Under the pieces are notes generated by a model. The model had not been told where the DNA came from. It was given only the letters and a program-made list of their open reading frames with translations, and did no database searches. Positions 1 to 64,000 of a stretch of 64,000 nucleotides of DNA are shown here, in pieces; the first letter of the stretch is position 1; each line of letters opens with the position of its first letter. Source of the stretch: a virus (lineage: Duplodnaviria > Caudoviricetes); IMG/VR virus record IMGVR_UViG_3300031992_000076, positions 13,904-77,903 of that record, one strand, 5' to 3'. A program made the translations under genes and the position numbers.

Positions 1-2
1 TA

Positions 3-455
3 GCTGCAGTTAATGCGGGAACCGCTCAGAGTGTAGCTACAACAAATCAAGTTTATCATGATGTTGTTGGTTATGTTGGAGATAAATATGATGAGCTTGC
101 TAGAGATATTTATGGAGTAGGTACTAGTGTTCAGCAAGCAATTGCTAATCAGAATGAATGCTGCTGCAGTACCAAGATGCTTATTGCTGACTCCGTTGCT
201 GGTATTAATGCAGGTATTGCACAGAATAGATACGATGCAGCAATGAATACTGCAGCTATCAATGCGAATACAACAGCTCAGACTCAGAAGATTCTTGATG
301 CTATTACTGGTAACAGAATGGCTGATATGCAGCAACAGATTAACGACTTACAGCTTCAGAACCAGCTTCAAACTGTAGTTCGTTATCCTAGCAATACTTT
401 TTATGCAGTTCCCTCACCTTGTTTTAATACAGGCTGTGGATGCGGAAATATTTAA
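3..455 (+). CDS. 5'-truncated hypothetical protein with CCC motif and Cys/Gly-rich C-terminus (spore-coat-like cassette)
   Basis: Frame is open from position 3 (AAVNAGTAQ...NQNECCCSTK) into the listed 177..455 ORF; ends PSPCFNTGCGCGNI. Confidence 0.75.
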   Translation, partial: AAVNAGTAQSVATTNQVYHDVVGYVGDKYDELARDIYGVGTSVQQAIANQNECCCSTKMLIADSVAGINAGIAQNRYDAAMNTAAINANTTAQTQKILDAITGNRMADMQQQINDLQLQNQLQTVVRYPSNTFYAVPSPCFNTGCGCGNI

Positions 456-469
456 TTTAATATAGTATG

Positions 470-503
470 GCGGGAACCGCTTATCACAGGAGCGGATTCC
501 CGC
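470..503 (+). terminator. GC-rich hairpin of the GCGGGA palindromic family, followed by a T-run
   Basis: GCGGGAACCGC...GCGGATTCCCGC then TTTT. Confidence 0.55.
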
Positions 504-528
504 TTTTCAATTAAGGAGGAAAATAAAA

Positions 529-936
529 ATGAGTAAATCAGCAATTTATACTGCTAATTCTTCTGCTCAAAATGTTGCCCTTAATGGGGTAATAAATCCA
601 GGAACTATTATTAGACGTTATGGACCTAATCTCGGATTATCTGGAAATGCTATTCAAATAGATGGTCCTGGTTATTATAACATTCAAGCTAGTATCACCG
701 CAGCACCAACTGCCGCTGGCAATGTAACTATTACAGTATATAAAGATGGTGTTGCAATTCCAGGTGCTACAGCAACACAGTCTACCTCTGTAGCAAATAA
801 TCCACTAAATCTTTCTATTTCTTCTCTTGTTCGAGAATTTTGTTCTTGCTGTGATGGTCTATCTAATTTGACCTTTGTTCTTACCGGCACCGCCGCAGCA
901 ATCTCCAATATCGCTATTGTAGTAGAAAAATTATAA
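529..936 (+). CDS. Small beta-rich protein, BclA-C-terminal/C1q-like jelly-roll suspected
   Basis: AAGGAGG RBS; beta-strand pattern GYYNIQASITAAP...TITVYKDGVAIPGATA; fold is inference. Confidence 0.6.
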   Translation: MSKSAIYTANSSAQNVALNGVINPGTIIRRYGPNLGLSGNAIQIDGPGYYNIQASITAAPTAAGNVTITVYKDGVAIPGATATQSTSVANNPLNLSISSLVREFCSCCDGLSNLTFVLTGTAAAISNIAIVVEKL

Positions 937-1157
937 TGAATAATAATAGCAATCAATTAACTTTTCTTGATATTATTAGTATAATGAGTTTTTGTATTAG
1001 CTTAATGAATTTAGATGAAAATTTATCTCAAGGAGATAAACAAGATTTGCAAAATGATTTAGCTGAAAAAATGAAAATTATACTTAAAGAAATACATAGT
1101 CATTTAGAAGATCAAGATAGGAAAATAGATAAAATATTAGAGGAGGTAACCAAATGA
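936..1157 (+). CDS. Hypothetical coiled-coil protein
   Basis: 73-aa ORF translationally coupled to both neighbours. Confidence 0.7.
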   Translation: MNNNSNQLTFLDIISIMSFCISLMNLDENLSQGDKQDLQNDLAEKMKIILKEIHSHLEDQDRKIDKILEEVTK

Positions 1158-1714
1158 CCATAGATGAAATTTTTAGTCAATTGAGTGAACATATGATTGA
1201 AGGTCTTATGATACATTCACAATTAAGTGATTACTTTGGATTTATTGGGTTAGATGGATACCAAACATGTCATAAATACCACTATTTTATAGAAAACGCT
1301 AATTATAAAAAGTTAGGAGATTATTATCTTCATCATTATAACAAAATAATTACAGAAACTCCATTTAAAAATCCTAATATTATTCCAGAATCATGGTATC
1401 AGTATACTCGATTTGATGTTAATGCAACTACAAGAAAAAATGCGATTCAAGTAGGAATTGAACATTGGGTTACTTGGGAAAATGATACTAAAAAATTATA
1501 TGAAATATTATATCGAGAATTAATAAAATTAAATGAAGTGGCTGCTGCCAAAGAACTTTGTAAATATATTGAAGATGTAGACAAAGAATTATCTGAGGCA
1601 TGCCAAAAACATATAGAACTTACTGCAATTGATTATAATATTTCAGATATAATAGTAGAACAAGAGGAATATAAAAAGAGGTATAAGAAAAAATTAAAGG
1701 AGATTAATCTATGA
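1154..1714 (+). CDS. Ferritin-like four-helix-bundle protein (putative)
   Basis: GAGGAGG RBS; helical, with ExxH-like ligands (HMIEGLMIH, HKYHYFIE). Confidence 0.55.
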   Translation: MTIDEIFSQLSEHMIEGLMIHSQLSDYFGFIGLDGYQTCHKYHYFIENANYKKLGDYYLHHYNKIITETPFKNPNIIPESWYQYTRFDVNATTRKNAIQVGIEHWVTWENDTKKLYEILYRELIKLNEVAAAKELCKYIEDVDKELSEACQKHIELTAIDYNISDIIVEQEEYKKRYKKKLKEINL

Positions 1715-1884
1715 GTAAAATAGAGGAAATAGAACAAGAGATAAAAAAATTAGAAGAAAAAGAATATCTTACTTATGATATTTGTCAAAAATTAGCTATT
1801 CTTTATATTGTAAAAGATCATATGGCGGGCGCCGACCCTAGTTCAAAGATGGGGATGACCGGTCCATCCGCTATGATGAGATAA
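1711..1884 (+). CDS. Small hypothetical protein (57 aa)
   Basis: ATGA overlap with the upstream stop; MSKIEEIEQEIKKLEEKEYLTYDICQKLAILYIVKDH... Confidence 0.65.
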   Translation: MSKIEEIEQEIKKLEEKEYLTYDICQKLAILYIVKDHMAGADPSSKMGMTGPSAMMR

Positions 1885-1926
1885 AAAAAGAGCCTAGTCT
1901 TTAATTAGACTAGGCTTTATTTTTTT
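1883..1926. terminator. Bidirectional intrinsic terminator between convergent units
   Basis: A-run, AGCCTAGTCT/AGACTAGGCT perfect stem, T-run. Confidence 0.9.
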
Positions 1927-1928
1927 GC

Positions 1929-2375
1929 TTATTTTTCTCCAGTTGATCCGAATCCCGCACTACCTCTATCTGTATCGTCAAGATTATCAACCACATTAAA
2001 TTCAATATTAAGATATGGCTGAATAATTAATTGAGCAATACGCTCCTGAGGATCAATATACTGAGTTTCGTCGCTGTCATTATGTAGAGCTACGATAACA
2101 GGACCTCGATAGTCTGAATCAATAACCCCGATGCAATTTGCGGGACGCAAGCTTCGCTTTGTTGCAAGTCCGCTTCGAGCATATATACCCCCAAAATACC
2201 CTTTAGGAATTTCTAAAGAGATTCCCGTATCTACTTTGACTGTTTGATGAGCGGGAATGCAGATTTCTTCATCAGAAGCTGCATATAAGTCCATCCCCGC
2301 AGCTTCAACACTTCCTCTTGTGGGAATCTTTGCCAGTTTATTAAGTAATTTAATATTTACCTCTGTAACTATCAA
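1929..2375 (-). CDS. dut: Trimeric dUTPase
   Basis: Motifs AGMDL, RSG, GVIDSDYRG, RGSAGFGSTG. Confidence 0.97.
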   Translation of the reverse strand: MIVTEVNIKLLNKLAKIPTRGSVEAAGMDLYAASDEEICIPAHQTVKVDTGISLEIPKGYFGGIYARSGLATKRSLRPANCIGVIDSDYRGPVIVALHNDSDETQYIDPQERIAQLIIQPYLNIEFNVVDNLDDTDRGSAGFGSTGEK

Positions 2376-2671
2376 AATTCAATACCGTCACTTTCTTCTT
2401 TTGTTACAATGGGATCTGGAAAAGCTCCCATTTCTACGGCATAAGATACTTCAACTGAACATGAAGGTTCTTTTTCCTGATTGAATTCTTTAATTAACTG
2501 AACTCTATACCAATCATCAACTACTTCACCTTTTGATTTAGTACATTTATATTCAGACGAATATTTTGAAAGAGTATATCCACTTTCCGCCTTGGCATCT
2601 TCGATAAGTTTTTTTGCCTCAACCTCAGAATCTACTCTATACTGTTCTGTTGTTTTAACTAAATATTTCAT
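2372..2671 (-). CDS. Hypothetical protein
   Basis: 99-aa ORF with AGGAG RBS, overlaps dut start. Confidence 0.75.
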   Translation of the reverse strand: MKYLVKTTEQYRVDSEVEAKKLIEDAKAESGYTLSKYSSEYKCTKSKGEVVDDWYRVQLIKEFNQEKEPSCSVEVSYAVEMGAFPDPIVTKEESDGIEF

Positions 2672-2691
2672 CCTTTTATCTCCTTTAAATA

Positions 2692-2943
2692 TTAATGAAT
2701 ATAAAATCTTATATCATTCTTACCAAATTTACAATTTGAAAATTGACTTTCAATTTTATTAGCCATAAATCTACTGCCATGCAAATGAACGTCTTGAATA
2801 TTATATGTATTACATACATTATAAATTGCTTGTCCTAAATTAGCCAATGGAGCCTCTTTAATTTCAACATTACCATTATTATATATTTCTATTTTTTGAT
2901 TTAGAACAAAAGGGCGAATTGAAATTACGACATATTTATCCAT
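2692..2943 (-). CDS. Hypothetical protein
   Basis: 83-aa ORF with AAGGAG RBS. Confidence 0.7.
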   Translation of the reverse strand: MDKYVVISIRPFVLNQKIEIYNNGNVEIKEAPLANLGQAIYNVCNTYNIQDVHLHGSRFMANKIESQFSNCKFGKNDIRFYIH

Positions 2944-2964
2944 TTTCTTCTCCTTTTAAAAATC

Positions 2965-3330
2965 TTATGCTTTAACAATTCCAAATGTGTAATCAAAGAA
3001 GTAATAAGCAAAATTCTCTTTTGTCTCAGGGTCTCTAATCCAAATCTCATAATTACCATCCTTTTGTTTTTCTATATCTAATACTTCTCCTCTATTTAAT
3101 AGTGTTTCCACCATTTCTTTAATAGAGCCTGTGGTTGTTAATAATATAAATACAGTATAATCGCTTCTTTCTTTACACAAAAGCATCCATGTTGTTGATT
3201 TAGCTTCAGTAAAGATATCCTTAATCATATTGCCAACTTTATTCTGTAAAGCAATTATATCAAGCGGTTTTTCTTTACCATAAGCTTGTTTATTAAAATC
3301 ATATAAATTACCAAGTATAATATCTGCCAT
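2965..3330 (-). CDS. Hypothetical protein
   Basis: 121-aa ORF with AAGGAG RBS, downstream of promoter 3354-3382. Confidence 0.75.
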   Translation of the reverse strand: MADIILGNLYDFNKQAYGKEKPLDIIALQNKVGNMIKDIFTEAKSTTWMLLCKERSDYTVFILLTTTGSIKEMVETLLNRGEVLDIEKQKDGNYEIWIRDPETKENFAYYFFDYTFGIVKA

Positions 3331-3353
3331 TTTTTCTCCTTTATTATATAAAT

Positions 3354-3382
3354 ATTATAACATAAATTTTTAAATTTGTCAA
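3354..3382 (-). promoter_or_regulatory. Sigma-A-type promoter
   Basis: TTGACA-17 nt-TATAAT with extended -10 TG. Confidence 0.85.
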
Positions 3383-3870
3383 ATACCTATATAATTCATA
3401 TGATGAATACGCTGATTTGTTGAGCCTCTCCATTTTAAGGTTAAATCTTTTTGTTCCTTAATAAAAGGCCCATCTATCAAAAAATTTATTTTACTTAAAA
3501 TAAAATTAATTGTATCATTATTCTCTTTTTGTAAATCTTCTAATAAATATCCAGTCCAAATAAAAATTTTAATATGTGGGAATCGCATTCTCACATATTT
3601 AATAATATCTTTAACTAACTCCCTATTTTCTGGGCAAAGAGGCTCTCCGCCTAAAATAGATAAATTTCTTTGCACTCCATTTGCAACAAGAGCCATACAA
3701 ATTTGTTCTTTTATGTTTTCTGGAAGCGGGAAGCCACCTTTAAAATTCCATGTTTCTGGATTAAAACATCCAGAACAATGATGGGGACATCCTTGCACCC
3801 AAAAAGATACACAAATGCCCTCACCATTTACAACATCATTTTTATTTAATGCCGCATATCTATACTCCAT
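3379..3870 (-). CDS. nrdG: Anaerobic ribonucleotide reductase activating enzyme (radical SAM)
   Basis: CPHHCSGC radical-SAM motif, DG-F...WRGSTNQR; start set at MEYRY after GGGAGA RBS. Confidence 0.95.
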   Translation of the reverse strand: MEYRYAALNKNDVVNGEGICVSFWVQGCPHHCSGCFNPETWNFKGGFPLPENIKEQICMALVANGVQRNLSILGGEPLCPENRELVKDIIKYVRMRFPHIKIFIWTGYLLEDLQKENNDTINFILSKINFLIDGPFIKEQKDLTLKWRGSTNQRIHHMNYIGI

Positions 3871-5008
3871 TATTTTTTTCTCCCATTTGAAGTTTTTTGC
3901 TATGAACATAGCGGTCTTCAACTTCTGCTTGTTTACCTAAATTAAAAGAAGATTTGTAATCTCCAGTTAAATACCCTGTCACTCTACGTAAATGTTGTAT
4001 ATGGCTGCCGCCGCATTGAGGACAGGTATCATTAATTAGTCCTGTATATCCACAATCTTGACATAAATCACTGGGTACGTTTAAAGCGAAATAGGGGATA
4101 TCTTTATCCATCGCATAATTTACAATAGTTTCGAGAGCATCTATGTTATCTAATATAGCACCTTCAAGTTCTACATAAGTAATACATCCCGCAGAACTGT
4201 ATCCTGTCAATTGAGATTCAATATCAATTTTCTCAAAAGGAGAAATTTCTTTCCAGACGGGTACATGCATGGAATTAGTAAAATATTCTCTATCACTTAC
4301 ATTAGGGATTTCTCCATATTGAGCTTTAAATTTCTGCATACTAGTATAGCAGAGGTTTTCAGCTGGAGTCATATATACACCAAAATTAAGTCTATATTCT
4401 TCTTTAAACTCGGCACAACGGTCTTTAAATAATTGCTCTATCTGTTTAGCCAACCTCATACCTTTTTCTGTTGTGTGATCACATCCTATAAGAATTTGAA
4501 GTGTTTCGGCTAAGCCAATTTGACCTAATGCAAGTGTGCCATGCTTTAAAGCGCTACGAATACCTTCTTCTGGAATATATCCTGCCATTACATTATTTTC
4601 ATACATAAATTTTGCGGAAGATGGATCTTGACTACATATATATTCAAAACGCTCAATCAATCCATCTTTAGTGTCATGAATTGCTTCATCAAGAAGTTCC
4701 ATAAAATCTGTTATCAAATCTTTTATATTATCATTTGGTCCAGCTTCTTTTAAAGTTTTATTATAATATTCTTTTGCTTCCATGGCTATCGTTGGAAGAA
4801 TTATAGTTGCAGGACATATATTACCTCGTCCATCTTTTTGAGCAGCAGAAATATAATTATCATATAAATATCCTGTTTCTATTACTGATTGAATATTCAT
4901 TTGGTAGGAATTGAACGCGTTAATGTCTGCCCCATTCTGGGTTCTGCATCCCATGGTCGAGAACAATTCTACCGGAGTCTCGGTCTGTTTAATTCTTATT
5001 TTTTTCAT
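3860..5008 (-). CDS. nrdD: Class III ribonucleotide reductase, C-terminal fragment
   Basis: FSTMGCRT finger-loop Cys, CQDC/CPQC Zn site, RRVTGYL glycyl-radical loop; own AGGAGG RBS 9 nt upstream of ATG 5008. Confidence 0.9.
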   Translation of the reverse strand: MKKIRIKQTETPVELFSTMGCRTQNGADINAFNSYQMNIQSVIETGYLYDNYISAAQKDGRGNICPATIILPTIAMEAKEYYNKTLKEAGPNDNIKDLITDFMELLDEAIHDTKDGLIERFEYICSQDPSSAKFMYENNVMAGYIPEEGIRSALKHGTLALGQIGLAETLQILIGCDHTTEKGMRLAKQIEQLFKDRCAEFKEEYRLNFGVYMTPAENLCYTSMQKFKAQYGEIPNVSDREYFTNSMHVPVWKEISPFEKIDIESQLTGYSSAGCITYVELEGAILDNIDALETIVNYAMDKDIPYFALNVPSDLCQDCGYTGLINDTCPQCGGSHIQHLRRVTGYLTGDYKSSFNLGKQAEVEDRYVHSKKLQMGEKNNGV

Positions 5009-5552
5009 TCTCATAATCCTCCTTAAACTTCCAAATATAACCTCCAGCAGTTTTTTGTTTTCCATGAAGCACGGTTGAAATGCCACCTTTCCAAATATTA
5101 TTTTTTTCTCCTGCTTCAAGAACACTATCATATTCCGCAATAAAATTACCTTTTAAATCAAGTTGCACGACAGGTTTTTTAGGAGGTCTACCTTTAAAAC
5201 CATTAGCCTTCGCGGATTCATATTGATGTTGACGAGCAAGAGGAAAAGAAACATTTTCTGCATGAGTACACCATCTTAAATTATTTACATTATTATTTAA
5301 TTTATTGCCATCTATATGGTCTACTTTATTTCTACCTAATTTAATATCTTCTTCGGTTTTTGGAATAAAAGTTTCAGCAACTATTTTATGTACCATTCCA
5401 AAACTTAGGGCATAATAGCCCCAATCATTAATTTTTAACTCTATTAAGTTTCCATCTCTTTTTATGTTGCCAAAATTAGAAACTTCCCAAGTACTAGCAT
5501 AAGGATGCTTATCATCTTTTAAATCTCTAAACACTTTCCATATTTCTTTCAT
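4989..5552 (-). CDS. Free-standing HNH homing endonuclease (NUMOD4/HNH_3 plus NUMOD1-type tail)
   Basis: WEVSNFG, VHKIVAETF, VDHIDGNKLNNNVNNLRWCT, C-terminal GGISTVLHGKQKTAGGYIW; own GAGGAGG RBS. Confidence 0.92.
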   Translation of the reverse strand: MKEIWKVFRDLKDDKHPYASTWEVSNFGNIKRDGNLIELKINDWGYYALSFGMVHKIVAETFIPKTEEDIKLGRNKVDHIDGNKLNNNVNNLRWCTHAENVSFPLARQHQYESAKANGFKGRPPKKPVVQLDLKGNFIAEYDSVLEAGEKNNIWKGGISTVLHGKQKTAGGYIWKFKEDYENEKNKN

Positions 5553-5553
5553 A

Positions 5554-6930
5554 TTAAGCATCCTCCTCTTCGTAAATTTCAAGCATTAAAATATTTTGTA
5601 ATTCAGGATTTTCTTCTAATCTTTGAATTAAAATACTATATTGACTTTCAGATAAAGAATTTATATATTCTTCTTTTTGTTTTCTATCATAGCTTATCCA
5701 ATCTTTCTGCATTTGAACATCGCAGTTCGCGTAATTAGGATACAATCTCTTGGCCGTAGATTCAAGAGCTAATCTATATAAATCATAATTCGGGTCACCA
5801 GGTTTGCGATTCACACCACTCATACATTGGAATATTGAACAAGGGAAGATAGGAGTTTTATGGAACTTGCCCACACCCTTTATGCTTCCTTCAAGAAGAG
5901 CTTTTATTACCATTCTACCCTCGGGAAGGGTGCATGTACCAAAGTTGATACTTGTGAACGGGAGCTGATTTCCCGACCTAGATTGGAGAGTATTGAGGTT
6001 GTGAAACATTCCCTCAACTGCCTGCTGTGTTTCTTTAATTGTCATATCCATAGCATATTTATATACTTTGGGAAACATTTTATATTCTGGGGCATCAATA
6101 TTCATTTCTTCTGCAGATTTCCAAGTATCTATAACTCCATCACTTGTTTCTTTAAATATACTTGCATCTTCTATATAATACATTCCATCTTTGAAATGCT
6201 TTCTAAAGCTTTTTCTAACATATGGAACCATAGTCCAATCTAAATGAGTCGCAGCGACTCCGCCAAATTGCTGTAGAGACTGAAGCTGAAATATCACAGC
6301 TATAAGTTGAAATGCGGTGTTTACACTATTTGCAGGACGTACATCTGTTTGTCTTGTATTAAAACCTTTTGCAAGTAAATCATCAAAAGGGATAGAAAGA
6401 CAGTTATGATCACCGAGTGCATAATCTGATAAATCATGAATATAAATTCTATTATTTACATGATTAAATTTTGCTTTTTCAGATACGCAATTATCAAGTG
6501 CATATTCTTTCATTAGTACAGAGTCAGCTTCTCCTTTGCGCCCCCCAAAACTATGTTCATCAAGATTTGCATTTTGATTTTGAACATTCGTGGCTTGAAG
6601 TTTTTCTTTGATAACCTCCATCATATGGTTATTCCATTTACGAACTTTATCTCGATCATGGCGGTATTCAATGTAGGCAGTTGCTACATCTTTTCTCTTT
6701 GTAGACATAAGTCCATGCTCAACAAGAGTTTGAATATCATCAATAGTCAGTTCATTGGGTAAGCCACTCATATATCCTTCAATATAATCTGCAATATTTT
6801 GAGCCTTATCTTCTGCATATTCAGAAATATCTCCATCTACATCTTTAAAAGCGGCAAGAACAGCATCTTTAATTTTTTGTGGATTAAATAGTTGGCGAGT
6901 ACCATCTCTTTTTATAATATAAAAATCCAT
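5554..6930 (-). CDS. nrdD: Class III ribonucleotide reductase, N-terminal fragment with ATP cone
   Basis: IIKRDG ATP cone, IYIHDL, HNCLS, QFGG, TPIFP, KRLYPNYAN; stops before FSTMGC. Confidence 0.92.
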   Translation of the reverse strand: MDFYIIKRDGTRQLFNPQKIKDAVLAAFKDVDGDISEYAEDKAQNIADYIEGYMSGLPNELTIDDIQTLVEHGLMSTKRKDVATAYIEYRHDRDKVRKWNNHMMEVIKEKLQATNVQNQNANLDEHSFGGRKGEADSVLMKEYALDNCVSEKAKFNHVNNRIYIHDLSDYALGDHNCLSIPFDDLLAKGFNTRQTDVRPANSVNTAFQLIAVIFQLQSLQQFGGVAATHLDWTMVPYVRKSFRKHFKDGMYYIEDASIFKETSDGVIDTWKSAEEMNIDAPEYKMFPKVYKYAMDMTIKETQQAVEGMFHNLNTLQSRSGNQLPFTSINFGTCTLPEGRMVIKALLEGSIKGVGKFHKTPIFPCSIFQCMSGVNRKPGDPNYDLYRLALESTAKRLYPNYANCDVQMQKDWISYDRKQKEEYINSLSESQYSILIQRLEENPELQNILMLEIYEEEDA

Positions 6931-6998
6931 TAAATTTACCTCCCTAATTATTATTATTTTAAGGTTTGTAAATATATTTGAAAAACACAATATATTGT

Positions 6999-7241
6999 TT
7001 AACTATTTTTGTCCTGTTGAAGTTCTAGCATACGACGGCAAATATACCATTTAGCTTTTTCTAAATCTTCAATTTCTTTAGAGGGATCTTTTCGTCCAGC
7101 TCTAGAAATATATTTAATAGCATTACCAAGACAAAAACCCAATTCCCAATCTTCAATTACCTCAATTGGTTCATATTTACGATTAGCCGTATAATGAGCA
7201 GGTTTATTTATATTATCATAATTTTGATTTACATTATCCAA
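6999..7241 (-). CDS. DUF3310-family phage protein
   Basis: INKPAHY...FCLGNAIKYISRAGRK...DLEKAKWY. Confidence 0.85.
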   Translation of the reverse strand: MDNVNQNYDNINKPAHYTANRKYEPIEVIEDWELGFCLGNAIKYISRAGRKDPSKEIEDLEKAKWYICRRMLELQQDKNS

Positions 7242-7542
7242 GAATATCTTCTCCTTTTTTGGTTATTGTAGCACCTAAAATTTTTTGTCCACAAAACATC
7301 ATATTTAAAATACCATCTAAATCATCAAATAAAATTTCTTCTTTGCGTCCCTTACATCCAATAGACATATAAGAACTCCAGCTCATTGGCTGTATAATAG
7401 ATAAATTCATTTTTTGAGATTGCTTTAAAATATTATTAGCTGCTATTTCTGTAGTGGTGATAATTCTTGCATTGGTAAAATGACTTAATATTATTAATGA
7501 AGTTGTTTTTCCTTGACCTCTAAATAATTCAATTATTTTCAT
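7234..7542 (-). CDS. Hypothetical protein with P-loop-like N-terminus
   Basis: RGQGKTT and ILFDD motifs in a 102-aa ORF. Confidence 0.6.
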   Translation of the reverse strand: MKIIELFRGQGKTTSLIILSHFTNARIITTTEIAANNILKQSQKMNLSIIQPMSWSSYMSIGCKGRKEEILFDDLDGILNMMFCGQKILGATITKKGEDILG

Positions 7543-7556
7543 TTGTTTTCTCCTAT

Positions 7557-7600
7557 GCGGCGGCCAGTTAGAGATCTTAGGGTCTCGTCCCGGCGCCTGC
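7557..7600. repeat. GCGG-family palindromic element, probable terminator of dnaE
   Basis: GCGGCGGCCAG...CCGGCGCCTGC with inner GAGATC/GGTCTC stem. Confidence 0.6.
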
Positions 7601-7602
7601 TT

Positions 7603-10600
7603 TTATTCATCATAATCATCTTCAAAAATTCCATTTGAAGTGGTAGCTCTTTCATGTTGTAACTTTATATCTGAACCAATAATATCTGTAATCAAATAGA
7701 GCTGGTGCCCGATAGTTCTACTATATGTTTTTGCTACCATAGTATCATCTCGCCGAAATCCAGTAATCATGAGTTTTGTACCTCGTTTAAACCATCCGCG
7801 TTCGACAATTTTTTTCGTTCCATCAGGTTGAAGTTCACTAATCTGGCGTTTAAACATACTATAATATTCTCCAGTAAACTTAACATTCACTACTCCAGTT
7901 GTAGTTAAAAGACTTATACTATGACGATTATCATTTTTTGTAAGTACTGTTCCTGCTATTCTATATAATTTATAAATAGGAATATTATTATTACCACGCT
8001 TCCAAAAATATTCCACTTCTTCAGACTGAAGTTGATTAAAATCTACTATATTATATTTTTTATTATCTACATCTATTAATTCATGAGGGCCGTGATAAAA
8101 GCATAATGCATCCATCTCCCAGGCGGAAGGTGTTCCCGCAGCATATTTTTTCCAAACTTCCATAAATAATATATCATTATATTTATTTAATACATAAGTT
8201 TGATTTTCTTTTAACCAATCTCGTGCTTTATCCATATATATCTGATAAATGTTATCCCATTCCCGCTGATTAATGCACATCTTTTCATCTATTGTTTTTA
8301 TTTTATCTGAATATGCAGATAAAAATTTATTAATAAAATCAATAGCCGTATTATCTAAAATAAACCATTCTTTATACTTAAATGCTTTTAAATATTTATT
8401 AAAATTAAATATTCTTATTTGCATTTCTAATTCTTTAGGAACTAAACCATGCAAAATTAAACCATTAAAATTCTGAAGTGTTAATCTTTTTTTAGGTTCA
8501 CATATTTGAGATATATAATATGCCATTATTTCTTTTCTATTGTTTAATTTAGTTTCTATTTCATCAAATGCCCCACTTTTAATTAACATTATCATTGGAA
8601 CTTTTGTAAGCGGGCATCGAACCATGAAATCTTTAATTCCAGTATAAGGGCGCCCGCCCTTTATCTTCTCTATTGTTTCAGCATTTACATTACTTAATGC
8701 TTTTAATCCATAAAGAATTCTATTATTTGCTATATCTGGTTCGAATCCATAATCAGATGTATTTATATTAACAAGAGAAACTTCAATACCATGAGAAGTG
8801 ATTTCACCAATAGCTTTAGCCACTTTAGCAAAATCTGTACCTTTCTCTTTTTTCTTTACAGTTCCTTCTTCATCTTCATCATATTGATCATTATCTTCTT
8901 CAAGACTACCGCTATTAACTACTAAACAAGCCGTATCCCAATATATAGGATTCCATCGTGTAGCTAAATATGCAGTTTGATATCCGATGAATGAGTATGC
9001 TGTTGCATGAATCACGCTAAAAGAATATCCCATCTGGGGTCCTACACCACATTCCCAAATATATTTGCCTAACATGGCGGATGATGCCTGATTCATAATT
9101 TTTTCTTTTAATTCTGGAATTTTAGACATTTGTTTTTTACCAACTATTTTTCTTGCCGCATTTGCTTCAGCAAGAGTAAAGTGACAAATATCTTCATCCA
9201 TAAGCATCATCATTAACTGCTCCTGTGAGGGTGGAACTCCATATGAAGATTTGAAGTATGGTTCAACCGCTTTAATTTCATTATCAGTTAAATGAGCTTT
9301 TTTCATTTCATCATACCAAAGTTTAATATTATTCTTGTAACGAATATATTTATCCATTGGCGTTTCTGCACCTTTTTCAGCAGTCATAAGTCGCATCAAA
9401 CCATTTGCGTCACTTAACTCAATCATGTTCTTTGGTGCAATTTTCTTAGCGGCTTGGCTTCCTATATCTGAATCAAACTGAAAGATATTTAAAATCTTTC
9501 CTTCTTGAATATTCTTCCATGTTGCTTCATCTTCTATATCTAAAACATCGGGATGAAAGTATTTATTATATACTTCTCTTAATGTTAAATCTTTTTCAAT
9601 TTCTCCATTCTCTTGTAAAAACTTAATACATTGTGCAATCTTATCCTGTACTTCTGTTAACAAGAAATCGTACTTCGTCATACCTGCGGCCTCCGCCATA
9701 TGCAAGTCGTACTGAGTTGTAATTTCCCCATTTGGCGCTTTCATGAAACAACCAAATTCATATGGATCTTCATCAAACAAAATTACACCAGATGCATGAA
9801 TACCTCTACGAGAGATAAGTCCTTCAATACCTAACATAATATCAAGAAGACCTGGATAATTATTAACTTCATTAATAAAAGTCGTAACTGGCTTTCTATC
9901 TTTTTCTGGATTGCCATATATTACTTCTTTTAACGTCCATAAAAATCCTCTCTCTTGTGGAATGAGTGAACTAAGATACTGCGCTGTGTCAACATCAATT
10001 CCATTAGGATAATTTTCAGAACGATAACCTCTACAACTTGTTAAAATCGTACTCTTTGTAGTTTCGGTCCCATATGTGGCGACCATCGTGCATCCCAGGT
10101 TCTTGCGAGATATTTCATCTATTTCAGGTTTAAAATTCTTACCACGCTCTTCTTTAATTTTCTGAATGATAATAGGTCTTTTACTAGGACATAAATCCAA
10201 ATCTATATCACCTAACTCAACTCGTTCTTTATTCAAATATCTCCAGAATGGGAAGTTCCATTTCAAGGGGTCGAGCTGTGTAACACCTAATAAATAATGA
10301 TTAAGACCAGAACAAGATGAACCACGTCCCGCACCTACTATCGAACCACATTCCCAAAACATATCTACATAATGAGCAAGAGTTATAGGATAAAGAAAAA
10401 GGTTAGTATGAAGTTTTTCGCTAATAACTTTTTTAATATCAGCTTCTTCTTCAAGTCTTTCTAAATATCTTGTTTCAAATAAATTTTTTTCTTTTAATTT
10501 ATTTATACAAGTATTTACCCAATATCTTTCAGCTTTATCATCAGAAGAAAACATTGAATTAAGAGTAGGATATTTTTCTGATGCTTTACCCATTACTTTT

Positions 10601-11544
10601 TTAGGATAATCTTGCACTTCAACACTAGGTATAGTTTGAGGATGAGTTAAATCATACCATTCTATTTTATCATATATCTCCATACTATTAGCATACATAA
10701 TATCAATTAAATCACCAATAGAAGGAGCTAAATTTTCTTTTATATCATCATCAGTTTGAAGATAAGCATATTCATAAAACTGTGCGGTTTCACGCTCTCC
10801 ACCTTTTGAATTAAGATATGCTTCATGTACATATCTATCTTCCTTTTTAAGATAATGAGCATCAGAACCAATTACCATTTTACAATTAAAAACTTGAGCT
10901 AATTCTACAAGTTTTTTATTCACGATAATTTGATCTTTACTAGCTCCAGGAGCACACTCTATATAAAAATCATTATTAAATAAATTTTTACACCACAATA
11001 CAAAATTGATGATATTCTGTTTTGCTTTCTCTGCTGTTTCATTATCACCAATTTTTCTTGCATTTTCCATTATTAATGTATTTCCAGATAATTCTCCGCC
11101 TATACATGCGGAAGTTGCAATTAAATGACCTGGATTTGCTTTAACTACTTTCTCAAGATCTGATTTTAAAGTTGGGACTCTTTCAAGTCCTCTATCAAAA
11201 TATGAATTCATCCAAGCTAAAGATGATAATTCTCTTAATTGACGATGTCCTATTGCATCTCTAGCTAGAAGAATAAAATGCCAATATTTTTGACCAGATT
11301 CTCTAGTATCTGTAAGATATATTTCATTTCCTAATGCTATTTTAAAATTAGGATTTGTTTCTCTTAATCCAGCCGCTATTTTATTAACCTCGATATGGCA
11401 ACCAAGAATCTCGTGATCTGTAATTGCTATTCCAGCTAACCCAATTTCAACCGCCCTTTTTATTAACTGATCTGGACGATTGATACTGTCAAGTAGTCTT
11501 ATATTGCTATACATCGTGTGCGAGTGCGGTTCAAACCTAAGCAT
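7603..11544 (-). CDS. dnaE: DNA polymerase III alpha subunit (family C)
   Basis: PHP domain HSHTMYS, GAGRGSSCS, catalytic DIDLD, HASGV, KYDFL, C-terminal OB fold. Confidence 0.96.
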   Translation of the reverse strand: MLRFEPHSHTMYSNIRLLDSINRPDQLIKRAVEIGLAGIAITDHEILGCHIEVNKIAAGLRETNPNFKIALGNEIYLTDTRESGQKYWHFILLARDAIGHRQLRELSSLAWMNSYFDRGLERVPTLKSDLEKVVKANPGHLIATSACIGGELSGNTLIMENARKIGDNETAEKAKQNIINFVLWCKNLFNNDFYIECAPGASKDQIIVNKKLVELAQVFNCKMVIGSDAHYLKKEDRYVHEAYLNSKGGERETAQFYEYAYLQTDDDIKENLAPSIGDLIDIMYANSMEIYDKIEWYDLTHPQTIPSVEVQDYPKKVMGKASEKYPTLNSMFSSDDKAERYWVNTCINKLKEKNLFETRYLERLEEEADIKKVISEKLHTNLFLYPITLAHYVDMFWECGSIVGAGRGSSCSGLNHYLLGVTQLDPLKWNFPFWRYLNKERVELGDIDLDLCPSKRPIIIQKIKEERGKNFKPEIDEISRKNLGCTMVATYGTETTKSTILTSCRGYRSENYPNGIDVDTAQYLSSLIPQERGFLWTLKEVIYGNPEKDRKPVTTFINEVNNYPGLLDIMLGIEGLISRRGIHASGVILFDEDPYEFGCFMKAPNGEITTQYDLHMAEAAGMTKYDFLLTEVQDKIAQCIKFLQENGEIEKDLTLREVYNKYFHPDVLDIEDEATWKNIQEGKILNIFQFDSDIGSQAAKKIAPKNMIELSDANGLMRLMTAEKGAETPMDKYIRYKNNIKLWYDEMKKAHLTDNEIKAVEPYFKSSYGVPPSQEQLMMMLMDEDICHFTLAEANAARKIVGKKQMSKIPELKEKIMNQASSAMLGKYIWECGVGPQMGYSFSVIHATAYSFIGYQTAYLATRWNPIYWDTACLVVNSGSLEEDNDQYDEDEEGTVKKKEKGTDFAKVAKAIGEITSHGIEVSLVNINTSDYGFEPDIANNRILYGLKALSNVNAETIEKIKGGRPYTGIKDFMVRCPLTKVPMIMLIKSGAFDEIETKLNNRKEIMAYYISQICEPKKRLTLQNFNGLILHGLVPKELEMQIRIFNFNKYLKAFKYKEWFILDNTAIDFINKFLSAYSDKIKTIDEKMCINQREWDNIYQIYMDKARDWLKENQTYVLNKYNDILFMEVWKKYAAGTPSAWEMDALCFYHGPHELIDVDNKKYNIVDFNQLQSEEVEYFWKRGNNNIPIYKLYRIAGTVLTKNDNRHSISLLTTTGVVNVKFTGEYYSMFKRQISELQPDGTKKIVERGWFKRGTKLMITGFRRDDTMVAKTYSRTIGHQLYLITDIIGSDIKLQHERATTSNGIFEDDYDE

Positions 11545-11584
11545 TTATATCCCTCATTTCTTTTTCTTTTTTACTTTATATAAT

Positions 11585-11613
11585 ATTATAACATAATTTT
11601 TTATAAAATGCAA
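11585..11613 (-). promoter_or_regulatory. Sigma-A-type promoter for dnaE
   Basis: TTGCAT-17 nt-TATAAT, TG extension. Confidence 0.75.
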
Positions 11614-11626
11614 GTATAAAAAGCAA

Positions 11627-11674
11627 GGCGGCAGCCACGTCCAATGTTTCTTTGGATTAAAACCGGCGCCCGCC
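11627..11674. repeat. GCGG-family palindromic element / terminator
   Basis: GGCGGCAGCCA...CCGGCGCCCGCC; T-run on minus strand. Confidence 0.6.
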
Positions 11675-12157
11675 TTAACATATTGGATACTTCAATTCTT
11701 TACAATTAAAGAATTTTTGTAAAGCATATCTTTCACTACATACATTATTTGGTGCTTCATAAACCATAAGTACAATAATTGGATCACAAGGTAAATTTAA
11801 TTCTTTTTTAAATTTATTAGCACAATACTCAAATGCTTTTAAAGTTTTCTCTTTATCAACAAGAGAAGAAAGTAAAATGTAATATTCTTGCATACATTCA
11901 CATTGATAATTTTTATCTTGTGTTGCCCATAACGGACAAATTGAATGTTCTCCAATACACTCTTTAGTTCCATATTTTTGAACTATGAGAGGTTCATATC
12001 GAAGCCCGCACACTACACCCCTCTTGTCTAAAAAGTATTCTTCTTCATTTCGTGGTCTATACCAATCTGGATCACTAAGCGCCGTTGATACGGGTATATA
12101 CCATTGTTTAAAATTTCTAATTTGATAAAAATATGAAGTGGCAATAAAAAAATTCAT
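11675..12157 (-). CDS. Hypothetical protein, DUF488-like
   Basis: N-terminal TSYF, PDWY and C-terminal VLMVYEAP..CSER resemble DUF488 motifs. Confidence 0.5.
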   Translation of the reverse strand: MNFFIATSYFYQIRNFKQWYIPVSTALSDPDWYRPRNEEEYFLDKRGVVCGLRYEPLIVQKYGTKECIGEHSICPLWATQDKNYQCECMQEYYILLSSLVDKEKTLKAFEYCANKFKKELNLPCDPIIVLMVYEAPNNVCSERYALQKFFNCKELKYPIC

Positions 12158-12169
12158 ATCTATTTCCTT

Positions 12170-12919
12170 TTAACAAGTTATTATTGGTGAAGCTAATGTA
12201 CAATGACAAATTCCATTCCCACCATTACTAGGATGATTAGCGCAATTTATGCAGGGGGCGGGGACTGATGAATTATATGGTTCATTTATAATTTTATCTA
12301 ATTTAAAAGCAAAATCTTTACCAAAATATCTACTATATTCTTCTCTTTGTTCTTTTCTTTCTATAGCCTTATCAATAGTAACTCTATGATAATTGGGAAT
12401 TTCTGATAAATATCCAGCTTCAATAACAGTTCTTAAATTGCATGGATACCATTGAGCAACATCAGATGCTAAATTTAAATGAGAAGTTCTATACTTCCCG
12501 CCTATATCATAATAAGTTGCGGTGGGTCCATTATGAATATGACCATGAATATTAAGAGTAAATTCTTCTAATCCATAAATTGGCTCATGGCTAAGTAATA
12601 TTCTATCTGCAATAAATAAAGGTCCAGTATATATTTCATCAAAATGGTCAGCTACTTTGCTTAATATATCATGATTGCCTGAAATAAGAACCTTATAACA
12701 TTTTAATTCATCTAAATATGTTGGATTACCTACATCTCCTAAATGAATAAGAGTATCACTTTTTTGTACATCTCTTTTTATTCTTTTCATATGCTCTTTA
12801 GGATTAATCCAATTAGGATTCATAATTTTACAATCATCATCAAAATGAGTATCTGATATTAAATAAATTGAACCCGTAGCAGACCATCTTTGAAATTGTG
12901 GATATAATGATTTAATCAT
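12170..12919 (-). CDS. Calcineurin-like metallophosphoesterase
   Basis: SDTH, HLGD, GNHD, HGHIH motifs; start set at MIKSL after GAGGAG RBS. Confidence 0.88.
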   Translation of the reverse strand: MIKSLYPQFQRWSATGSIYLISDTHFDDDCKIMNPNWINPKEHMKRIKRDVQKSDTLIHLGDVGNPTYLDELKCYKVLISGNHDILSKVADHFDEIYTGPLFIADRILLSHEPIYGLEEFTLNIHGHIHNGPTATYYDIGGKYRTSHLNLASDVAQWYPCNLRTVIEAGYLSEIPNYHRVTIDKAIERKEQREEYSRYFGKDFAFKLDKIINEPYNSSVPAPCINCANHPSNGGNGICHCTLASPIITC

Positions 12920-13103
12920 CAGAATCACGCTCCTCAAATTTATCAAACTCATTTAACTCTTTTTCAATATCATTGATATCTGGAAGAAAATGCGCTTCAC
13001 TCCAATCAACCCAATTATCAACTCCACAAGCTGACAATTCTTCATAAATTAAATTTCCTTCAATCAATTTTCTTAATTTATTTTCTTCAACTAATCTATA
13101 CAT
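12912..13103 (-). CDS. Hypothetical protein
   Basis: 63-aa ORF with GVDNW motif. Confidence 0.65.
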   Translation of the reverse strand: MYRLVEENKLRKLIEGNLIYEELSACGVDNWVDWSEAHFLPDINDIEKELNEFDKFEERDSDD

Positions 13104-13105
13104 TT

Positions 13106-13300
13106 TTATTTTCCCTGCTTACTTGATGATGTTGGCTTTAAAAAAGAGCTTATTAAACATAATACTAGCCAAATTCCTGTTGCTATTGGTAAACTAAAAG
13201 TAAGCCCAAAGCAAACACAAATTAATGCTATAATGCCTATTGTAATTCCCCAACTAAGAGCAATGCCTAATAAAATTAATAAAAGTCCAAGTAAAATCAT
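13106..13300 (-). CDS. Small two-TM membrane protein
   Basis: Two hydrophobic segments in 64 aa. Confidence 0.65.
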   Translation of the reverse strand: MILLGLLLILLGIALSWGITIGIIALICVCFGLTFSLPIATGIWLVLCLISSFLKPTSSSKQGK

Positions 13301-13303
13301 AAG

Positions 13304-13459
13304 TCAAATCTCCTTTTCTTCAAGAATTTCATAAACAATATCAGGTTTATCTAATCCATAAATATGAATGCATTCTTCTACAGATTCTACTTCACAGCTT
13401 TGAGTTCTCCACTTATAATTTGATAATTTATCTTTAAATGCAAATGTTATCTTTTTCAT
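13304..13459 (-). CDS. Small hypothetical protein (51 aa)
   Basis: MKKITFAFKDKLSNYKWRTQSCEVESVEECIHIYGL...; AGGAG RBS; below ORF-track cutoff. Confidence 0.6.
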   Translation of the reverse strand: MKKITFAFKDKLSNYKWRTQSCEVESVEECIHIYGLDKPDIVYEILEEKEI

Positions 13460-13460
13460 T

Positions 13461-13757
13461 TTATTTCTCCTGATTTATTTCTTTATCAATTTGTCTTTGA
13501 TCATGAGGCTTATAATTCATTCCTTTTCCATAAGACCCCTTACGCCTATAATTAGAATGACCTTTTCTCCAATTAGTTTTTTTAGAAGGTCCACCTTCTG
13601 CATTTAAAAAACTTCCATTTTCAAAATATCCATCTTCAGGCATCTCTATTTTTGGATTAATACTATCTTTTCGATACCACCAATAAAGTGATTTTAATAA
13701 ATTTTTTCTTTGTTTGATTTTTCGTTCTCGAAGTCTACGCCTTTCAGCTCTTTTCAT
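13461..13757 (-). CDS. Basic hypothetical protein
   Basis: Arg/Lys-rich 98-aa ORF, GAGG RBS. Confidence 0.6.
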   Translation of the reverse strand: MKRAERRRLRERKIKQRKNLLKSLYWWYRKDSINPKIEMPEDGYFENGSFLNAEGGPSKKTNWRKGHSNYRRKGSYGKGMNYKPHDQRQIDKEINQEK

Positions 13758-13764
13758 TTTTTTA

Positions 13765-14943
13765 TTACCTCACTAAGACTAATTTATCCTCGGGTCTGGT
13801 GCAGCACGTATATAACCAGCGTTTATGCTCTTCACGATCGAATGGAAAATTTTCTTCTATTACCAATACTTTTGGAAACTGGGAACCTTGAGCTGCATGC
13901 CCAGTTATTGCATAGCCATAAGTCGCTTGTCGAGGAAGAATATCTCCAATTTTGTTTCTTAATTTACCTAGTCTATATGAAACTCTCCAATCAACACAAG
14001 GATTTTCATCTAATAAAAAGTCTTTATCTAAATTAATTGAAGAATACGTGCTACCTACTTCAGGAATAAAATCGCACATGATAGTAGGTATTCTATGCCT
14101 ATCATTTTGAATATAATAAGGAATATTAATATAACTATTGTATATGTTATTCACTGTTCCTATAGTGCCATTCACTAGAGCGTCACCTTCATCATTTAGA
14201 TCTTCCCAATAATTTCTTTTTATAATGAGTTTTTCTCCTGGCATCAGTTCACCACTAAAACCAAGTAATGAACGTACTTGATTATTAATATTATGTCGAG
14301 TAATATTAGTTGCAGTAATTATAGTATCTGCCCATAAGAGATGTCCAGTTACAAGTTCTTTCTTAGGGGTTACTATTACTTCCTTACCTTGCATATAAGG
14401 AATTTCTTCTCCATTACGAATTTTCATAGTTAACTGAATAATTTCTGATTCAGCAGCTTGTCGCATAATCTGGTCTAAAAATACATGCGGATGAGTTAAA
14501 AGATCATGAGATTCAGTCTTATCAATCATTGGAAGCTGGCCAGGATCTCCTAGGAATAAAATAAAAACTTTATGTTTTAGAAGCATATCTATCATTGACT
14601 TAGGTACCATTGAACACTCATCTACAACTATAATTGTATAATCTAAACTCATTTTCGGTTTTCTGAAAAAACCTCCCCCTGGTCTAGGAATTGAATCATA
14701 AAGTAGGCGATGAAGTGTCATAGCATTTTTATTTCCTTTTTTACGAAGAACCTCTGCAGCTTTACCTGTAAAAGTTGCATAAGCCACCTTATCTTCCTCT
14801 ACATCCAGTGCCTCTATAATAAATTTGACTAGAGTCGTTTTACCTGTACCAGCATACCCCGAAATAACAACATATTTCTCATGATTTTTATATCTAGTTA
14901 AAGCTTCAGAAAGTCCAGCTTCCTGTTTTTCTGTTAATTGCAT
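13765..14943 (-). CDS. RecD-like/Dda-type SF1 helicase
   Basis: GYAGTGKTT, DECSM, GDPGQL, YAITGHAAQGS, YTCCTR. Confidence 0.92.
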   Translation of the reverse strand: MQLTEKQEAGLSEALTRYKNHEKYVVISGYAGTGKTTLVKFIIEALDVEEDKVAYATFTGKAAEVLRKKGNKNAMTLHRLLYDSIPRPGGGFFRKPKMSLDYTIIVVDECSMVPKSMIDMLLKHKVFILFLGDPGQLPMIDKTESHDLLTHPHVFLDQIMRQAAESEIIQLTMKIRNGEEIPYMQGKEVIVTPKKELVTGHLLWADTIITATNITRHNINNQVRSLLGFSGELMPGEKLIIKRNYWEDLNDEGDALVNGTIGTVNNIYNSYINIPYYIQNDRHRIPTIMCDFIPEVGSTYSSINLDKDFLLDENPCVDWRVSYRLGKLRNKIGDILPRQATYGYAITGHAAQGSQFPKVLVIEENFPFDREEHKRWLYTCCTRPEDKLVLVR

Positions 14944-14979
14944 TTTTTATTTTCCTCTTTATTTTTTCTCTATAATAAT

Positions 14980-15008
14980 ATTATAACATATTTTTTAAAA
15001 AAAGTAAA
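14980..15008 (-). promoter_or_regulatory. Sigma-A-type promoter
   Basis: TTTACT-17 nt-TATAAT, TG extension. Confidence 0.65.
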
Positions 15009-15033
15009 GTGAAGGTTTTTTAACCTTCACTTT

Positions 15034-16800
15034 TTAAAATACATAAGCCACTTTCTTTTTTATATTATAATCATTTATTAAAATTTGTGGATATTCATTT
15101 CCATTCCAAGAATTTATATTACATTTACCAATAACATCAATAGTTACAGACCCGCTGTTTGAATATAAATTATCAAATTCTTCTTGCGGCATATTAAATT
15201 TAATCATTGATACCCCATTTGGTAAGGTAATTTTAACTGTATTTGAAGCCATCATAACAATATTGTCTTTAGTAATTTCTACATTATGAACAGCTACAAG
15301 AGGTTCATCTAAATCTTTACCAATATATTTATCAAATTTAGCTATATCTATGATATCTTGACCAAACATATCTGTAGGCTCCCAAACAAAATCTACATAA
15401 TATAATGGTTCATTGGGCATATCTTCTAATTGAGAATCTGTACTTTTAATAAATTCTTTTATTTTTTCGGCGGGAAGTCCTAAACCAAATGCTCCTTGGT
15501 GCCCAATTGTATAATCACAGACCTGGGTCGCTGCACATATATCTTTAAATTCTGTAATGCCAACTTTGTCACATCCACGCGCAGAACCTTGATAAGAAAC
15601 TCGACCATCTTTATCTATTACTTTTGTAAGCATACAACAAGGTCGTTGATATCTAGCCATAAGTTTATTTGCAACTAATCCACGAATTTCTGCTTGAATT
15701 TGATTTGGTTCAAGAAGAAATAAAAGAACTTTATGTTCCATCATATTATTATCTTTAATAAGATGCTTTACTAATTCAATTCCCGCCTCTTCTGAACGCC
15801 CCTGTCTATTTTTTACATTAGTGCAAGTTCTTATTGCTTGGTCAACGAGTTTTTCTGTTTCTCCTAATTTATGTCCTCTTTTATTAGAAGGAATTAATTG
15901 AAATGCTTTAAATTTAAGCATTGAATTAAATACTAATTCTTTTTCTTCTAATGTTCCGCTTCGAGTTATTGCGTTAACAAAAGGAACTATATAAAAAGTT
16001 TCACCCCATGCAGTTGGTGTATCACCTAATTTAAATTTATTTTTTTGCCACATTCCATATATAAATGGATTGATAATACCATTTGGTTCTAATCCTTTAG
16101 TAATTAGGCGGCGGGTTTCATATGATTTTAAAGACATCATATCCCCTACTAAGCCCAATGCTACTAAATCAAGATATTTATCTGCATAATTATTATTCCA
16201 TATTTTATCCATATATCGACAGAACTGATATACTACTCCCACACCACTCAATTCTTTGTTTGGATACTGAGGAAGCTGGCTATTAATAAGAATGCAATTA
16301 GGATATGCCTCGCCTTCAATTTCATGGTGGTCGAGAATAATAATTGCTCGTTTTTGTTCATGTAATCTTTGAAGTTCATTCCAATCATTACTTCCTGCAT
16401 CTGGAATAATAACCAATTCAGCACCCATATCTTCAATCCAATCTATAGAATCTTGAAGTCCATGTTGTTTGCCTTCATGCATATACCAATGAACGTGCTC
16501 TTCTACCCAGGCGGGAGCTAGGTCATAGAGATAATTAATTAGAACTGCGGAACTTGTATACCCATCACAATCGCAGTCAACCACAATACATGTTTCCAAA
16601 TTCCCGGTATAAGCTGCACGAACCGCGGCCGCCGCACATTCTAATAATTCTTTTCCAAATACCTCAGGAGGGTTAATATCATCATCTGTTAAATGTATAT
16701 AATGTTTTATTTCTTCTTTTGTTTTAAAACCTCTATTTACAAATATTTGTTCTTGTGCAGATAAAAGAGAATTTGGTGAATTTATTAATTTATATCTCAT
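15034..16800 (-). CDS. recJ: DHH-family ssDNA exonuclease
   Basis: DCDCDG, DAGS, DHH, GSAR, GHQGAFG. Confidence 0.93.
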   Translation of the reverse strand: MRYKLINSPNSLLSAQEQIFVNRGFKTKEEIKHYIHLTDDDINPPEVFGKELLECAAAAVRAAYTGNLETCIVVDCDCDGYTSSAVLINYLYDLAPAWVEEHVHWYMHEGKQHGLQDSIDWIEDMGAELVIIPDAGSNDWNELQRLHEQKRAIIILDHHEIEGEAYPNCILINSQLPQYPNKELSGVGVVYQFCRYMDKIWNNNYADKYLDLVALGLVGDMMSLKSYETRRLITKGLEPNGIINPFIYGMWQKNKFKLGDTPTAWGETFYIVPFVNAITRSGTLEEKELVFNSMLKFKAFQLIPSNKRGHKLGETEKLVDQAIRTCTNVKNRQGRSEEAGIELVKHLIKDNNMMEHKVLLFLLEPNQIQAEIRGLVANKLMARYQRPCCMLTKVIDKDGRVSYQGSARGCDKVGITEFKDICAATQVCDYTIGHQGAFGLGLPAEKIKEFIKSTDSQLEDMPNEPLYYVDFVWEPTDMFGQDIIDIAKFDKYIGKDLDEPLVAVHNVEITKDNIVMMASNTVKITLPNGVSMIKFNMPQEEFDNLYSNSGSVTIDVIGKCNINSWNGNEYPQILINDYNIKKKVAYVF

Positions 16801-17060
16801 ACTATATCCACCTCACCAAATTTTAATCTATTGCAAACAGCAACAGGTATCCCATATATGGTTCTAAAATATTGACCTGCCTCTTTTACTTGTCTATTGA
16901 ATAAATTAGAAATGTGGGCATAAGATATTTCTATCTCTGCTTCTAAGGTATGTAAAGTATGTTCATTCATAACTATATATTGTATATTGTCTAAATCAGA
17001 TTTATTTAAAATATCTTTAAGAGCATTAATATCTAGTTTTTTATTAATATTAATAAGCAT
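16797..17060 (-). CDS. Hypothetical protein
   Basis: 87-aa ORF coupled to both neighbours. Confidence 0.65.
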   Translation of the reverse strand: MLININKKLDINALKDILNKSDLDNIQYIVMNEHTLHTLEAEIEISYAHISNLFNRQVKEAGQYFRTIYGIPVAVCNRLKFGEVDIV

Positions 17061-18184
17061 TATAAAAATATCCTTTCTTTAAATAATTGTAAAAATATCT
17101 CTGGGGTTCTATCTATGGGAGCATCTTTATAACCTAAAAGATTACTTTTATCAAACATAAAACTTATTTTAGTATACTTACTAAATCTTTTATGTATTCC
17201 TTTTAAATTTTTAATTAATTTATTAAATTCATCATCTCCAGGTTGTTGAAATTGTTTATCAAGAGCAATAACAATTTCTTCTACTCCTAATTGAATTAAA
17301 AGCCAAGCTTGATAATTTATAAATGAACTTCCGCAAATAGCTACTGAAAGGTCATTATTTTGTCCAAAATATGAAGCGTACTTAAGACAACTTTTTTCAG
17401 ATTCAAATACGAAAGCTTTTTTCATACGAGAAATATTATCTTTACTCCAATTTAAATTATAAAGATTAAATCCCAAAGGATGATTATACATCTTCCCGCT
17501 TATTCTAGCTGGCATATATTTACCATAATTTTCAGCCTGCTCTTGTATTAAGGTTCTTTCTCTAATTCCTATTAATCGACCATTAATATCATAATGTGGA
17601 ATAACTATTCCTTGACTTTTAGGATTATAACAAATATTATGAGAATCCATTATTTCTTTTTTAATTCCTTCTTGTTCCCACCCTATTAATCTAGGATGAG
17701 GAAGATTTTTTAAAAAATATCCTTCATATTCTTTTAATTCAATTTTTTGTGTTTCTATATCTATATTTTTTATTCTATCATAATTTTTAAATAAAGTCAA
17801 GTCCTCTTTAATAGATAGCTCATTTTCTTCAACAATAGCATTTGGTGAATAACCAAATTTTCTAGCTATGTAATCTATTGCTTCTGGAAGATTCCATTCA
17901 CTATCTTCGCGGGGTTTAGGATGTTCTCTACTCATTACCTTGCGAGTAAGTTCAAAAATATCAAATGTAGGCTCTGCACATCCAGTATAGCAATGGAATA
18001 ATCCAGTATTTTGATAATAATATAACTTATGTGAGCCCTCTCCTGCATGATTATGGCATATTGTTTGAGCTACAATAATCCCATTTTTACGAATGGGTTC
18101 TGCATTAAATTCAGTTAAAATTAATTCTATATCATCCAAAGATAAATTTTCTTTAATTTCATCTTTGTTATAAGAATATTCCAT
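17060..18184 (-). CDS. dnaG: DNA primase
   Basis: Zn-binding TICH...HCYTGC, TOPRIM FESEKS and ALDK. Confidence 0.88.
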   Translation of the reverse strand: MEYSYNKDEIKENLSLDDIELILTEFNAEPIRKNGIIVAQTICHNHAGEGSHKLYYYQNTGLFHCYTGCAEPTFDIFELTRKVMSREHPKPREDSEWNLPEAIDYIARKFGYSPNAIVEENELSIKEDLTLFKNYDRIKNIDIETQKIELKEYEGYFLKNLPHPRLIGWEQEGIKKEIMDSHNICYNPKSQGIVIPHYDINGRLIGIRERTLIQEQAENYGKYMPARISGKMYNHPLGFNLYNLNWSKDNISRMKKAFVFESEKSCLKYASYFGQNNDLSVAICGSSFINYQAWLLIQLGVEEIVIALDKQFQQPGDDEFNKLIKNLKGIHKRFSKYTKISFMFDKSNLLGYKDAPIDRTPEIFLQLFKERIFL

Positions 18185-18205
18185 TTATAATAAAACTCCT
18201 TGTTA

Positions 18206-19741
18206 TTAAAATGCTGAAGCATCTTGAATTCGTATTTTTAAATCTTCCATGTCTATAAGTTCATAATTCCATTTTGTTACAAATTGAGGCTCTATTCTAC
18301 AAATTCCTCTGTTTGCTTTAGCCCAAAGATAAATATTTTTCCATCTACCTCGCCTATTTTTATAAACAGAAATTTTTATATCAGGCATTTCTATTCCAAG
18401 TTTTTTTACCATTGGAGCAAGGGCCTCTTTGTCTTTATTGGTTGTTTCTAGCATAATCATACCTAAATCTATTTTATCAGCAATACTTTTTGCTCCTCTT
18501 AAAAGATTTTGATCTGGAGTTTCTGATTCTGTATAATCAGCATTTAATTGTGTTGCAGACATAATAAAAATTCCATATTGATTACATAAATCTTTAAGTC
18601 TAATAGACATCATAAAAAGAATATTATCTTCTCTAAGCCTAACTCCGCCGCTCCTTTTCGTTATTTCTTCAAGAATTTTCATTGATGTATGAATATAATC
18701 AAGAAAAATGTATTTTAATCCATGTTCACGAATTCCTCTAATAATTGTATTCTCAATATCCTTTAAAGAAAAATCAGGTAATGATTCAAAATAAATTGGA
18801 CTTTGTTTTAAAATTTGAGCTGCTTTTTGAACTCTCTCCCATTCCCCCGAAAAATATTCTCCATCAAGAATATGTTGCTCATCTACTCCAGAAATAAATG
18901 CAATCATCATAGTTTGAACTTCACTTAAATCTTGCTCTGTAGCAATATACATAACAGGTTCTGATTTACCAATACTAATCCATTTATTAGTTTCTAAATC
19001 ATACATTTGAAAACAGCCTATATAACATACATCTGCTGCAATTGCACGAGATTTACCAACACCAGTAGCTGCAGAACGAATATAAAATTTCTTAAGTCTA
19101 GCTCCGCGAGTAACTGTATTCATATATTTTCCAAAAAGAGGGTACCCAATTTCTGGAGTTTCTTTTAATGATTCTAGGAGCTCTTCAACTCCCTCTCCAG
19201 CCTGAGTTCCACAAATTAAACTATTATCTATACATTGAGCTTTAATTTCAATGATTTTATCATCAATTAAATTTGCAATTTCTACAAGAGAAGAATTGTC
19301 TAACCATTCCTCTTGTTCTTGTTTTTTCTTACTATCAAAAATATTATCTGGGTCATAAATCCATGATAAATCCATTCCCGCCGTTTCTTGATATGCTCTA
19401 AGCAAAGACATTTTTTTCATTCTATTATAATAATATTCAAAAGTAGATAATGATGCGGTTTCCGCGCATTTTAAAATATATTCTCCACCTTTATTACTAT
19501 CATATAGTGCCTTTTTCTTTGGGCGGGAAGCGAGATAGTCCTCTATTGCATTTAAATTAATTTCTGATGCACCTAATTGATGTAAATTAAAAATTGCACC
19601 AAAAACAGTTTTATGAAAATCATCTACAAAATCATTTTCATTAAAAAAATATTTATCAGTTGCATCTAATAAATTAGGATTATTATATACATTTCCTATT
19701 GTATTTGTTAAAGATGCAATATCTACATACTTACTTGTCAT
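18206..19741 (-). CDS. dnaB: Replicative DnaB-like helicase
   Basis: Walker A AATGVGKS, FLDYI, ATQLN, YKNRRG. Confidence 0.9.
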   Translation of the reverse strand: MTSKYVDIASLTNTIGNVYNNPNLLDATDKYFFNENDFVDDFHKTVFGAIFNLHQLGASEINLNAIEDYLASRPKKKALYDSNKGGEYILKCAETASLSTFEYYYNRMKKMSLLRAYQETAGMDLSWIYDPDNIFDSKKKQEQEEWLDNSSLVEIANLIDDKIIEIKAQCIDNSLICGTQAGEGVEELLESLKETPEIGYPLFGKYMNTVTRGARLKKFYIRSAATGVGKSRAIAADVCYIGCFQMYDLETNKWISIGKSEPVMYIATEQDLSEVQTMMIAFISGVDEQHILDGEYFSGEWERVQKAAQILKQSPIYFESLPDFSLKDIENTIIRGIREHGLKYIFLDYIHTSMKILEEITKRSGGVRLREDNILFMMSIRLKDLCNQYGIFIMSATQLNADYTESETPDQNLLRGAKSIADKIDLGMIMLETTNKDKEALAPMVKKLGIEMPDIKISVYKNRRGRWKNIYLWAKANRGICRIEPQFVTKWNYELIDMEDLKIRIQDASAF

Positions 19742-20265
19742 TACTCTACCTCATCATCTAAATTAAATAATCTTTTAGGTATTTTAATTTCTGGAGGCGG
19801 AATAACAACCTCTTTTACCTTTGTTACAAAATTTTGAATATCTTTATTTTCATTCTGTGATTGAGCTATAAATAAACTATAATAATAATTAAAAGCATCT
19901 TGATAAACAAAAGGAACAATACCTAAAGCTCCATTTGCTTTATCTATGGAATTACCTTTTACTTCAAAAAAGTAAATTAAACTTTTCATTATTCCAGAGT
20001 AAGAATAATGATTTTCAGTTGTATATATTTTAAGTTGACGTTTTATTTGTGCCCAATTAGCAGATTTGCCAAATAATTTATTAATATAATCATTTAGTTT
20101 AATTAAATCTTTATCTTCCTGTTTTTCATCTACTAATGGAACAAAATCAGTATTGTTTGGATCGCATATAGCATGTGCATATCTGCGGGCGCCGGTTCTT
20201 ACTGCTTGAATCTTGTCTCGATTAAATTGTTTCCCGCATTTTGTACATATGACTAGATGAGCCAT
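19741..20265 (-). CDS. Zn-finger protein, possible helicase loader
   Basis: CTKC...HAIC; directly upstream of the helicase gene; function is inference. Confidence 0.55.
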   Translation of the reverse strand: MAHLVICTKCGKQFNRDKIQAVRTGARRYAHAICDPNNTDFVPLVDEKQEDKDLIKLNDYINKLFGKSANWAQIKRQLKIYTTENHYSYSGIMKSLIYFFEVKGNSIDKANGALGIVPFVYQDAFNYYYSLFIAQSQNENKDIQNFVTKVKEVVIPPPEIKIPKRLFNLDDEVE

Positions 20266-20297
20266 TTCTTATCAATCCTTTCTTTTCATATATAATA

Positions 20298-20326
20298 ATT
20301 ATAACATATTTTTTAATAAAAGTCAA
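20298..20326 (-). promoter_or_regulatory. Sigma-A-type promoter
   Basis: TTGACT-17 nt-TATAAT, TG extension. Confidence 0.8.
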
Positions 20327-20367
20327 GCGGAAGATGTATAGCACCTTCCGCTCTATGAAAATTTTAT

Positions 20368-21399
20368 TTACTTATTTTTAATTAAATCCTGTAAATCAGT
20401 AACTACTAAACTTACAGCTTCTACTTGGTCTCTTGTAGCATCTTTCATGCGGTGCCCTTTGCCTAAATAACTTTCAATAATTTGAGAAATTCTAGGCTGC
20501 CAATATTCTTTAAATTTCTGACCATCTTCTGTTTCTGCGGTCATATCGCTAGATCCAGGAATATTTGCTACAATATCATTAAATTCCTGCATTAAAGTAT
20601 CAAAATCAAGACTAGAAGTTGTATCAAGATGTACATTTTCTCTTTTATCTGTAAAAAGCTCTGCCCCATCTTCTGCCATTTGTTTATCAAGAGCATCCCC
20701 AATAGCTTTTACAAGATTATCATAACTTAAGTCGATATAATCAGGAGTATACTTAAAGCGGGAGCCAGCTTCATAGCGGGAAGTCCCTCGCATAAACATA
20801 ACTACTTTTTCATTACCAGATTCATCTGTTACTGAACGAGTATACCCAATAATATCACACATTCTAGCTAAAACATTATTTGCTCTTTTGTCAAGTGTAG
20901 GAACAATTTTATTATACTGTTTTCCACTTTCATCTGTAAAAGTTTTATCTGTTTCATGAGAAATAACTACAAGACCATATCCCATCTGGACAATCTGACG
21001 AAGACTTTCATCAAATTCTTTCTCTACAAGCCCATAGCCTTTACCATATCCAATATCAGAAATAGTATCAGCATTATTATTTGCACAGATATACTTACTA
21101 CAATAATCATAAGCAATGTCTGCGGTATCTATAATAATTGTTTCAAACATCTGTTTAGCTTTTTCTTCTTTTAACTGACGAAGAACCTGTTTAAATTCAG
21201 ACCAGCTATTAATAGGCTGAGCCATTGCTCCAGGAATAGCAGAATAACCCTTTTCAAAAGCTAAAAGAAAATGCTTAGGGAACTTAACTGCAGTGGTAGT
21301 TTTACCAGTTTTCCATCCTCCATAAAGGAATACTGAATATCCTCTCATATCTCGGCTAACCTGGTGAGGAGCTACACTAAAAATATCTATTGAACCCAT
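20368..21399 (-). CDS. AAA_24 / Sak4-like recombination ATPase
   Basis: YGGWKTGKTT, IIIDTAD, ISHE, CDIIGY, AGSRF. Confidence 0.85.
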   Translation of the reverse strand: MGSIDIFSVAPHQVSRDMRGYSVFLYGGWKTGKTTTAVKFPKHFLLAFEKGYSAIPGAMAQPINSWSEFKQVLRQLKEEKAKQMFETIIIDTADIAYDYCSKYICANNNADTISDIGYGKGYGLVEKEFDESLRQIVQMGYGLVVISHETDKTFTDESGKQYNKIVPTLDKRANNVLARMCDIIGYTRSVTDESGNEKVVMFMRGTSRYEAGSRFKYTPDYIDLSYDNLVKAIGDALDKQMAEDGAELFTDKRENVHLDTTSSLDFDTLMQEFNDIVANIPGSSDMTAETEDGQKFKEYWQPRISQIIESYLGKGHRMKDATRDQVEAVSLVVTDLQDLIKNK

Positions 21400-21536
21400 T
21401 ATACTAAATCTCCTTTTAAAAAATTCTAAACTAATTTTAAAATCTTGATTGCGATCAAAATCGCCCCACTAAACTAATTCTTTATTAATTTAAAACATAG
21501 AGGAGAAAACCCCTCTATGCTATTTATTTAAATTAA

Positions 21537-22487
21537 TTAGAAATTAAATCCACCAGCTGCAGCGGGTGCAGAAGCTACACTAGAAGCACTTCCCGCATTC
21601 TTACTTGCCTGATATTCATCCTGTCTCTTCTTTACATCAGCAAGATAAACTTCTCTATCAGCCATAGCCTTCTTTACTTCATCGAGAGTAATACCATTTT
21701 CACTATCGCCAATTTCATAAACAGCATCGGGCTTTGATGTTCCAGTAATGACCCATTCACGAATAGTTCTTGTATACTCTTTTACTGCAGGCTCACCAAA
21801 AGCGGACTCTTCTTCTGTACGAGTTACGATTGTCTGGCTATTGATATTACCCCAAACCTTTGTAAATACAAGATTCTGAGGAGATACATCAAGAGATTCA
21901 AAATATTTCATACCACCTTCAGATTTAACAATAAATTCAACAGGAAGAATTGCATTATTAAATGCAAATACAGCGCCCTTAAGAACTACATAATCTTTTT
22001 CAATATGTCTTTCTTCATCTGCTTCAACGTGTTTTACTCCATTAATAAGCATATCCATTTCAAATTTATTACGCTCATCATCAAGAGAAGAAACAATAGT
22101 TACAAACCCACCATTGCATCTCTTTGCTGAAACAAGAGTTTCTTCACCATTCCTATTTGTATAGAAATCATTAAGAGCAAGCGCGGTATCAACCTTTACC
22201 ATCATAGCAGAATCCTTACCATCAGCAAGAATAGTCTTACCATTATCAATAATATTCTTTAAAGCAGAATAAGTAGAATTTACCTTACCAGTCTTAGTTG
22301 TAGGCTGTACAAATGTAAAATTAACTGTAATAATATTAAGGCAATCATCATCAGTTGCTACATCAAGAGTTCCACCAATATACTCTTTACCAAAATTATC
22401 AGAGGCGGAGTTCTGTACTGTTTTTACTGCAAGTGAATGATCATAAACTCTTCCACAAACTTTAATTCTGTTTAATGCTTTTCTCAT
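21537..22487 (-). CDS. Phage single-stranded DNA-binding protein (putative)
   Basis: Tandem OB-like beta patterns, low-complexity tail ending GGFNF; next to the recombinase. Confidence 0.7.
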   Translation of the reverse strand: MRKALNRIKVCGRVYDHSLAVKTVQNSASDNFGKEYIGGTLDVATDDDCLNIITVNFTFVQPTTKTGKVNSTYSALKNIIDNGKTILADGKDSAMMVKVDTALALNDFYTNRNGEETLVSAKRCNGGFVTIVSSLDDERNKFEMDMLINGVKHVEADEERHIEKDYVVLKGAVFAFNNAILPVEFIVKSEGGMKYFESLDVSPQNLVFTKVWGNINSQTIVTRTEEESAFGEPAVKEYTRTIREWVITGTSKPDAVYEIGDSENGITLDEVKKAMADREVYLADVKKRQDEYQASKNAGSASSVASAPAAAGGFNF

Positions 22488-22538
22488 TTTTTGTCCTCAT
22501 TCTTTCTTTTGTAATTTTTATTTTTAAACTATAATAAT

Positions 22539-22567
22539 ATTATATCAAAAATTTTGAAAAAAGTCAA
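22539..22567 (-). promoter_or_regulatory. Sigma-A-type promoter
   Basis: TTGACT-17 nt-TATAAT. Confidence 0.8.
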
Positions 22568-22571
22568 GATA

Positions 22572-22934
22572 TTATACTTCTTCAAGACTAGTCTCTGCGC
22601 CCTTTTGAGTTAAGCTATAAATAACAGGATTTTCACCTATTTTTTCTACATAACCATCTGTAACCAATTTTCTTAATGCACCAGACACAGTTCTTGAAGA
22701 AATACCAAGACCTTCTCCAATATTTTTTGCTTTAAAAAGATTATTATATAAATCTTTATTGCTCTGAATATATTTTAAAACTATTTTACCATTATTAGTA
22801 AATGCAGGCTTTTCTTTATCTCCTGTTGCATTTAATCCATTCCAATAATCAAGAGCATCCTGAGAGAAAACTTTTTCAGGTGCATCTCCAGTTAAAGCTA
22901 ATACTTCATTAATAAAAATTTCTTTTTTACTCAT
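22572..22934 (-). CDS. Winged-helix DNA-binding protein
   Basis: KAKNIGEGLGISSRTVSGALRKLVTDGYVEK...YSLTQKG. Confidence 0.8.
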   Translation of the reverse strand: MSKKEIFINEVLALTGDAPEKVFSQDALDYWNGLNATGDKEKPAFTNNGKIVLKYIQSNKDLYNNLFKAKNIGEGLGISSRTVSGALRKLVTDGYVEKIGENPVIYSLTQKGAETSLEEV

Positions 22935-22988
22935 TATTTTTCTCCTACTAAAATATTAAAACATTTTTACTTTTCATCTTATATTTTT

Positions 22989-23017
22989 ATTATATCATAA
23001 TTTTTATTAATTGTCAA
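22989..23017 (-). promoter_or_regulatory. Sigma-A-type promoter
   Basis: TTGACA-17 nt-TATAAT. Confidence 0.8.
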
Positions 23018-23735
23018 ATAGTAGAAGCTCATTGGCATAGGGAAGTGCGGAGGCCCAGTCTATAAACTGTTTCCACTCAGATAATTTATGTCCCTTTCGC
23101 CAATGTATAATATTACGAAGGACTGCATAATTAGCTGTCCACGTTCTAGTCTGAAGCCAAGACTCTGGAAGTATACGAATAAGCTCTTTCCAATATTTCA
23201 TATCTTTAGTTTCAAGATATCTTTGACGGAGTGTCTCACAATAGCAGATAATGTTGTCCCACATATCATCTACATAATCATCAATATTATAAGGTTCTCT
23301 ATCATATAATTTAAGATTACCATTATAATCATCCATTTCAAAACACTCTTTTGTTATTGGTGTAGATGCTAACTTATGCATAGTTGAAGTAGAATTGGCT
23401 GTAGTCCCAATCTTATAAGTATCTAGCTCTTTCCAAAGATAGAGCGGAGCTGTAATATCAACAGACACAAAAATTTGACGAAGAAATTTATCATTAGGAC
23501 TTCCCGCCTTAATCATTCTTTGAGCCAAATCCATATCATTAGGACCTATACCAAGAAATTTTGCATTCTGGCTATCTATTTCTATAGCCTGATTCCCGCA
23601 AAGAGCTTCATTTGTAGGCGTATCATCATACCATAAAGTATCTCCTTTAGCATAGCTCTCAAATGGATGGCGGAGTCCGTGAAATGCATTCTCCCAGTTA
23701 TATGTTGCTGTTCGTTCAAATTTCATTTTATACAA
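23007..23735 (-). CDS. ThyX-like (Thy1 fold) thymidylate synthase, divergent
   Basis: KFLRQI.V.VDITAPLYLWKELDTY, LPESW, NY..LRNI...RK.HKL.EW. Confidence 0.7.
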   Translation of the reverse strand: MYKMKFERTATYNWENAFHGLRHPFESYAKGDTLWYDDTPTNEALCGNQAIEIDSQNAKFLGIGPNDMDLAQRMIKAGSPNDKFLRQIFVSVDITAPLYLWKELDTYKIGTTANSTSTMHKLASTPITKECFEMDDYNGNLKLYDREPYNIDDYVDDMWDNIICYCETLRQRYLETKDMKYWKELIRILPESWLQTRTWTANYAVLRNIIHWRKGHKLSEWKQFIDWASALPYANELLLFDN

Positions 23736-24372
23736 GCTCCTTTAAAATTTCATCTACAAAGCCTTCTGTAATACCATCTTCAGCAGTATACCAAATATCG
23801 TCTTTGCGAATATCCTGATATTGTGCTTCTGTAATATTTGTATTTGCCAAAGTTATTTCCTTAAGATGATTAAGCATTCTTTTATAAAAAGCGGTATAGT
23901 TTTCAAATTGCCCACTTGTTCCACCATTTTGTGTTGAACCTTCATGGAATAAGAATGAAGCATGAGGATACGCAAATCGCTTATGCCCAGAAATGAAAGT
24001 AAAAAATCCACCTGAGTATGCGCATCCAACAGCAATAGTCCAAACTGGTGTTTTACTCATTTTAATGGCATCAATAATGGTAAAAGTATCTGTTAAAGAA
24101 CCGCCGCAAGAATCAATATAAATTTTAATTGGTTTTCTTTCATTTACAGGTATATTGTGATCATCATCATATTGATTCCAAAATCTAATATATCCATCAA
24201 TAGAAGAACCTGTCCCAGATTTAATATCATAAAGATATACTTCTCTATGAAGCGCACCATCTAAATTAAGAACATCTTCAAATGTTTTTGTATCTTCTTT
24301 TAAATTTTCTGAAAGTATGTCTAATAAATCATCCAAAGGGATTTCAAATTTTTGTGTATCATAATCAACCAT
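23728..24372 (-). CDS. clpP: ClpP-like serine protease
   Basis: IYIDSCGG, GCAYSGG (catalytic Ser), FLFHEG (His). Confidence 0.88.
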   Translation of the reverse strand: MVDYDTQKFEIPLDDLLDILSENLKEDTKTFEDVLNLDGALHREVYLYDIKSGTGSSIDGYIRFWNQYDDDHNIPVNERKPIKIYIDSCGGSLTDTFTIIDAIKMSKTPVWTIAVGCAYSGGFFTFISGHKRFAYPHASFLFHEGSTQNGGTSGQFENYTAFYKRMLNHLKEITLANTNITEAQYQDIRKDDIWYTAEDGITEGFVDEILKELV

Positions 24373-24386
24373 TATATTTTCTCCTT

Positions 24387-25370
24387 TTATCTTGAATTTC
24401 CTTGAGTTTTATTATAACCAAAATTTTTTGCATCATATAAATCTATATAATATTTTTCTTTTTCATCTAATAGGGCGGGAGGCACTTCTTCTAAAATCTC
24501 CCATGAAAAATTCCATATTCCATATTCTTGCATTGCTTGGTATAGCTTATTTCCTGCAGGAGTATCTATATGTAAACCGCATTTAGCGTGATCTTTCCAG
24601 CGGGAAGCCAGATCTATGGCTTGCCCAATATAACACTCTTTTGTTTTAATATTAGTTATTTTATAAATTCCACTTTTAACAGTAGTGCCTATAACTTGAT
24701 TGCAAAGAGTTGTCATAGGAGTTCTAAAAAACGTTTGCCAAATCAACATCCATAAAATTCTAGGTTTAGAAAGCTTTGGAGCAACCGCCTCTAATACACC
24801 AATATCTTTAATATCTGATTCTGGAATAGTTAAACAATAGAAAGAAAGCTTTTCTTCTATTTCTTTTTCTCTTGTTTGAGCTTGTATGGCGGCAGTTCGT
24901 GTAGCTTTTATCTGGGTAAGATCTTTTTGAACTCTATCTAATTCTTGCAATAATTCTAACTGTCTATTAGCATATGCAGTTTCTAATGCATCTTTATATT
25001 GGTTATATTCTTCTTCACATTCATTATATTGCTTATCAAGGACTTCACAATAATTTTCAAAAGCTTTTTTAGATAATTCCTCTTTTGCTTTTGTAGAAGA
25101 ATTAATTGTAGATTGAATTTCTTTCAATCTTTCTTTATCTTTTTCAATAGCATTATTTAAAATAACTTTAGTCATCGATAAACTATCATAATTATTTTTT
25201 AAAGCTATTGTTTCTTCTCTTAATTCTTTATTTTTATTTTCTATTTCTTCATTTTGCTTAATAATACTATTATTAATTTGTTTTGTATGTTTTAAAGAAT
25301 AAAGAGAATAAATAAATAATAATATACCAATGATTAATAGTATAATATTTAATATTAGCATATTATACAA
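24387..25370 (-). CDS. Membrane-anchored coiled-coil protein with C-terminal GIY-YIG nuclease domain
   Basis: N-terminal TM helix, ~170-aa coiled coil, GIYKITN...YIGQA...RW..H, E and N catalytic residues. Confidence 0.8.
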   Translation of the reverse strand: MYNMLILNIILLIIGILLFIYSLYSLKHTKQINNSIIKQNEEIENKNKELREETIALKNNYDSLSMTKVILNNAIEKDKERLKEIQSTINSSTKAKEELSKKAFENYCEVLDKQYNECEEEYNQYKDALETAYANRQLELLQELDRVQKDLTQIKATRTAAIQAQTREKEIEEKLSFYCLTIPESDIKDIGVLEAVAPKLSKPRILWMLIWQTFFRTPMTTLCNQVIGTTVKSGIYKITNIKTKECYIGQAIDLASRWKDHAKCGLHIDTPAGNKLYQAMQEYGIWNFSWEILEEVPPALLDEKEKYYIDLYDAKNFGYNKTQGNSR

Positions 25371-25451
25371 CTCCTTTTATATCCAGTTAAAAAATAAGGA
25401 GAGGTATTTCCTCTCCTTACACCAATATTTAATTGTCAAAATAAAAATTTA

Positions 25452-25760
25452 TTACTCAGCCTTAGCTGCAGCCTGCTCAGCCTCATAAGCTGCAACAACT
25501 GCGTCATGGTCATAAGCCTTACCAGCCTCAGTCAACTTAATAAGCTTGATGGGCTTTGTGGTTCCATCTTCCATCTCGATCTCAGCGGGAACTCTCTCTA
25601 CAAGGTTCTTATTTCTAATAAGACCAGCGGTTACAACGCCATCAACTGTTTTCTTCTCCATACCAAGTGCTTCAGCAATATCAGCTGCGGTAAGATTTGC
25701 ATCCTCATTAGCCTTAAGATAATCAAGTACTGTTAATGATTTCTCAGATACAGGTTTCAT
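25452..25760 (-). CDS. Winged-helix DNA-binding protein, probably abundant
   Basis: LTAADIAEALGMEKKTVDGVV...IKLTEAG; GC3-rich high-expression codons; tandem promoters. Confidence 0.75.
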   Translation of the reverse strand: MKPVSEKSLTVLDYLKANEDANLTAADIAEALGMEKKTVDGVVTAGLIRNKNLVERVPAEIEMEDGTTKPIKLIKLTEAGKAYDHDAVVAAYEAEQAAAKAE

Positions 25761-25860
25761 AATTTTTTGTTCTCCTTTGTTTCATACAATTTTTTTATTA
25801 TTTTTAAACTACTATTATATAAAAGTAAGTATATAAAATATATCTACCTTTTATACATAT

Positions 25861-25977
25861 ATTATAACAAAAATTTTTATATTTTGCAAGTTAATGTCCG
25901 ATTCAGTCTAAAATATAAAAATTTTTATTTCCTTTAACTTATATATATATTATACTAAAAATTTTACTTTTTTGCAA
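25861..25977 (-). promoter_or_regulatory. Two tandem sigma-A-type promoters
   Basis: TTGCAA-17-TATAAT at 25861-25889 and 25949-25977. Confidence 0.7.
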
Positions 25978-25988
25978 GTAGTGGATGA

Positions 25989-27950
25989 TTAATCTCTCAT
26001 TAAAAGATACTGTTCTTCGCTAATAATTGGAATACCTAGTTCTTTAGCTTTTTTATTCTTGCTTGAAGTAGAATTAATATCGTTATTAATTAAATAATCA
26101 GTTTTTGATGATATTGAACTAGCTACTTTCCCGCCGAGAGACTCAATTTCTGCTTTCAATTCATCTCGGTTTTTATAATTTATTACTTTGCCAGTAATAA
26201 CAAAAGTTTTATCTTTAATTGCAGCGGTTAGGGCAACTTCAGACTGAATCTCTGGCTGTATGAAGTCTAATATTCCCGCACATTCATCCGCCTCAGTATA
26301 ATTAAAATTGTTAATTGCTTTACTTATTTCTGGACCAAATCCTTCAAATTCAGTCCAATTTCCGCCAATAGCCGCTTTAAATTCTTCCCAAGTGGGATAG
26401 TATTTAACGATTTCTTTGGCGACCGCTTTTCCGACGAGAGGAATCCCAATAGCCGATATAAATGATTCAAGCTTTGGGTGTCGCCCCTCCGCATTAATGG
26501 CATCCAATATTTTATTAACTGAAGCTTTTCCAAATCCTGATTTAGATTCCCACTCAGTTCTATATTGTTCGAGATTATAAATGTCATTAAGTTCATTAAT
26601 CCATCCCCAATCTATAAGTTTACTAATAGTAGCTTTAGATATTCCTTTTACATTTAAACCTTTAATACCTAGAAAATGATCTACACGATTCAGGAGTTTT
26701 CCCTCGCAAGACAGATTCCCGCATATTACATTATAAACTCCACTATCACTTTGAACTATTTTTGTAGGTTCGCCACATATAGGACAAGTAGTACAAATTC
26801 CATTATCTAAAATATGGTCATGGAAAATATCATTCTTATTTGCTCTTGTTATTTGCGGAATAATCATATTCATCTTTGCCACCCAGATTTTTTGATTTTG
26901 TTCTGGATATCTACCTAATGTATCTCTTAATACAGACAAATTATGCAAAGATGCACGCTCTATGATAGTACCATCTATATCAATAGGTTTAAATATAGCA
27001 ACTGGAGTAAGAACTCCTGTTCTACCCATAGACCATTCTATATCAAGAAGTTCTGTTTCATAATCCTCATCATAAAATTTGTAAGCTAGTGCTGAATTAA
27101 AGTGATGCTCAGTTCTTCCACATGATTCACAATATTTTTTACTTTCAAACTTAAATACATAGCCATCAATAGGACAAACACTATAAGGATATTCATTTCT
27201 CATTTCATCCAATATTTTTATTGCATCTTCTATTGTTTCCGCATCTCCAACTCTAGGAACTGTATCAAAACCCCAATCATCGAGTTGCTCCAACCTACGA
27301 AAATTAAAATCTATATCATTACAACCTTTAATTAAATCCCATGCAATAAATGATAATTTACGAGCTGCGCACTCTTTGCTAGACAGTTGTCTAATAGAGC
27401 CTGCCGCCATATTTCTAGGATTTGCAAAGATATTTTTAAATTCTGTATTAAAAGTATCTAAATCACAAATAATTTCACCATCAACAATAGTGAGTTCTAG
27501 ATTAGGAATAGATTTAGGAATATTTGATATTACCATTGCATTATGAGTTACATCCTCTCCCTCAACACCATTACCTCTTGTTGATGCCTGAATTAAATTA
27601 CCATTAGAATAAATTAAACGAGCTGATAATCCGTCAAGTTTAAACATACCAAACCAATCATGTTCTTTAACAAAAGAAGAAACAATATCAATATCTTTTG
27701 TTTTATCAAGGCTTAGCATAGGCGGTTGGTCATGGATTACTTTATCTAATTTTGATTTAACTGTATAACTAATAGACTGAGTTGGCGAATCTGGATAAAT
27801 AATTCCAGTTTGCTGCTCAAGATTAATTAACTGAAAATAAAGATTATCCCATTCTTTATCAGAAATCTGCGGGGTTCCTTTATCATATAATTTAGTAAAG
27901 TAATTTAATTTATCTATCAATCCTCTTATATCTTTTGTTGTTTGGTCCAT
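25989..27950 (-). CDS. ligA: NAD-dependent DNA ligase
   Basis: KLDGLS, STRGNG, RNMAAGS, Zn finger, HhH repeats, BRCT (FVITG). Confidence 0.96.
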   Translation of the reverse strand: MDQTTKDIRGLIDKLNYFTKLYDKGTPQISDKEWDNLYFQLINLEQQTGIIYPDSPTQSISYTVKSKLDKVIHDQPPMLSLDKTKDIDIVSSFVKEHDWFGMFKLDGLSARLIYSNGNLIQASTRGNGVEGEDVTHNAMVISNIPKSIPNLELTIVDGEIICDLDTFNTEFKNIFANPRNMAAGSIRQLSSKECAARKLSFIAWDLIKGCNDIDFNFRRLEQLDDWGFDTVPRVGDAETIEDAIKILDEMRNEYPYSVCPIDGYVFKFESKKYCESCGRTEHHFNSALAYKFYDEDYETELLDIEWSMGRTGVLTPVAIFKPIDIDGTIIERASLHNLSVLRDTLGRYPEQNQKIWVAKMNMIIPQITRANKNDIFHDHILDNGICTTCPICGEPTKIVQSDSGVYNVICGNLSCEGKLLNRVDHFLGIKGLNVKGISKATISKLIDWGWINELNDIYNLEQYRTEWESKSGFGKASVNKILDAINAEGRHPKLESFISAIGIPLVGKAVAKEIVKYYPTWEEFKAAIGGNWTEFEGFGPEISKAINNFNYTEADECAGILDFIQPEIQSEVALTAAIKDKTFVITGKVINYKNRDELKAEIESLGGKVASSISSKTDYLINNDINSTSSKNKKAKELGIPIISEEQYLLMRD

Positions 27951-27978
27951 TTAACATTTCCTCTTTTATTATATAATA

Positions 27979-28099
27979 ATTATATCATAATTTTTTTAAA
28001 ATGTCAATAGATAAAATTAAAAGGCTAGATTTATTTTATCTAACCTTTTAATTTTTAACTCTCTTTAAAAATTATATTAAAAATTTTTGAGTTTGTCAA
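27979..28099 (-). promoter_or_regulatory. Two tandem sigma-A-type promoters flanking a terminator hairpin
   Basis: TTGACA-17-TATAAT at 27979-28007 and 28071-28099. Confidence 0.75.
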
Positions 28100-28110
28100 G
28101 GGTATTCCTT

Positions 28111-30465
28111 TTAAAGTTTAGTTATTGAATTAACTAAATTATTTTTAACAATAATACTTCCTTGTGAAGGTTTTGTTTGAAGTGGAACATCTTTTGCGGA
28201 AATGCATATAGATGATTTAGTTCCACTTACAAGAATATTATCTTCATCAGATAACATTGCAGCACCAACAATCCTTACTCCAGGATCAAGTTTATAACAA
28301 GTAGTACCTTTGCCGCCTCTTCCCTGAAGCGGGAAGTCTGCTAAATTAAGTTTTTTACCCATTCCCCCAGAAGTGAATAACCCTACTGTATCAGTATCTT
28401 TATGTACTGGAAGCGCAGTTACTACTTCATCATTATCATTAAGTTTAATTCCAACTACACCTGTCGCAGTTCTACCAATGGCTCCAATTTCTTTTGTTCC
28501 AAATTTAATACTCATACCATTTTTAGTAATGATAATTATATCTTCATCATCTTGAAATGACACCTTAGCTACTGAATCCCCATCTTTAAGCTTTAGAGCA
28601 GCAATTCCTGCATTTTTCTTTGCACCAAGATATTCACTTAAGAAACTCTTTTTAATAATACCTTGTTTAGTTATAAAAATTGCAAATTGAGGAAGCTTTT
28701 GTCTATGAAGTGAAGTAACGGCAATTACTTTTTCATTAGACTCAAGTTTTACTAAACTATTGATTGGTACTCCTTTTGTTGTATTAGTTCCATCAGGAAT
28801 ATTATCGACAATAGTTCGATACATCTTCCCCGTTTGAGTAAAGAACATCATATAATCAACTGTATTTGTCTTAATAGCTGACATAATTGCATCATCAGTT
28901 GATTTAACACCAATTCCGCCACGTTTCTGCACTTTAAAATTAGATACAGGGACTTTTTTAATTAATCCAGATTCTGTTGTAACTACTACTACATCAATAG
29001 GAACAACTTCAGCAATTTCTTTTTCCTCTGGTTTAATATCAATTTGAGTTAATTCAGTTTTTCTTCCTTCTTTACCATATTTTTTTACAAAAGAATTAAA
29101 TCTATTAAGATAAATTTCTTTTTGTTTATCAATATTTTTAATTATTTCTTCACATTTTGCTATTGTTGAAGTTAGTTCTGTTTTTTCTTCATTAAGTTCA
29201 ATCTTCTCCAAATGAGCTAATCGACCTAATTTCATATCTACGATAGCTTTAGCTTGTCGTTCTGTAAAATTATATTTTTTAATAAGATTTTGGCAAGCGG
29301 TAGCGGCACTTTCACTAGCCTTAATTAAAGCAATAATATTATCAATATTCTCTAATGCTTTTATAAGACCTTCTACAATTTCAAGTCTATCTTTTGCTTT
29401 TGCTAAATCAAATTCATGTTCTCTTTTAATGCAATCATAATTATGCTGAAGGTAAATATCGAGATATTGTTTAAGATTTAATAACTCAGGTGTTTTACCT
29501 ACAAGAGCATACTGATTAGCAGAATATGATTTTTGAAAACTTGTTTTTCTGTATAACTGAGTAAGAACTGATGCTGGACTTTCATCACATTCAATTTCAA
29601 TTAAAAGTTTTTTCTTATCACTTTTATTTAAAATATTTGAGATGCCATTTAATTCATCTTTTTCAATCAATTCTTTTATTTGAGCAATAAAAGGTTCAAC
29701 ATAAACCTGATAAGGAATTTCTGTTATCAGAATATTTTTTCCTTTTATTTCAGCTCTGCCTCTTAAAATAACTTTTCCCTTACCTGTTTTATAGATTGCG
29801 GGAAGGTCATTTTTATTAATAATAATTCCGCCAGAAGGAAAACTAGGGGCGATATCTGAATAGTCAATCTCTCCAGTAGTAAGATAATTATTAATAATTC
29901 TAGCTACATCAGAAAGACTATGGGTTAACCAAACATTTGCAATAGTTGAGCCAATACCTTGACAACCATTTACCATAAGTCTAGGAAGTAATGCAGGAAA
30001 TACCTGGGGCCATTCATCATCTTCACTAAAGTTTTTAATCATAGGAACATTATGTTTTTTAATTCCTTCTAACATCCCTTCTTCAGTAACTTTAGCAAGG
30101 CGGGCTTCGGTATATCTACTTGCTGCAGGCTCCCCGCTAATTTGAATAGAACCATTGGCACCATGCCAATCTACTTCAGGAATATTATTAATCCAAGGCT
30201 GAGACATTCTAGCAAATGTTTCATAAATGGCAGTATCACCATGCGGCCACCAACTTGCTATAACTCCACCAGAGATTTTTGCAGATTTTACATGGGGTTT
30301 ATTACTTAAATAACCTTTTGTAAACATTTCCCAAAGACAGGCTCTTTGACCTGGTTTTAAACCATCTCGTGCATCCGCAAATGCTCGCTGACAGTTGGCT
30401 TCAAAACTAAAATCAAGAAAGTTTTGACCTAATTCTTTTGTTATATCCATATTAGTCACAATCAT
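28111..30465 (-). CDS. gyrA: DNA gyrase subunit A
   Basis: RDGLKPGQR, HPHG-like WWPHGD, catalytic ASRYTE, beta-pinwheel with GyrA-box QKRGGIG. Confidence 0.93.
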   Translation of the reverse strand: MIVTNMDITKELGQNFLDFSFEANCQRAFADARDGLKPGQRACLWEMFTKGYLSNKPHVKSAKISGGVIASWWPHGDTAIYETFARMSQPWINNIPEVDWHGANGSIQISGEPAASRYTEARLAKVTEEGMLEGIKKHNVPMIKNFSEDDEWPQVFPALLPRLMVNGCQGIGSTIANVWLTHSLSDVARIINNYLTTGEIDYSDIAPSFPSGGIIINKNDLPAIYKTGKGKVILRGRAEIKGKNILITEIPYQVYVEPFIAQIKELIEKDELNGISNILNKSDKKKLLIEIECDESPASVLTQLYRKTSFQKSYSANQYALVGKTPELLNLKQYLDIYLQHNYDCIKREHEFDLAKAKDRLEIVEGLIKALENIDNIIALIKASESAATACQNLIKKYNFTERQAKAIVDMKLGRLAHLEKIELNEEKTELTSTIAKCEEIIKNIDKQKEIYLNRFNSFVKKYGKEGRKTELTQIDIKPEEKEIAEVVPIDVVVVTTESGLIKKVPVSNFKVQKRGGIGVKSTDDAIMSAIKTNTVDYMMFFTQTGKMYRTIVDNIPDGTNTTKGVPINSLVKLESNEKVIAVTSLHRQKLPQFAIFITKQGIIKKSFLSEYLGAKKNAGIAALKLKDGDSVAKVSFQDDEDIIIITKNGMSIKFGTKEIGAIGRTATGVVGIKLNDNDEVVTALPVHKDTDTVGLFTSGGMGKKLNLADFPLQGRGGKGTTCYKLDPGVRIVGAAMLSDEDNILVSGTKSSICISAKDVPLQTKPSQGSIIVKNNLVNSITKL

Positions 30466-32362
30466 TTGCCTCCTCTGCATGTTGTAATAAGTAAGCTCGT
30501 CTAGGCGGTACACTAGGTCCAAGCAAAGTTTCAATTAATACAGCAGCTTGCTTTTCATCTTCTACTGTTAACTGAGCAATGTTTCTTGTGGCGGGATCGA
30601 GCAATGCTTCATTAAGCTCGTCTGAATCCTGTTCACCAAGACCCTTATTTCTATTAACCTGGAATTTTTCTCCTTGATGCTGTGTTTTATATTCATCGAG
30701 TGCAGTTGCATCTTTTAAATAAATATATTCATTTTTCTTTGTTGTAATTCTAAACAAAGGTGGCATAGTTGTATATATATGTCCATTGAGAATTAACTCT
30801 GGACACAACCACCAAAACATTTCAATTAAAAGGTTTCTAATACTGGCTCCATCGGGGTCAGCATCTGCGCAAAGAAGAATTTTTCCATACCTAAGTTTTT
30901 TTGTATCATAAATAAGTTTTTTTGTTACTGGATTTAATTCTAGTCCAATTGCTTTAATAAGATTTACAACTTCTTGATTAGCAAAGATTTTTTCACTTGA
31001 ATTTTTATATGCAGCAATAATTTTTCCTCGGATTGGAAATACTGCATGAATTTCTGAATCTCTTGCTTCTACAAGTCCAGAAGCCGCTGAATCACCTTCC
31101 GCGATTAAAAGCTCACATTTAGCTCTATCTTTGCCCCAACAATCAACAAGTTTTGTAGGCATATTAAGAAGCTGTTTCTTTTTATCTTTTGGTTTAACTT
31201 CACGAGCTGCATCTCTAGCTTTCTTAGCTGCTTCTCTAGCTTTACGAGCGGAAATCGCCTTATCAAAGATTATCTTAATATCTTTCTCATTATAACTCAA
31301 CCAAGTCTGGATATTTTCAGCTAATACTCCAGTGAATGGTGTCATATCAAGTTTGACTATACGACTTTTTGTCTGGGCATCGTATGATATACCAGGAGCT
31401 GTAATATTAAATGCAACTAGCATTCCCTCCTGTATATCCGATCCCTCGAGATTACTATCTTTGTCTTTAAGCCAGCCTTTTTCTTTAAAAAATTTATTAA
31501 ATTCTCTAGTTATAAGAGATTTAATCTGAGTTATATGAGGTCCACTATCTGTTTCACCTGTGTTAACATAACTAATCATATTAAGTGAATAGTTAGTTGT
31601 ATATGTCAATACAAAGTCAAGTTTATTTTTACCTTCCGCAAAGTTAATATTTAATCTATTATTAATTATTTCATTATCTTTTGCAATATCATTAACAAGA
31701 TCGTTCAATCCATTCTCTGAATAATAAGTAATTTTATCTTTTTCATTATGGGTTAAATTAATTGTTAATCCTTTACAAAGACAAGTTAATACATGAAATA
31801 ATTTCTTAATTCTATCTACATCAATCTGTGGATGATTAAAAAACTGCGGATCTGGAGTCCAATCTACAATAGTGCCAGTATGAGCCTCTCCCTGTTTTCC
31901 TACATCTCTTCTATTGAAAATACCATCAATAAAAAGAACACGTTCTATCTGTCCATCTCTATAAGTATTTACTACAAGTCTTTTAGATAAGAAATTTGTT
32001 AACTTAGAACCAATACCATTAAGACCTAATGCAGTTCCTTCATAAACTCCATCATCTGTAAATTTACCTGAAGTATTTAATACATCAAAAGAAGCTTGAA
32101 GAACAGTTTCTCCATCTTCACGTATAACATTAACAGGAAATCCCTGTGCAAAATCTTCTACTCTGCATGAACCATCATCTTGATAATCTACGTTAATTAT
32201 ATTTCCATGTCCTACACTCCACTCATCTATTGCATTAGATACAATTTCTATCAATAATTGAGTACTATACTCAGTGCTACCCGCGTAGACTCCAGGCCTA
32301 AGTCTAGTAAAGTCACGAGGTGAGAGTGACTGTATGGAATCTTCATTATATAATTTTCCCAT
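30452..32362 (-). CDS. gyrB: DNA gyrase subunit B
   Basis: EIVSNAIDE, GLNGIG, EGDSA, PIRGK, DADPDG, NKGLGE. Confidence 0.94.
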   Translation of the reverse strand: MGKLYNEDSIQSLSPRDFTRLRPGVYAGSTEYSTQLLIEIVSNAIDEWSVGHGNIINVDYQDDGSCRVEDFAQGFPVNVIREDGETVLQASFDVLNTSGKFTDDGVYEGTALGLNGIGSKLTNFLSKRLVVNTYRDGQIERVLFIDGIFNRRDVGKQGEAHTGTIVDWTPDPQFFNHPQIDVDRIKKLFHVLTCLCKGLTINLTHNEKDKITYYSENGLNDLVNDIAKDNEIINNRLNINFAEGKNKLDFVLTYTTNYSLNMISYVNTGETDSGPHITQIKSLITREFNKFFKEKGWLKDKDSNLEGSDIQEGMLVAFNITAPGISYDAQTKSRIVKLDMTPFTGVLAENIQTWLSYNEKDIKIIFDKAISARKAREAAKKARDAAREVKPKDKKKQLLNMPTKLVDCWGKDRAKCELLIAEGDSAASGLVEARDSEIHAVFPIRGKIIAAYKNSSEKIFANQEVVNLIKAIGLELNPVTKKLIYDTKKLRYGKILLCADADPDGASIRNLLIEMFWWLCPELILNGHIYTTMPPLFRITTKKNEYIYLKDATALDEYKTQHQGEKFQVNRNKGLGEQDSDELNEALLDPATRNIAQLTVEDEKQAAVLIETLLGPSVPPRRAYLLQHAEEANDCD

Positions 32363-32393
32363 ATTTTTTTCCTTTCTTTTCATTCTTATATAT

Positions 32394-32422
32394 ATTATAA
32401 CATAAAATTTTTAAAAAGTCAA
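32394..32422 (-). promoter_or_regulatory. Sigma-A-type promoter for gyrBA
   Basis: TTGACT-17-TATAAT, TG extension. Confidence 0.8.
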
Positions 32423-32516
32423 CATTTATCCTTCTGTAACTAAGCTCTTTTGAATTCTATTGCCATTATTTTAAATTACATAGTATTTTTTACATATAAT
32501 TAATAAAAATGGGCAT

Positions 32517-32549
32517 AAAAAAAAGAGTGGATAAAAATCCACTCTAAAT
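32517..32549 (-). terminator. Intrinsic terminator after endolysin
   Basis: AGAGTGGAT/ATCCACTCT stem with A-run on plus strand. Confidence 0.85.
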
Positions 32550-33998
32550 TTTTATAGTATATTCTAAGCAAATATATCCTACACCAGATTTAAGCTTTCC
32601 CCATCCATTTTCCTCTCCAACAATAGTATAAACAGATGGTTTATGCACAGTTGTTACTACAGGATAATTAGTTCCAGGTCCCTTTCTTACATTTAATGTT
32701 TCTGTATTAATTCTTACCAAATATGGAGTAAATATATTTGAATTTGACTCAATTCTTACATAACTTGGATCAGCCAAATAAATCCAGCCCGCTCCAGATT
32801 TTAGCCTTCCCCAATCTCCAGAAACCTCAACAATAGTAAAGATACCTTTACCTGTGTATTTACCTGTTACAGCTCCATTAGGAGAGGTTCTAATATTTAA
32901 ATTATCTATTAATACATCTACTAAGAAAGGCGGATTTGGATATGAAGCGGCGGGTGCTGGTGTCGGAGTAGGAATGACAGGATTCGGAGATCCCCCTAGC
33001 CGCTTATTAACTTCATTTTCAATATATTTAAATTTGCTTTTTAAATATGGTCCTGGACATGCTGTAGCTTGAAACATGCAATGCATAGTCAAATTGCCTG
33101 TTTTATCTCCTGTATAATTAAGTTGTTTAATTCCATTTCTTTTACATATATCTACGCAAAGATTGATTAATGATTCTAAAGCTTTGTCTGAAACATGCCA
33201 GTCAGGAGCTCCGCCATCATTAGCGACTTCTATTGTTACTGCAACGTAGTCATTATCAGCATTTCCAGAAGTCCATGCTCTATTTTTTTCTTCCACATAT
33301 AATCCAATTCGTCCATCGGTTCCTATCCCATAATTACTAGATCCTTTTCTATTAGGATTAGCAAAAATTTCTCCACATCTTTCTATTGTAATATTCCCTG
33401 CCATATGATGTGGTGTTATTTTAAGGATTTTTGTTCCTCTATTAGAACGAGGATTATAATTAGGACTTAAATTTGTATAGCAAATTAAAGAACTATTTGT
33501 AAAACCAGTTGGTTGAACTGGTTCTGGATTTAACATTGCATCATATTTAGTTAAATTCCATTTATCTACCACTGCCATTATATTATCAACATAATTAATT
33601 GAACTAGCATATCCAGCATTTTTTAAAGCTTGTAGATAATCTCTAGGATTAGTTGCTGTTTTTGCAGTGGTATACCTAGAAATATTAATAAATTGATAAT
33701 AGCCTTCGACTCCAGCGTCCATATTAGGAAAACTATACCAAATAAAAGTTTTTTCTATATAAGAACCATCTGGAAGTTGTTCCTTGCTTTTACTTTCAAA
33801 AGTTCCATTACTAGTAGTAACTCTATTTGGTCTATATTTAAGACCATAATAGTTATTATGTTGTGCTTTATCAGATGTTCCATAGGCAGATTCTAAGCAA
33901 GCTTGACCGATTGCCGCAGAAACTATGTTATATCCATATTTTTTTGCATATTTAATATGCAAAGGAGCTATTTTATCTATAAACTCTTGATTAGTCAA
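32544..33998 (-). CDS. Modular endolysin: glucosaminidase + amidase_2 + two SH3-like domains
   Basis: GQACLES...NNYYGLK, GYAS; ITPHHM, NYGIG, VTIEV, HCMF..TACPG; LNIR/LNVR..W GKL repeats; TTG start. Confidence 0.9.
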   Translation of the reverse strand: MTNQEFIDKIAPLHIKYAKKYGYNIVSAAIGQACLESAYGTSDKAQHNNYYGLKYRPNRVTTSNGTFESKSKEQLPDGSYIEKTFIWYSFPNMDAGVEGYYQFINISRYTTAKTATNPRDYLQALKNAGYASSINYVDNIMAVVDKWNLTKYDAMLNPEPVQPTGFTNSSLICYTNLSPNYNPRSNRGTKILKITPHHMAGNITIERCGEIFANPNRKGSSNYGIGTDGRIGLYVEEKNRAWTSGNADNDYVAVTIEVANDGGAPDWHVSDKALESLINLCVDICKRNGIKQLNYTGDKTGNLTMHCMFQATACPGPYLKSKFKYIENEVNKRLGGSPNPVIPTPTPAPAASYPNPPFLVDVLIDNLNIRTSPNGAVTGKYTGKGIFTIVEVSGDWGRLKSGAGWIYLADPSYVRIESNSNIFTPYLVRINTETLNVRKGPGTNYPVVTTVHKPSVYTIVGEENGWGKLKSGVGYICLEYTIKI

Positions 33999-34013
33999 TT
34001 ATATTCCTCCTTT

Positions 34014-34469
34014 TTATCCAACTCCATTATCATTAGATTTATTTTGGATTCCAGTCATAGCTAAATCATAGATAATGCCACCTTCAGTATTTTCAGCTTT
34101 AGATTTATTAGAATACACACCATAGCTGATAGTTTGACCTATAATAATTCCAATTAAAGCAACTAAAGGAGATAAATCAGGAGGTACACCTAATGAAAAA
34201 GCTAATTTAAAAGAACTATATGTTACCCAGCCGACTCCAAGTTCTAAAATGACTGAATTAATAAATAAAAATATTAAGAACTTTTTTGCTGATGGTAATT
34301 TATTTTCTTTCCTTTTATTTCTTATTTCAGTTCGCTCTTTTTCTATTTTAGCTTCTCTTTCTAAAATAACTTTTTCTGCTTCCCATTGTTTTAGTTTTAC
34401 TTTAGAAATTTGATTTTTTTGAGCTAAACTTTTTTGTCCAAAAAGGAGTTTCAATATTTTAAAAGTCAT
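34014..34469 (-). CDS. Two-TM membrane protein, holin-like
   Basis: Two C-terminal hydrophobic helices; immediately upstream of the endolysin. Confidence 0.55.
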   Translation of the reverse strand: MTFKILKLLFGQKSLAQKNQISKVKLKQWEAEKVILEREAKIEKERTEIRNKRKENKLPSAKKFLIFLFINSVILELGVGWVTYSSFKLAFSLGVPPDLSPLVALIGIIIGQTISYGVYSNKSKAENTEGGIIYDLAMTGIQNKSNDNGVG

Positions 34470-34493
34470 ATTTATTTCTCATCTCCTTCCAAT

Positions 34494-34527
34494 AAAAAAA
34501 GACTCAAGGTTAGAACCTTGAGTCTTA
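34494..34527 (-). terminator. Intrinsic terminator
   Basis: AAGACTCAAGGT/ACCTTGAGTCTT stem plus A-run. Confidence 0.85.
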
Positions 34528-34531
34528 ATTT

Positions 34532-35785
34532 CTACATTTGCTCTGCTATTCTAGCAATTTGACTTCTATATATATTAACTAGGGTTGTTTCTCCATAAAA
34601 ATCTTGACCACGAAATACTTGAGATACTCTACGCAAGCCATTATTAGATCCATTATATTCTGACATATCTACTTGACTTTCAGTATCTCCATCAAGAATT
34701 ACAACACTATCTTCTCCAGTTCTTTGAAGCATAAGTTTCATCATATCAATAGTGGTATTTTGACTTTCAGTTACGTATACTCCAGCTCTCATACCGTTTA
34801 AATCTAATCCTCGGATATCTGAACAAGGTAAAATCATTAAAGTACCTTCATCTGTCATTTTTTCTACTTCGGTGATACTACCAAATTTTGTAATTAAAAA
34901 ATTACCAATTTGACTATCTAAAAGTTTCTCTAATCTAGAGCCCGGATAATATCCTAATTTAGCAGCACCGCGCACTGCAACTGTATTTGCTAAAATGACA
35001 ATTCTATCAATTTTTCCTTTATCCAATAAACTCATTAAATAGCTCATAGCTAGATACGATTTTCCACTTCCCGCTGGACCCCGAAGTACAATTATTTGAT
35101 TTGAAACTAATGAATCAATAGCAATAGTTTGATATATATCATTATTGTAAGGTTTTAACTTACCAAACATCATACTTTCTATATTATGATATCCTACTTT
35201 TTGATAATGATCTTCTACCCATTTATATTTGTCAGTAATTTCATTATTGAATTCAATTAACAAATATTGATTTGTTAAAAGATTATATTTATTTTCATTT
35301 TCAGGCATTACATGCTCGTAAAAATTAGCCAATTCTCTCTCGGACATAGAAATTGTTTTATAACCAGTATATTTATCATTTTCTTGTCTAACATATTCAG
35401 TTTTTAATCCAACACATTCAGCTATTTTTTTACAAGCTAAATCTTCAGTAACGAAAATTCCTGTATGTTCACAGTTTCTTTTGATAAAAGCTTCTCTAGC
35501 GCACAAAATAATTTTGCTATCATCAGATAATGGAAGATTTAATACTTTTAATTCATCATCTAAATATGTTTTATATATTTCAATTTCATATTTATCTTCG
35601 TTATCTGCAAGAAGATTTAAAACTTGTCTTGCTGCCCACTTAGTTTCTTCATCTTTTGTTCTAGATGTTTTTATTGATTCTAATTCATTTAATGAGATAC
35701 TTGAAATTATAAAGGGCTCTTTTAAAATTTCATTTTGAAGAATAAGTAGACTATTTGTATCATAAAACTTCATGTGAATAATCAA
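34532..35785 (-). CDS. phoH: PIN-domain PhoH-family ATPase
   Basis: FYDTN PIN start, GPAGSGKS, RG...VTESQN, LDGD..Q. Confidence 0.88.
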   Translation of the reverse strand: MIIHMKFYDTNSLLILQNEILKEPFIISSISLNELESIKTSRTKDEETKWAARQVLNLLADNEDKYEIEIYKTYLDDELKVLNLPLSDDSKIILCAREAFIKRNCEHTGIFVTEDLACKKIAECVGLKTEYVRQENDKYTGYKTISMSERELANFYEHVMPENENKYNLLTNQYLLIEFNNEITDKYKWVEDHYQKVGYHNIESMMFGKLKPYNNDIYQTIAIDSLVSNQIIVLRGPAGSGKSYLAMSYLMSLLDKGKIDRIVILANTVAVRGAAKLGYYPGSRLEKLLDSQIGNFLITKFGSITEVEKMTDEGTLMILPCSDIRGLDLNGMRAGVYVTESQNTTIDMMKLMLQRTGEDSVVILDGDTESQVDMSEYNGSNNGLRRVSQVFRGQDFYGETTLVNIYRSQIARIAEQM

Positions 35786-35835
35786 TCCACCTTTCTTAGA
35801 ATATGTTTCTATTTATATATGAAAAAAGGATAATA

Positions 35836-36273
35836 TTACTTATCCTCTTTTGACATATTTTTTTTATTGCGGATTGAATTAAGTAAAAACTCTCGTCTTC
35901 CAATAAAATTGTCAGATTCTTGTAATAATGCATTGATTTCGTCAGTTAAATCATTTACTTTTTTAATTCTTCGATTTAATTGTCGATATATTGCTTTAGC
36001 GGTGGGTGAATCTTTGTCAAAATTTTTATATCCTCCACAAGCTTTAACAAAATCAATTGCTTCATCTGATTTCTGTTTAGCAAGCTTTCTTTCATATTTA
36101 AGAGCATTTATAGTTGCGCGGAGTTCAGCCAAGGTGCATCCAGTAAGTTCAGATTCTTTATCTAAATCATCTGGATGTAAACGCGCACAACCAATAAAAG
36201 TTTTTCCTAAATGCTCCATATATACTAAAGATTTGCCTGTTTCTTTATTGTATTTATAACCTATAAAGTTCAC
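35836..36273 (-). CDS. Hypothetical protein
   Basis: 145-aa ORF in operon orientation. Confidence 0.7.
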   Translation of the reverse strand: MNFIGYKYNKETGKSLVYMEHLGKTFIGCARLHPDDLDKESELTGCTLAELRATINALKYERKLAKQKSDEAIDFVKACGGYKNFDKDSPTAKAIYRQLNRRIKKVNDLTDEINALLQESDNFIGRREFLLNSIRNKKNMSKEDK

Positions 36274-36830
36274 TTTTTCTTCTCCTCATATTTTTCTATA
36301 TCTTTAATAATATCATCCAAAAGAATTGGAGTATTATTATGTGCATCTAGTTCAACGTGATAAATAACTCCTTTGTCCATATCTTTAAACCTGTCTTGAG
36401 TATGACAATGACCACAGATATTAATCACCTTTCTACGGAGCGGTTTATCGTCATCGAAGTTAGAGCAAAGAGTTGGATAATGTGAGAGATAAAATGTATA
36501 TCCTCCATATTTTAAAATTTGAGCTAATCCATAAAAAAGAATATTGGGTCTAATATTAACGTATTCTTGGATTCGATTATCCGTATCATGATTTCCACGT
36601 ATAATATTTATTTTTCCAGCTAATTGATTCATACAATGAATTCCATGTACATTATCATTAAGCATTAAATCACCAAGAAGCCAAACTTCATCATCCCAAT
36701 TTACAACAGAATTCCAATTTTCAATTATTGCTTTATCATGCTCTTCGATTGAATTAAAGCCACGAGGACCCCAGAGAAATTCTTTATTATGCCCGAAATG
36801 GAGATCTGAGGTTAGAAAAATCCTTCTCAT
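36270..36830 (-). CDS. Calcineurin-like metallophosphoesterase
   Basis: SDLHFGH, LGD, GNHD, SHYP, GHCH. Confidence 0.9.
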   Translation of the reverse strand: MRRIFLTSDLHFGHNKEFLWGPRGFNSIEEHDKAIIENWNSVVNWDDEVWLLGDLMLNDNVHGIHCMNQLAGKINIIRGNHDTDNRIQEYVNIRPNILFYGLAQILKYGGYTFYLSHYPTLCSNFDDDKPLRRKVINICGHCHTQDRFKDMDKGVIYHVELDAHNNTPILLDDIIKDIEKYEEKKK

Positions 36831-37347
36831 TATTATCACTTCCTTTTTCTTTTACTATATATTTTCCATTTTCATAAATATAAACTTTATTAAAACCTTC
36901 CTCTAAAGTGGGAGGCGTTAAAGTAAGATACATATTTTTAATAGAATCTTCAGGCACTAATGCTCTTCCCGCTCTATGAGAATTTCTTTCAAGAGCGGTT
37001 TCAAGATTTACTTTTATAAATAAAGCATCTATTTCAATATCTTTTAATGAAGTACCAAGTGCATTTAAAAGTTTTCTTCTTGAATTTTCATTTAAATGAG
37101 TAGCATCAGCAATAGTTACTTCATTTTCAATCAAACCTTTTTTAATTTCTTCAATAAAAATATTAAACACCTGTTTTTCTTTAGAAAAGTATCCCTCTCC
37201 TTCTTTCAAAAGAGAAAAACGAATTTTATCTCTAGATACAACTTTTGTAGTTTTAGATATTGAATCTTTATGAGTTTTTACCCATGTGCTCTTTCCACAA
37301 GCCGGGATTCCACAAAGAATAATTAATTTATGCTTTATTTCTTTCAT
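36787..37347 (-). CDS. P-loop kinase (AAA_33 / polynucleotide-kinase-like)
   Basis: CGIPACGKST, SRD.IR, IADAT, ERN..R. Confidence 0.85.
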   Translation of the reverse strand: MKEIKHKLIILCGIPACGKSTWVKTHKDSISKTTKVVSRDKIRFSLLKEGEGYFSKEKQVFNIFIEEIKKGLIENEVTIADATHLNENSRRKLLNALGTSLKDIEIDALFIKVNLETALERNSHRAGRALVPEDSIKNMYLTLTPPTLEEGFNKVYIYENGKYIVKEKGSDNNEKDFSNLRSPFRA

Positions 37348-37621
37348 TGTTTATTTTACTCCTAAACTCACTTAATGTTAAAATCCTATTTCCATCTTCA
37401 TCAAAATTATGATTATTAAATTCTAAAAGAAAATCTTCATAAGTATATCCAGACCATGGGCGGCATTCAGCATGATTTGTCTCCATTTTACAATTTAAAC
37501 AATATAATTTTTTTAAATGTCCTGCTTCTCGTTCTGCACCTTTTTTCCTAGCTATAGGAATGCCCCTCCTGCTACACTTAACACAATAAAATTCATTATC
37601 TACAATTAATTTACTTCCCAT
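37328..37621 (-). CDS. Zinc-ribbon protein
   Basis: CVKC...HLKKLYCLNC. Confidence 0.7.
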   Translation of the reverse strand: MGSKLIVDNEFYCVKCSRRGIPIARKKGAEREAGHLKKLYCLNCKMETNHAECRPWSGYTYEDFLLEFNNHNFDEDGNRILTLSEFRSKINNERNKA

Positions 37622-37695
37622 ACATTAAAAAATCATCTCCTTTTTATTTTTTCTTATAATAATATTATAACATATTTTTTATAAAAAATAAAGAG

Positions 37696-37929
37696 TTAAT
37701 TATTTGTTTTAAAATATTGACAAAATGAATCAAACTCAAGTGCGGATTCTGGATAAATTACTACGGCGCCCTGACTCATATCAAGAGAAAGAACTCCAAG
37801 TAAAGATTTACCATCCACTGCAAATTTTCCTCTCTTTACGATAATATCTCCATCAATCTGGCTAGCTTTATCTACAAAAAGATAGAGATCTGATATATTT
37901 TCAATTTTAATTTCTGTAAATTTAGTCAT
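37696..37929 (-). CDS. HPr-like protein
   Basis: VDGKSLLGVLSL matches the HPr Ser46 regulatory motif; His15 region absent. Confidence 0.7.
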   Translation of the reverse strand: MTKFTEIKIENISDLYLFVDKASQIDGDIIVKRGKFAVDGKSLLGVLSLDMSQGAVVIYPESALEFDSFCQYFKTNN

Positions 37930-37930
37930 A

Positions 37931-38182
37931 TTATTTCTCCTTTATTCCCAAATATTTAATTCGGTCAAGAACTTCGTCTTTTATTTTTTCATCTGAATAT
38001 AAATAATTATATAATTGAAATTCTTCTTTACTATTGGTTCTTTCTGACAATACTTTTCTAGCATAATCTAAATCTATATCAATAGTAAGAGTAATTATAT
38101 TTTTCTTTTTAGGAGAGGTGTAAGAATTATTTGAATTAATTAATTGAAACATTGTATTTATATTGTTAATTTTGTTCACCAT
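37931..38182 (-). CDS. Hypothetical protein
   Basis: 83-aa ORF with GGAG RBS. Confidence 0.55.
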   Translation of the reverse strand: MVNKINNINTMFQLINSNNSYTSPKKKNIITLTIDIDLDYARKVLSERTNSKEEFQLYNYLYSDEKIKDEVLDRIKYLGIKEK

Positions 38183-38362
38183 CTTTTTTCTCCAATTTAA
38201 TACAGATTTTATAAACTAAAAAATTCATAAAATTAATAACTATATCAAAATAAGCATAGACACAAAAATATAAAATTGTTCTTTCTTTTGTTGCCAATGT
38301 GTTTGTTAAATAACAAAATATATAAGCAAGAATAAACATAAATATTTTTCCTTTTATTATAT

Positions 38363-38391
38363 ATTATAACATAAATTTTTATAAATGTCAA
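38363..38391 (-). promoter_or_regulatory. Sigma-A-type promoter
   Basis: TTGACA-17-TATAAT abutting a GCGGGA hairpin. Confidence 0.8.
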
Positions 38392-38423
38392 GGCGGGAGT
38401 TGGCTCTAGACCGATTCCCGCCT
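38391..38423. repeat. GCGGGA-family palindromic element / terminator
   Basis: AGGCGGGAGTTGG...CCGATTCCCGCCT. Confidence 0.65.
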
Positions 38424-38430
38424 AATTAGA

Positions 38431-39702
38431 TTACTGATGATATTTTACAAGGAAGGCAGGATCAACGCATTTAAAGCTATCCTTACCATCCACAGTTCTA
38501 AATACAATACCTTCTTTCATTTCGCCGTCAATAGCAGAACCCGCACTATGAACAAACTCACGAAGTTCATCTACAGTAGAAGGAAGTGTCATACCTTCTG
38601 ATATAATAGGTACAACAGGGATACCTAAAGGTTCAAGAGCATCTCTCATTTCAAGAGTTCCAACCCTACCGCAATCGGAATAAAGTAAATTAAACGCCCT
38701 TATTTCCTGATCTTTCATTCCATAGTCTCGTTTTTGGACGTTTTGCCCAAAAGTTTCTGCCTGAACTGCGACCCATTCAGCGGAAGGTCTATTTTCAAGA
38801 AGTTTCTGAAGAGCTTCTTTAACATTATACTTTTCGCTCATTTTAATATATACATTTGAACCAATTGTATCAGAATAATAATTCCTTTCTGCTCTTGCAG
38901 GGGTATCAAAAATTACATTTCTGCTACATACAAGATATTCTCCCTTTTTAAGCCCTCTAGATCTGGACATATAGAAAGTAGTACTAGTTCCATCAATTTT
39001 TTCTGTAGCTATCCAGATTTTTGAGCCATCTTCAAGTGTCCAGGTTCTATTCTCGATTCTCTCTTCATCTGTCTTCGGAACTCCTTCAATCCAGCTACGA
39101 GAATCTTTTTTCTTACCCCAAAGGAAGATAAAAAACTGACGAAGGAATTTATTTTTCTTTATAACTCTACCATATTTTTTAGCAAAATAAGGATGTCTAG
39201 CTAAAACCGCATTAATTTTAGCATCGGGATTAGATTTAGCTTTTCTCTTGTTATCTTCGGCTACGGCATAAGTTACACCAAGTTTTTCAGTAAGAAAATC
39301 GCCATTTTTATAATCTACATTCTCTTTAAAGAAAGAATCTTTTCCAAAATGAAGATAAAACTGACCATCTCCATCCTGATACTCAAATCCACCGAAGTCC
39401 TCAGCACTCATAAGCAGACCCTGAGAATAAAAGCCTGGGTTCTTTCCACCGAAGGTGTACTTCTGAGTCTTCACATTTCCGCGCTTTTTGATAAGAAATG
39501 CAAACTCAGGCTTGTTTATATCTACATGAGAGTCGATCTCAAAGTAAATTGCAAGATTTCCAGGCTGGAAAGTACCTTTACGAACCATGATTTTCCATCC
39601 CCCTACAACTGCAGCTTCGCAATTATCAGAACCAACAATAGGTTCAATAGCATCAATGCGAGTTACATAAGCGAGCTCTCTCTGATTTTCTTTGTTGAGC
39701 AT
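38431..39702 (-). CDS. RNA ligase (Rnl2-like / DRB0094-type)
   Basis: N-terminal OB-like domain, KTDEERI, TEKIDGTS adenylation motif, EGIVFR, SFK. Confidence 0.88.
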   Translation of the reverse strand: MLNKENQRELAYVTRIDAIEPIVGSDNCEAAVVGGWKIMVRKGTFQPGNLAIYFEIDSHVDINKPEFAFLIKKRGNVKTQKYTFGGKNPGFYSQGLLMSAEDFGGFEYQDGDGQFYLHFGKDSFFKENVDYKNGDFLTEKLGVTYAVAEDNKRKAKSNPDAKINAVLARHPYFAKKYGRVIKKNKFLRQFFIFLWGKKKDSRSWIEGVPKTDEERIENRTWTLEDGSKIWIATEKIDGTSTTFYMSRSRGLKKGEYLVCSRNVIFDTPARAERNYYSDTIGSNVYIKMSEKYNVKEALQKLLENRPSAEWVAVQAETFGQNVQKRDYGMKDQEIRAFNLLYSDCGRVGTLEMRDALEPLGIPVVPIISEGMTLPSTVDELREFVHSAGSAIDGEMKEGIVFRTVDGKDSFKCVDPAFLVKYHQ

Positions 39703-39704
39703 AA

Positions 39705-39866
39705 TTATCTACCTTCTTTCTTCATAAAATATTCGCAATCTTCATTTTCTTTATAAAACAAAGTATACGTATGAATGCCCTGTTTCTTTATAGCTCTTTT
39801 ACATTCCTCTTTCTTAGGACAATTATCTGGATTTCCACAGAAACAATAATCATCATCAAACCACAT
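39705..39866 (-). CDS. Small Cys-rich hypothetical protein (53 aa)
   Basis: MWFDDDYCFCGNPDNCPKKEECKRA...CEYF; GAGG RBS. Confidence 0.6.
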   Translation of the reverse strand: MWFDDDYCFCGNPDNCPKKEECKRAIKKQGIHTYTLFYKENEDCEYFMKKEGR

Positions 39867-40053
39867 AATTCATTACCTCACAAACTCTATCAACTAATTC
39901 ATCCTTTTCTTCTTCCGTTATTTTTTTCCATTTCCAACACCAATCAATCCTATTACAAATCCATTCTATACTTTTATCATGCCAGGGTTTATATTCTTCA
40001 TAAGATTTTAATGCTTTATCAACTTGGTCATAATAGTCAATTCTTTTTGGCAT
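39856..40053 (-). CDS. Hypothetical protein
   Basis: 65-aa Trp-rich ORF with AAGGA RBS. Confidence 0.65.
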   Translation of the reverse strand: MPKRIDYYDQVDKALKSYEEYKPWHDKSIEWICNRIDWCWKWKKITEEEKDELVDRVCEVMNYVV

Positions 40054-40078
40054 TATTTTTTCCTTTCTTTATAATAAT

Positions 40079-40107
40079 ATTATATCATATTTTTTTAATA
40101 ATGTCAA
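40079..40107 (-). promoter_or_regulatory. Sigma-A-type promoter
   Basis: TTGACA-17-TATAAT. Confidence 0.8.
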
Positions 40108-40115
40108 TAAGAAAG

Positions 40116-40154
40116 GCGGGAACCAGGTTAATTCCACTTTAACCCAGCTCCCGC
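40116..40154. repeat. GCGGGA-family palindromic element / terminator
   Basis: GCGGGAACCAGG...CCCAGCTCCCGC. Confidence 0.65.
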
Positions 40155-40158
40155 AATT

Positions 40159-40434
40159 TTATTTTGCAACAGGAATAATTGAATTTTCATCAGATGTAGG
40201 TACAATATCTTCACCAATCTGAACGCCATTTTCATCAAGTTCTTTAATCTTAATTACAGTATTCTTCTTAAGATTTCCGCAGCTCTTTGTAAATAAGTTT
40301 AGAGCATTTTTAGCATCAAACTCAACTCTGCCAGTAGGATTCGTTAAAGTTAGAACTGTAGTTCTCATAATCGGGGTCCCGCCATATTTCTTTTCTTTTG
40401 TTGGATACCACTCAATAGCATAAAATCTTTTCAT
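40159..40434 (-). CDS. Hypothetical protein
   Basis: 91-aa ORF with GGAG RBS. Confidence 0.7.
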   Translation of the reverse strand: MKRFYAIEWYPTKEKKYGGTPIMRTTVLTLTNPTGRVEFDAKNALNLFTKSCGNLKKNTVIKIKELDENGVQIGEDIVPTSDENSIIPVAK

Positions 40435-41243
40435 TAGTTATTATCTCCTTTATCTTCATCAAAATAAATAATTTTAAAAGTATCTAAATCAATAAGTGCT
40501 ATTCTATTACTTATAATAGTGCAGAGGTCTATGTCAAATTTATGACCATCACAATATTTTATTATTTCTGGCTTTTTATCTTCTTTTGCTTCAGTAAGCC
40601 ATTTTCTTTTTTGTATAATTTCCTCTTCTGTGAAGGTGGGCTGATTTTTATATCCATACAAATACTTAAGATATTGAACAGGAGTATGTCCATGAATAAG
40701 ATAGGTATTATCTGGATTAAAGTCTTCTTTTTCATACCCATCATTCCAATCATCATAGAAGTGATCTCTATCCCAAACTGGGTTATGTTGTCTATGAGGA
40801 GTGATAAAAGGGCTATATCCAGCATGCTCAAGAATTACTTTATGTCCTAAAGGAGATTCATAAATTAATTCAGTAGGCATTTTAAGAATAGCTTCTCTAA
40901 TGGCATAAATATCTTGCACATTCATATCCTGAAGTGTCTTTGCAGTTACCTCTCCACCATTACCGTACCATAAATTATACCCATTTCCGCCATAATAGCT
41001 AATATCTTCAATCTCTCTTGCTACATAAGGAATAGCATCAGCCATCATTTCTTCATGATTACCTTTAATGAATTTTACTCTATGGTCATTAATAAGAGTC
41101 TGGAATATTTTAATTCCATCTGGACCTCTATCTATAGCATCACCAAGAAAATAAAGAGTATCATCTGGTTCTATGAAATTTAATACTTTTTCAGCCAATG
41201 TCCAATTTCCATGAAAATCAGCACAGGCATATGTTTTTTTCAT
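40434..41243 (-). CDS. PPP-family Ser/Thr phosphatase-like metallophosphoesterase
   Basis: DFHG, GDAIDRGPDG, KGNHE, HAG, HGHTP. Confidence 0.9.
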   Translation of the reverse strand: MKKTYACADFHGNWTLAEKVLNFIEPDDTLYFLGDAIDRGPDGIKIFQTLINDHRVKFIKGNHEEMMADAIPYVAREIEDISYYGGNGYNLWYGNGGEVTAKTLQDMNVQDIYAIREAILKMPTELIYESPLGHKVILEHAGYSPFITPHRQHNPVWDRDHFYDDWNDGYEKEDFNPDNTYLIHGHTPVQYLKYLYGYKNQPTFTEEEIIQKRKWLTEAKEDKKPEIIKYCDGHKFDIDLCTIISNRIALIDLDTFKIIYFDEDKGDNN

Positions 41244-41249
41244 AGTATA

Positions 41250-41516
41250 TCACCTTCTTTTTAATTCTTCAAAATTAATTATCTCATATTCATATTTTTC
41301 AGGTAAAGATTCAATTTCCCAATTTTGTGCAGAATTTATAACCATTCCCACAATACTTGGGTCTGTAAAAGCTAGTTCCATTGCGTGAGGAAGAGCAAAA
41401 TTATTATAAAAAGCGTTGGCGAAATTACAAGCTTTCGCATCACTATTGAAAACTATTACTGTTCCTTCTTTTGTAGTAAAATATTTATTTAAGTTGGGCT
41501 GAAAAATAATAAACAT
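41250..41516 (-). CDS. Hypothetical protein
   Basis: 88-aa ORF with AGGAG RBS. Confidence 0.7.
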   Translation of the reverse strand: MFIIFQPNLNKYFTTKEGTVIVFNSDAKACNFANAFYNNFALPHAMELAFTDPSIVGMVINSAQNWEIESLPEKYEYEIINFEELKRR

Positions 41517-41544
41517 GATATAACTCCTTTACTTTTATAATAAT

Positions 41545-41573
41545 ATTATAACATAAATTTTTAAAAAATGCAA
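41545..41573 (-). promoter_or_regulatory. Sigma-A-type promoter
   Basis: TTGCAT-17-TATAAT, TG extension. Confidence 0.75.
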
Positions 41574-41574
41574 A

Positions 41575-41607
41575 TAAAAAAATGGGAGGCTTAATAAAAG
41601 CCTCCCA
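41575..41607 (-). terminator. Intrinsic terminator after surface-protein gene
   Basis: TGGGAGGCT/AGCCTCCCA stem with A-run. Confidence 0.85.
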
Positions 41608-41618
41608 AAATTCTAGTT

Positions 41619-44600
41619 CTACTTTTTATCTTTTTCTTCTTTTTTTATATAATGATGAATACCATACCCTCCAGCAAGGATTAAAATGATAATTAATAAT
41701 ATCCACCACAATGAAAGAGTTTCATTATTTTCTTTAATTCCATCTGATAAAGCAATTGTTTGCTGTGCAATATCTGTAAGACTAGGTCTTTTATCATCTG
41801 GATTTTCTTCAGACTGCTGATTGTTATTATCAATTTCATTATCATCAACATTTGTATTTAAGTTATCTCGTTCTGCTCCATTATTTTCTTGCACAGTAGG
41901 ATTATTATTACCTGTTATTGTAAGAGGAGCATCGGCTAAAGGAAGAATTGTAGCAGGAATATCATCTCCAGATGTTTCAATTTCTACTGTATTAATTTCT
42001 TTAATTTTTTCATCAAGAGTTTTCTTAATATCAGCTAATTTCTTATTTAATTCATCTTTTTTATTTTTAGTAATTTCAAAATCTTTTAATGCTTGTTTTA
42101 ATTGATTTTCTAAATCACCAAAATCAGTAATATCTTTATCAATAGATGAATTTGCTTTCATCTTACTAATAGCAATCTGTAAATCTTTTACATTCTGTTT
42201 TGCTTTAATAAAATCTTCGTTAGCTGCTTTTGCTTTATCTGCGATATCTTGATACTTTTGAGCGAGATCTGAAGCGAATTCTACTGCGTCCCTAAAGTTA
42301 CGAGTAGCCTGGGTTTCCGCATTATCAGAAATCATACTATCTTTATTATAAGGCTGTTTTCCATCAGTCTTATAATCCATACCTTCCGCTTTATCTTGAG
42401 TTAAAAGAATAATATTACCAGTATACCAATTATCATTTCTATACTCTTTTACAAGATTTACTTTATCAGTATTATAGATAGTCTGTGCTACTATTTTATC
42501 TTTTTCAATTAATACATTCTTAACTAAATAATTTAAAGTTTTAAAACTATAGGCTGTTGTAGCATTAACTGATGTTTTAACATTATATAATTTCGCATTA
42601 GGATTAATTTTTTCAGTAGCTTTGATAGAAAATTCATTTTTTGCAGTCTCCTCATCATCTGCAATAACATCAATAGAAAGAGATTTGGCATCAATTATAT
42701 ACACACTTGCAGAACCAATATTCCAATCAGTTGGATCAATACCTACATAAATTTTACCTTCTTTAGCAAATTTTTCTGTAAGAGATTTCTCAAGCTTCTC
42801 TTTGTCATCACCACAACCGATAATAGCATCATGTAACCATGAGTAACTTGCAGAATTTGTTTTTGTTACTTTAGCATATTCTACAATTACTTTATTATTT
42901 TCAGCATAATGAGCAATTTCATCATAGTCATGCTGTTCGCCAATACCTAATAAATATGTTCCATTTGAGAATACATATTTATCACTATATCTATTCATTG
43001 TATCTGTATATTTTTCAGAAAATGTTCCAGATATTGAATAAGTTGTTTTAGAAGTAGATTCATATCCAGTTAAATCTGCGATATCACCTTTCTTAAATTC
43101 TTTATTATTGATAATAATAAAATCATTATCTCCTAAAGCATCGATCTTTTTCTGAAGTTCCTGTTTATAAGCGGTTTGCGCTTGCTCTTCATCATCATAA
43201 GAACTCGTTGCAGAAAGAGAAGCTCCAGTATAAGTAGTTGTTGAAACATCTCTTTGAACAGTTTTAATTAATTTACCATTTTCAAAGGCATAACTAATTT
43301 TTTCTTCTCCAATAAAGTTCTTTTGAGTTGTAGTTGTAGTTTCTTCAGTAAAATATACTTTTTCCTGACCGCTTTCCGCAACTTTAAAATATTCATTATT
43401 TTCCTTAATATATTTAATTCCATTCTTTTCTAAAGAATTAGTTGAATTAAGAGTATTAAGTTCTTCTGTAGTAAGTTCAACATTATCTAAAGCATTATGC
43501 TCAGTTTTTTCAAAGATAACAATGCCAGGCCATTTAGCATCATTAGTGCGATTTCCATTAGCAATTTTATAGTTTAAATTCTTTTGAACTGTATTTCCTT
43601 CTTTATCAAGATATGTTACAGTACAATAATTTAATACATCACCTTGAGTACTCTTTGTACCATCTGCATAGGTATAATTACCTGAATATCTATGCCATTC
43701 AATATTTACGAATTCTCCTTCAAGCATTTGAGGGACATAGTAAAATTCAACAATAGAATCAAAGAGCTCTGCATAAGAGCCTTTGCCTGTAAAATTAACT
43801 GATTGATTATTATTTAATTTAGTGGCAATTGAATTCTCTAATGCCTGAACATAACCCATCCCAGAAGCAAGATAATCTTCTTTAGCTTTGCGGGCGGCGG
43901 TCTCGAGATCGGCAGTCTTAGATATAAGATCTTCTAATCTATCTTCCGCTTCATTAGCCTGGATTCCCGCAACATCTTTGTTTAATTCAAAATTATCTTG
44001 AGCATTTTCAAATTGAGATTTTAAAGAAGTATATGCACTTACCGCCTCATTATAAGCAGCCTTATCTTTATCAAATTTTTCTTTGATATTATTTAATTCT
44101 TTTTCTGTTTCTTCTACTGTTTTATTCATATTGGAAACAGCAGCACTAGCATCAGAATAAATTTGATTTAATTCTACTTCATTAGAAATTTTTTCTAAAA
44201 CACTTGAACTAGCATCGAGAATTTTTTCAGTGTCTTCCACTTTTTTATTAGCTTTATCAGTTAAATCTTTTGCTTGATTAACTAAATCGGTAGCATCCTC
44301 TACTTTTTCTTTTGTTATATCTGCCTGCAATTCAGCACTTTCCGCTTTATTTTCAGCAATTATAGCAAATCCTTCAGCATTTTTACTAACTCCATATGCT
44401 TTACGAACATCTACCTCAGGGGCATCTATTTTTCTTTCAATATTATAATCCATTTCTGCTTCAAGTTCTTCTTTTGTTTCTTGAACAGATTCAGAAGGGA
44501 CTGTTTGTGCCTGGTCAATAGCTTCTAATGCTTCTCCTTCTCCTTTTTTAATATTGATATATGCTTCGTCTGTTTTTTCTTCCATTTTACTATTAACAGC

Positions 44601-44735
44601 TTCTTCATTATCATTATTAGTGATAGGAGTAGTATCTTCTGCAGCCATAACTGTCATAGATTCTGTGGATAAAGCAAGAGAAAGACCAATAGTTAAAGCT
44701 TTAATGATTTTTTTGTTAATTAAAGTTTTTTTCAT
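41619..44735 (-). CDS. Large exported, C-terminally anchored cell-surface protein
   Basis: Signal peptide (MKKTLINKK...VMAAED), long coiled coils flanking a beta-rich core, C-terminal TM helix plus charged tail. Confidence 0.85.
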   Translation of the reverse strand: MKKTLINKKIIKALTIGLSLALSTESMTVMAAEDTTPITNNDNEEAVNSKMEEKTDEAYINIKKGEGEALEAIDQAQTVPSESVQETKEELEAEMDYNIERKIDAPEVDVRKAYGVSKNAEGFAIIAENKAESAELQADITKEKVEDATDLVNQAKDLTDKANKKVEDTEKILDASSSVLEKISNEVELNQIYSDASAAVSNMNKTVEETEKELNNIKEKFDKDKAAYNEAVSAYTSLKSQFENAQDNFELNKDVAGIQANEAEDRLEDLISKTADLETAARKAKEDYLASGMGYVQALENSIATKLNNNQSVNFTGKGSYAELFDSIVEFYYVPQMLEGEFVNIEWHRYSGNYTYADGTKSTQGDVLNYCTVTYLDKEGNTVQKNLNYKIANGNRTNDAKWPGIVIFEKTEHNALDNVELTTEELNTLNSTNSLEKNGIKYIKENNEYFKVAESGQEKVYFTEETTTTTQKNFIGEEKISYAFENGKLIKTVQRDVSTTTYTGASLSATSSYDDEEQAQTAYKQELQKKIDALGDNDFIIINNKEFKKGDIADLTGYESTSKTTYSISGTFSEKYTDTMNRYSDKYVFSNGTYLLGIGEQHDYDEIAHYAENNKVIVEYAKVTKTNSASYSWLHDAIIGCGDDKEKLEKSLTEKFAKEGKIYVGIDPTDWNIGSASVYIIDAKSLSIDVIADDEETAKNEFSIKATEKINPNAKLYNVKTSVNATTAYSFKTLNYLVKNVLIEKDKIVAQTIYNTDKVNLVKEYRNDNWYTGNIILLTQDKAEGMDYKTDGKQPYNKDSMISDNAETQATRNFRDAVEFASDLAQKYQDIADKAKAANEDFIKAKQNVKDLQIAISKMKANSSIDKDITDFGDLENQLKQALKDFEITKNKKDELNKKLADIKKTLDEKIKEINTVEIETSGDDIPATILPLADAPLTITGNNNPTVQENNGAERDNLNTNVDDNEIDNNNQQSEENPDDKRPSLTDIAQQTIALSDGIKENNETLSLWWILLIIILILAGGYGIHHYIKKEEKDKK

Positions 44736-44789
44736 GTTCTCCTCCTTTTATATATAAAAAAATATCAGAACTATTCTGATATTTTTAAA

Positions 44790-44922
44790 TACAACAGGTA
44801 AGGATTTGCACCTTACATGGGCTCCTTGGTCAGCATCCGTGTAGCTTCTTAAAGCCCCTCTAAGATGATTTGCCCTAATATACCAAGTTCTTATCTACGT
44901 CTACCTATTTCGCCACTGTTGC
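44790..44922 (-). ncRNA. Non-canonical tRNA-like RNA (133 nt) with expanded anticodon/variable region
   Basis: Acceptor GCAACAG/CUGUUGU, Leu-type D-arm GCGAAAUAGGUAGACGU, T-arm GUAAGG-UGCAAAU-CCUUAC; no 7-nt anticodon loop. Confidence 0.7.
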
Positions 44923-44993
44923 ATACATCGACATACATCCGACAGGATGTCAACTAATCTGTACAATCGAATGAGATGGACACTCGACTGCTA

Positions 44994-45115
44994 TCTCAGG
45001 CAGGGACTCGAACCCTGCTCTTCCGCTATTCCACCGACTGACTTGACTGCCAGGTTGCCAAGGTTTCATTCTCTCCACGCACTTTAAGTCTTCCGACTCT
45101 CTATGCACTTTGAGC
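44994..45115 (-). ncRNA. T-arm-bearing structured RNA, homologous to 61648-61794
   Basis: GCAGGG-UUCGAGU-CCCUGC T-arm, CUUGG/UCAAG stem, AGUC-GGAA-GACU hairpin; ends approximate. Confidence 0.55.
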
Positions 45116-45123
45116 GGGCATAA

Positions 45124-45194
45124 CAGCGGTTAGTGGAGTCGGACCACTCTAATCTGGGTCAAAGCCAGCTGCACTGCCGATGTGCTAAACCGCT
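45124..45194 (-). tRNA. tRNA-Gln(UUG), atypical T-loop
   Basis: AGCGGUU/AACCGCU acceptor, loop CUUUGAC, T-loop UCCGACU; no encoded CCA. Confidence 0.8.
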
Positions 45195-45204
45195 AAAATT
45201 AATT

Positions 45205-45468
45205 TTAAAAATTATGACGATATCTATCTCCCCAAAAATAGTCCCCTTTAACAAGATAAGTATCATCTTCTAAGAGGTCTACTTGAGATATATATTCTTT
45301 TTTACGAAATAAACCATATTCATTTTTCCAAGTGTGCTCAAATTGCACACCATAAATTTGACCATGATTGGTATAAACTTTGATTACAGTTTCAGGATAT
45401 CTAGAATCTGTTAATTCTGTATAAAAATGGTCGCCTACTTTAATGCTATTTAATTCTTCAATCTTCAT
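45205..45468 (-). CDS. Hypothetical protein
   Basis: 87-aa ORF with AAGGAG RBS. Confidence 0.7.
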   Translation of the reverse strand: MKIEELNSIKVGDHFYTELTDSRYPETVIKVYTNHGQIYGVQFEHTWKNEYGLFRKKEYISQVDLLEDDTYLVKGDYFWGDRYRHNF

Positions 45469-45628
45469 TCTGCTTCTCCTTTTTTAAGGCTATAACAACC
45501 AATTCCACACATCATTATAAAAAATATAATTATTAAACTTGAAATTAATTTATTCATCTTCTTTTTTATATGTTTTATGTATAATAGATAATATTTTTTA
45601 ATAACCGCAATAAAATCTTTACTTTTTA

Positions 45629-45790
45629 CTACTCTTCGAGCCATCGCCATCTAAGATGCCACCCTAAAAAATGAATAGAAATATGTAAATTTTTCTTACA
45701 ATAATATGGTTGATTTATTTGTATTGCAATAGTTGGCAGTATGAATACCCAATCCCATGCCGTTAGAAATGTAAATTCGCTAAATTTCAT
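45629..45790 (-). CDS. Small Trp-rich hypothetical protein (53 aa)
   Basis: MKFSEFTFLTAWDWVFILPTIAI...FLGWHLRWRWLEE. Confidence 0.55.
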   Translation of the reverse strand: MKFSEFTFLTAWDWVFILPTIAIQINQPYYCKKNLHISIHFLGWHLRWRWLEE

Positions 45791-45799
45791 TTTTTCTCT

Positions 45800-46046
45800 C
45801 TATCCAAGTGGAATATAATAAATCATTAAAATTGACCAAATAATATATATAGTCCAAATCAATGTACTAGCTATTATTCGTATTGTTTTTTTCTTCTTCA
45901 TTTTTTTTGTCCTGTATTTTAAGATATATAGCAACTATTATTGTAATTATTGCAAACAGTAATATAAAAAGTATTCTACCTAATCCTGGGTCACGTTCAA
46001 AGCTAAATATATCCTCAAGAATTCTTATCCATTGTTCATGTGTCAT
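45800..46046 (-). pseudogene. Two-TM membrane protein gene frameshifted at a poly-A tract
   Basis: As written it stops after 59 aa; deleting one A from the A-tracts at 45886-45908 gives an 81-aa two-TM ORF ending at TAG 45800. Confidence 0.5.
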
Positions 46047-46189
46047 TTTATATCGTCCTCTGCTAATCGTTCTTTACGCGCATATATTTTTAAAATATCT
46101 GCTATAAGCTCTGGAAATGATATATTTAAATCCTCAGTCATATCACATAAATAATCGTATACGGCATATTCTACTACTGATTTATTCAT
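46043..46189 (-). CDS. Small hypothetical protein (48 aa)
   Basis: MNKSVVEYAVYDYLCDMTEDL...; ATGA overlaps at both ends. Confidence 0.55.
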   Translation of the reverse strand: MNKSVVEYAVYDYLCDMTEDLNISFPELIADILKIYARKERLAEDDIK

Positions 46190-46674
46190 TCTACTACTCC
46201 TAGATAATACTTCTTTATACGTTCTTCACCAACTCTATCAACTGCGGTTTTCGCATCTTTCTCACTTGCAAAGTATATAGATGTGAATTTACTTCTAAGA
46301 TTATAGTCTATAAGAATTTCTCGATTGTGAAAATCATACACAATACTGTAGTGAGGTACAGTTCCGTCCCATTTAGCATCACTAGGTTCTGCAAACTCTT
46401 TAAGTTCTGCCAAGACTTTAAGTTTTTCTCGTGCAAACCTTCCTTCTTCCCAAGTCTTAAAACAGTTACCAATGGCATAACAATCATAGTCATAATTCGA
46501 GTCATTCCATCTATGCGGTACTATTGCTAGCAGACCATCACTCCTCATATTGTAATAATGGTCGTCAATTTCGGGCTTCCATCTTCCTGAATCTTCTTCA
46601 ATTTCAACCTTTTTAAGGACTTCAATCTCATCTTGAAGCGCTTTCATTTTTGCTTCGTACTCTGAACGTTTCAT
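46186..46674 (-). CDS. Hypothetical phage protein
   Basis: MKRSEYEAK...WKPE...GNCFKT...IYFASE..A..A. Confidence 0.75.
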   Translation of the reverse strand: MKRSEYEAKMKALQDEIEVLKKVEIEEDSGRWKPEIDDHYYNMRSDGLLAIVPHRWNDSNYDYDCYAIGNCFKTWEEGRFAREKLKVLAELKEFAEPSDAKWDGTVPHYSIVYDFHNREILIDYNLRSKFTSIYFASEKDAKTAVDRVGEERIKKYYLGVVE

Positions 46675-46693
46675 TATTTTCTCACTTTCTATA

Positions 46694-46891
46694 TTATTGT
46701 AAATGTTGTGCAATATAACTAATAAAACTCCAAATAAATAAAATTGTAATTGTTACAATTATCCAACCACCAGTAGAAGTTTTAAAATTATAAGACGACT
46801 TTTTCCGACAAGTTTGAATTATATCTTTAATTGCTGATACAGTCCATACACTATATGCAAACGATAGCATCCATATCCATAAATATTGCAT
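46694..46891 (-). CDS. Small two-TM protein
   Basis: Two hydrophobic segments. Confidence 0.6.
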   Translation of the reverse strand: MQYLWIWMLSFAYSVWTVSAIKDIIQTCRKKSSYNFKTSTGGWIIVTITILFIWSFISYIAQHLQ

Positions 46892-46893
46892 TT

Positions 46894-47175
46894 TTAATCA
46901 CCGCCTTCCGCTTCTATGACTATAGGTGCCTGTATAAGCAAAGATTGAGCAAAATTCCAAGCATAATATTCATATTGGGTTCTTGGTAGCGTATCAGCAT
47001 CAGCATTAGTCATTTTATTTAGTACCCAATCCGCATCAATCAATCTTCCATGATTTCTAGGAAGTGGTGTACCATTTCCAATGGCTTTGATAAGTATATT
47101 CTTTTCCTCTTCTGTAAAAGGTCTCTCAAAACCCTCGCATACTAATTTTTCTGGAACATCAATTACTATCTGCAT
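46894..47175 (-). CDS. Hypothetical phage protein
   Basis: MQIVIDVP...AIGNGTPLP..HGRLIDAD module typical of Firmicutes phages. Confidence 0.7.
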   Translation of the reverse strand: MQIVIDVPEKLVCEGFERPFTEEEKNILIKAIGNGTPLPRNHGRLIDADWVLNKMTNADADTLPRTQYEYYAWNFAQSLLIQAPIVIEAEGGD

Positions 47176-47184
47176 GTTATTTTC

Positions 47185-47334
47185 TCACTTTCTGACACAA
47201 AAATCAATTAATTCATATCTAAACAATGCTTTTATTAATGTTTTTATCATTAAAAATTTACTATTTGTATAAAAAGTAATTCCCCATATTTTATCTTTGT
47301 AGTTTTTTGCTAAAATTGCATATTTATGACCCAT
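47185..47334 (-). CDS. Small hypothetical protein (49 aa)
   Basis: MGHKYAILAKNY...; below ORF-track cutoff. Confidence 0.45.
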   Translation of the reverse strand: MGHKYAILAKNYKDKIWGITFYTNSKFLMIKTLIKALFRYELIDFCVRK

Positions 47335-47357
47335 ATTATTTTTCTCTTTTCTGTGAC

Positions 47358-47540
47358 TCAATATTCATACAATGAGATTACTTCTTCTATCACATTGTCG
47401 TTTTCATCATAAATTTCTTCTTCGTAACAGCCTAATATTTCATTTTGTTCAGATGTATCACAGCTTCCATGTGCATACAACAGTACTCGCTGATTCTTGT
47501 CATATTTATTTAATTCTGTAATAAGCTCTCCTACTGTCAT
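47358..47540 (-). CDS. Hypothetical phage protein
   Basis: MTVGELITELNKYD... 60 aa, GAGG RBS. Confidence 0.7.
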   Translation of the reverse strand: MTVGELITELNKYDKNQRVLLYAHGSCDTSEQNEILGCYEEEIYDENDNVIEEVISLYEY

Positions 47541-47672
47541 TTATTCCTCACTTTCTGCCTTATACGGACATTCTTTTTCATCGCAATACCATTCAAAGAA
47601 AAGATTATCAACATAACTTTTGTCACAAGATAAGCAAGGTTCTTTCAATAACCCTTCTTCGTCATACTTCAT
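47541..47672 (-). CDS. Small Cys-containing hypothetical protein (43 aa)
   Basis: MKYDEEGLLKEPCLSC...CDEKECPY. Confidence 0.5.
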   Translation of the reverse strand: MKYDEEGLLKEPCLSCDKSYVDNLFFEWYCDEKECPYKAESEE

Positions 47673-47956
47673 TCTTCAATCCCCTTATCCTTGTACTTGT
47701 CGATAATCGCCAATACTTCATCTTCCTTGACATAAGTATCGAAGTGATTAACAAATGGATATGTTTTAACGAGTTCTGTTACTTCTTTCCTTATCTTATC
47801 TAATACATTTTCTTTAGGATTGGGAGTAGCACTTTGTAAAGCCTCTTTAAAGTACAGATAACTTCCATTCAAAAACGCTCTACTAAGATGGGAGTCATCA
47901 TCTGCTGACACTATCTCGTCAAATACTTCTTCATCTAACTCGATTATGTATTTCAT
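47669..47956 (-). CDS. Hypothetical phage protein
   Basis: 95-aa ORF, VLDKIR...EVLAIIDKY module. Confidence 0.7.
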   Translation of the reverse strand: MKYIIELDEEVFDEIVSADDDSHLSRAFLNGSYLYFKEALQSATPNPKENVLDKIRKEVTELVKTYPFVNHFDTYVKEDEVLAIIDKYKDKGIEE

Positions 47957-48609
47957 TCCTTTTCACCTCTCATATCTGCTCCACAATCAGGACAGAAATG
48001 GCTTAATTTCCAATGAATACCATCTGCAAACTCAACGCTTGGGGCTAAACAAGCACAACGAGAGCATTCATAATATCCGTTTTTGTGTAACCACCTTCCT
48101 ACATGTCTCGTAGGAGGAACAAGAGGTAATGATAATAACCTTGTTACATCCTTCTCTGTATGTCCATCCCACTCTTTGCCACATTCAAGTTCTTTACACT
48201 TAAACAAATCCCAATATTTCTTGTGGTAATGATATGTATATGAACCTTCGGGAGTATCAATTCCAACAATGAACATTTCTCCATCTTCGTCAAAGCAATA
48301 GTGCCCGTCAGAATGCTTAAAGGATTTCCATGATATATCGGGGTGCTCATTGACAAGAGTTGCAAATAACATGGCTCGTTGATGATAGAGTTGATTAAAT
48401 GTATGATAACCATCTGACACTTCGCCTTTATCCTCGCAAGGTTGTTGCTCTAAGGCTTTGATGTTATTACATAATGCCTTATTGACCTTTAACAACATCT
48501 TATCCTTGTCGGTCATAGGTGTTTCTTCATCATCACCACAGACATCAAAGAATCCGTATATGGTCTTGTGTACTATGTCAATTATGGTTTTTATATCTTC
48601 TTTTGTCAT
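47953..48609 (-). CDS. Mosaic hypothetical protein: WDGH-motif domain plus C-terminal Zn ribbon
   Basis: SDGYHTFNQLYHQR...WDGHT and YECSRC...FCPDCGA. Confidence 0.7.
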   Translation of the reverse strand: MTKEDIKTIIDIVHKTIYGFFDVCGDDEETPMTDKDKMLLKVNKALCNNIKALEQQPCEDKGEVSDGYHTFNQLYHQRAMLFATLVNEHPDISWKSFKHSDGHYCFDEDGEMFIVGIDTPEGSYTYHYHKKYWDLFKCKELECGKEWDGHTEKDVTRLLSLPLVPPTRHVGRWLHKNGYYECSRCACLAPSVEFADGIHWKLSHFCPDCGADMRGEKE

Positions 48610-49169
48610 TTCTCTTTATCCTTACTTTCTGCCAATGGCTCAAACATATAACAATATCCATTCCCCATATATACTTCTTCATGATTTATAGGGCATCGGC
48701 TTTCAGCTCCAACACCTCTCCGATATGCTCCATCGCTATCTTTCCACCACTTGCAATCCTTACATCGCCCCATCTTTGGTTGTGGTGTAACGGGCGGCAA
48801 AGCCTTAATAACATCTTCGATAAGACAATCTCTACAATCTTGAATAGATGTTCTTTGATAATATTCATCGTGAAAATAATTTTTAATTGAATCTATTACC
48901 GCTTGTCTGCTTACAGCGTCCTTACAAGACTCTTGCTCTAACGTCTCAAAATCAACTCCTGTTGGTTTACTTATACTCTTAATATAATTCTCTACTGACT
49001 TCTGTTCTTCTGGTGTAGCATCACGCATACTAATGACTTTTCCTATATTTGAATCTTGCTCTAAGGCTTGAATTGCTAACTCAAAGAATTCGTAAGTTCT
49101 GGAATGTTTACTGTCTTCGTTAACGTCTAACCACATCTTGCCAAATTCTATTGCTTCTTCTTTTGTCAT
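48606..49169 (-). CDS. Mosaic hypothetical phage protein
   Basis: DAVSRQAVID, LPPVTPQP, CKDCKWW modules. Confidence 0.7.
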   Translation of the reverse strand: MTKEEAIEFGKMWLDVNEDSKHSRTYEFFELAIQALEQDSNIGKVISMRDATPEEQKSVENYIKSISKPTGVDFETLEQESCKDAVSRQAVIDSIKNYFHDEYYQRTSIQDCRDCLIEDVIKALPPVTPQPKMGRCKDCKWWKDSDGAYRRGVGAESRCPINHEEVYMGNGYCYMFEPLAESKDKEK

Positions 49170-49300
49170 ACTTTCTCACCTTTACTTTTTGCCTTGTATG
49201 CTAAATGGTCATGAAACCATACATAATATTGGTTATTTTTCATTTTTTCTTAAATTTTTCAATATTTCTTTGACATTTAATTTATCTAAAAAATATAAAA

Positions 49301-49371
49301 AGGTGATAATAAGATTCGAACTTATGATACTGATTTTGCAGACCAGCGCCTTACCACTTGGCTATATCACC
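49301..49371 (-). tRNA. tRNA-Cys(GCA)
   Basis: GGUGAUA/UAUCACC acceptor, U73, loop CUGCAAA, UUCGAAU T-loop. Confidence 0.92.
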
Positions 49372-49373
49372 AT

Positions 49374-49477
49374 TATCTCGGGTGAAGATTTGCACTTCAC
49401 ATGGGTTACAAAAGTTAAGTCTTTGTGCCCTTGCTACCTAACCTCAAACTAGCGTCTACCTATTCCGCCACCGAGAT
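49374..49477 (-). ncRNA. Non-canonical tRNA-Leu-like RNA (104 nt), homologous to 44790-44922
   Basis: AUCUCGG/CCGAGAU acceptor, GCGGAAUAGGUAGACGC D-arm, GUGAAG-UGCAAAU-CUUCAC T-arm, 10-bp internal stem with 15-nt loop. Confidence 0.7.
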
Positions 49478-49509
49478 ATTTATTTATTACTTCTTTATTT
49501 CATATATAT

Positions 49510-49538
49510 ATTATATCATAAAATTTTAAAAATGTCAA
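49510..49538 (-). promoter_or_regulatory. Sigma-A-type promoter for the tRNA-like RNA and tRNA-Cys
   Basis: TTGACA-17-TATAAT. Confidence 0.85.
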
Positions 49539-49586
49539 TATACAAAGAAAAAGGCAATTATAAAGATTATAATTGCCTTGATATAT

Positions 49587-49781
49587 TTAATCATTATTTT
49601 CTTCTGATTCTTTTTCATTTGGCACTACGGTGCCATCTTCAAGAAAATAGTATCCGTCAGTGAGAACCTTTTTCTCAGTTTTATTTTTCCAGGTATTGGG
49701 CACATCATTGATTGACCATACTTTGTCGGTTTTTACATTGATATCCCTTTCCTCTAAGTGTCTTGTATATTTATTTACCAT
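49587..49781 (-). CDS. Small tail-associated protein (CD1375/XkdX-like position)
   Basis: 64 aa, W..NDVP.TWK motif, last gene of tail-fibre unit. Confidence 0.55.
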   Translation of the reverse strand: MVNKYTRHLEERDINVKTDKVWSINDVPNTWKNKTEKKVLTDGYYFLEDGTVVPNEKESEENND

Positions 49782-50063
49782 TTATTGTTCCTCCAGCTTT
49801 GCAACTCTGTTTTCTAAGTTATCGATCATTTCTGCTAAATCATCAATAGCAGATGAATTTATATCCTCAAGTTCAGCCACATCACAGATAGCAGAGTCAT
49901 TCTCTGTAACGCCTTGTGTGTTCTCATTTATCTGTGGGATTTTACTATTTGCTTCTTCGGCCTTTGCAGTAACAGGTGCTTCATTTTTTTGTAATTGTGC
50001 AATGGATTTTACCAAAGCATCAACTCTTTCTTCTAATGCTTTTATTCTTTCTTCTAATAACAT
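49782..50063 (-). CDS. Coiled-coil hypothetical protein (tail-fibre accessory)
   Basis: 93 aa heptad pattern, AGGAGG RBS. Confidence 0.6.
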   Translation of the reverse strand: MLLEERIKALEERVDALVKSIAQLQKNEAPVTAKAEEANSKIPQINENTQGVTENDSAICDVAELEDINSSAIDDLAEMIDNLENRVAKLEEQ

Positions 50064-50077
50064 GTTATATTTACCTC

Positions 50078-51247
50078 CTATTCAAGCCATAAAGCATTAA
50101 ATGTTAGTTGCACCACACCACCATTTGCATAAACTTGATAATAAACACCAATTTCTTGATTACCCGTAACAGATAAATCTGTCATTATAATATGTTTCAA
50201 TGTTGGAGATGTAATAGGTGTAGCTTCAACTATATTATGCCCATTTACTCCAATATATTGAGATATTCTTGAATATGCCGAATAATTTGAAATTGATGCA
50301 CTATTTACAATTATGTTGTAATATTCAAGATTAGTAATATCAATAGTTTCGGATGTTTTCAACTTTAGTGCATTTACTCCCGAAGGAGGTGCTGATACTG
50401 ATGTTGTTATTGAATTAGTATTCCTTGTTATAGATAATCCCGATTCAGCAACTAATGTTTTTTCTTCGTATCCGTACCAATAAATCACATTGTCAGGCAT
50501 AACATAAACATCTGTTGTGGCATCTGTCACTGTAATTGTTTTTGAATAATCATTAGAAAGATTATCAGGGTCTTTTGCAACAGATGAAGTAAATGTGATG
50601 CTCGGTGCAAAATCAGTAAACATAATGTTTACATTTTCTGCTTTTCCTGTTACATCTGTTGTTGCGATTTTATTCCCTGTTGCATCCGTAAAGGAAACTG
50701 TATCAGAAGTGGCTGAATATAAATCAACAGTAACAGTGTGAATAAATGATATATTTTCTGTCTGCCCGCTTGTGCTTATTGTTACATTCTTAGTAACTGT
50801 TACTCCATCCTTTATACCTGTAATAGTCCATGTGCCTGCACTATGTACAGTAAACGTATAAGGACTACCTGTAGCATATAATGTAGTCTCACCACTCTTA
50901 GAACAACTTACCTGTGCTCCTGTAGGATAAGTAACTGTAATATCTGCATGAAAATGAGAATCATCAATGGTATATACTTTAACATCATCTACGACTAAAC
51001 TAACTCTAGCATCTTCACCGCCTAAGACAGCATCTATTTGATAAGTACCATATTCAGGAACATCACATTCAAAATGACCAGTAGATGTTTCAAGTGCAAC
51101 AATAGTAATAGAATCTTTAGTTACAGTTACATCTGAGCCAGCTTCTGAAATGATAATCAAATGAGGTAAAATACCGCCCTGACCAGTTCCAACGCCAGCA
51201 ATCAACCTTGATTGTTTTGTATCTTTATCATAAGCATATCTGCTCAT
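50078..51247 (-). CDS. Putative tail fibre / receptor-binding protein
   Basis: Thr/Val-rich tandem Ig-like repeats (AGSDVTVTK..., GAQVSCSK...), beta-rich C-terminus. Confidence 0.6.
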   Translation of the reverse strand: MSRYAYDKDTKQSRLIAGVGTGQGGILPHLIIISEAGSDVTVTKDSITIVALETSTGHFECDVPEYGTYQIDAVLGGEDARVSLVVDDVKVYTIDDSHFHADITVTYPTGAQVSCSKSGETTLYATGSPYTFTVHSAGTWTITGIKDGVTVTKNVTISTSGQTENISFIHTVTVDLYSATSDTVSFTDATGNKIATTDVTGKAENVNIMFTDFAPSITFTSSVAKDPDNLSNDYSKTITVTDATTDVYVMPDNVIYWYGYEEKTLVAESGLSITRNTNSITTSVSAPPSGVNALKLKTSETIDITNLEYYNIIVNSASISNYSAYSRISQYIGVNGHNIVEATPITSPTLKHIIMTDLSVTGNQEIGVYYQVYANGGVVQLTFNALWLE

Positions 51248-51316
51248 AATTTAAACTCCTTTCTCTCAAAATATTTATATTATATCAAAAAACTTGATTA
51301 ATTTTCAAATTTAAAA

Positions 51317-51382
51317 GGCGGGAAGCGCTAGTTATAATTCCCCCTAAGATCCAGTTGTGAAAAGAATTAACCGGCTCCCGCC
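51317..51382. repeat. GCGGGA-family palindromic element / terminator
   Basis: GGCGGGAAGCG...CCGGCTCCCGCC. Confidence 0.6.
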
Positions 51383-51388
51383 TTATTT

Positions 51389-51898
51389 TTATCTAATTTT
51401 ATTTTTTAAGTCCATTTCTTTTGCTACTGCATCTGTGACAACAGGCAATTTCATGGCATATTCATACCCAGCTTTTCCATCGCCATTTCCGCCCAAACCC
51501 TCTGAATAAGGTTTATAAATAGCTTCTAAAGTGGCTATTTCTTTTAAAGTAATTGCGCCTCTTTGTTGATATTTATCAGTTAAATCAACTAATCTATCAT
51601 GAGCTAGGCCCATCAATTCATCCCCTACATATTTTATATATTGTGTTTGCTTTGTATCATTTTCTGTTAATTTTAAAATTACATCATTTAATTTATTGAT
51701 TGCTTCTTGATGTTCTGCATACCTAGCTTTACCGCGTTCTTCTTCATTATTAAGCCCATTTTTTAAGTCTTTCTCTATGGCGGCTAGCTTGTCATTTTTA
51801 TTATCTTTTCGAGTAACAAAGAATTGGATTAATCCCGAACCTATAAACACTCCCAAAAAAGTGATTAAAGCAGTAATCCATTCTGGCATTGTTCTCAA
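51389..51898 (-). CDS. N-terminal TM + coiled-coil protein (holin-accessory-like)
   Basis: TM WITALITFLGVFIGSGLIQFF; Y...GGNG motif. Confidence 0.6.
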   Translation of the reverse strand: MRTMPEWITALITFLGVFIGSGLIQFFVTRKDNKNDKLAAIEKDLKNGLNNEEERGKARYAEHQEAINKLNDVILKLTENDTKQTQYIKYVGDELMGLAHDRLVDLTDKYQQRGAITLKEIATLEAIYKPYSEGLGGNGDGKAGYEYAMKLPVVTDAVAKEMDLKNKIR

Positions 51899-51906
51899 GC
51901 TCCTTT

Positions 51907-52131
51907 TTAACTATTCTTAGAAGTATCAATCTTAATGTTTAAAGCGGAAGGTGATTTGATCTCAATTTCAAGAACTTCATCATCACATAAGAAATCATCT
52001 AATGCCTGATAACCTTCCAAATTGAAAGTAATTAATAAAAGACTTTCTTCATTAAAAAGATTGACCGTAATAGGCTTTGCACTTTTCACAACAGAAAGCA
52101 AGCCTTCGAGTGTAATATTAATATCATCCAT
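51907..52131 (-). CDS. Hypothetical protein
   Basis: 74 aa, AAGGAGG RBS. Confidence 0.65.
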   Translation of the reverse strand: MDDINITLEGLLSVVKSAKPITVNLFNEESLLLITFNLEGYQALDDFLCDDEVLEIEIKSPSALNIKIDTSKNS

Positions 52132-52252
52132 AATAAAAACCTCCTTACGGAATAAAATTTGTCTTTACATATTATATTATAAAAGTAAGAGATAATAATA
52201 AATGTATTTTGTCCAATAAAAATACGGGAAATAATATAAATATTATTTCCCG

Positions 52253-52642
52253 TTAAATAGCATAACAATAATCTATAACAAAAGGAATGTCTGAAGGAAC
52301 TAGAACTGCACTAAGATATACTTCTGTGGTTTGTGTAACTGGTTCTTCGTCATTTACATCTTGCCATTCCTCTGGCTGGAATTCAAACATACCAGTTTTT
52401 CCTAATTGAAACTCTTTTTCTTCGTTATTAAGAGTTAAAAAAATTGGATATGCCATTCCTTGATTATTATTTGCACAATATCCAAATTTGAACACGGCCC
52501 CGCTTCCTAAAAGTGCGGTAGATATTTCTTTATATGGATATGTAATTGTTTGTCCCTTATCTCCACCTATTGTTATTTCTTTATCTATTGTTGGGGCGGA
52601 AGGTGGGATATCAAAGTTTGTTATTTGTCTTATATTATTCAT
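52253..52642 (-). CDS. Hypothetical protein (virion module)
   Basis: 129 aa, AAGG RBS. Confidence 0.65.
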   Translation of the reverse strand: MNNIRQITNFDIPPSAPTIDKEITIGGDKGQTITYPYKEISTALLGSGAVFKFGYCANNNQGMAYPIFLTLNNEEKEFQLGKTGMFEFQPEEWQDVNDEEPVTQTTEVYLSAVLVPSDIPFVIDYCYAI

Positions 52643-52660
52643 ATTTTTTACCTTTTAACT

Positions 52661-52701
52661 GCGGCGACCCAGATCATGAGATCTCATGACCTGGTTCCCG
52701 C
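52661..52701. repeat. 41-bp palindromic element, homologous to 57882-57922
   Basis: Central perfect 16-bp palindrome TCATGAGATCTCATGA; 32/41 identity to reverse complement of 57882-57922. Confidence 0.75.
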
Positions 52702-52775
52702 TATTTTATCTTCCTGTGTAATTACATAGGAGACCATTTCTGATGACCTTTTAAATTTGGTATTGAGTGGGTAAA

Positions 52776-54134
52776 TTACCCCATAAATGCTACACAAATT
52801 TCGGGTAATCCATTTGAAAAGCTAAATTGAATTGTTCCCGAATTATTTACAGCGTCAATAGTTCCCGTTCCGCTTAACTTATAATAGGAGATGTTTGTTA
52901 TTGTCGAGGAAGTGCCACCATAAGTGAACTTAACAATACCGTCATAGTTATCCCCAGGACTATTTTTGTCACTTGCGGTTATATGTACGAGATATGTTGT
53001 GTTGACAGGTAGTTGCCAATGATATGCTGCCAAATACAAAACAGCTGCACCTGTTTCTTGATGATACATTAATTTATCGCTTGAGAGATATGATATATCA
53101 CTCCCTGTAACAAGTTTCTGCAACGGAATGCCTGCACCGCTAGGTGCGGATGATTGCTCTGTAATATTAAGTGTAAATGCACCATAAACTCTTATTTCTA
53201 TTGCACTATAAGAATTCATTTGTACATAAAGATTCCTGTTAGTATCTACTTTTATCGCAAAGATACTTGCTTCACTGCCGTTTTCTCCTATCCATGATAT
53301 ATAATTTGCATCTGCTCCAAGGCCACTTATACGAACACTTGACTCAAACATCTGCCCATCAACTCTTGCAGACACAAAGTCAAGTCTAGCAGTATTATTG
53401 CCACTTATATAAGTGCCTAATTTATACCACTTTTGTGAACCACTATTATTATTAAGTGTAAAGGATTCATAGGGAGTTTGATGTGCCACTAACTTATTAC
53501 TAACACTCGCATCACTAGGAATGATATCGCCGTACACATCTTCCACAGCTTCATCTACCTTAGCAAGGAAATCAGCAGGAATAGCTGTCATCTTGGCTTT
53601 AATTATATAATTTAAACATAATGCTGGTGGTTGTACTGTTGTTGACTTGCCGTAAATTGAGTTAGAAAGAGAAGCGTTAAATATAATTTGACCACCTACA
53701 ACATATGACGAACTATCATCAGTTGAAAACAATCCTTTTGCTCCGTCTAAATTTTGACGAATTGCACCTGTCGCAGGTGCATTATTACCGGATGTAACTC
53801 GTCCGGGCATAGATGCGCCCGTAATATTAGGCAATCCCGCCGCAATACTTGTACCTGCTGCGTTTGTATCACTTGCACCTTCTACAAATCTATCTCTTAA
53901 ATCTGGTAAATTGAAAGTAGTGCTTCCATCACCTGTACCATAAGCTGTTCCGATTACTGCAAACAACTCTGAATATTCTGTTCTACTTATTGCTTGTCCT
54001 TGACATAAAAGCCAACCCGACGGTGCAGTTGAGCCACCAAATGGCACAATAGAACCCACCGCCAAATCCGCATACAATGTTCCACCTGCGACTCTTGAAA
54101 GAGAGCCATCTGAATTAACTTTATTTACACTCAT
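52776..54134 (-). CDS. Tail fibre protein with phage tail-collar domain
   Basis: VGSIVPFGGSTAPSGWLLCQGQAISRTEYSELFAVIG...FNLPDLR. Confidence 0.88.
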   Translation of the reverse strand: MSVNKVNSDGSLSRVAGGTLYADLAVGSIVPFGGSTAPSGWLLCQGQAISRTEYSELFAVIGTAYGTGDGSTTFNLPDLRDRFVEGASDTNAAGTSIAAGLPNITGASMPGRVTSGNNAPATGAIRQNLDGAKGLFSTDDSSSYVVGGQIIFNASLSNSIYGKSTTVQPPALCLNYIIKAKMTAIPADFLAKVDEAVEDVYGDIIPSDASVSNKLVAHQTPYESFTLNNNSGSQKWYKLGTYISGNNTARLDFVSARVDGQMFESSVRISGLGADANYISWIGENGSEASIFAIKVDTNRNLYVQMNSYSAIEIRVYGAFTLNITEQSSAPSGAGIPLQKLVTGSDISYLSSDKLMYHQETGAAVLYLAAYHWQLPVNTTYLVHITASDKNSPGDNYDGIVKFTYGGTSSTITNISYYKLSGTGTIDAVNNSGTIQFSFSNGLPEICVAFMG

Positions 54135-54148
54135 CTTCTTAGCCCTCC

Positions 54149-54943
54149 TTAATCCGTGGTTTTGGTGTATTCGAGAATGGCATATTTAGAGCCAGAAAGA
54201 GCACCAGTATTTGTAGAACATTGTAAGTCATTACCATAAGCTCTAAAGTTAGCGTTATTCAGAGTTCTACCAGTATTATCGCTGGGTGAATTATAGTCAT
54301 AACCACAGAGAAGTGAATACACAAGTATATCAATATCACCAATCCATGAACCGCTATCAACAGTAACCCATGATGATGTAACTGTAGCTGTAAACGGAAC
54401 CACTTTCCTATAAATCGGTTTACCATTAATCCATACCTTGTTGGTCTTGGTTTCGGTAGTGCTATAATACTCGGGTGTGCCACTCTCATCATCAATAATA
54501 TTTACCTGTCCATAAGTAAGTTTTTCATCAGTTGTTAATGCATCCCACTCTGCTTGTGTACCCATGAATATCCTCTGTGTTGGTGCAAGAGATACATTGT
54601 TATCTTCATTAACAAAATCTTCACTAAACTGATAACCACTACCTCCAACCGCTTCTTTCCAATAATATGTTGGAATAGTAGCACCATCACTTACACACTC
54701 GTAAAAATAACCTTTAGTATATGTACCAGTTTCACCTACATACTGGTAGATTTTTCCTAATTCGTCAACACTTGCGGGCGGGAGCTCTTCTTTTTGAATA
54801 TTTCCATTATCGAAAGTTTTTTCACTTAATCTAGTACCATCTTCAAACCAAATATCGTCTGCATAAGCAACCGGAAATGTCCCCAGATGCTCAGCATCGA
54901 CATAGTTATTTGGTCTGGCGGTATCCGCTAATTTTATCGCCAT
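54149..54943 (-). CDS. Tail-associated structural protein
   Basis: GTQAEWDAL and YSTTETKT..VWINGKPIYRKV motifs common in tail-fibre proteins. Confidence 0.65.
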   Translation of the reverse strand: MAIKLADTARPNNYVDAEHLGTFPVAYADDIWFEDGTRLSEKTFDNGNIQKEELPPASVDELGKIYQYVGETGTYTKGYFYECVSDGATIPTYYWKEAVGGSGYQFSEDFVNEDNNVSLAPTQRIFMGTQAEWDALTTDEKLTYGQVNIIDDESGTPEYYSTTETKTNKVWINGKPIYRKVVPFTATVTSSWVTVDSGSWIGDIDILVYSLLCGYDYNSPSDNTGRTLNNANFRAYGNDLQCSTNTGALSGSKYAILEYTKTTD

Positions 54944-54956
54944 TTTATTACCTCCC

Positions 54957-56525
54957 TTAACTTACCACAGCAGTCAAAGTACCAAGACTTGCCTGATGTA
55001 ATCTAACTATCTTATAAGTTGTTGTATAACCACTTGCATTTGTAAATGACCTACTAGCAACAACAGTATCAAGGTCTGTATCAAAACCATTAACCTTAAC
55101 TGAAATACTCCAACCAGTAGGTAAAGCGAAGTAACAATATTGTCCGGTTCCCGCAGTAAAATTATAACTACCTTTTGCATTTGTAGCTAACTTCTTACCG
55201 CTTAAGCCAAGGATAAATGCATCATCGTAACTATCTTGGTCTGCAGCAACACCCCAATAAATCTTGTTCATAAACTGGAATGAAATAGACTTACTAGCAG
55301 TTTTCTCCCCATCACCGCAACTAAGTGTAAATGTCTTATTAGCAGAAATATCATTTGCATAAGTAGCAGTTCTTACAGTCTCATCAGCAAGAGTACAATC
55401 GGTAAGAGATTGTGTTGTAATTTCCTTATTATAACTCCAATTAAATACAACTCCACCCTCAATAACCTGACCATTTTCATATTGTAATGTAGAAGGTGTT
55501 GAGGTAAAACTAACAATAGCAGGATCTACATAATAAAGTTTTGCAAATATAGCATCAAGTGCTTTATCTACATCTGTATAAGTAGGGAAATCTGTATTAG
55601 TATAACTAACATTTTCTGCATCCCCGCCAAGAGTAGATAATGGAGTTAAAGTAATATTACCATCTTCATCAGTAATAACAGCCTTATCTGCATTGGTAGC
55701 ACCTTGAGCTATATCAAGTTTTGCGGTAAGCTCTGTTTCTACTATTGTTTGTAAATCTTTCATTGCAGCAAGGTCTGGAATTTTATTAGTGACAGTTTCC
55801 TCACCTGTATAATCGCTAACTACATCAGTAGTCTTGGAAACGTAGTCACTGAAATTCACGCCTCCCGCAGAAACGATTGTAGTCCAAGCACCATCTAATA
55901 AAATAGACTGCATAAGTTTATCATTATTTTCATAATAAAACCATATAGCATCTGCATCTATTGTATGAGATGTACCATCCTTTACATAAGTAATTTTATC
56001 AGTAGTGCTATCATATGTTGGTTGAGCATCACATTTAATAGCTTCGTCTACATTTAAAAGTGCAATCTGTTCATCCGTATAGGTCTTTGCTTCATTTACC
56101 CCAGCTGCAACTTTATAATTAACAGAACCTTCAACTGCCACACCGCCATTCAGTGTTGCAATATCTTCTTTATTCTGTTGAACTTGTCCTTTTTCAGTAT
56201 CATTATAATCATTGGTAGATAAACCTTTACCAGTTTCTTTATTTACCTTATCTTCAAGAAGTGCATTTACTTCAGTCTTATTGTAATAATTAAGTAAATC
56301 AGCACTTCCGCCTTCAAATTTTCTCCACTTACCTGTGGTATCGTCAACTAAATTACCTTTATTAAAGATATAAATACAACCATCTTCAACACAAGTTGCA
56401 ATAAATACTTGCGGGAGATAATTTTCATTATAATCTTTCATATCGGCTATTGTTTGAAACATATCTCTTTCAACATTAGGTGATGATTTTCTAATGTTGA
56501 AATTGTCAAGCATACTTACAGCCAT
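54957..56525 (-). CDS. Virion structural protein with C-terminal Ig-like domain
   Basis: GKGLSTNDY motif; C-terminal YWG...YFALP domain paralogous to next gene. Confidence 0.65.
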   Translation of the reverse strand: MAVSMLDNFNIRKSSPNVERDMFQTIADMKDYNENYLPQVFIATCVEDGCIYIFNKGNLVDDTTGKWRKFEGGSADLLNYYNKTEVNALLEDKVNKETGKGLSTNDYNDTEKGQVQQNKEDIATLNGGVAVEGSVNYKVAAGVNEAKTYTDEQIALLNVDEAIKCDAQPTYDSTTDKITYVKDGTSHTIDADAIWFYYENNDKLMQSILLDGAWTTIVSAGGVNFSDYVSKTTDVVSDYTGEETVTNKIPDLAAMKDLQTIVETELTAKLDIAQGATNADKAVITDEDGNITLTPLSTLGGDAENVSYTNTDFPTYTDVDKALDAIFAKLYYVDPAIVSFTSTPSTLQYENGQVIEGGVVFNWSYNKEITTQSLTDCTLADETVRTATYANDISANKTFTLSCGDGEKTASKSISFQFMNKIYWGVAADQDSYDDAFILGLSGKKLATNAKGSYNFTAGTGQYCYFALPTGWSISVKVNGFDTDLDTVVASRSFTNASGYTTTYKIVRLHQASLGTLTAVVS

Positions 56526-56544
56526 TTTATTTGTCTCCCTTCAA

Positions 56545-57567
56545 TTATTTAAATACTATCTGATTATTTTCTGCGGCGGTTGGATCTATTAAAGTATAAC
56601 AGTAATAAGCAATACCATCCACAGTTTTTTCGCTTCTTTGGAATGAGTCAAAATAGTTTATATTATTAACTTCATCTTTAATATATGTTAAAACTCCAAA
56701 AGATTTGGGATAAGCATAAAATACTTTACCCCAATCTGTGGTAATACCAGAATAAGTAAGATTCCTTGTATCTTTAAGGATACTCGTACCACTTTTAATA
56801 GTAGTTTCATCTGGATCTGATACATCAGCACCACAAATACCATAATAAGACTTAGCTACGAATTTAATAGCAAATGTTGATGTTGAAGTTTGTTTTCCAT
56901 CTGTCGCTGTTGCCTTAAAAGTAGTATCTGTTGTAATTGCGGCAGCCGGGGTATACTGATACTGGAAATTTCCGCCCGAAGCCACGCCCGCACTTATTTC
57001 ATTAATTAAAGTATCTCCATCATAGAAAGCTAATTTTGTTACTGGATTTGTTTTCTTCGTAACTGCCGCCTTAAGTAAGATAGTTGCTACACTATCGGTA
57101 ACAATATCATATAATTTGGTTGATGGAGTAGTAGATAATGAAATTGTGGGTGGAAGATATTTAATAAGCATATCTCTTATGATTTGTTCAATGGATGTTC
57201 CTTTTGCATAAGTTTTACCGCTCGTTACGGTACCTATCTCTACTGTTGCAGTTAAAGGCTCCTGTAATTCTGCCTTACTTTCTATCTTACCACAATTTAC
57301 TATAGTTCCATTAGAATATGTGATAATAAGTTCATTATTATTATTTATATCTACAGATTCGATAGATATACCTTCCGCACCATCCATTACTTCCATAGTG
57401 CTATATTTAACTGCGCCACTATCTCCAATCCATTTAAATCTTACGATATTTTTCTTATCTTCTTTAGTGATATCATCAATCCTACAAGAGGCTCCCTTAA
57501 CAGCTCCAAGTGCATCCGCTGTTTCTTCGGTATATTTTTTTGATAAAGCATATGCTATGATATCCAA
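56545..57567 (-). CDS. Virion structural protein with C-terminal Ig-like domain
   Basis: MDIIAYAL start; YYG...FYAYP domain. Confidence 0.65.
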   Translation of the reverse strand: MDIIAYALSKKYTEETADALGAVKGASCRIDDITKEDKKNIVRFKWIGDSGAVKYSTMEVMDGAEGISIESVDINNNNELIITYSNGTIVNCGKIESKAELQEPLTATVEIGTVTSGKTYAKGTSIEQIIRDMLIKYLPPTISLSTTPSTKLYDIVTDSVATILLKAAVTKKTNPVTKLAFYDGDTLINEISAGVASGGNFQYQYTPAAAITTDTTFKATATDGKQTSTSTFAIKFVAKSYYGICGADVSDPDETTIKSGTSILKDTRNLTYSGITTDWGKVFYAYPKSFGVLTYIKDEVNNINYFDSFQRSEKTVDGIAYYCYTLIDPTAAENNQIVFK

Positions 57568-57580
57568 TTAGGTCACCTCC

Positions 57581-57775
57581 TTAAATTTCATGCCATACTT
57601 TGTCTGTACCCAAAATCCAAACACTAGAATCTTCTAAACAAAGGGCATTACTACCAATACCATAAGTATCATCTGTTGGAAGGGCATTAATTTCTGTAAG
57701 AGTATCTACATAAAGTTCAACAACAGAACTTGCTGTATTATCTCCATTTTTTATGATTGTTAAACCCATAATCAT
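57581..57775 (-). CDS. Small hypothetical virion protein
   Basis: 64 aa, GSNALCLEDSSVWILG. Confidence 0.6.
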   Translation of the reverse strand: MIMGLTIIKNGDNTASSVVELYVDTLTEINALPTDDTYGIGSNALCLEDSSVWILGTDKVWHEI

Positions 57776-57881
57776 ACCTCCGTTTATTTATATGAAATAA
57801 AAAATGTCATAGTTAATTTGCTATAAATATTTAAAAAGCGGGAATGGGATATAAACTTATTTTGTCCTTATTTTTCTTAAT

Positions 57882-57922
57882 GCGGGATCCAGGTGATGAG
57901 ATTTTATAAGCTGAACCGCCGC
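57882..57922. repeat. 41-bp palindromic element, homologous to 52661-52701
   Basis: GCGGGATCCAGGTGATGAGAT...CTGAACCGCCGC. Confidence 0.75.
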
Positions 57923-57993
57923 ATAAAAATTTAAAACAACTATCTAGTTTCCCGTGTTGCCCATCCTAAACGCCCCAAGCACAGCTTTATAAA

Positions 57994-58029
57994 CAAAAAA
58001 AGCAGGTAATGATTTCTCATTACCTGCTT
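57994..58029 (-). terminator. Intrinsic terminator of the DUF2828 unit
   Basis: AAGCAGGTAATG/CATTACCTGCTT stem with A-run. Confidence 0.85.
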
Positions 58030-58077
58030 AATATAGAAAGACATAGGTACGATATCGACAATAACCTATTTTATATA

Positions 58078-58212
58078 TTAGTTAAGCGCACCAGCGTTTC
58101 TAAGCTGTCTACATAACTTTCTGACAACACCGCCCGCCTTTAAATTCTTAGGTGAACCATTCAATCTGTTATATCTGTCCTTTAAAAGTGCAATTTTCTG
58201 TTCCTTTGTCAT
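58078..58212 (-). CDS. Small basic protein (44 aa)
   Basis: MTKEQKIALLKDRYNRLNGSPKNLKAGGVVRKLCRQLRN; AAGGAG RBS. Confidence 0.65.
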   Translation of the reverse strand: MTKEQKIALLKDRYNRLNGSPKNLKAGGVVRKLCRQLRNAGALN

Positions 58213-58226
58213 TTCTTTTGTTCTCC

Positions 58227-64000: not shown

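Follow-up and report, generated by a model that had tools for sequence, protein, structure and literature searches.

Does an nrdD gene that has been broken in two by a mobile endonuclease gene still specify a class III ribonucleotide reductase (RNR), and if so, are its products joined by splicing or do they act as separate chains? This question is raised by a locus within a 64,000-nucleotide stretch of phage DNA, hereafter the window, in which the nrdD gene of an uncultured gut phage is divided into halves that are translated separately, with a mobile HNH gene between them. Our reading, to which we assign a probability of roughly 70% as a whole, is that the HNH gene inserted where a beta-hairpin turns, that NrdD is made as two chains, and that the HNH gene travels with its nrdD flanks as a mobile cassette.

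Organization of the split nrdD locus

The split of nrdD in the window is confirmed. The minus-strand order is nrdD-N, HNH gene, nrdD-C and nrdG, and the first three open reading frames (ORFs) lie in three different frames. The features are as follows.

5554..6930 (-): nrdD-N, comprising the ATP-cone, the first half-barrel with the HNC Cys, a 54-residue tail and a TAA stop; Pfam ATP-cone and NRDD profile positions 2-249
6411-6385 (-): HNC active-site Cys, nrdD-N
5557..5718 (-): tail of nrdD-N, 54 residues; three predicted helices and a beta-strand, LEIY (5583-5572)
4989..5552 (-): free-standing HNH gene, 187 aa; Pfam HNH_3, I-HmuI_NUMOD-like and NUMOD1; PHROG 59/959
5324-5253 (-): HNH motif
3860..5008 (-): nrdD-C; Pfam NRDD positions 254-562 and Gly_radical
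5002-4991 (-): head strand KIRI, nrdD-C
4963-4940 (-): finger loop FSTMGCRT with the thiyl Cys, nrdD-C
4918-4841 (-): extra loop, nrdD-C
4063-4007 (-): Zn ribbon with the CxxC pairs CQDC/CPQC, nrdD-C
3988-3971 (-): glycyl radical motif RRVTGY, nrdD-C
3379..3870 (-): nrdG, the cognate radical-SAM activase; Pfam Fer4_12 and Radical_SAM

A preliminary description, made from the letters of the sequence, had divided the locus into these three ORFs and given each its own Shine-Dalgarno (SD) site, and both observations hold. AGGGAGG precedes the nrdD-N ATG at 6930, GAGGAGG lies 9 nt ahead of the ATG of the HNH gene, and AAGGAGG lies 9 nt ahead of that of nrdD-C. The ORFs are closely packed: 1 nt separates the nrdD-N stop from the HNH start, the HNH and nrdD-C ORFs overlap by 20 nt, and the nrdG start overlaps the end of nrdD-C. 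The HNH gene has its SD within the codons for the acidic tail end of nrdD-N, EEEDA. The arrangement recurs in four further IMG/VR contigs, obtained from different samples, whose HNH copies at the same nrdD site are 86-100% identical. The split is therefore not an assembly artefact; a chimera, which had been named as a possible source of error, is hardly credible when five independent contigs from different samples share one layout.

The break point falls between LYPNYAN and FSTMGCRT. The NRDD barrel domain nevertheless runs from end to end across the two halves, and all of the class III hallmarks (FSTMGCRT, RRVTGY, CQDC/CPQC and HNC) are present. They are partitioned as originally proposed, with HNC on the N chain and the thiyl Cys, Zn site and glycyl radical on the C chain. 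A model of a continuous homologue compared with P. copri NrdD gives a target-normalised TM-score of 0.81-0.87.

The break lies within a native insertion of continuous relatives

Alignment to unsplit relatives, which the preliminary description had recommended, maps the break to within a lineage-specific insertion of about 60 residues that lies just ahead of the catalytic Cys finger loop and is native in continuous proteins. The tail of nrdD-N is the N-terminal half of this insertion, and tail and head together are homologous to continuous sequence in four relatives (L060, L062, P0026 and P0022). AlphaFold models the insertion as three helices and a beta-hairpin. In AF2 models of L060 and P0022 (pLDDT 83 for each), the position of the break corresponds to the hairpin turn, where pLDDT is about 90. 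The predicted contacts between tail and head are deduced solely from the secondary structure that DSSP assigns in the continuous homologues.

These alignments and models modify an earlier suggestion that the split had created new, charge-complementary termini. The ends are indeed acidic and basic, but most of their sequence is not new; they are the two strands and turn of the beta-hairpin in the pre-existing insertion, and novelty is confined to a few residues next to the stop and the start. The tail was seen in 26 protein clusters and ends at the same position in about 24 of them, and the two-ORF split is common to at least 24 clusters. P0025 has a divergent tail.

Searches for introns and inteins

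A continuous product could in principle be restored by splicing, and introns are well known in nrdD (T4 sunY). Relatives including Thomasclavelia phage TR-TP1 (PQ571309), the closest isolate, carry group I introns in the finger-loop codons (between FSTMG and CRT, or between FSTM and GCRT), about 20 codons downstream of the break described here; the T4 intron site lies about 80 codons upstream of it. Rfam searches of the window gave no Intron_gpI match, even at E<=10 on short stretches, in agreement with the claim that a group I core is absent. The same searches recovered the T4 nrdD intron at 105 bits and the TR-TP1 intron at 28 bits, and were able to miss atypical introns, as happened with the GIY-YIG intron of relative L061. 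We considered whether the 176 nt preceding the HNH ORF might contain a core like that of sunY and ruled this out, as Rfam was negative at lenient thresholds and these nucleotides are coding, with homology to continuous protein.

We consider it very improbable that a cryptic self-splicing intron, of group I or group II, overlaps the HNH ORF and restores a continuous mRNA, despite the history of this gene and the incomplete reach of Rfam. The locus has no non-coding sequence to house one, given the 1-nt gap on one side of the HNH ORF and the overlap on the other, and the flanks of the HNH gene are coding sequence under selection rather than non-coding intron flanks; on the 5′ side, this sequence is homologous to continuous protein. 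Synonymous divergence (dS) of up to 1.0 in the HNH ORF also argues against an embedded, conserved RNA core. In L145, a record described below, there is no room for an intron, and nrdD is still split and out of frame. The T4 (sunY) intron with I-TevII and the introns of the relatives share with the present element their host gene, a position at conserved, catalytically critical codons, a homing endonuclease gene (HEG) and a co-converted flank; T4 and TR-TP1 differ in having an RNA core and non-coding flanks. The TR-TP1 element is itself a different one: it is probably a group I intron, and its HNH is unrelated (27% identity). Megablast of the region against cultured phages gave no match.

Joining of the two chains by split-intein trans-splicing is less probable still. 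Fractured genes with split inteins and free-standing HEGs occur in metagenomes (PMC2677866), and the tail here begins after ...YAN with a Cys. That Cys, however, is native in plain alleles, meaning those without the cassette described below (YANCDW). No Pfam intein match was found, as the preliminary description had maintained from motifs, and no terminal His-Asn precedes the FST nucleophile position, where the sequence reads ...PVEL. Tail and head are homologous to an insertion that continuous proteins retain, and therefore are not excised. On these grounds a split intein was ruled out.

The HNH gene and its flanks form a mobile cassette

Comparison with other alleles delimits a block that extends well beyond the HNH gene.

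4838..5718 (-): mobile cassette, 881 bp, containing tail, HNH gene, head, finger loop and extra loop; defined by the identity step versus L007 and the boundaries versus L091

Against L007, identity is 98-100% within the block and about 70% in the nrdD flanks, and the downstream edge is the same versus L007 and versus L032. In the nearest plain allele, L091, homology ends at 5719 and restarts at 4837, and the cassette stands in place of 105 nt of plain alleles. Its borders are the conserved motifs LYPNYAN(CD) and KDGRGNICP. In a tree of the N core, split alleles are interspersed among plain ones, and well-supported branches force at least four changes. Judged by these boundaries and this distribution, the 881-bp block is a homing cassette.

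The HNH protein is about 35% identical to the I-HmuI-type HNH enzymes of the Staphylococcus phage K/Sb-1 polymerase introns, which likewise combine an HNH_3 catalytic motif with a NUMOD-like DNA-binding domain. Those enzymes are intron-encoded, whereas this one is free-standing, with its translation coupled to the halves of its host gene. Its gene qualifies, by sequence, as an I-HmuI-like HEG that has moved between alleles and whose product is predicted to cleave DNA.

Selection on the cassette and persistence of the split

Tail, head and HNH gene are under purifying selection. The dN/dS ratio is 0.21-0.25 for the tail (in the nrdD-N frame), 0.18-0.20 for the head, in which the catalytic loop is invariant, and 0.03-0.15 for the HNH gene. 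Within the cassette, tail and head together give about 0.2 at dS 0.8-1.0, with FSTMGCRTQNGADI invariant. In the nrdD core, dS is saturated and divergence is probably older than gain of the cassette, so its dN/dS is uninformative about constraint after the split.

Measurements of this kind bear on the alternative that the split inactivates nrdD, leaving a purely selfish cassette in a dispensable gene whose halves are decaying or only tolerated. It draws on the accessory nature of phage nrdD, on homology arms that suffice for homing, on relatives whose nrdD is riddled with other mobile elements, and on core ratios that, with dS saturated, give no proof of constraint. We regard inactivation as unlikely, in view of the selection on tail and head, of ORFs, SD sites and start codons that survive intact in all copies and across about 24 clusters, and of the L145 allele, which retains both ORFs in the absence of the HNH gene.

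In L145, a 122-kb phage record with 78% completeness, a deletion between two GAGGAGGAT repeats has removed the HNH gene and left the two-ORF split in place. Both of its nrdD ORFs, with SD and ATG, are intact, and they constitute the only nrdD found in that record; as this case illustrates, the split can outlast the HEG. The two L145 ORFs share 20 nt, in the +1 frame, and the HNH/nrdD-C overlap in the window contains an A7 run, features that might point to frameshifting or bypass as the source of a fused protein. In the window, 560 nt of HNH ORF lie between the halves, and what is conserved among alleles is an SD with an ATG, or in L048 an ATGA stop-start overlap, and not the A run; recoding is accordingly a far-fetched explanation. 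The continuous P0022 protein may have been re-fused, its Gly-Gly being a possible fossil of the SD, with GGAGGA now translated as Gly-Gly.

A model for a two-chain NrdD

Two-chain assembly, enzymatic activity and the HNH target are what we infer from the genes, and the proposed sequence of events is as follows. A free-standing, I-HmuI-like HNH gene would have inserted at the beta-hairpin turn of the lineage-specific insertion. The nrdD-N/HNH/nrdD-C/nrdG operon would then be read as four coupled ORFs, with neither RNA nor protein splicing. The two NrdD chains would assemble non-covalently through the native half-barrel interface, through the helices of the tail and through a LEIY/KIRI beta-ladder between chains. 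Chain N would give the ATP-cone and one active-site Cys, and chain C the thiyl Cys, Zn site and glycyl radical. The HNH gene would move with this "split-tolerant" module as the 881-bp cassette and would convert plain nrdD alleles when a break induces recombination within the conserved motifs on either side. We lean, with some reserve, towards a functional two-chain glycyl radical enzyme and a cassette that bears, along with the HEG, a module making the break harmless and its own copy of the Cys loop. This phage may also have a second, intact nrdD elsewhere, because the record containing the window is 52% complete.

Relation to other split reductases

The precedent cited in the preliminary description is real: nrdA-a/mobE/nrdA-b of phage Aeh1 is a "genes-in-pieces" class Ia RNR with demonstrated two-chain activity (Friedrich et al. 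2007; Crona et al. 2011, PMC3045599). In both systems a free-standing HNH-family HEG interrupts an RNR catalytic subunit inside its 10-stranded barrel, close to the finger loop, with no intron or intein, the HEG overlaps the downstream half, and active-site residues are distributed over two chains. In Aeh1 the terminal tails have been implicated in assembly, and we propose a similar role here from sequence and models. The differences are also clear. The present gene encodes a class III glycyl radical enzyme and Aeh1 a class I enzyme; the break is ahead of the thiyl Cys here and after it in Aeh1; and activity, shown for Aeh1, is here predicted. Unlike unique tails that arose with HEG insertion, as in Aeh1, the tails here are halves of a pre-existing insertion of continuous relatives and move with the HEG as one cassette. 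For class III, this locus appears to be the equivalent of Aeh1's two-piece class I enzyme.

The class II enzyme of Pseudomonas aeruginosa, NrdJa/NrdJb, is also an RNR catalytic subunit made from two adjacent genes, and works as an (a-b)2 complex (PMC4520616). No mobile element lies at its break, and what its split detaches is a C-terminal redox tail domain, the barrel staying uncut, unlike the split described here. Fragmentation of nrdD by endonuclease genes has been reported in Jug jumbo gut phages, with one junction lacking evidence of splicing (PMC12880540); that account is descriptive, ascribes the breaks to introns and inteins, and contains no analysis of a two-chain enzyme or cassette. 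The earlier impression that no class III case had been described thus needs qualification for fragmented genes and stands for the enzyme and the cassette: in full-text searches of the literature we found no two-chain class III RNR or other split glycyl radical enzyme, and no paper on this cassette.

Split RNRs characterised so far belong to class I (Aeh1) and class II (NrdJa/b). In the enzyme proposed here, the thiyl Cys and the radical-storing Gly would reside on one chain and a half-barrel and the allosteric ATP-cone on the other, providing a natural system in which to ask how NrdG activation and allosteric signalling cross a chain boundary. If the model is correct, one homing event would be enough to make a working split enzyme out of an intact nrdD. 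The locus also shows how a homing endonuclease can enter the region of an essential site with neither intron nor intein, by travelling within a portable insertion whose structure is permissive. Two-ORF nrdD genes in gut and rumen phage genomes are likely to be mis-annotated as pseudogenes or intron-containing genes.

Organization of the split nrdD locus

The preliminary description had nrdD, the class III ribonucleotide reductase gene, broken into two ORFs around an HNH gene. The ORFs, which lie in three different frames, and the division of the Pfam NRDD profile between the two halves bear this out.

Closely packed ORFs of the nrdD locus in the window
6930-5554, minus strand: nrdD-N, 458 aa; Pfam ATP-cone and NRDD profile positions 2-249
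5552-4989, minus strand: HNH gene, 187 aa; Pfam HNH_3 and an I-HmuI NUMOD-like domain
5008-3860, minus strand: nrdD-C, 382 aa; Pfam NRDD profile positions 254-562 and Gly_radical
3870-3379, minus strand: nrdG, the fourth ORF

A single nucleotide separates the nrdD-N stop from the HNH start, and the HNH gene overlaps nrdD-C by 20 nt. Each gene was said to have its own Shine-Dalgarno (SD) site built from overlapping coding sequence, and three strong sites were located: AGGGAGG 5′ of the nrdD-N ATG at 6930; GAGGAGG, 9 nt 5′ of the HNH ATG and encoded by the acidic end of nrdD-N; and AAGGAGG, 9 nt 5′ of the nrdD-C ATG and within the HNH 3′ end. Promoter-like and terminator-like sites at the locus are no commoner than in shuffled sequence, and nrdD-N, HNH, nrdD-C and nrdG therefore read as one operon. 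The catalytic residues are divided as claimed, with the HNC cysteine on chain N and the MGCR thiyl Cys, the Zn CxxC pairs and RRVTGY on chain C. The parent record (77.9 kb, estimated 52% complete) has no NRDD match other than these two halves.

No intron or intein detected at the break

A group I intron at the break was considered and rejected. Intron_gpI gave no Rfam match across 3500-7300 at E≤1, nor at E≤10 in the 231 nt 5′ of the HNH ORF or in the ORF itself. The same search detected the T4 nrdD (sunY) intron at 105 bits, with its core 5′ of its ORF, and, on a short stretch, gave 28 bits for the intron of Thomasclavelia phage TR-TP1. Because it missed a GIY-YIG intron in locus L061, the negative is not proof by itself. 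The lack of leftover non-coding sequence is the stronger argument. The last 54 residues of nrdD-N past ...LYPNYANCD (the tail) are translated protein, with a dN/dS of 0.21-0.25 in the nrdD-N frame among copies at dS 0.3-0.9. An intein was likewise rejected: no intein domain was found in the ORFs, which are in different frames; unsplit alleles natively have the Cys that follows YAN (YANCDW); and nothing like His-Asn precedes FST. The earlier view that group I core and intein motifs are absent thus holds.

Tail and head derive from an inherited insertion

When the tail alone was searched against 5.8 billion proteins, 26 clusters were recovered, nearly all of them nrdD-N fragments of ~450 aa with the same end point. 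Three continuous NrdDs also carry it. Protein P0026 and locus L060 (854 aa) have a homologous insertion, ...ADRKQKQEYIESL...KVGLYVDDSKRIRVDMTERPIEYFSTMGCRT, and a second extra loop past the Cys loop; L062 has the same insertion, truncated by the contig end. The third, P0022, is a continuous version of the window's type (...MLEIY-GG-KIRIKQ...FSTMGCRT). Since continuous NrdDs have homologous sequence, the tail and the head (the start of nrdD-C before the Cys finger loop) together represent a lineage-specific insertion of ~60 residues rather than endonuclease debris. P0022 is known as a protein; its Gly-Gly could stem from a former SD, GGAGGA, that is now read as codons, which would make P0022 a re-fused split gene.

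AlphaFold2 models of L060 (pLDDT 83, pTM 0.81) and P0022 (pLDDT 83) predict that the insertion forms three helices followed by a β-hairpin with strands LYV/IRV in L060 and LEIY/KIRI in P0022 (pLDDT 86-97). The L060 model matches Prevotella copri NrdD with a target-normalised TM-score of 0.81-0.87. The HNH gene lies exactly at the predicted hairpin turn. The termini had been described as new and charge-complementary; the charges stand, but they are not new, being an inherited acidic-basic turn (DDSKR in L060).

The HNH gene travels in a cassette

The three-gene arrangement recurs in four other IMG/VR contigs (L006, L007, L032 and L048; L049, L046 and L047 are second handles for contigs of this set, L047 for L032), with HNH proteins 86-100% identical to that of the window. 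Nucleotide identity between the window and L007 is ~70% over most of nrdD and 98-100% from ~5730 to ~4810. The alignment to unsplit NrdD proposed earlier was run against L091, the nearest allele with neither insertion nor split, whose N core is 81% identical in amino acids. Homology ends at 5719 and restarts at 4837, with 881 bp in place of 105 nt; conserved motifs, LYPNYAN(CD) and KDGRGNICP, mark the two edges. Along with tail, HNH and head, the cassette therefore brings a catalytic finger loop of its own, plus the extra loop.

On the N-core tree, split alleles are mixed among plain ones (10 changes on the best tree, at least 4 forced by well-supported branches). The block of identity and the scatter of split alleles are what intron-less homing with co-conversion, described in T-even phages (PMC2988022), should leave behind. 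Two split alleles, P0015 and P0025, cluster with L060 of the native-insertion lineage, which suggests where the cassette originated. The HNH dN/dS of 0.03-0.15 indicates that the endonuclease is maintained; its nearest cultured-phage relatives (~35% identity) are HNHs encoded in introns of Staphylococcus phage K-like viruses. In L047 (IMGVR_UViG_3300032038_000031), nrdD is broken into five or more pieces, with the HNH split plus further intervening sequences at N-fragment residues ~160, 330 and 363 and C-fragment residue ~162.

Probable function of the split enzyme

If nrdD were dispensable, a selfish cassette might in principle spread through it. Core dN/dS does not bear on function (~0.09-0.13 for split pairs vs 0.07-0.15 for plain pairs), as the divergence is probably older than cassette gain and dS has reached saturation. 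Several other features argue for a functional enzyme. Within the cassette, the head has a dN/dS of 0.18-0.20 at dS ~0.8-0.9, FSTMGCRTQNGADI is invariant, and no copy has lost either ORF, either SD site or the start codons. L048 replaces the A-rich overlap with an ATGA stop-start overlap, which marks coupled initiation as the conserved feature. In L145 (IMGVR_UViG_3300028591_000118; 122 kb, 78% complete), a deletion between two GAGGAGGAT repeats, at the tail end and the HNH end (L145:4780-4960), has removed the HNH gene, so that the N-fragment terminates in the final eight residues of the HNH protein. The two nrdD ORFs of L145 are intact and account for all NRDD matches in the record; they lie in +1 frame with a 20-nt overlap that includes an A7 run, and SD and ATG are kept. 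L061 (IMGVR_UViG_3300037400_005730), of the L060 lineage, is split at the same hairpin turn with no homing endonuclease gene (L061:1676-1960); TAATAA, 21 AT-rich nt and ATG follow one another with no obvious SD, and the GIY-YIG intron lies 20 codons on. From these features we infer that the two-chain NrdD is functional.

The direct precedent is Aeh1 nrdA-a/mobE/nrdA-b, whose tails are essential for activity (PMC3045599); the class II NrdJa/b of P. aeruginosa is also split (PMC4520616). A 2013 survey put six split phage nrdD genes down to introns, inteins or unknown causes (PMC3653736). In Jug phages, nrdD is fragmented in 95 of 104 genomes, with one junction lacking splicing evidence; a two-chain enzyme was outside that 2026 analysis (PMC12880540). 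In a full-text literature search, neither a class III genes-in-pieces enzyme nor this cassette turned up, in line with the preliminary description, in which no class III counterpart of the Aeh1 split was known to have been described.

Mobile elements in related nrdD genes

State of nrdD in 157 distinct fetched loci (a biased sample)
Continuous, plain: 126
Continuous with insertion: 2
Split at the hairpin: 5, the window being a sixth
Interrupted right after FSTMG: 22, resembling group I introns with GIY-YIG, HNH or no ORF
Continuous except for in-frame TAG codons: 2 (L076, L082)

The FSTMG interruptions (L017, L033, L037, L061, L165 and others) fall at the catalytic Cys codon and are T4-sunY-like; the core translates as ...TIPDECKGVG..., and some carry GIY-YIG ORFs while others are ORF-less (350-430 nt). 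In TR-TP1 (PQ571309), the closest cultured phage, the annotation shows nrdD as two genes on either side of an HNH gene (L001:5261-6119, also L010 and L040). With U as the last base of exon 1, G as the last base of the intervening sequence and a sub-threshold 28-bit Intron_gpI match in the 3′ part, this interruption, at FSTM|GCRT, looks like a group I intron; its HNH is only 27% identical to the window's. The TAGs of L082 and L076 fall where homologues have Tyr or Phe (F, Y, Y, Y in L082). They could be sequence errors, or stop codons recoded as an aromatic amino acid; such recoding would be distinct from the TAG=Gln code known in phages. Further insertion sites occur in nrdD relatives, including the T4 sunY site ~80 codons 5′ of the window's break, and mobile elements abound in this nrdD clade.
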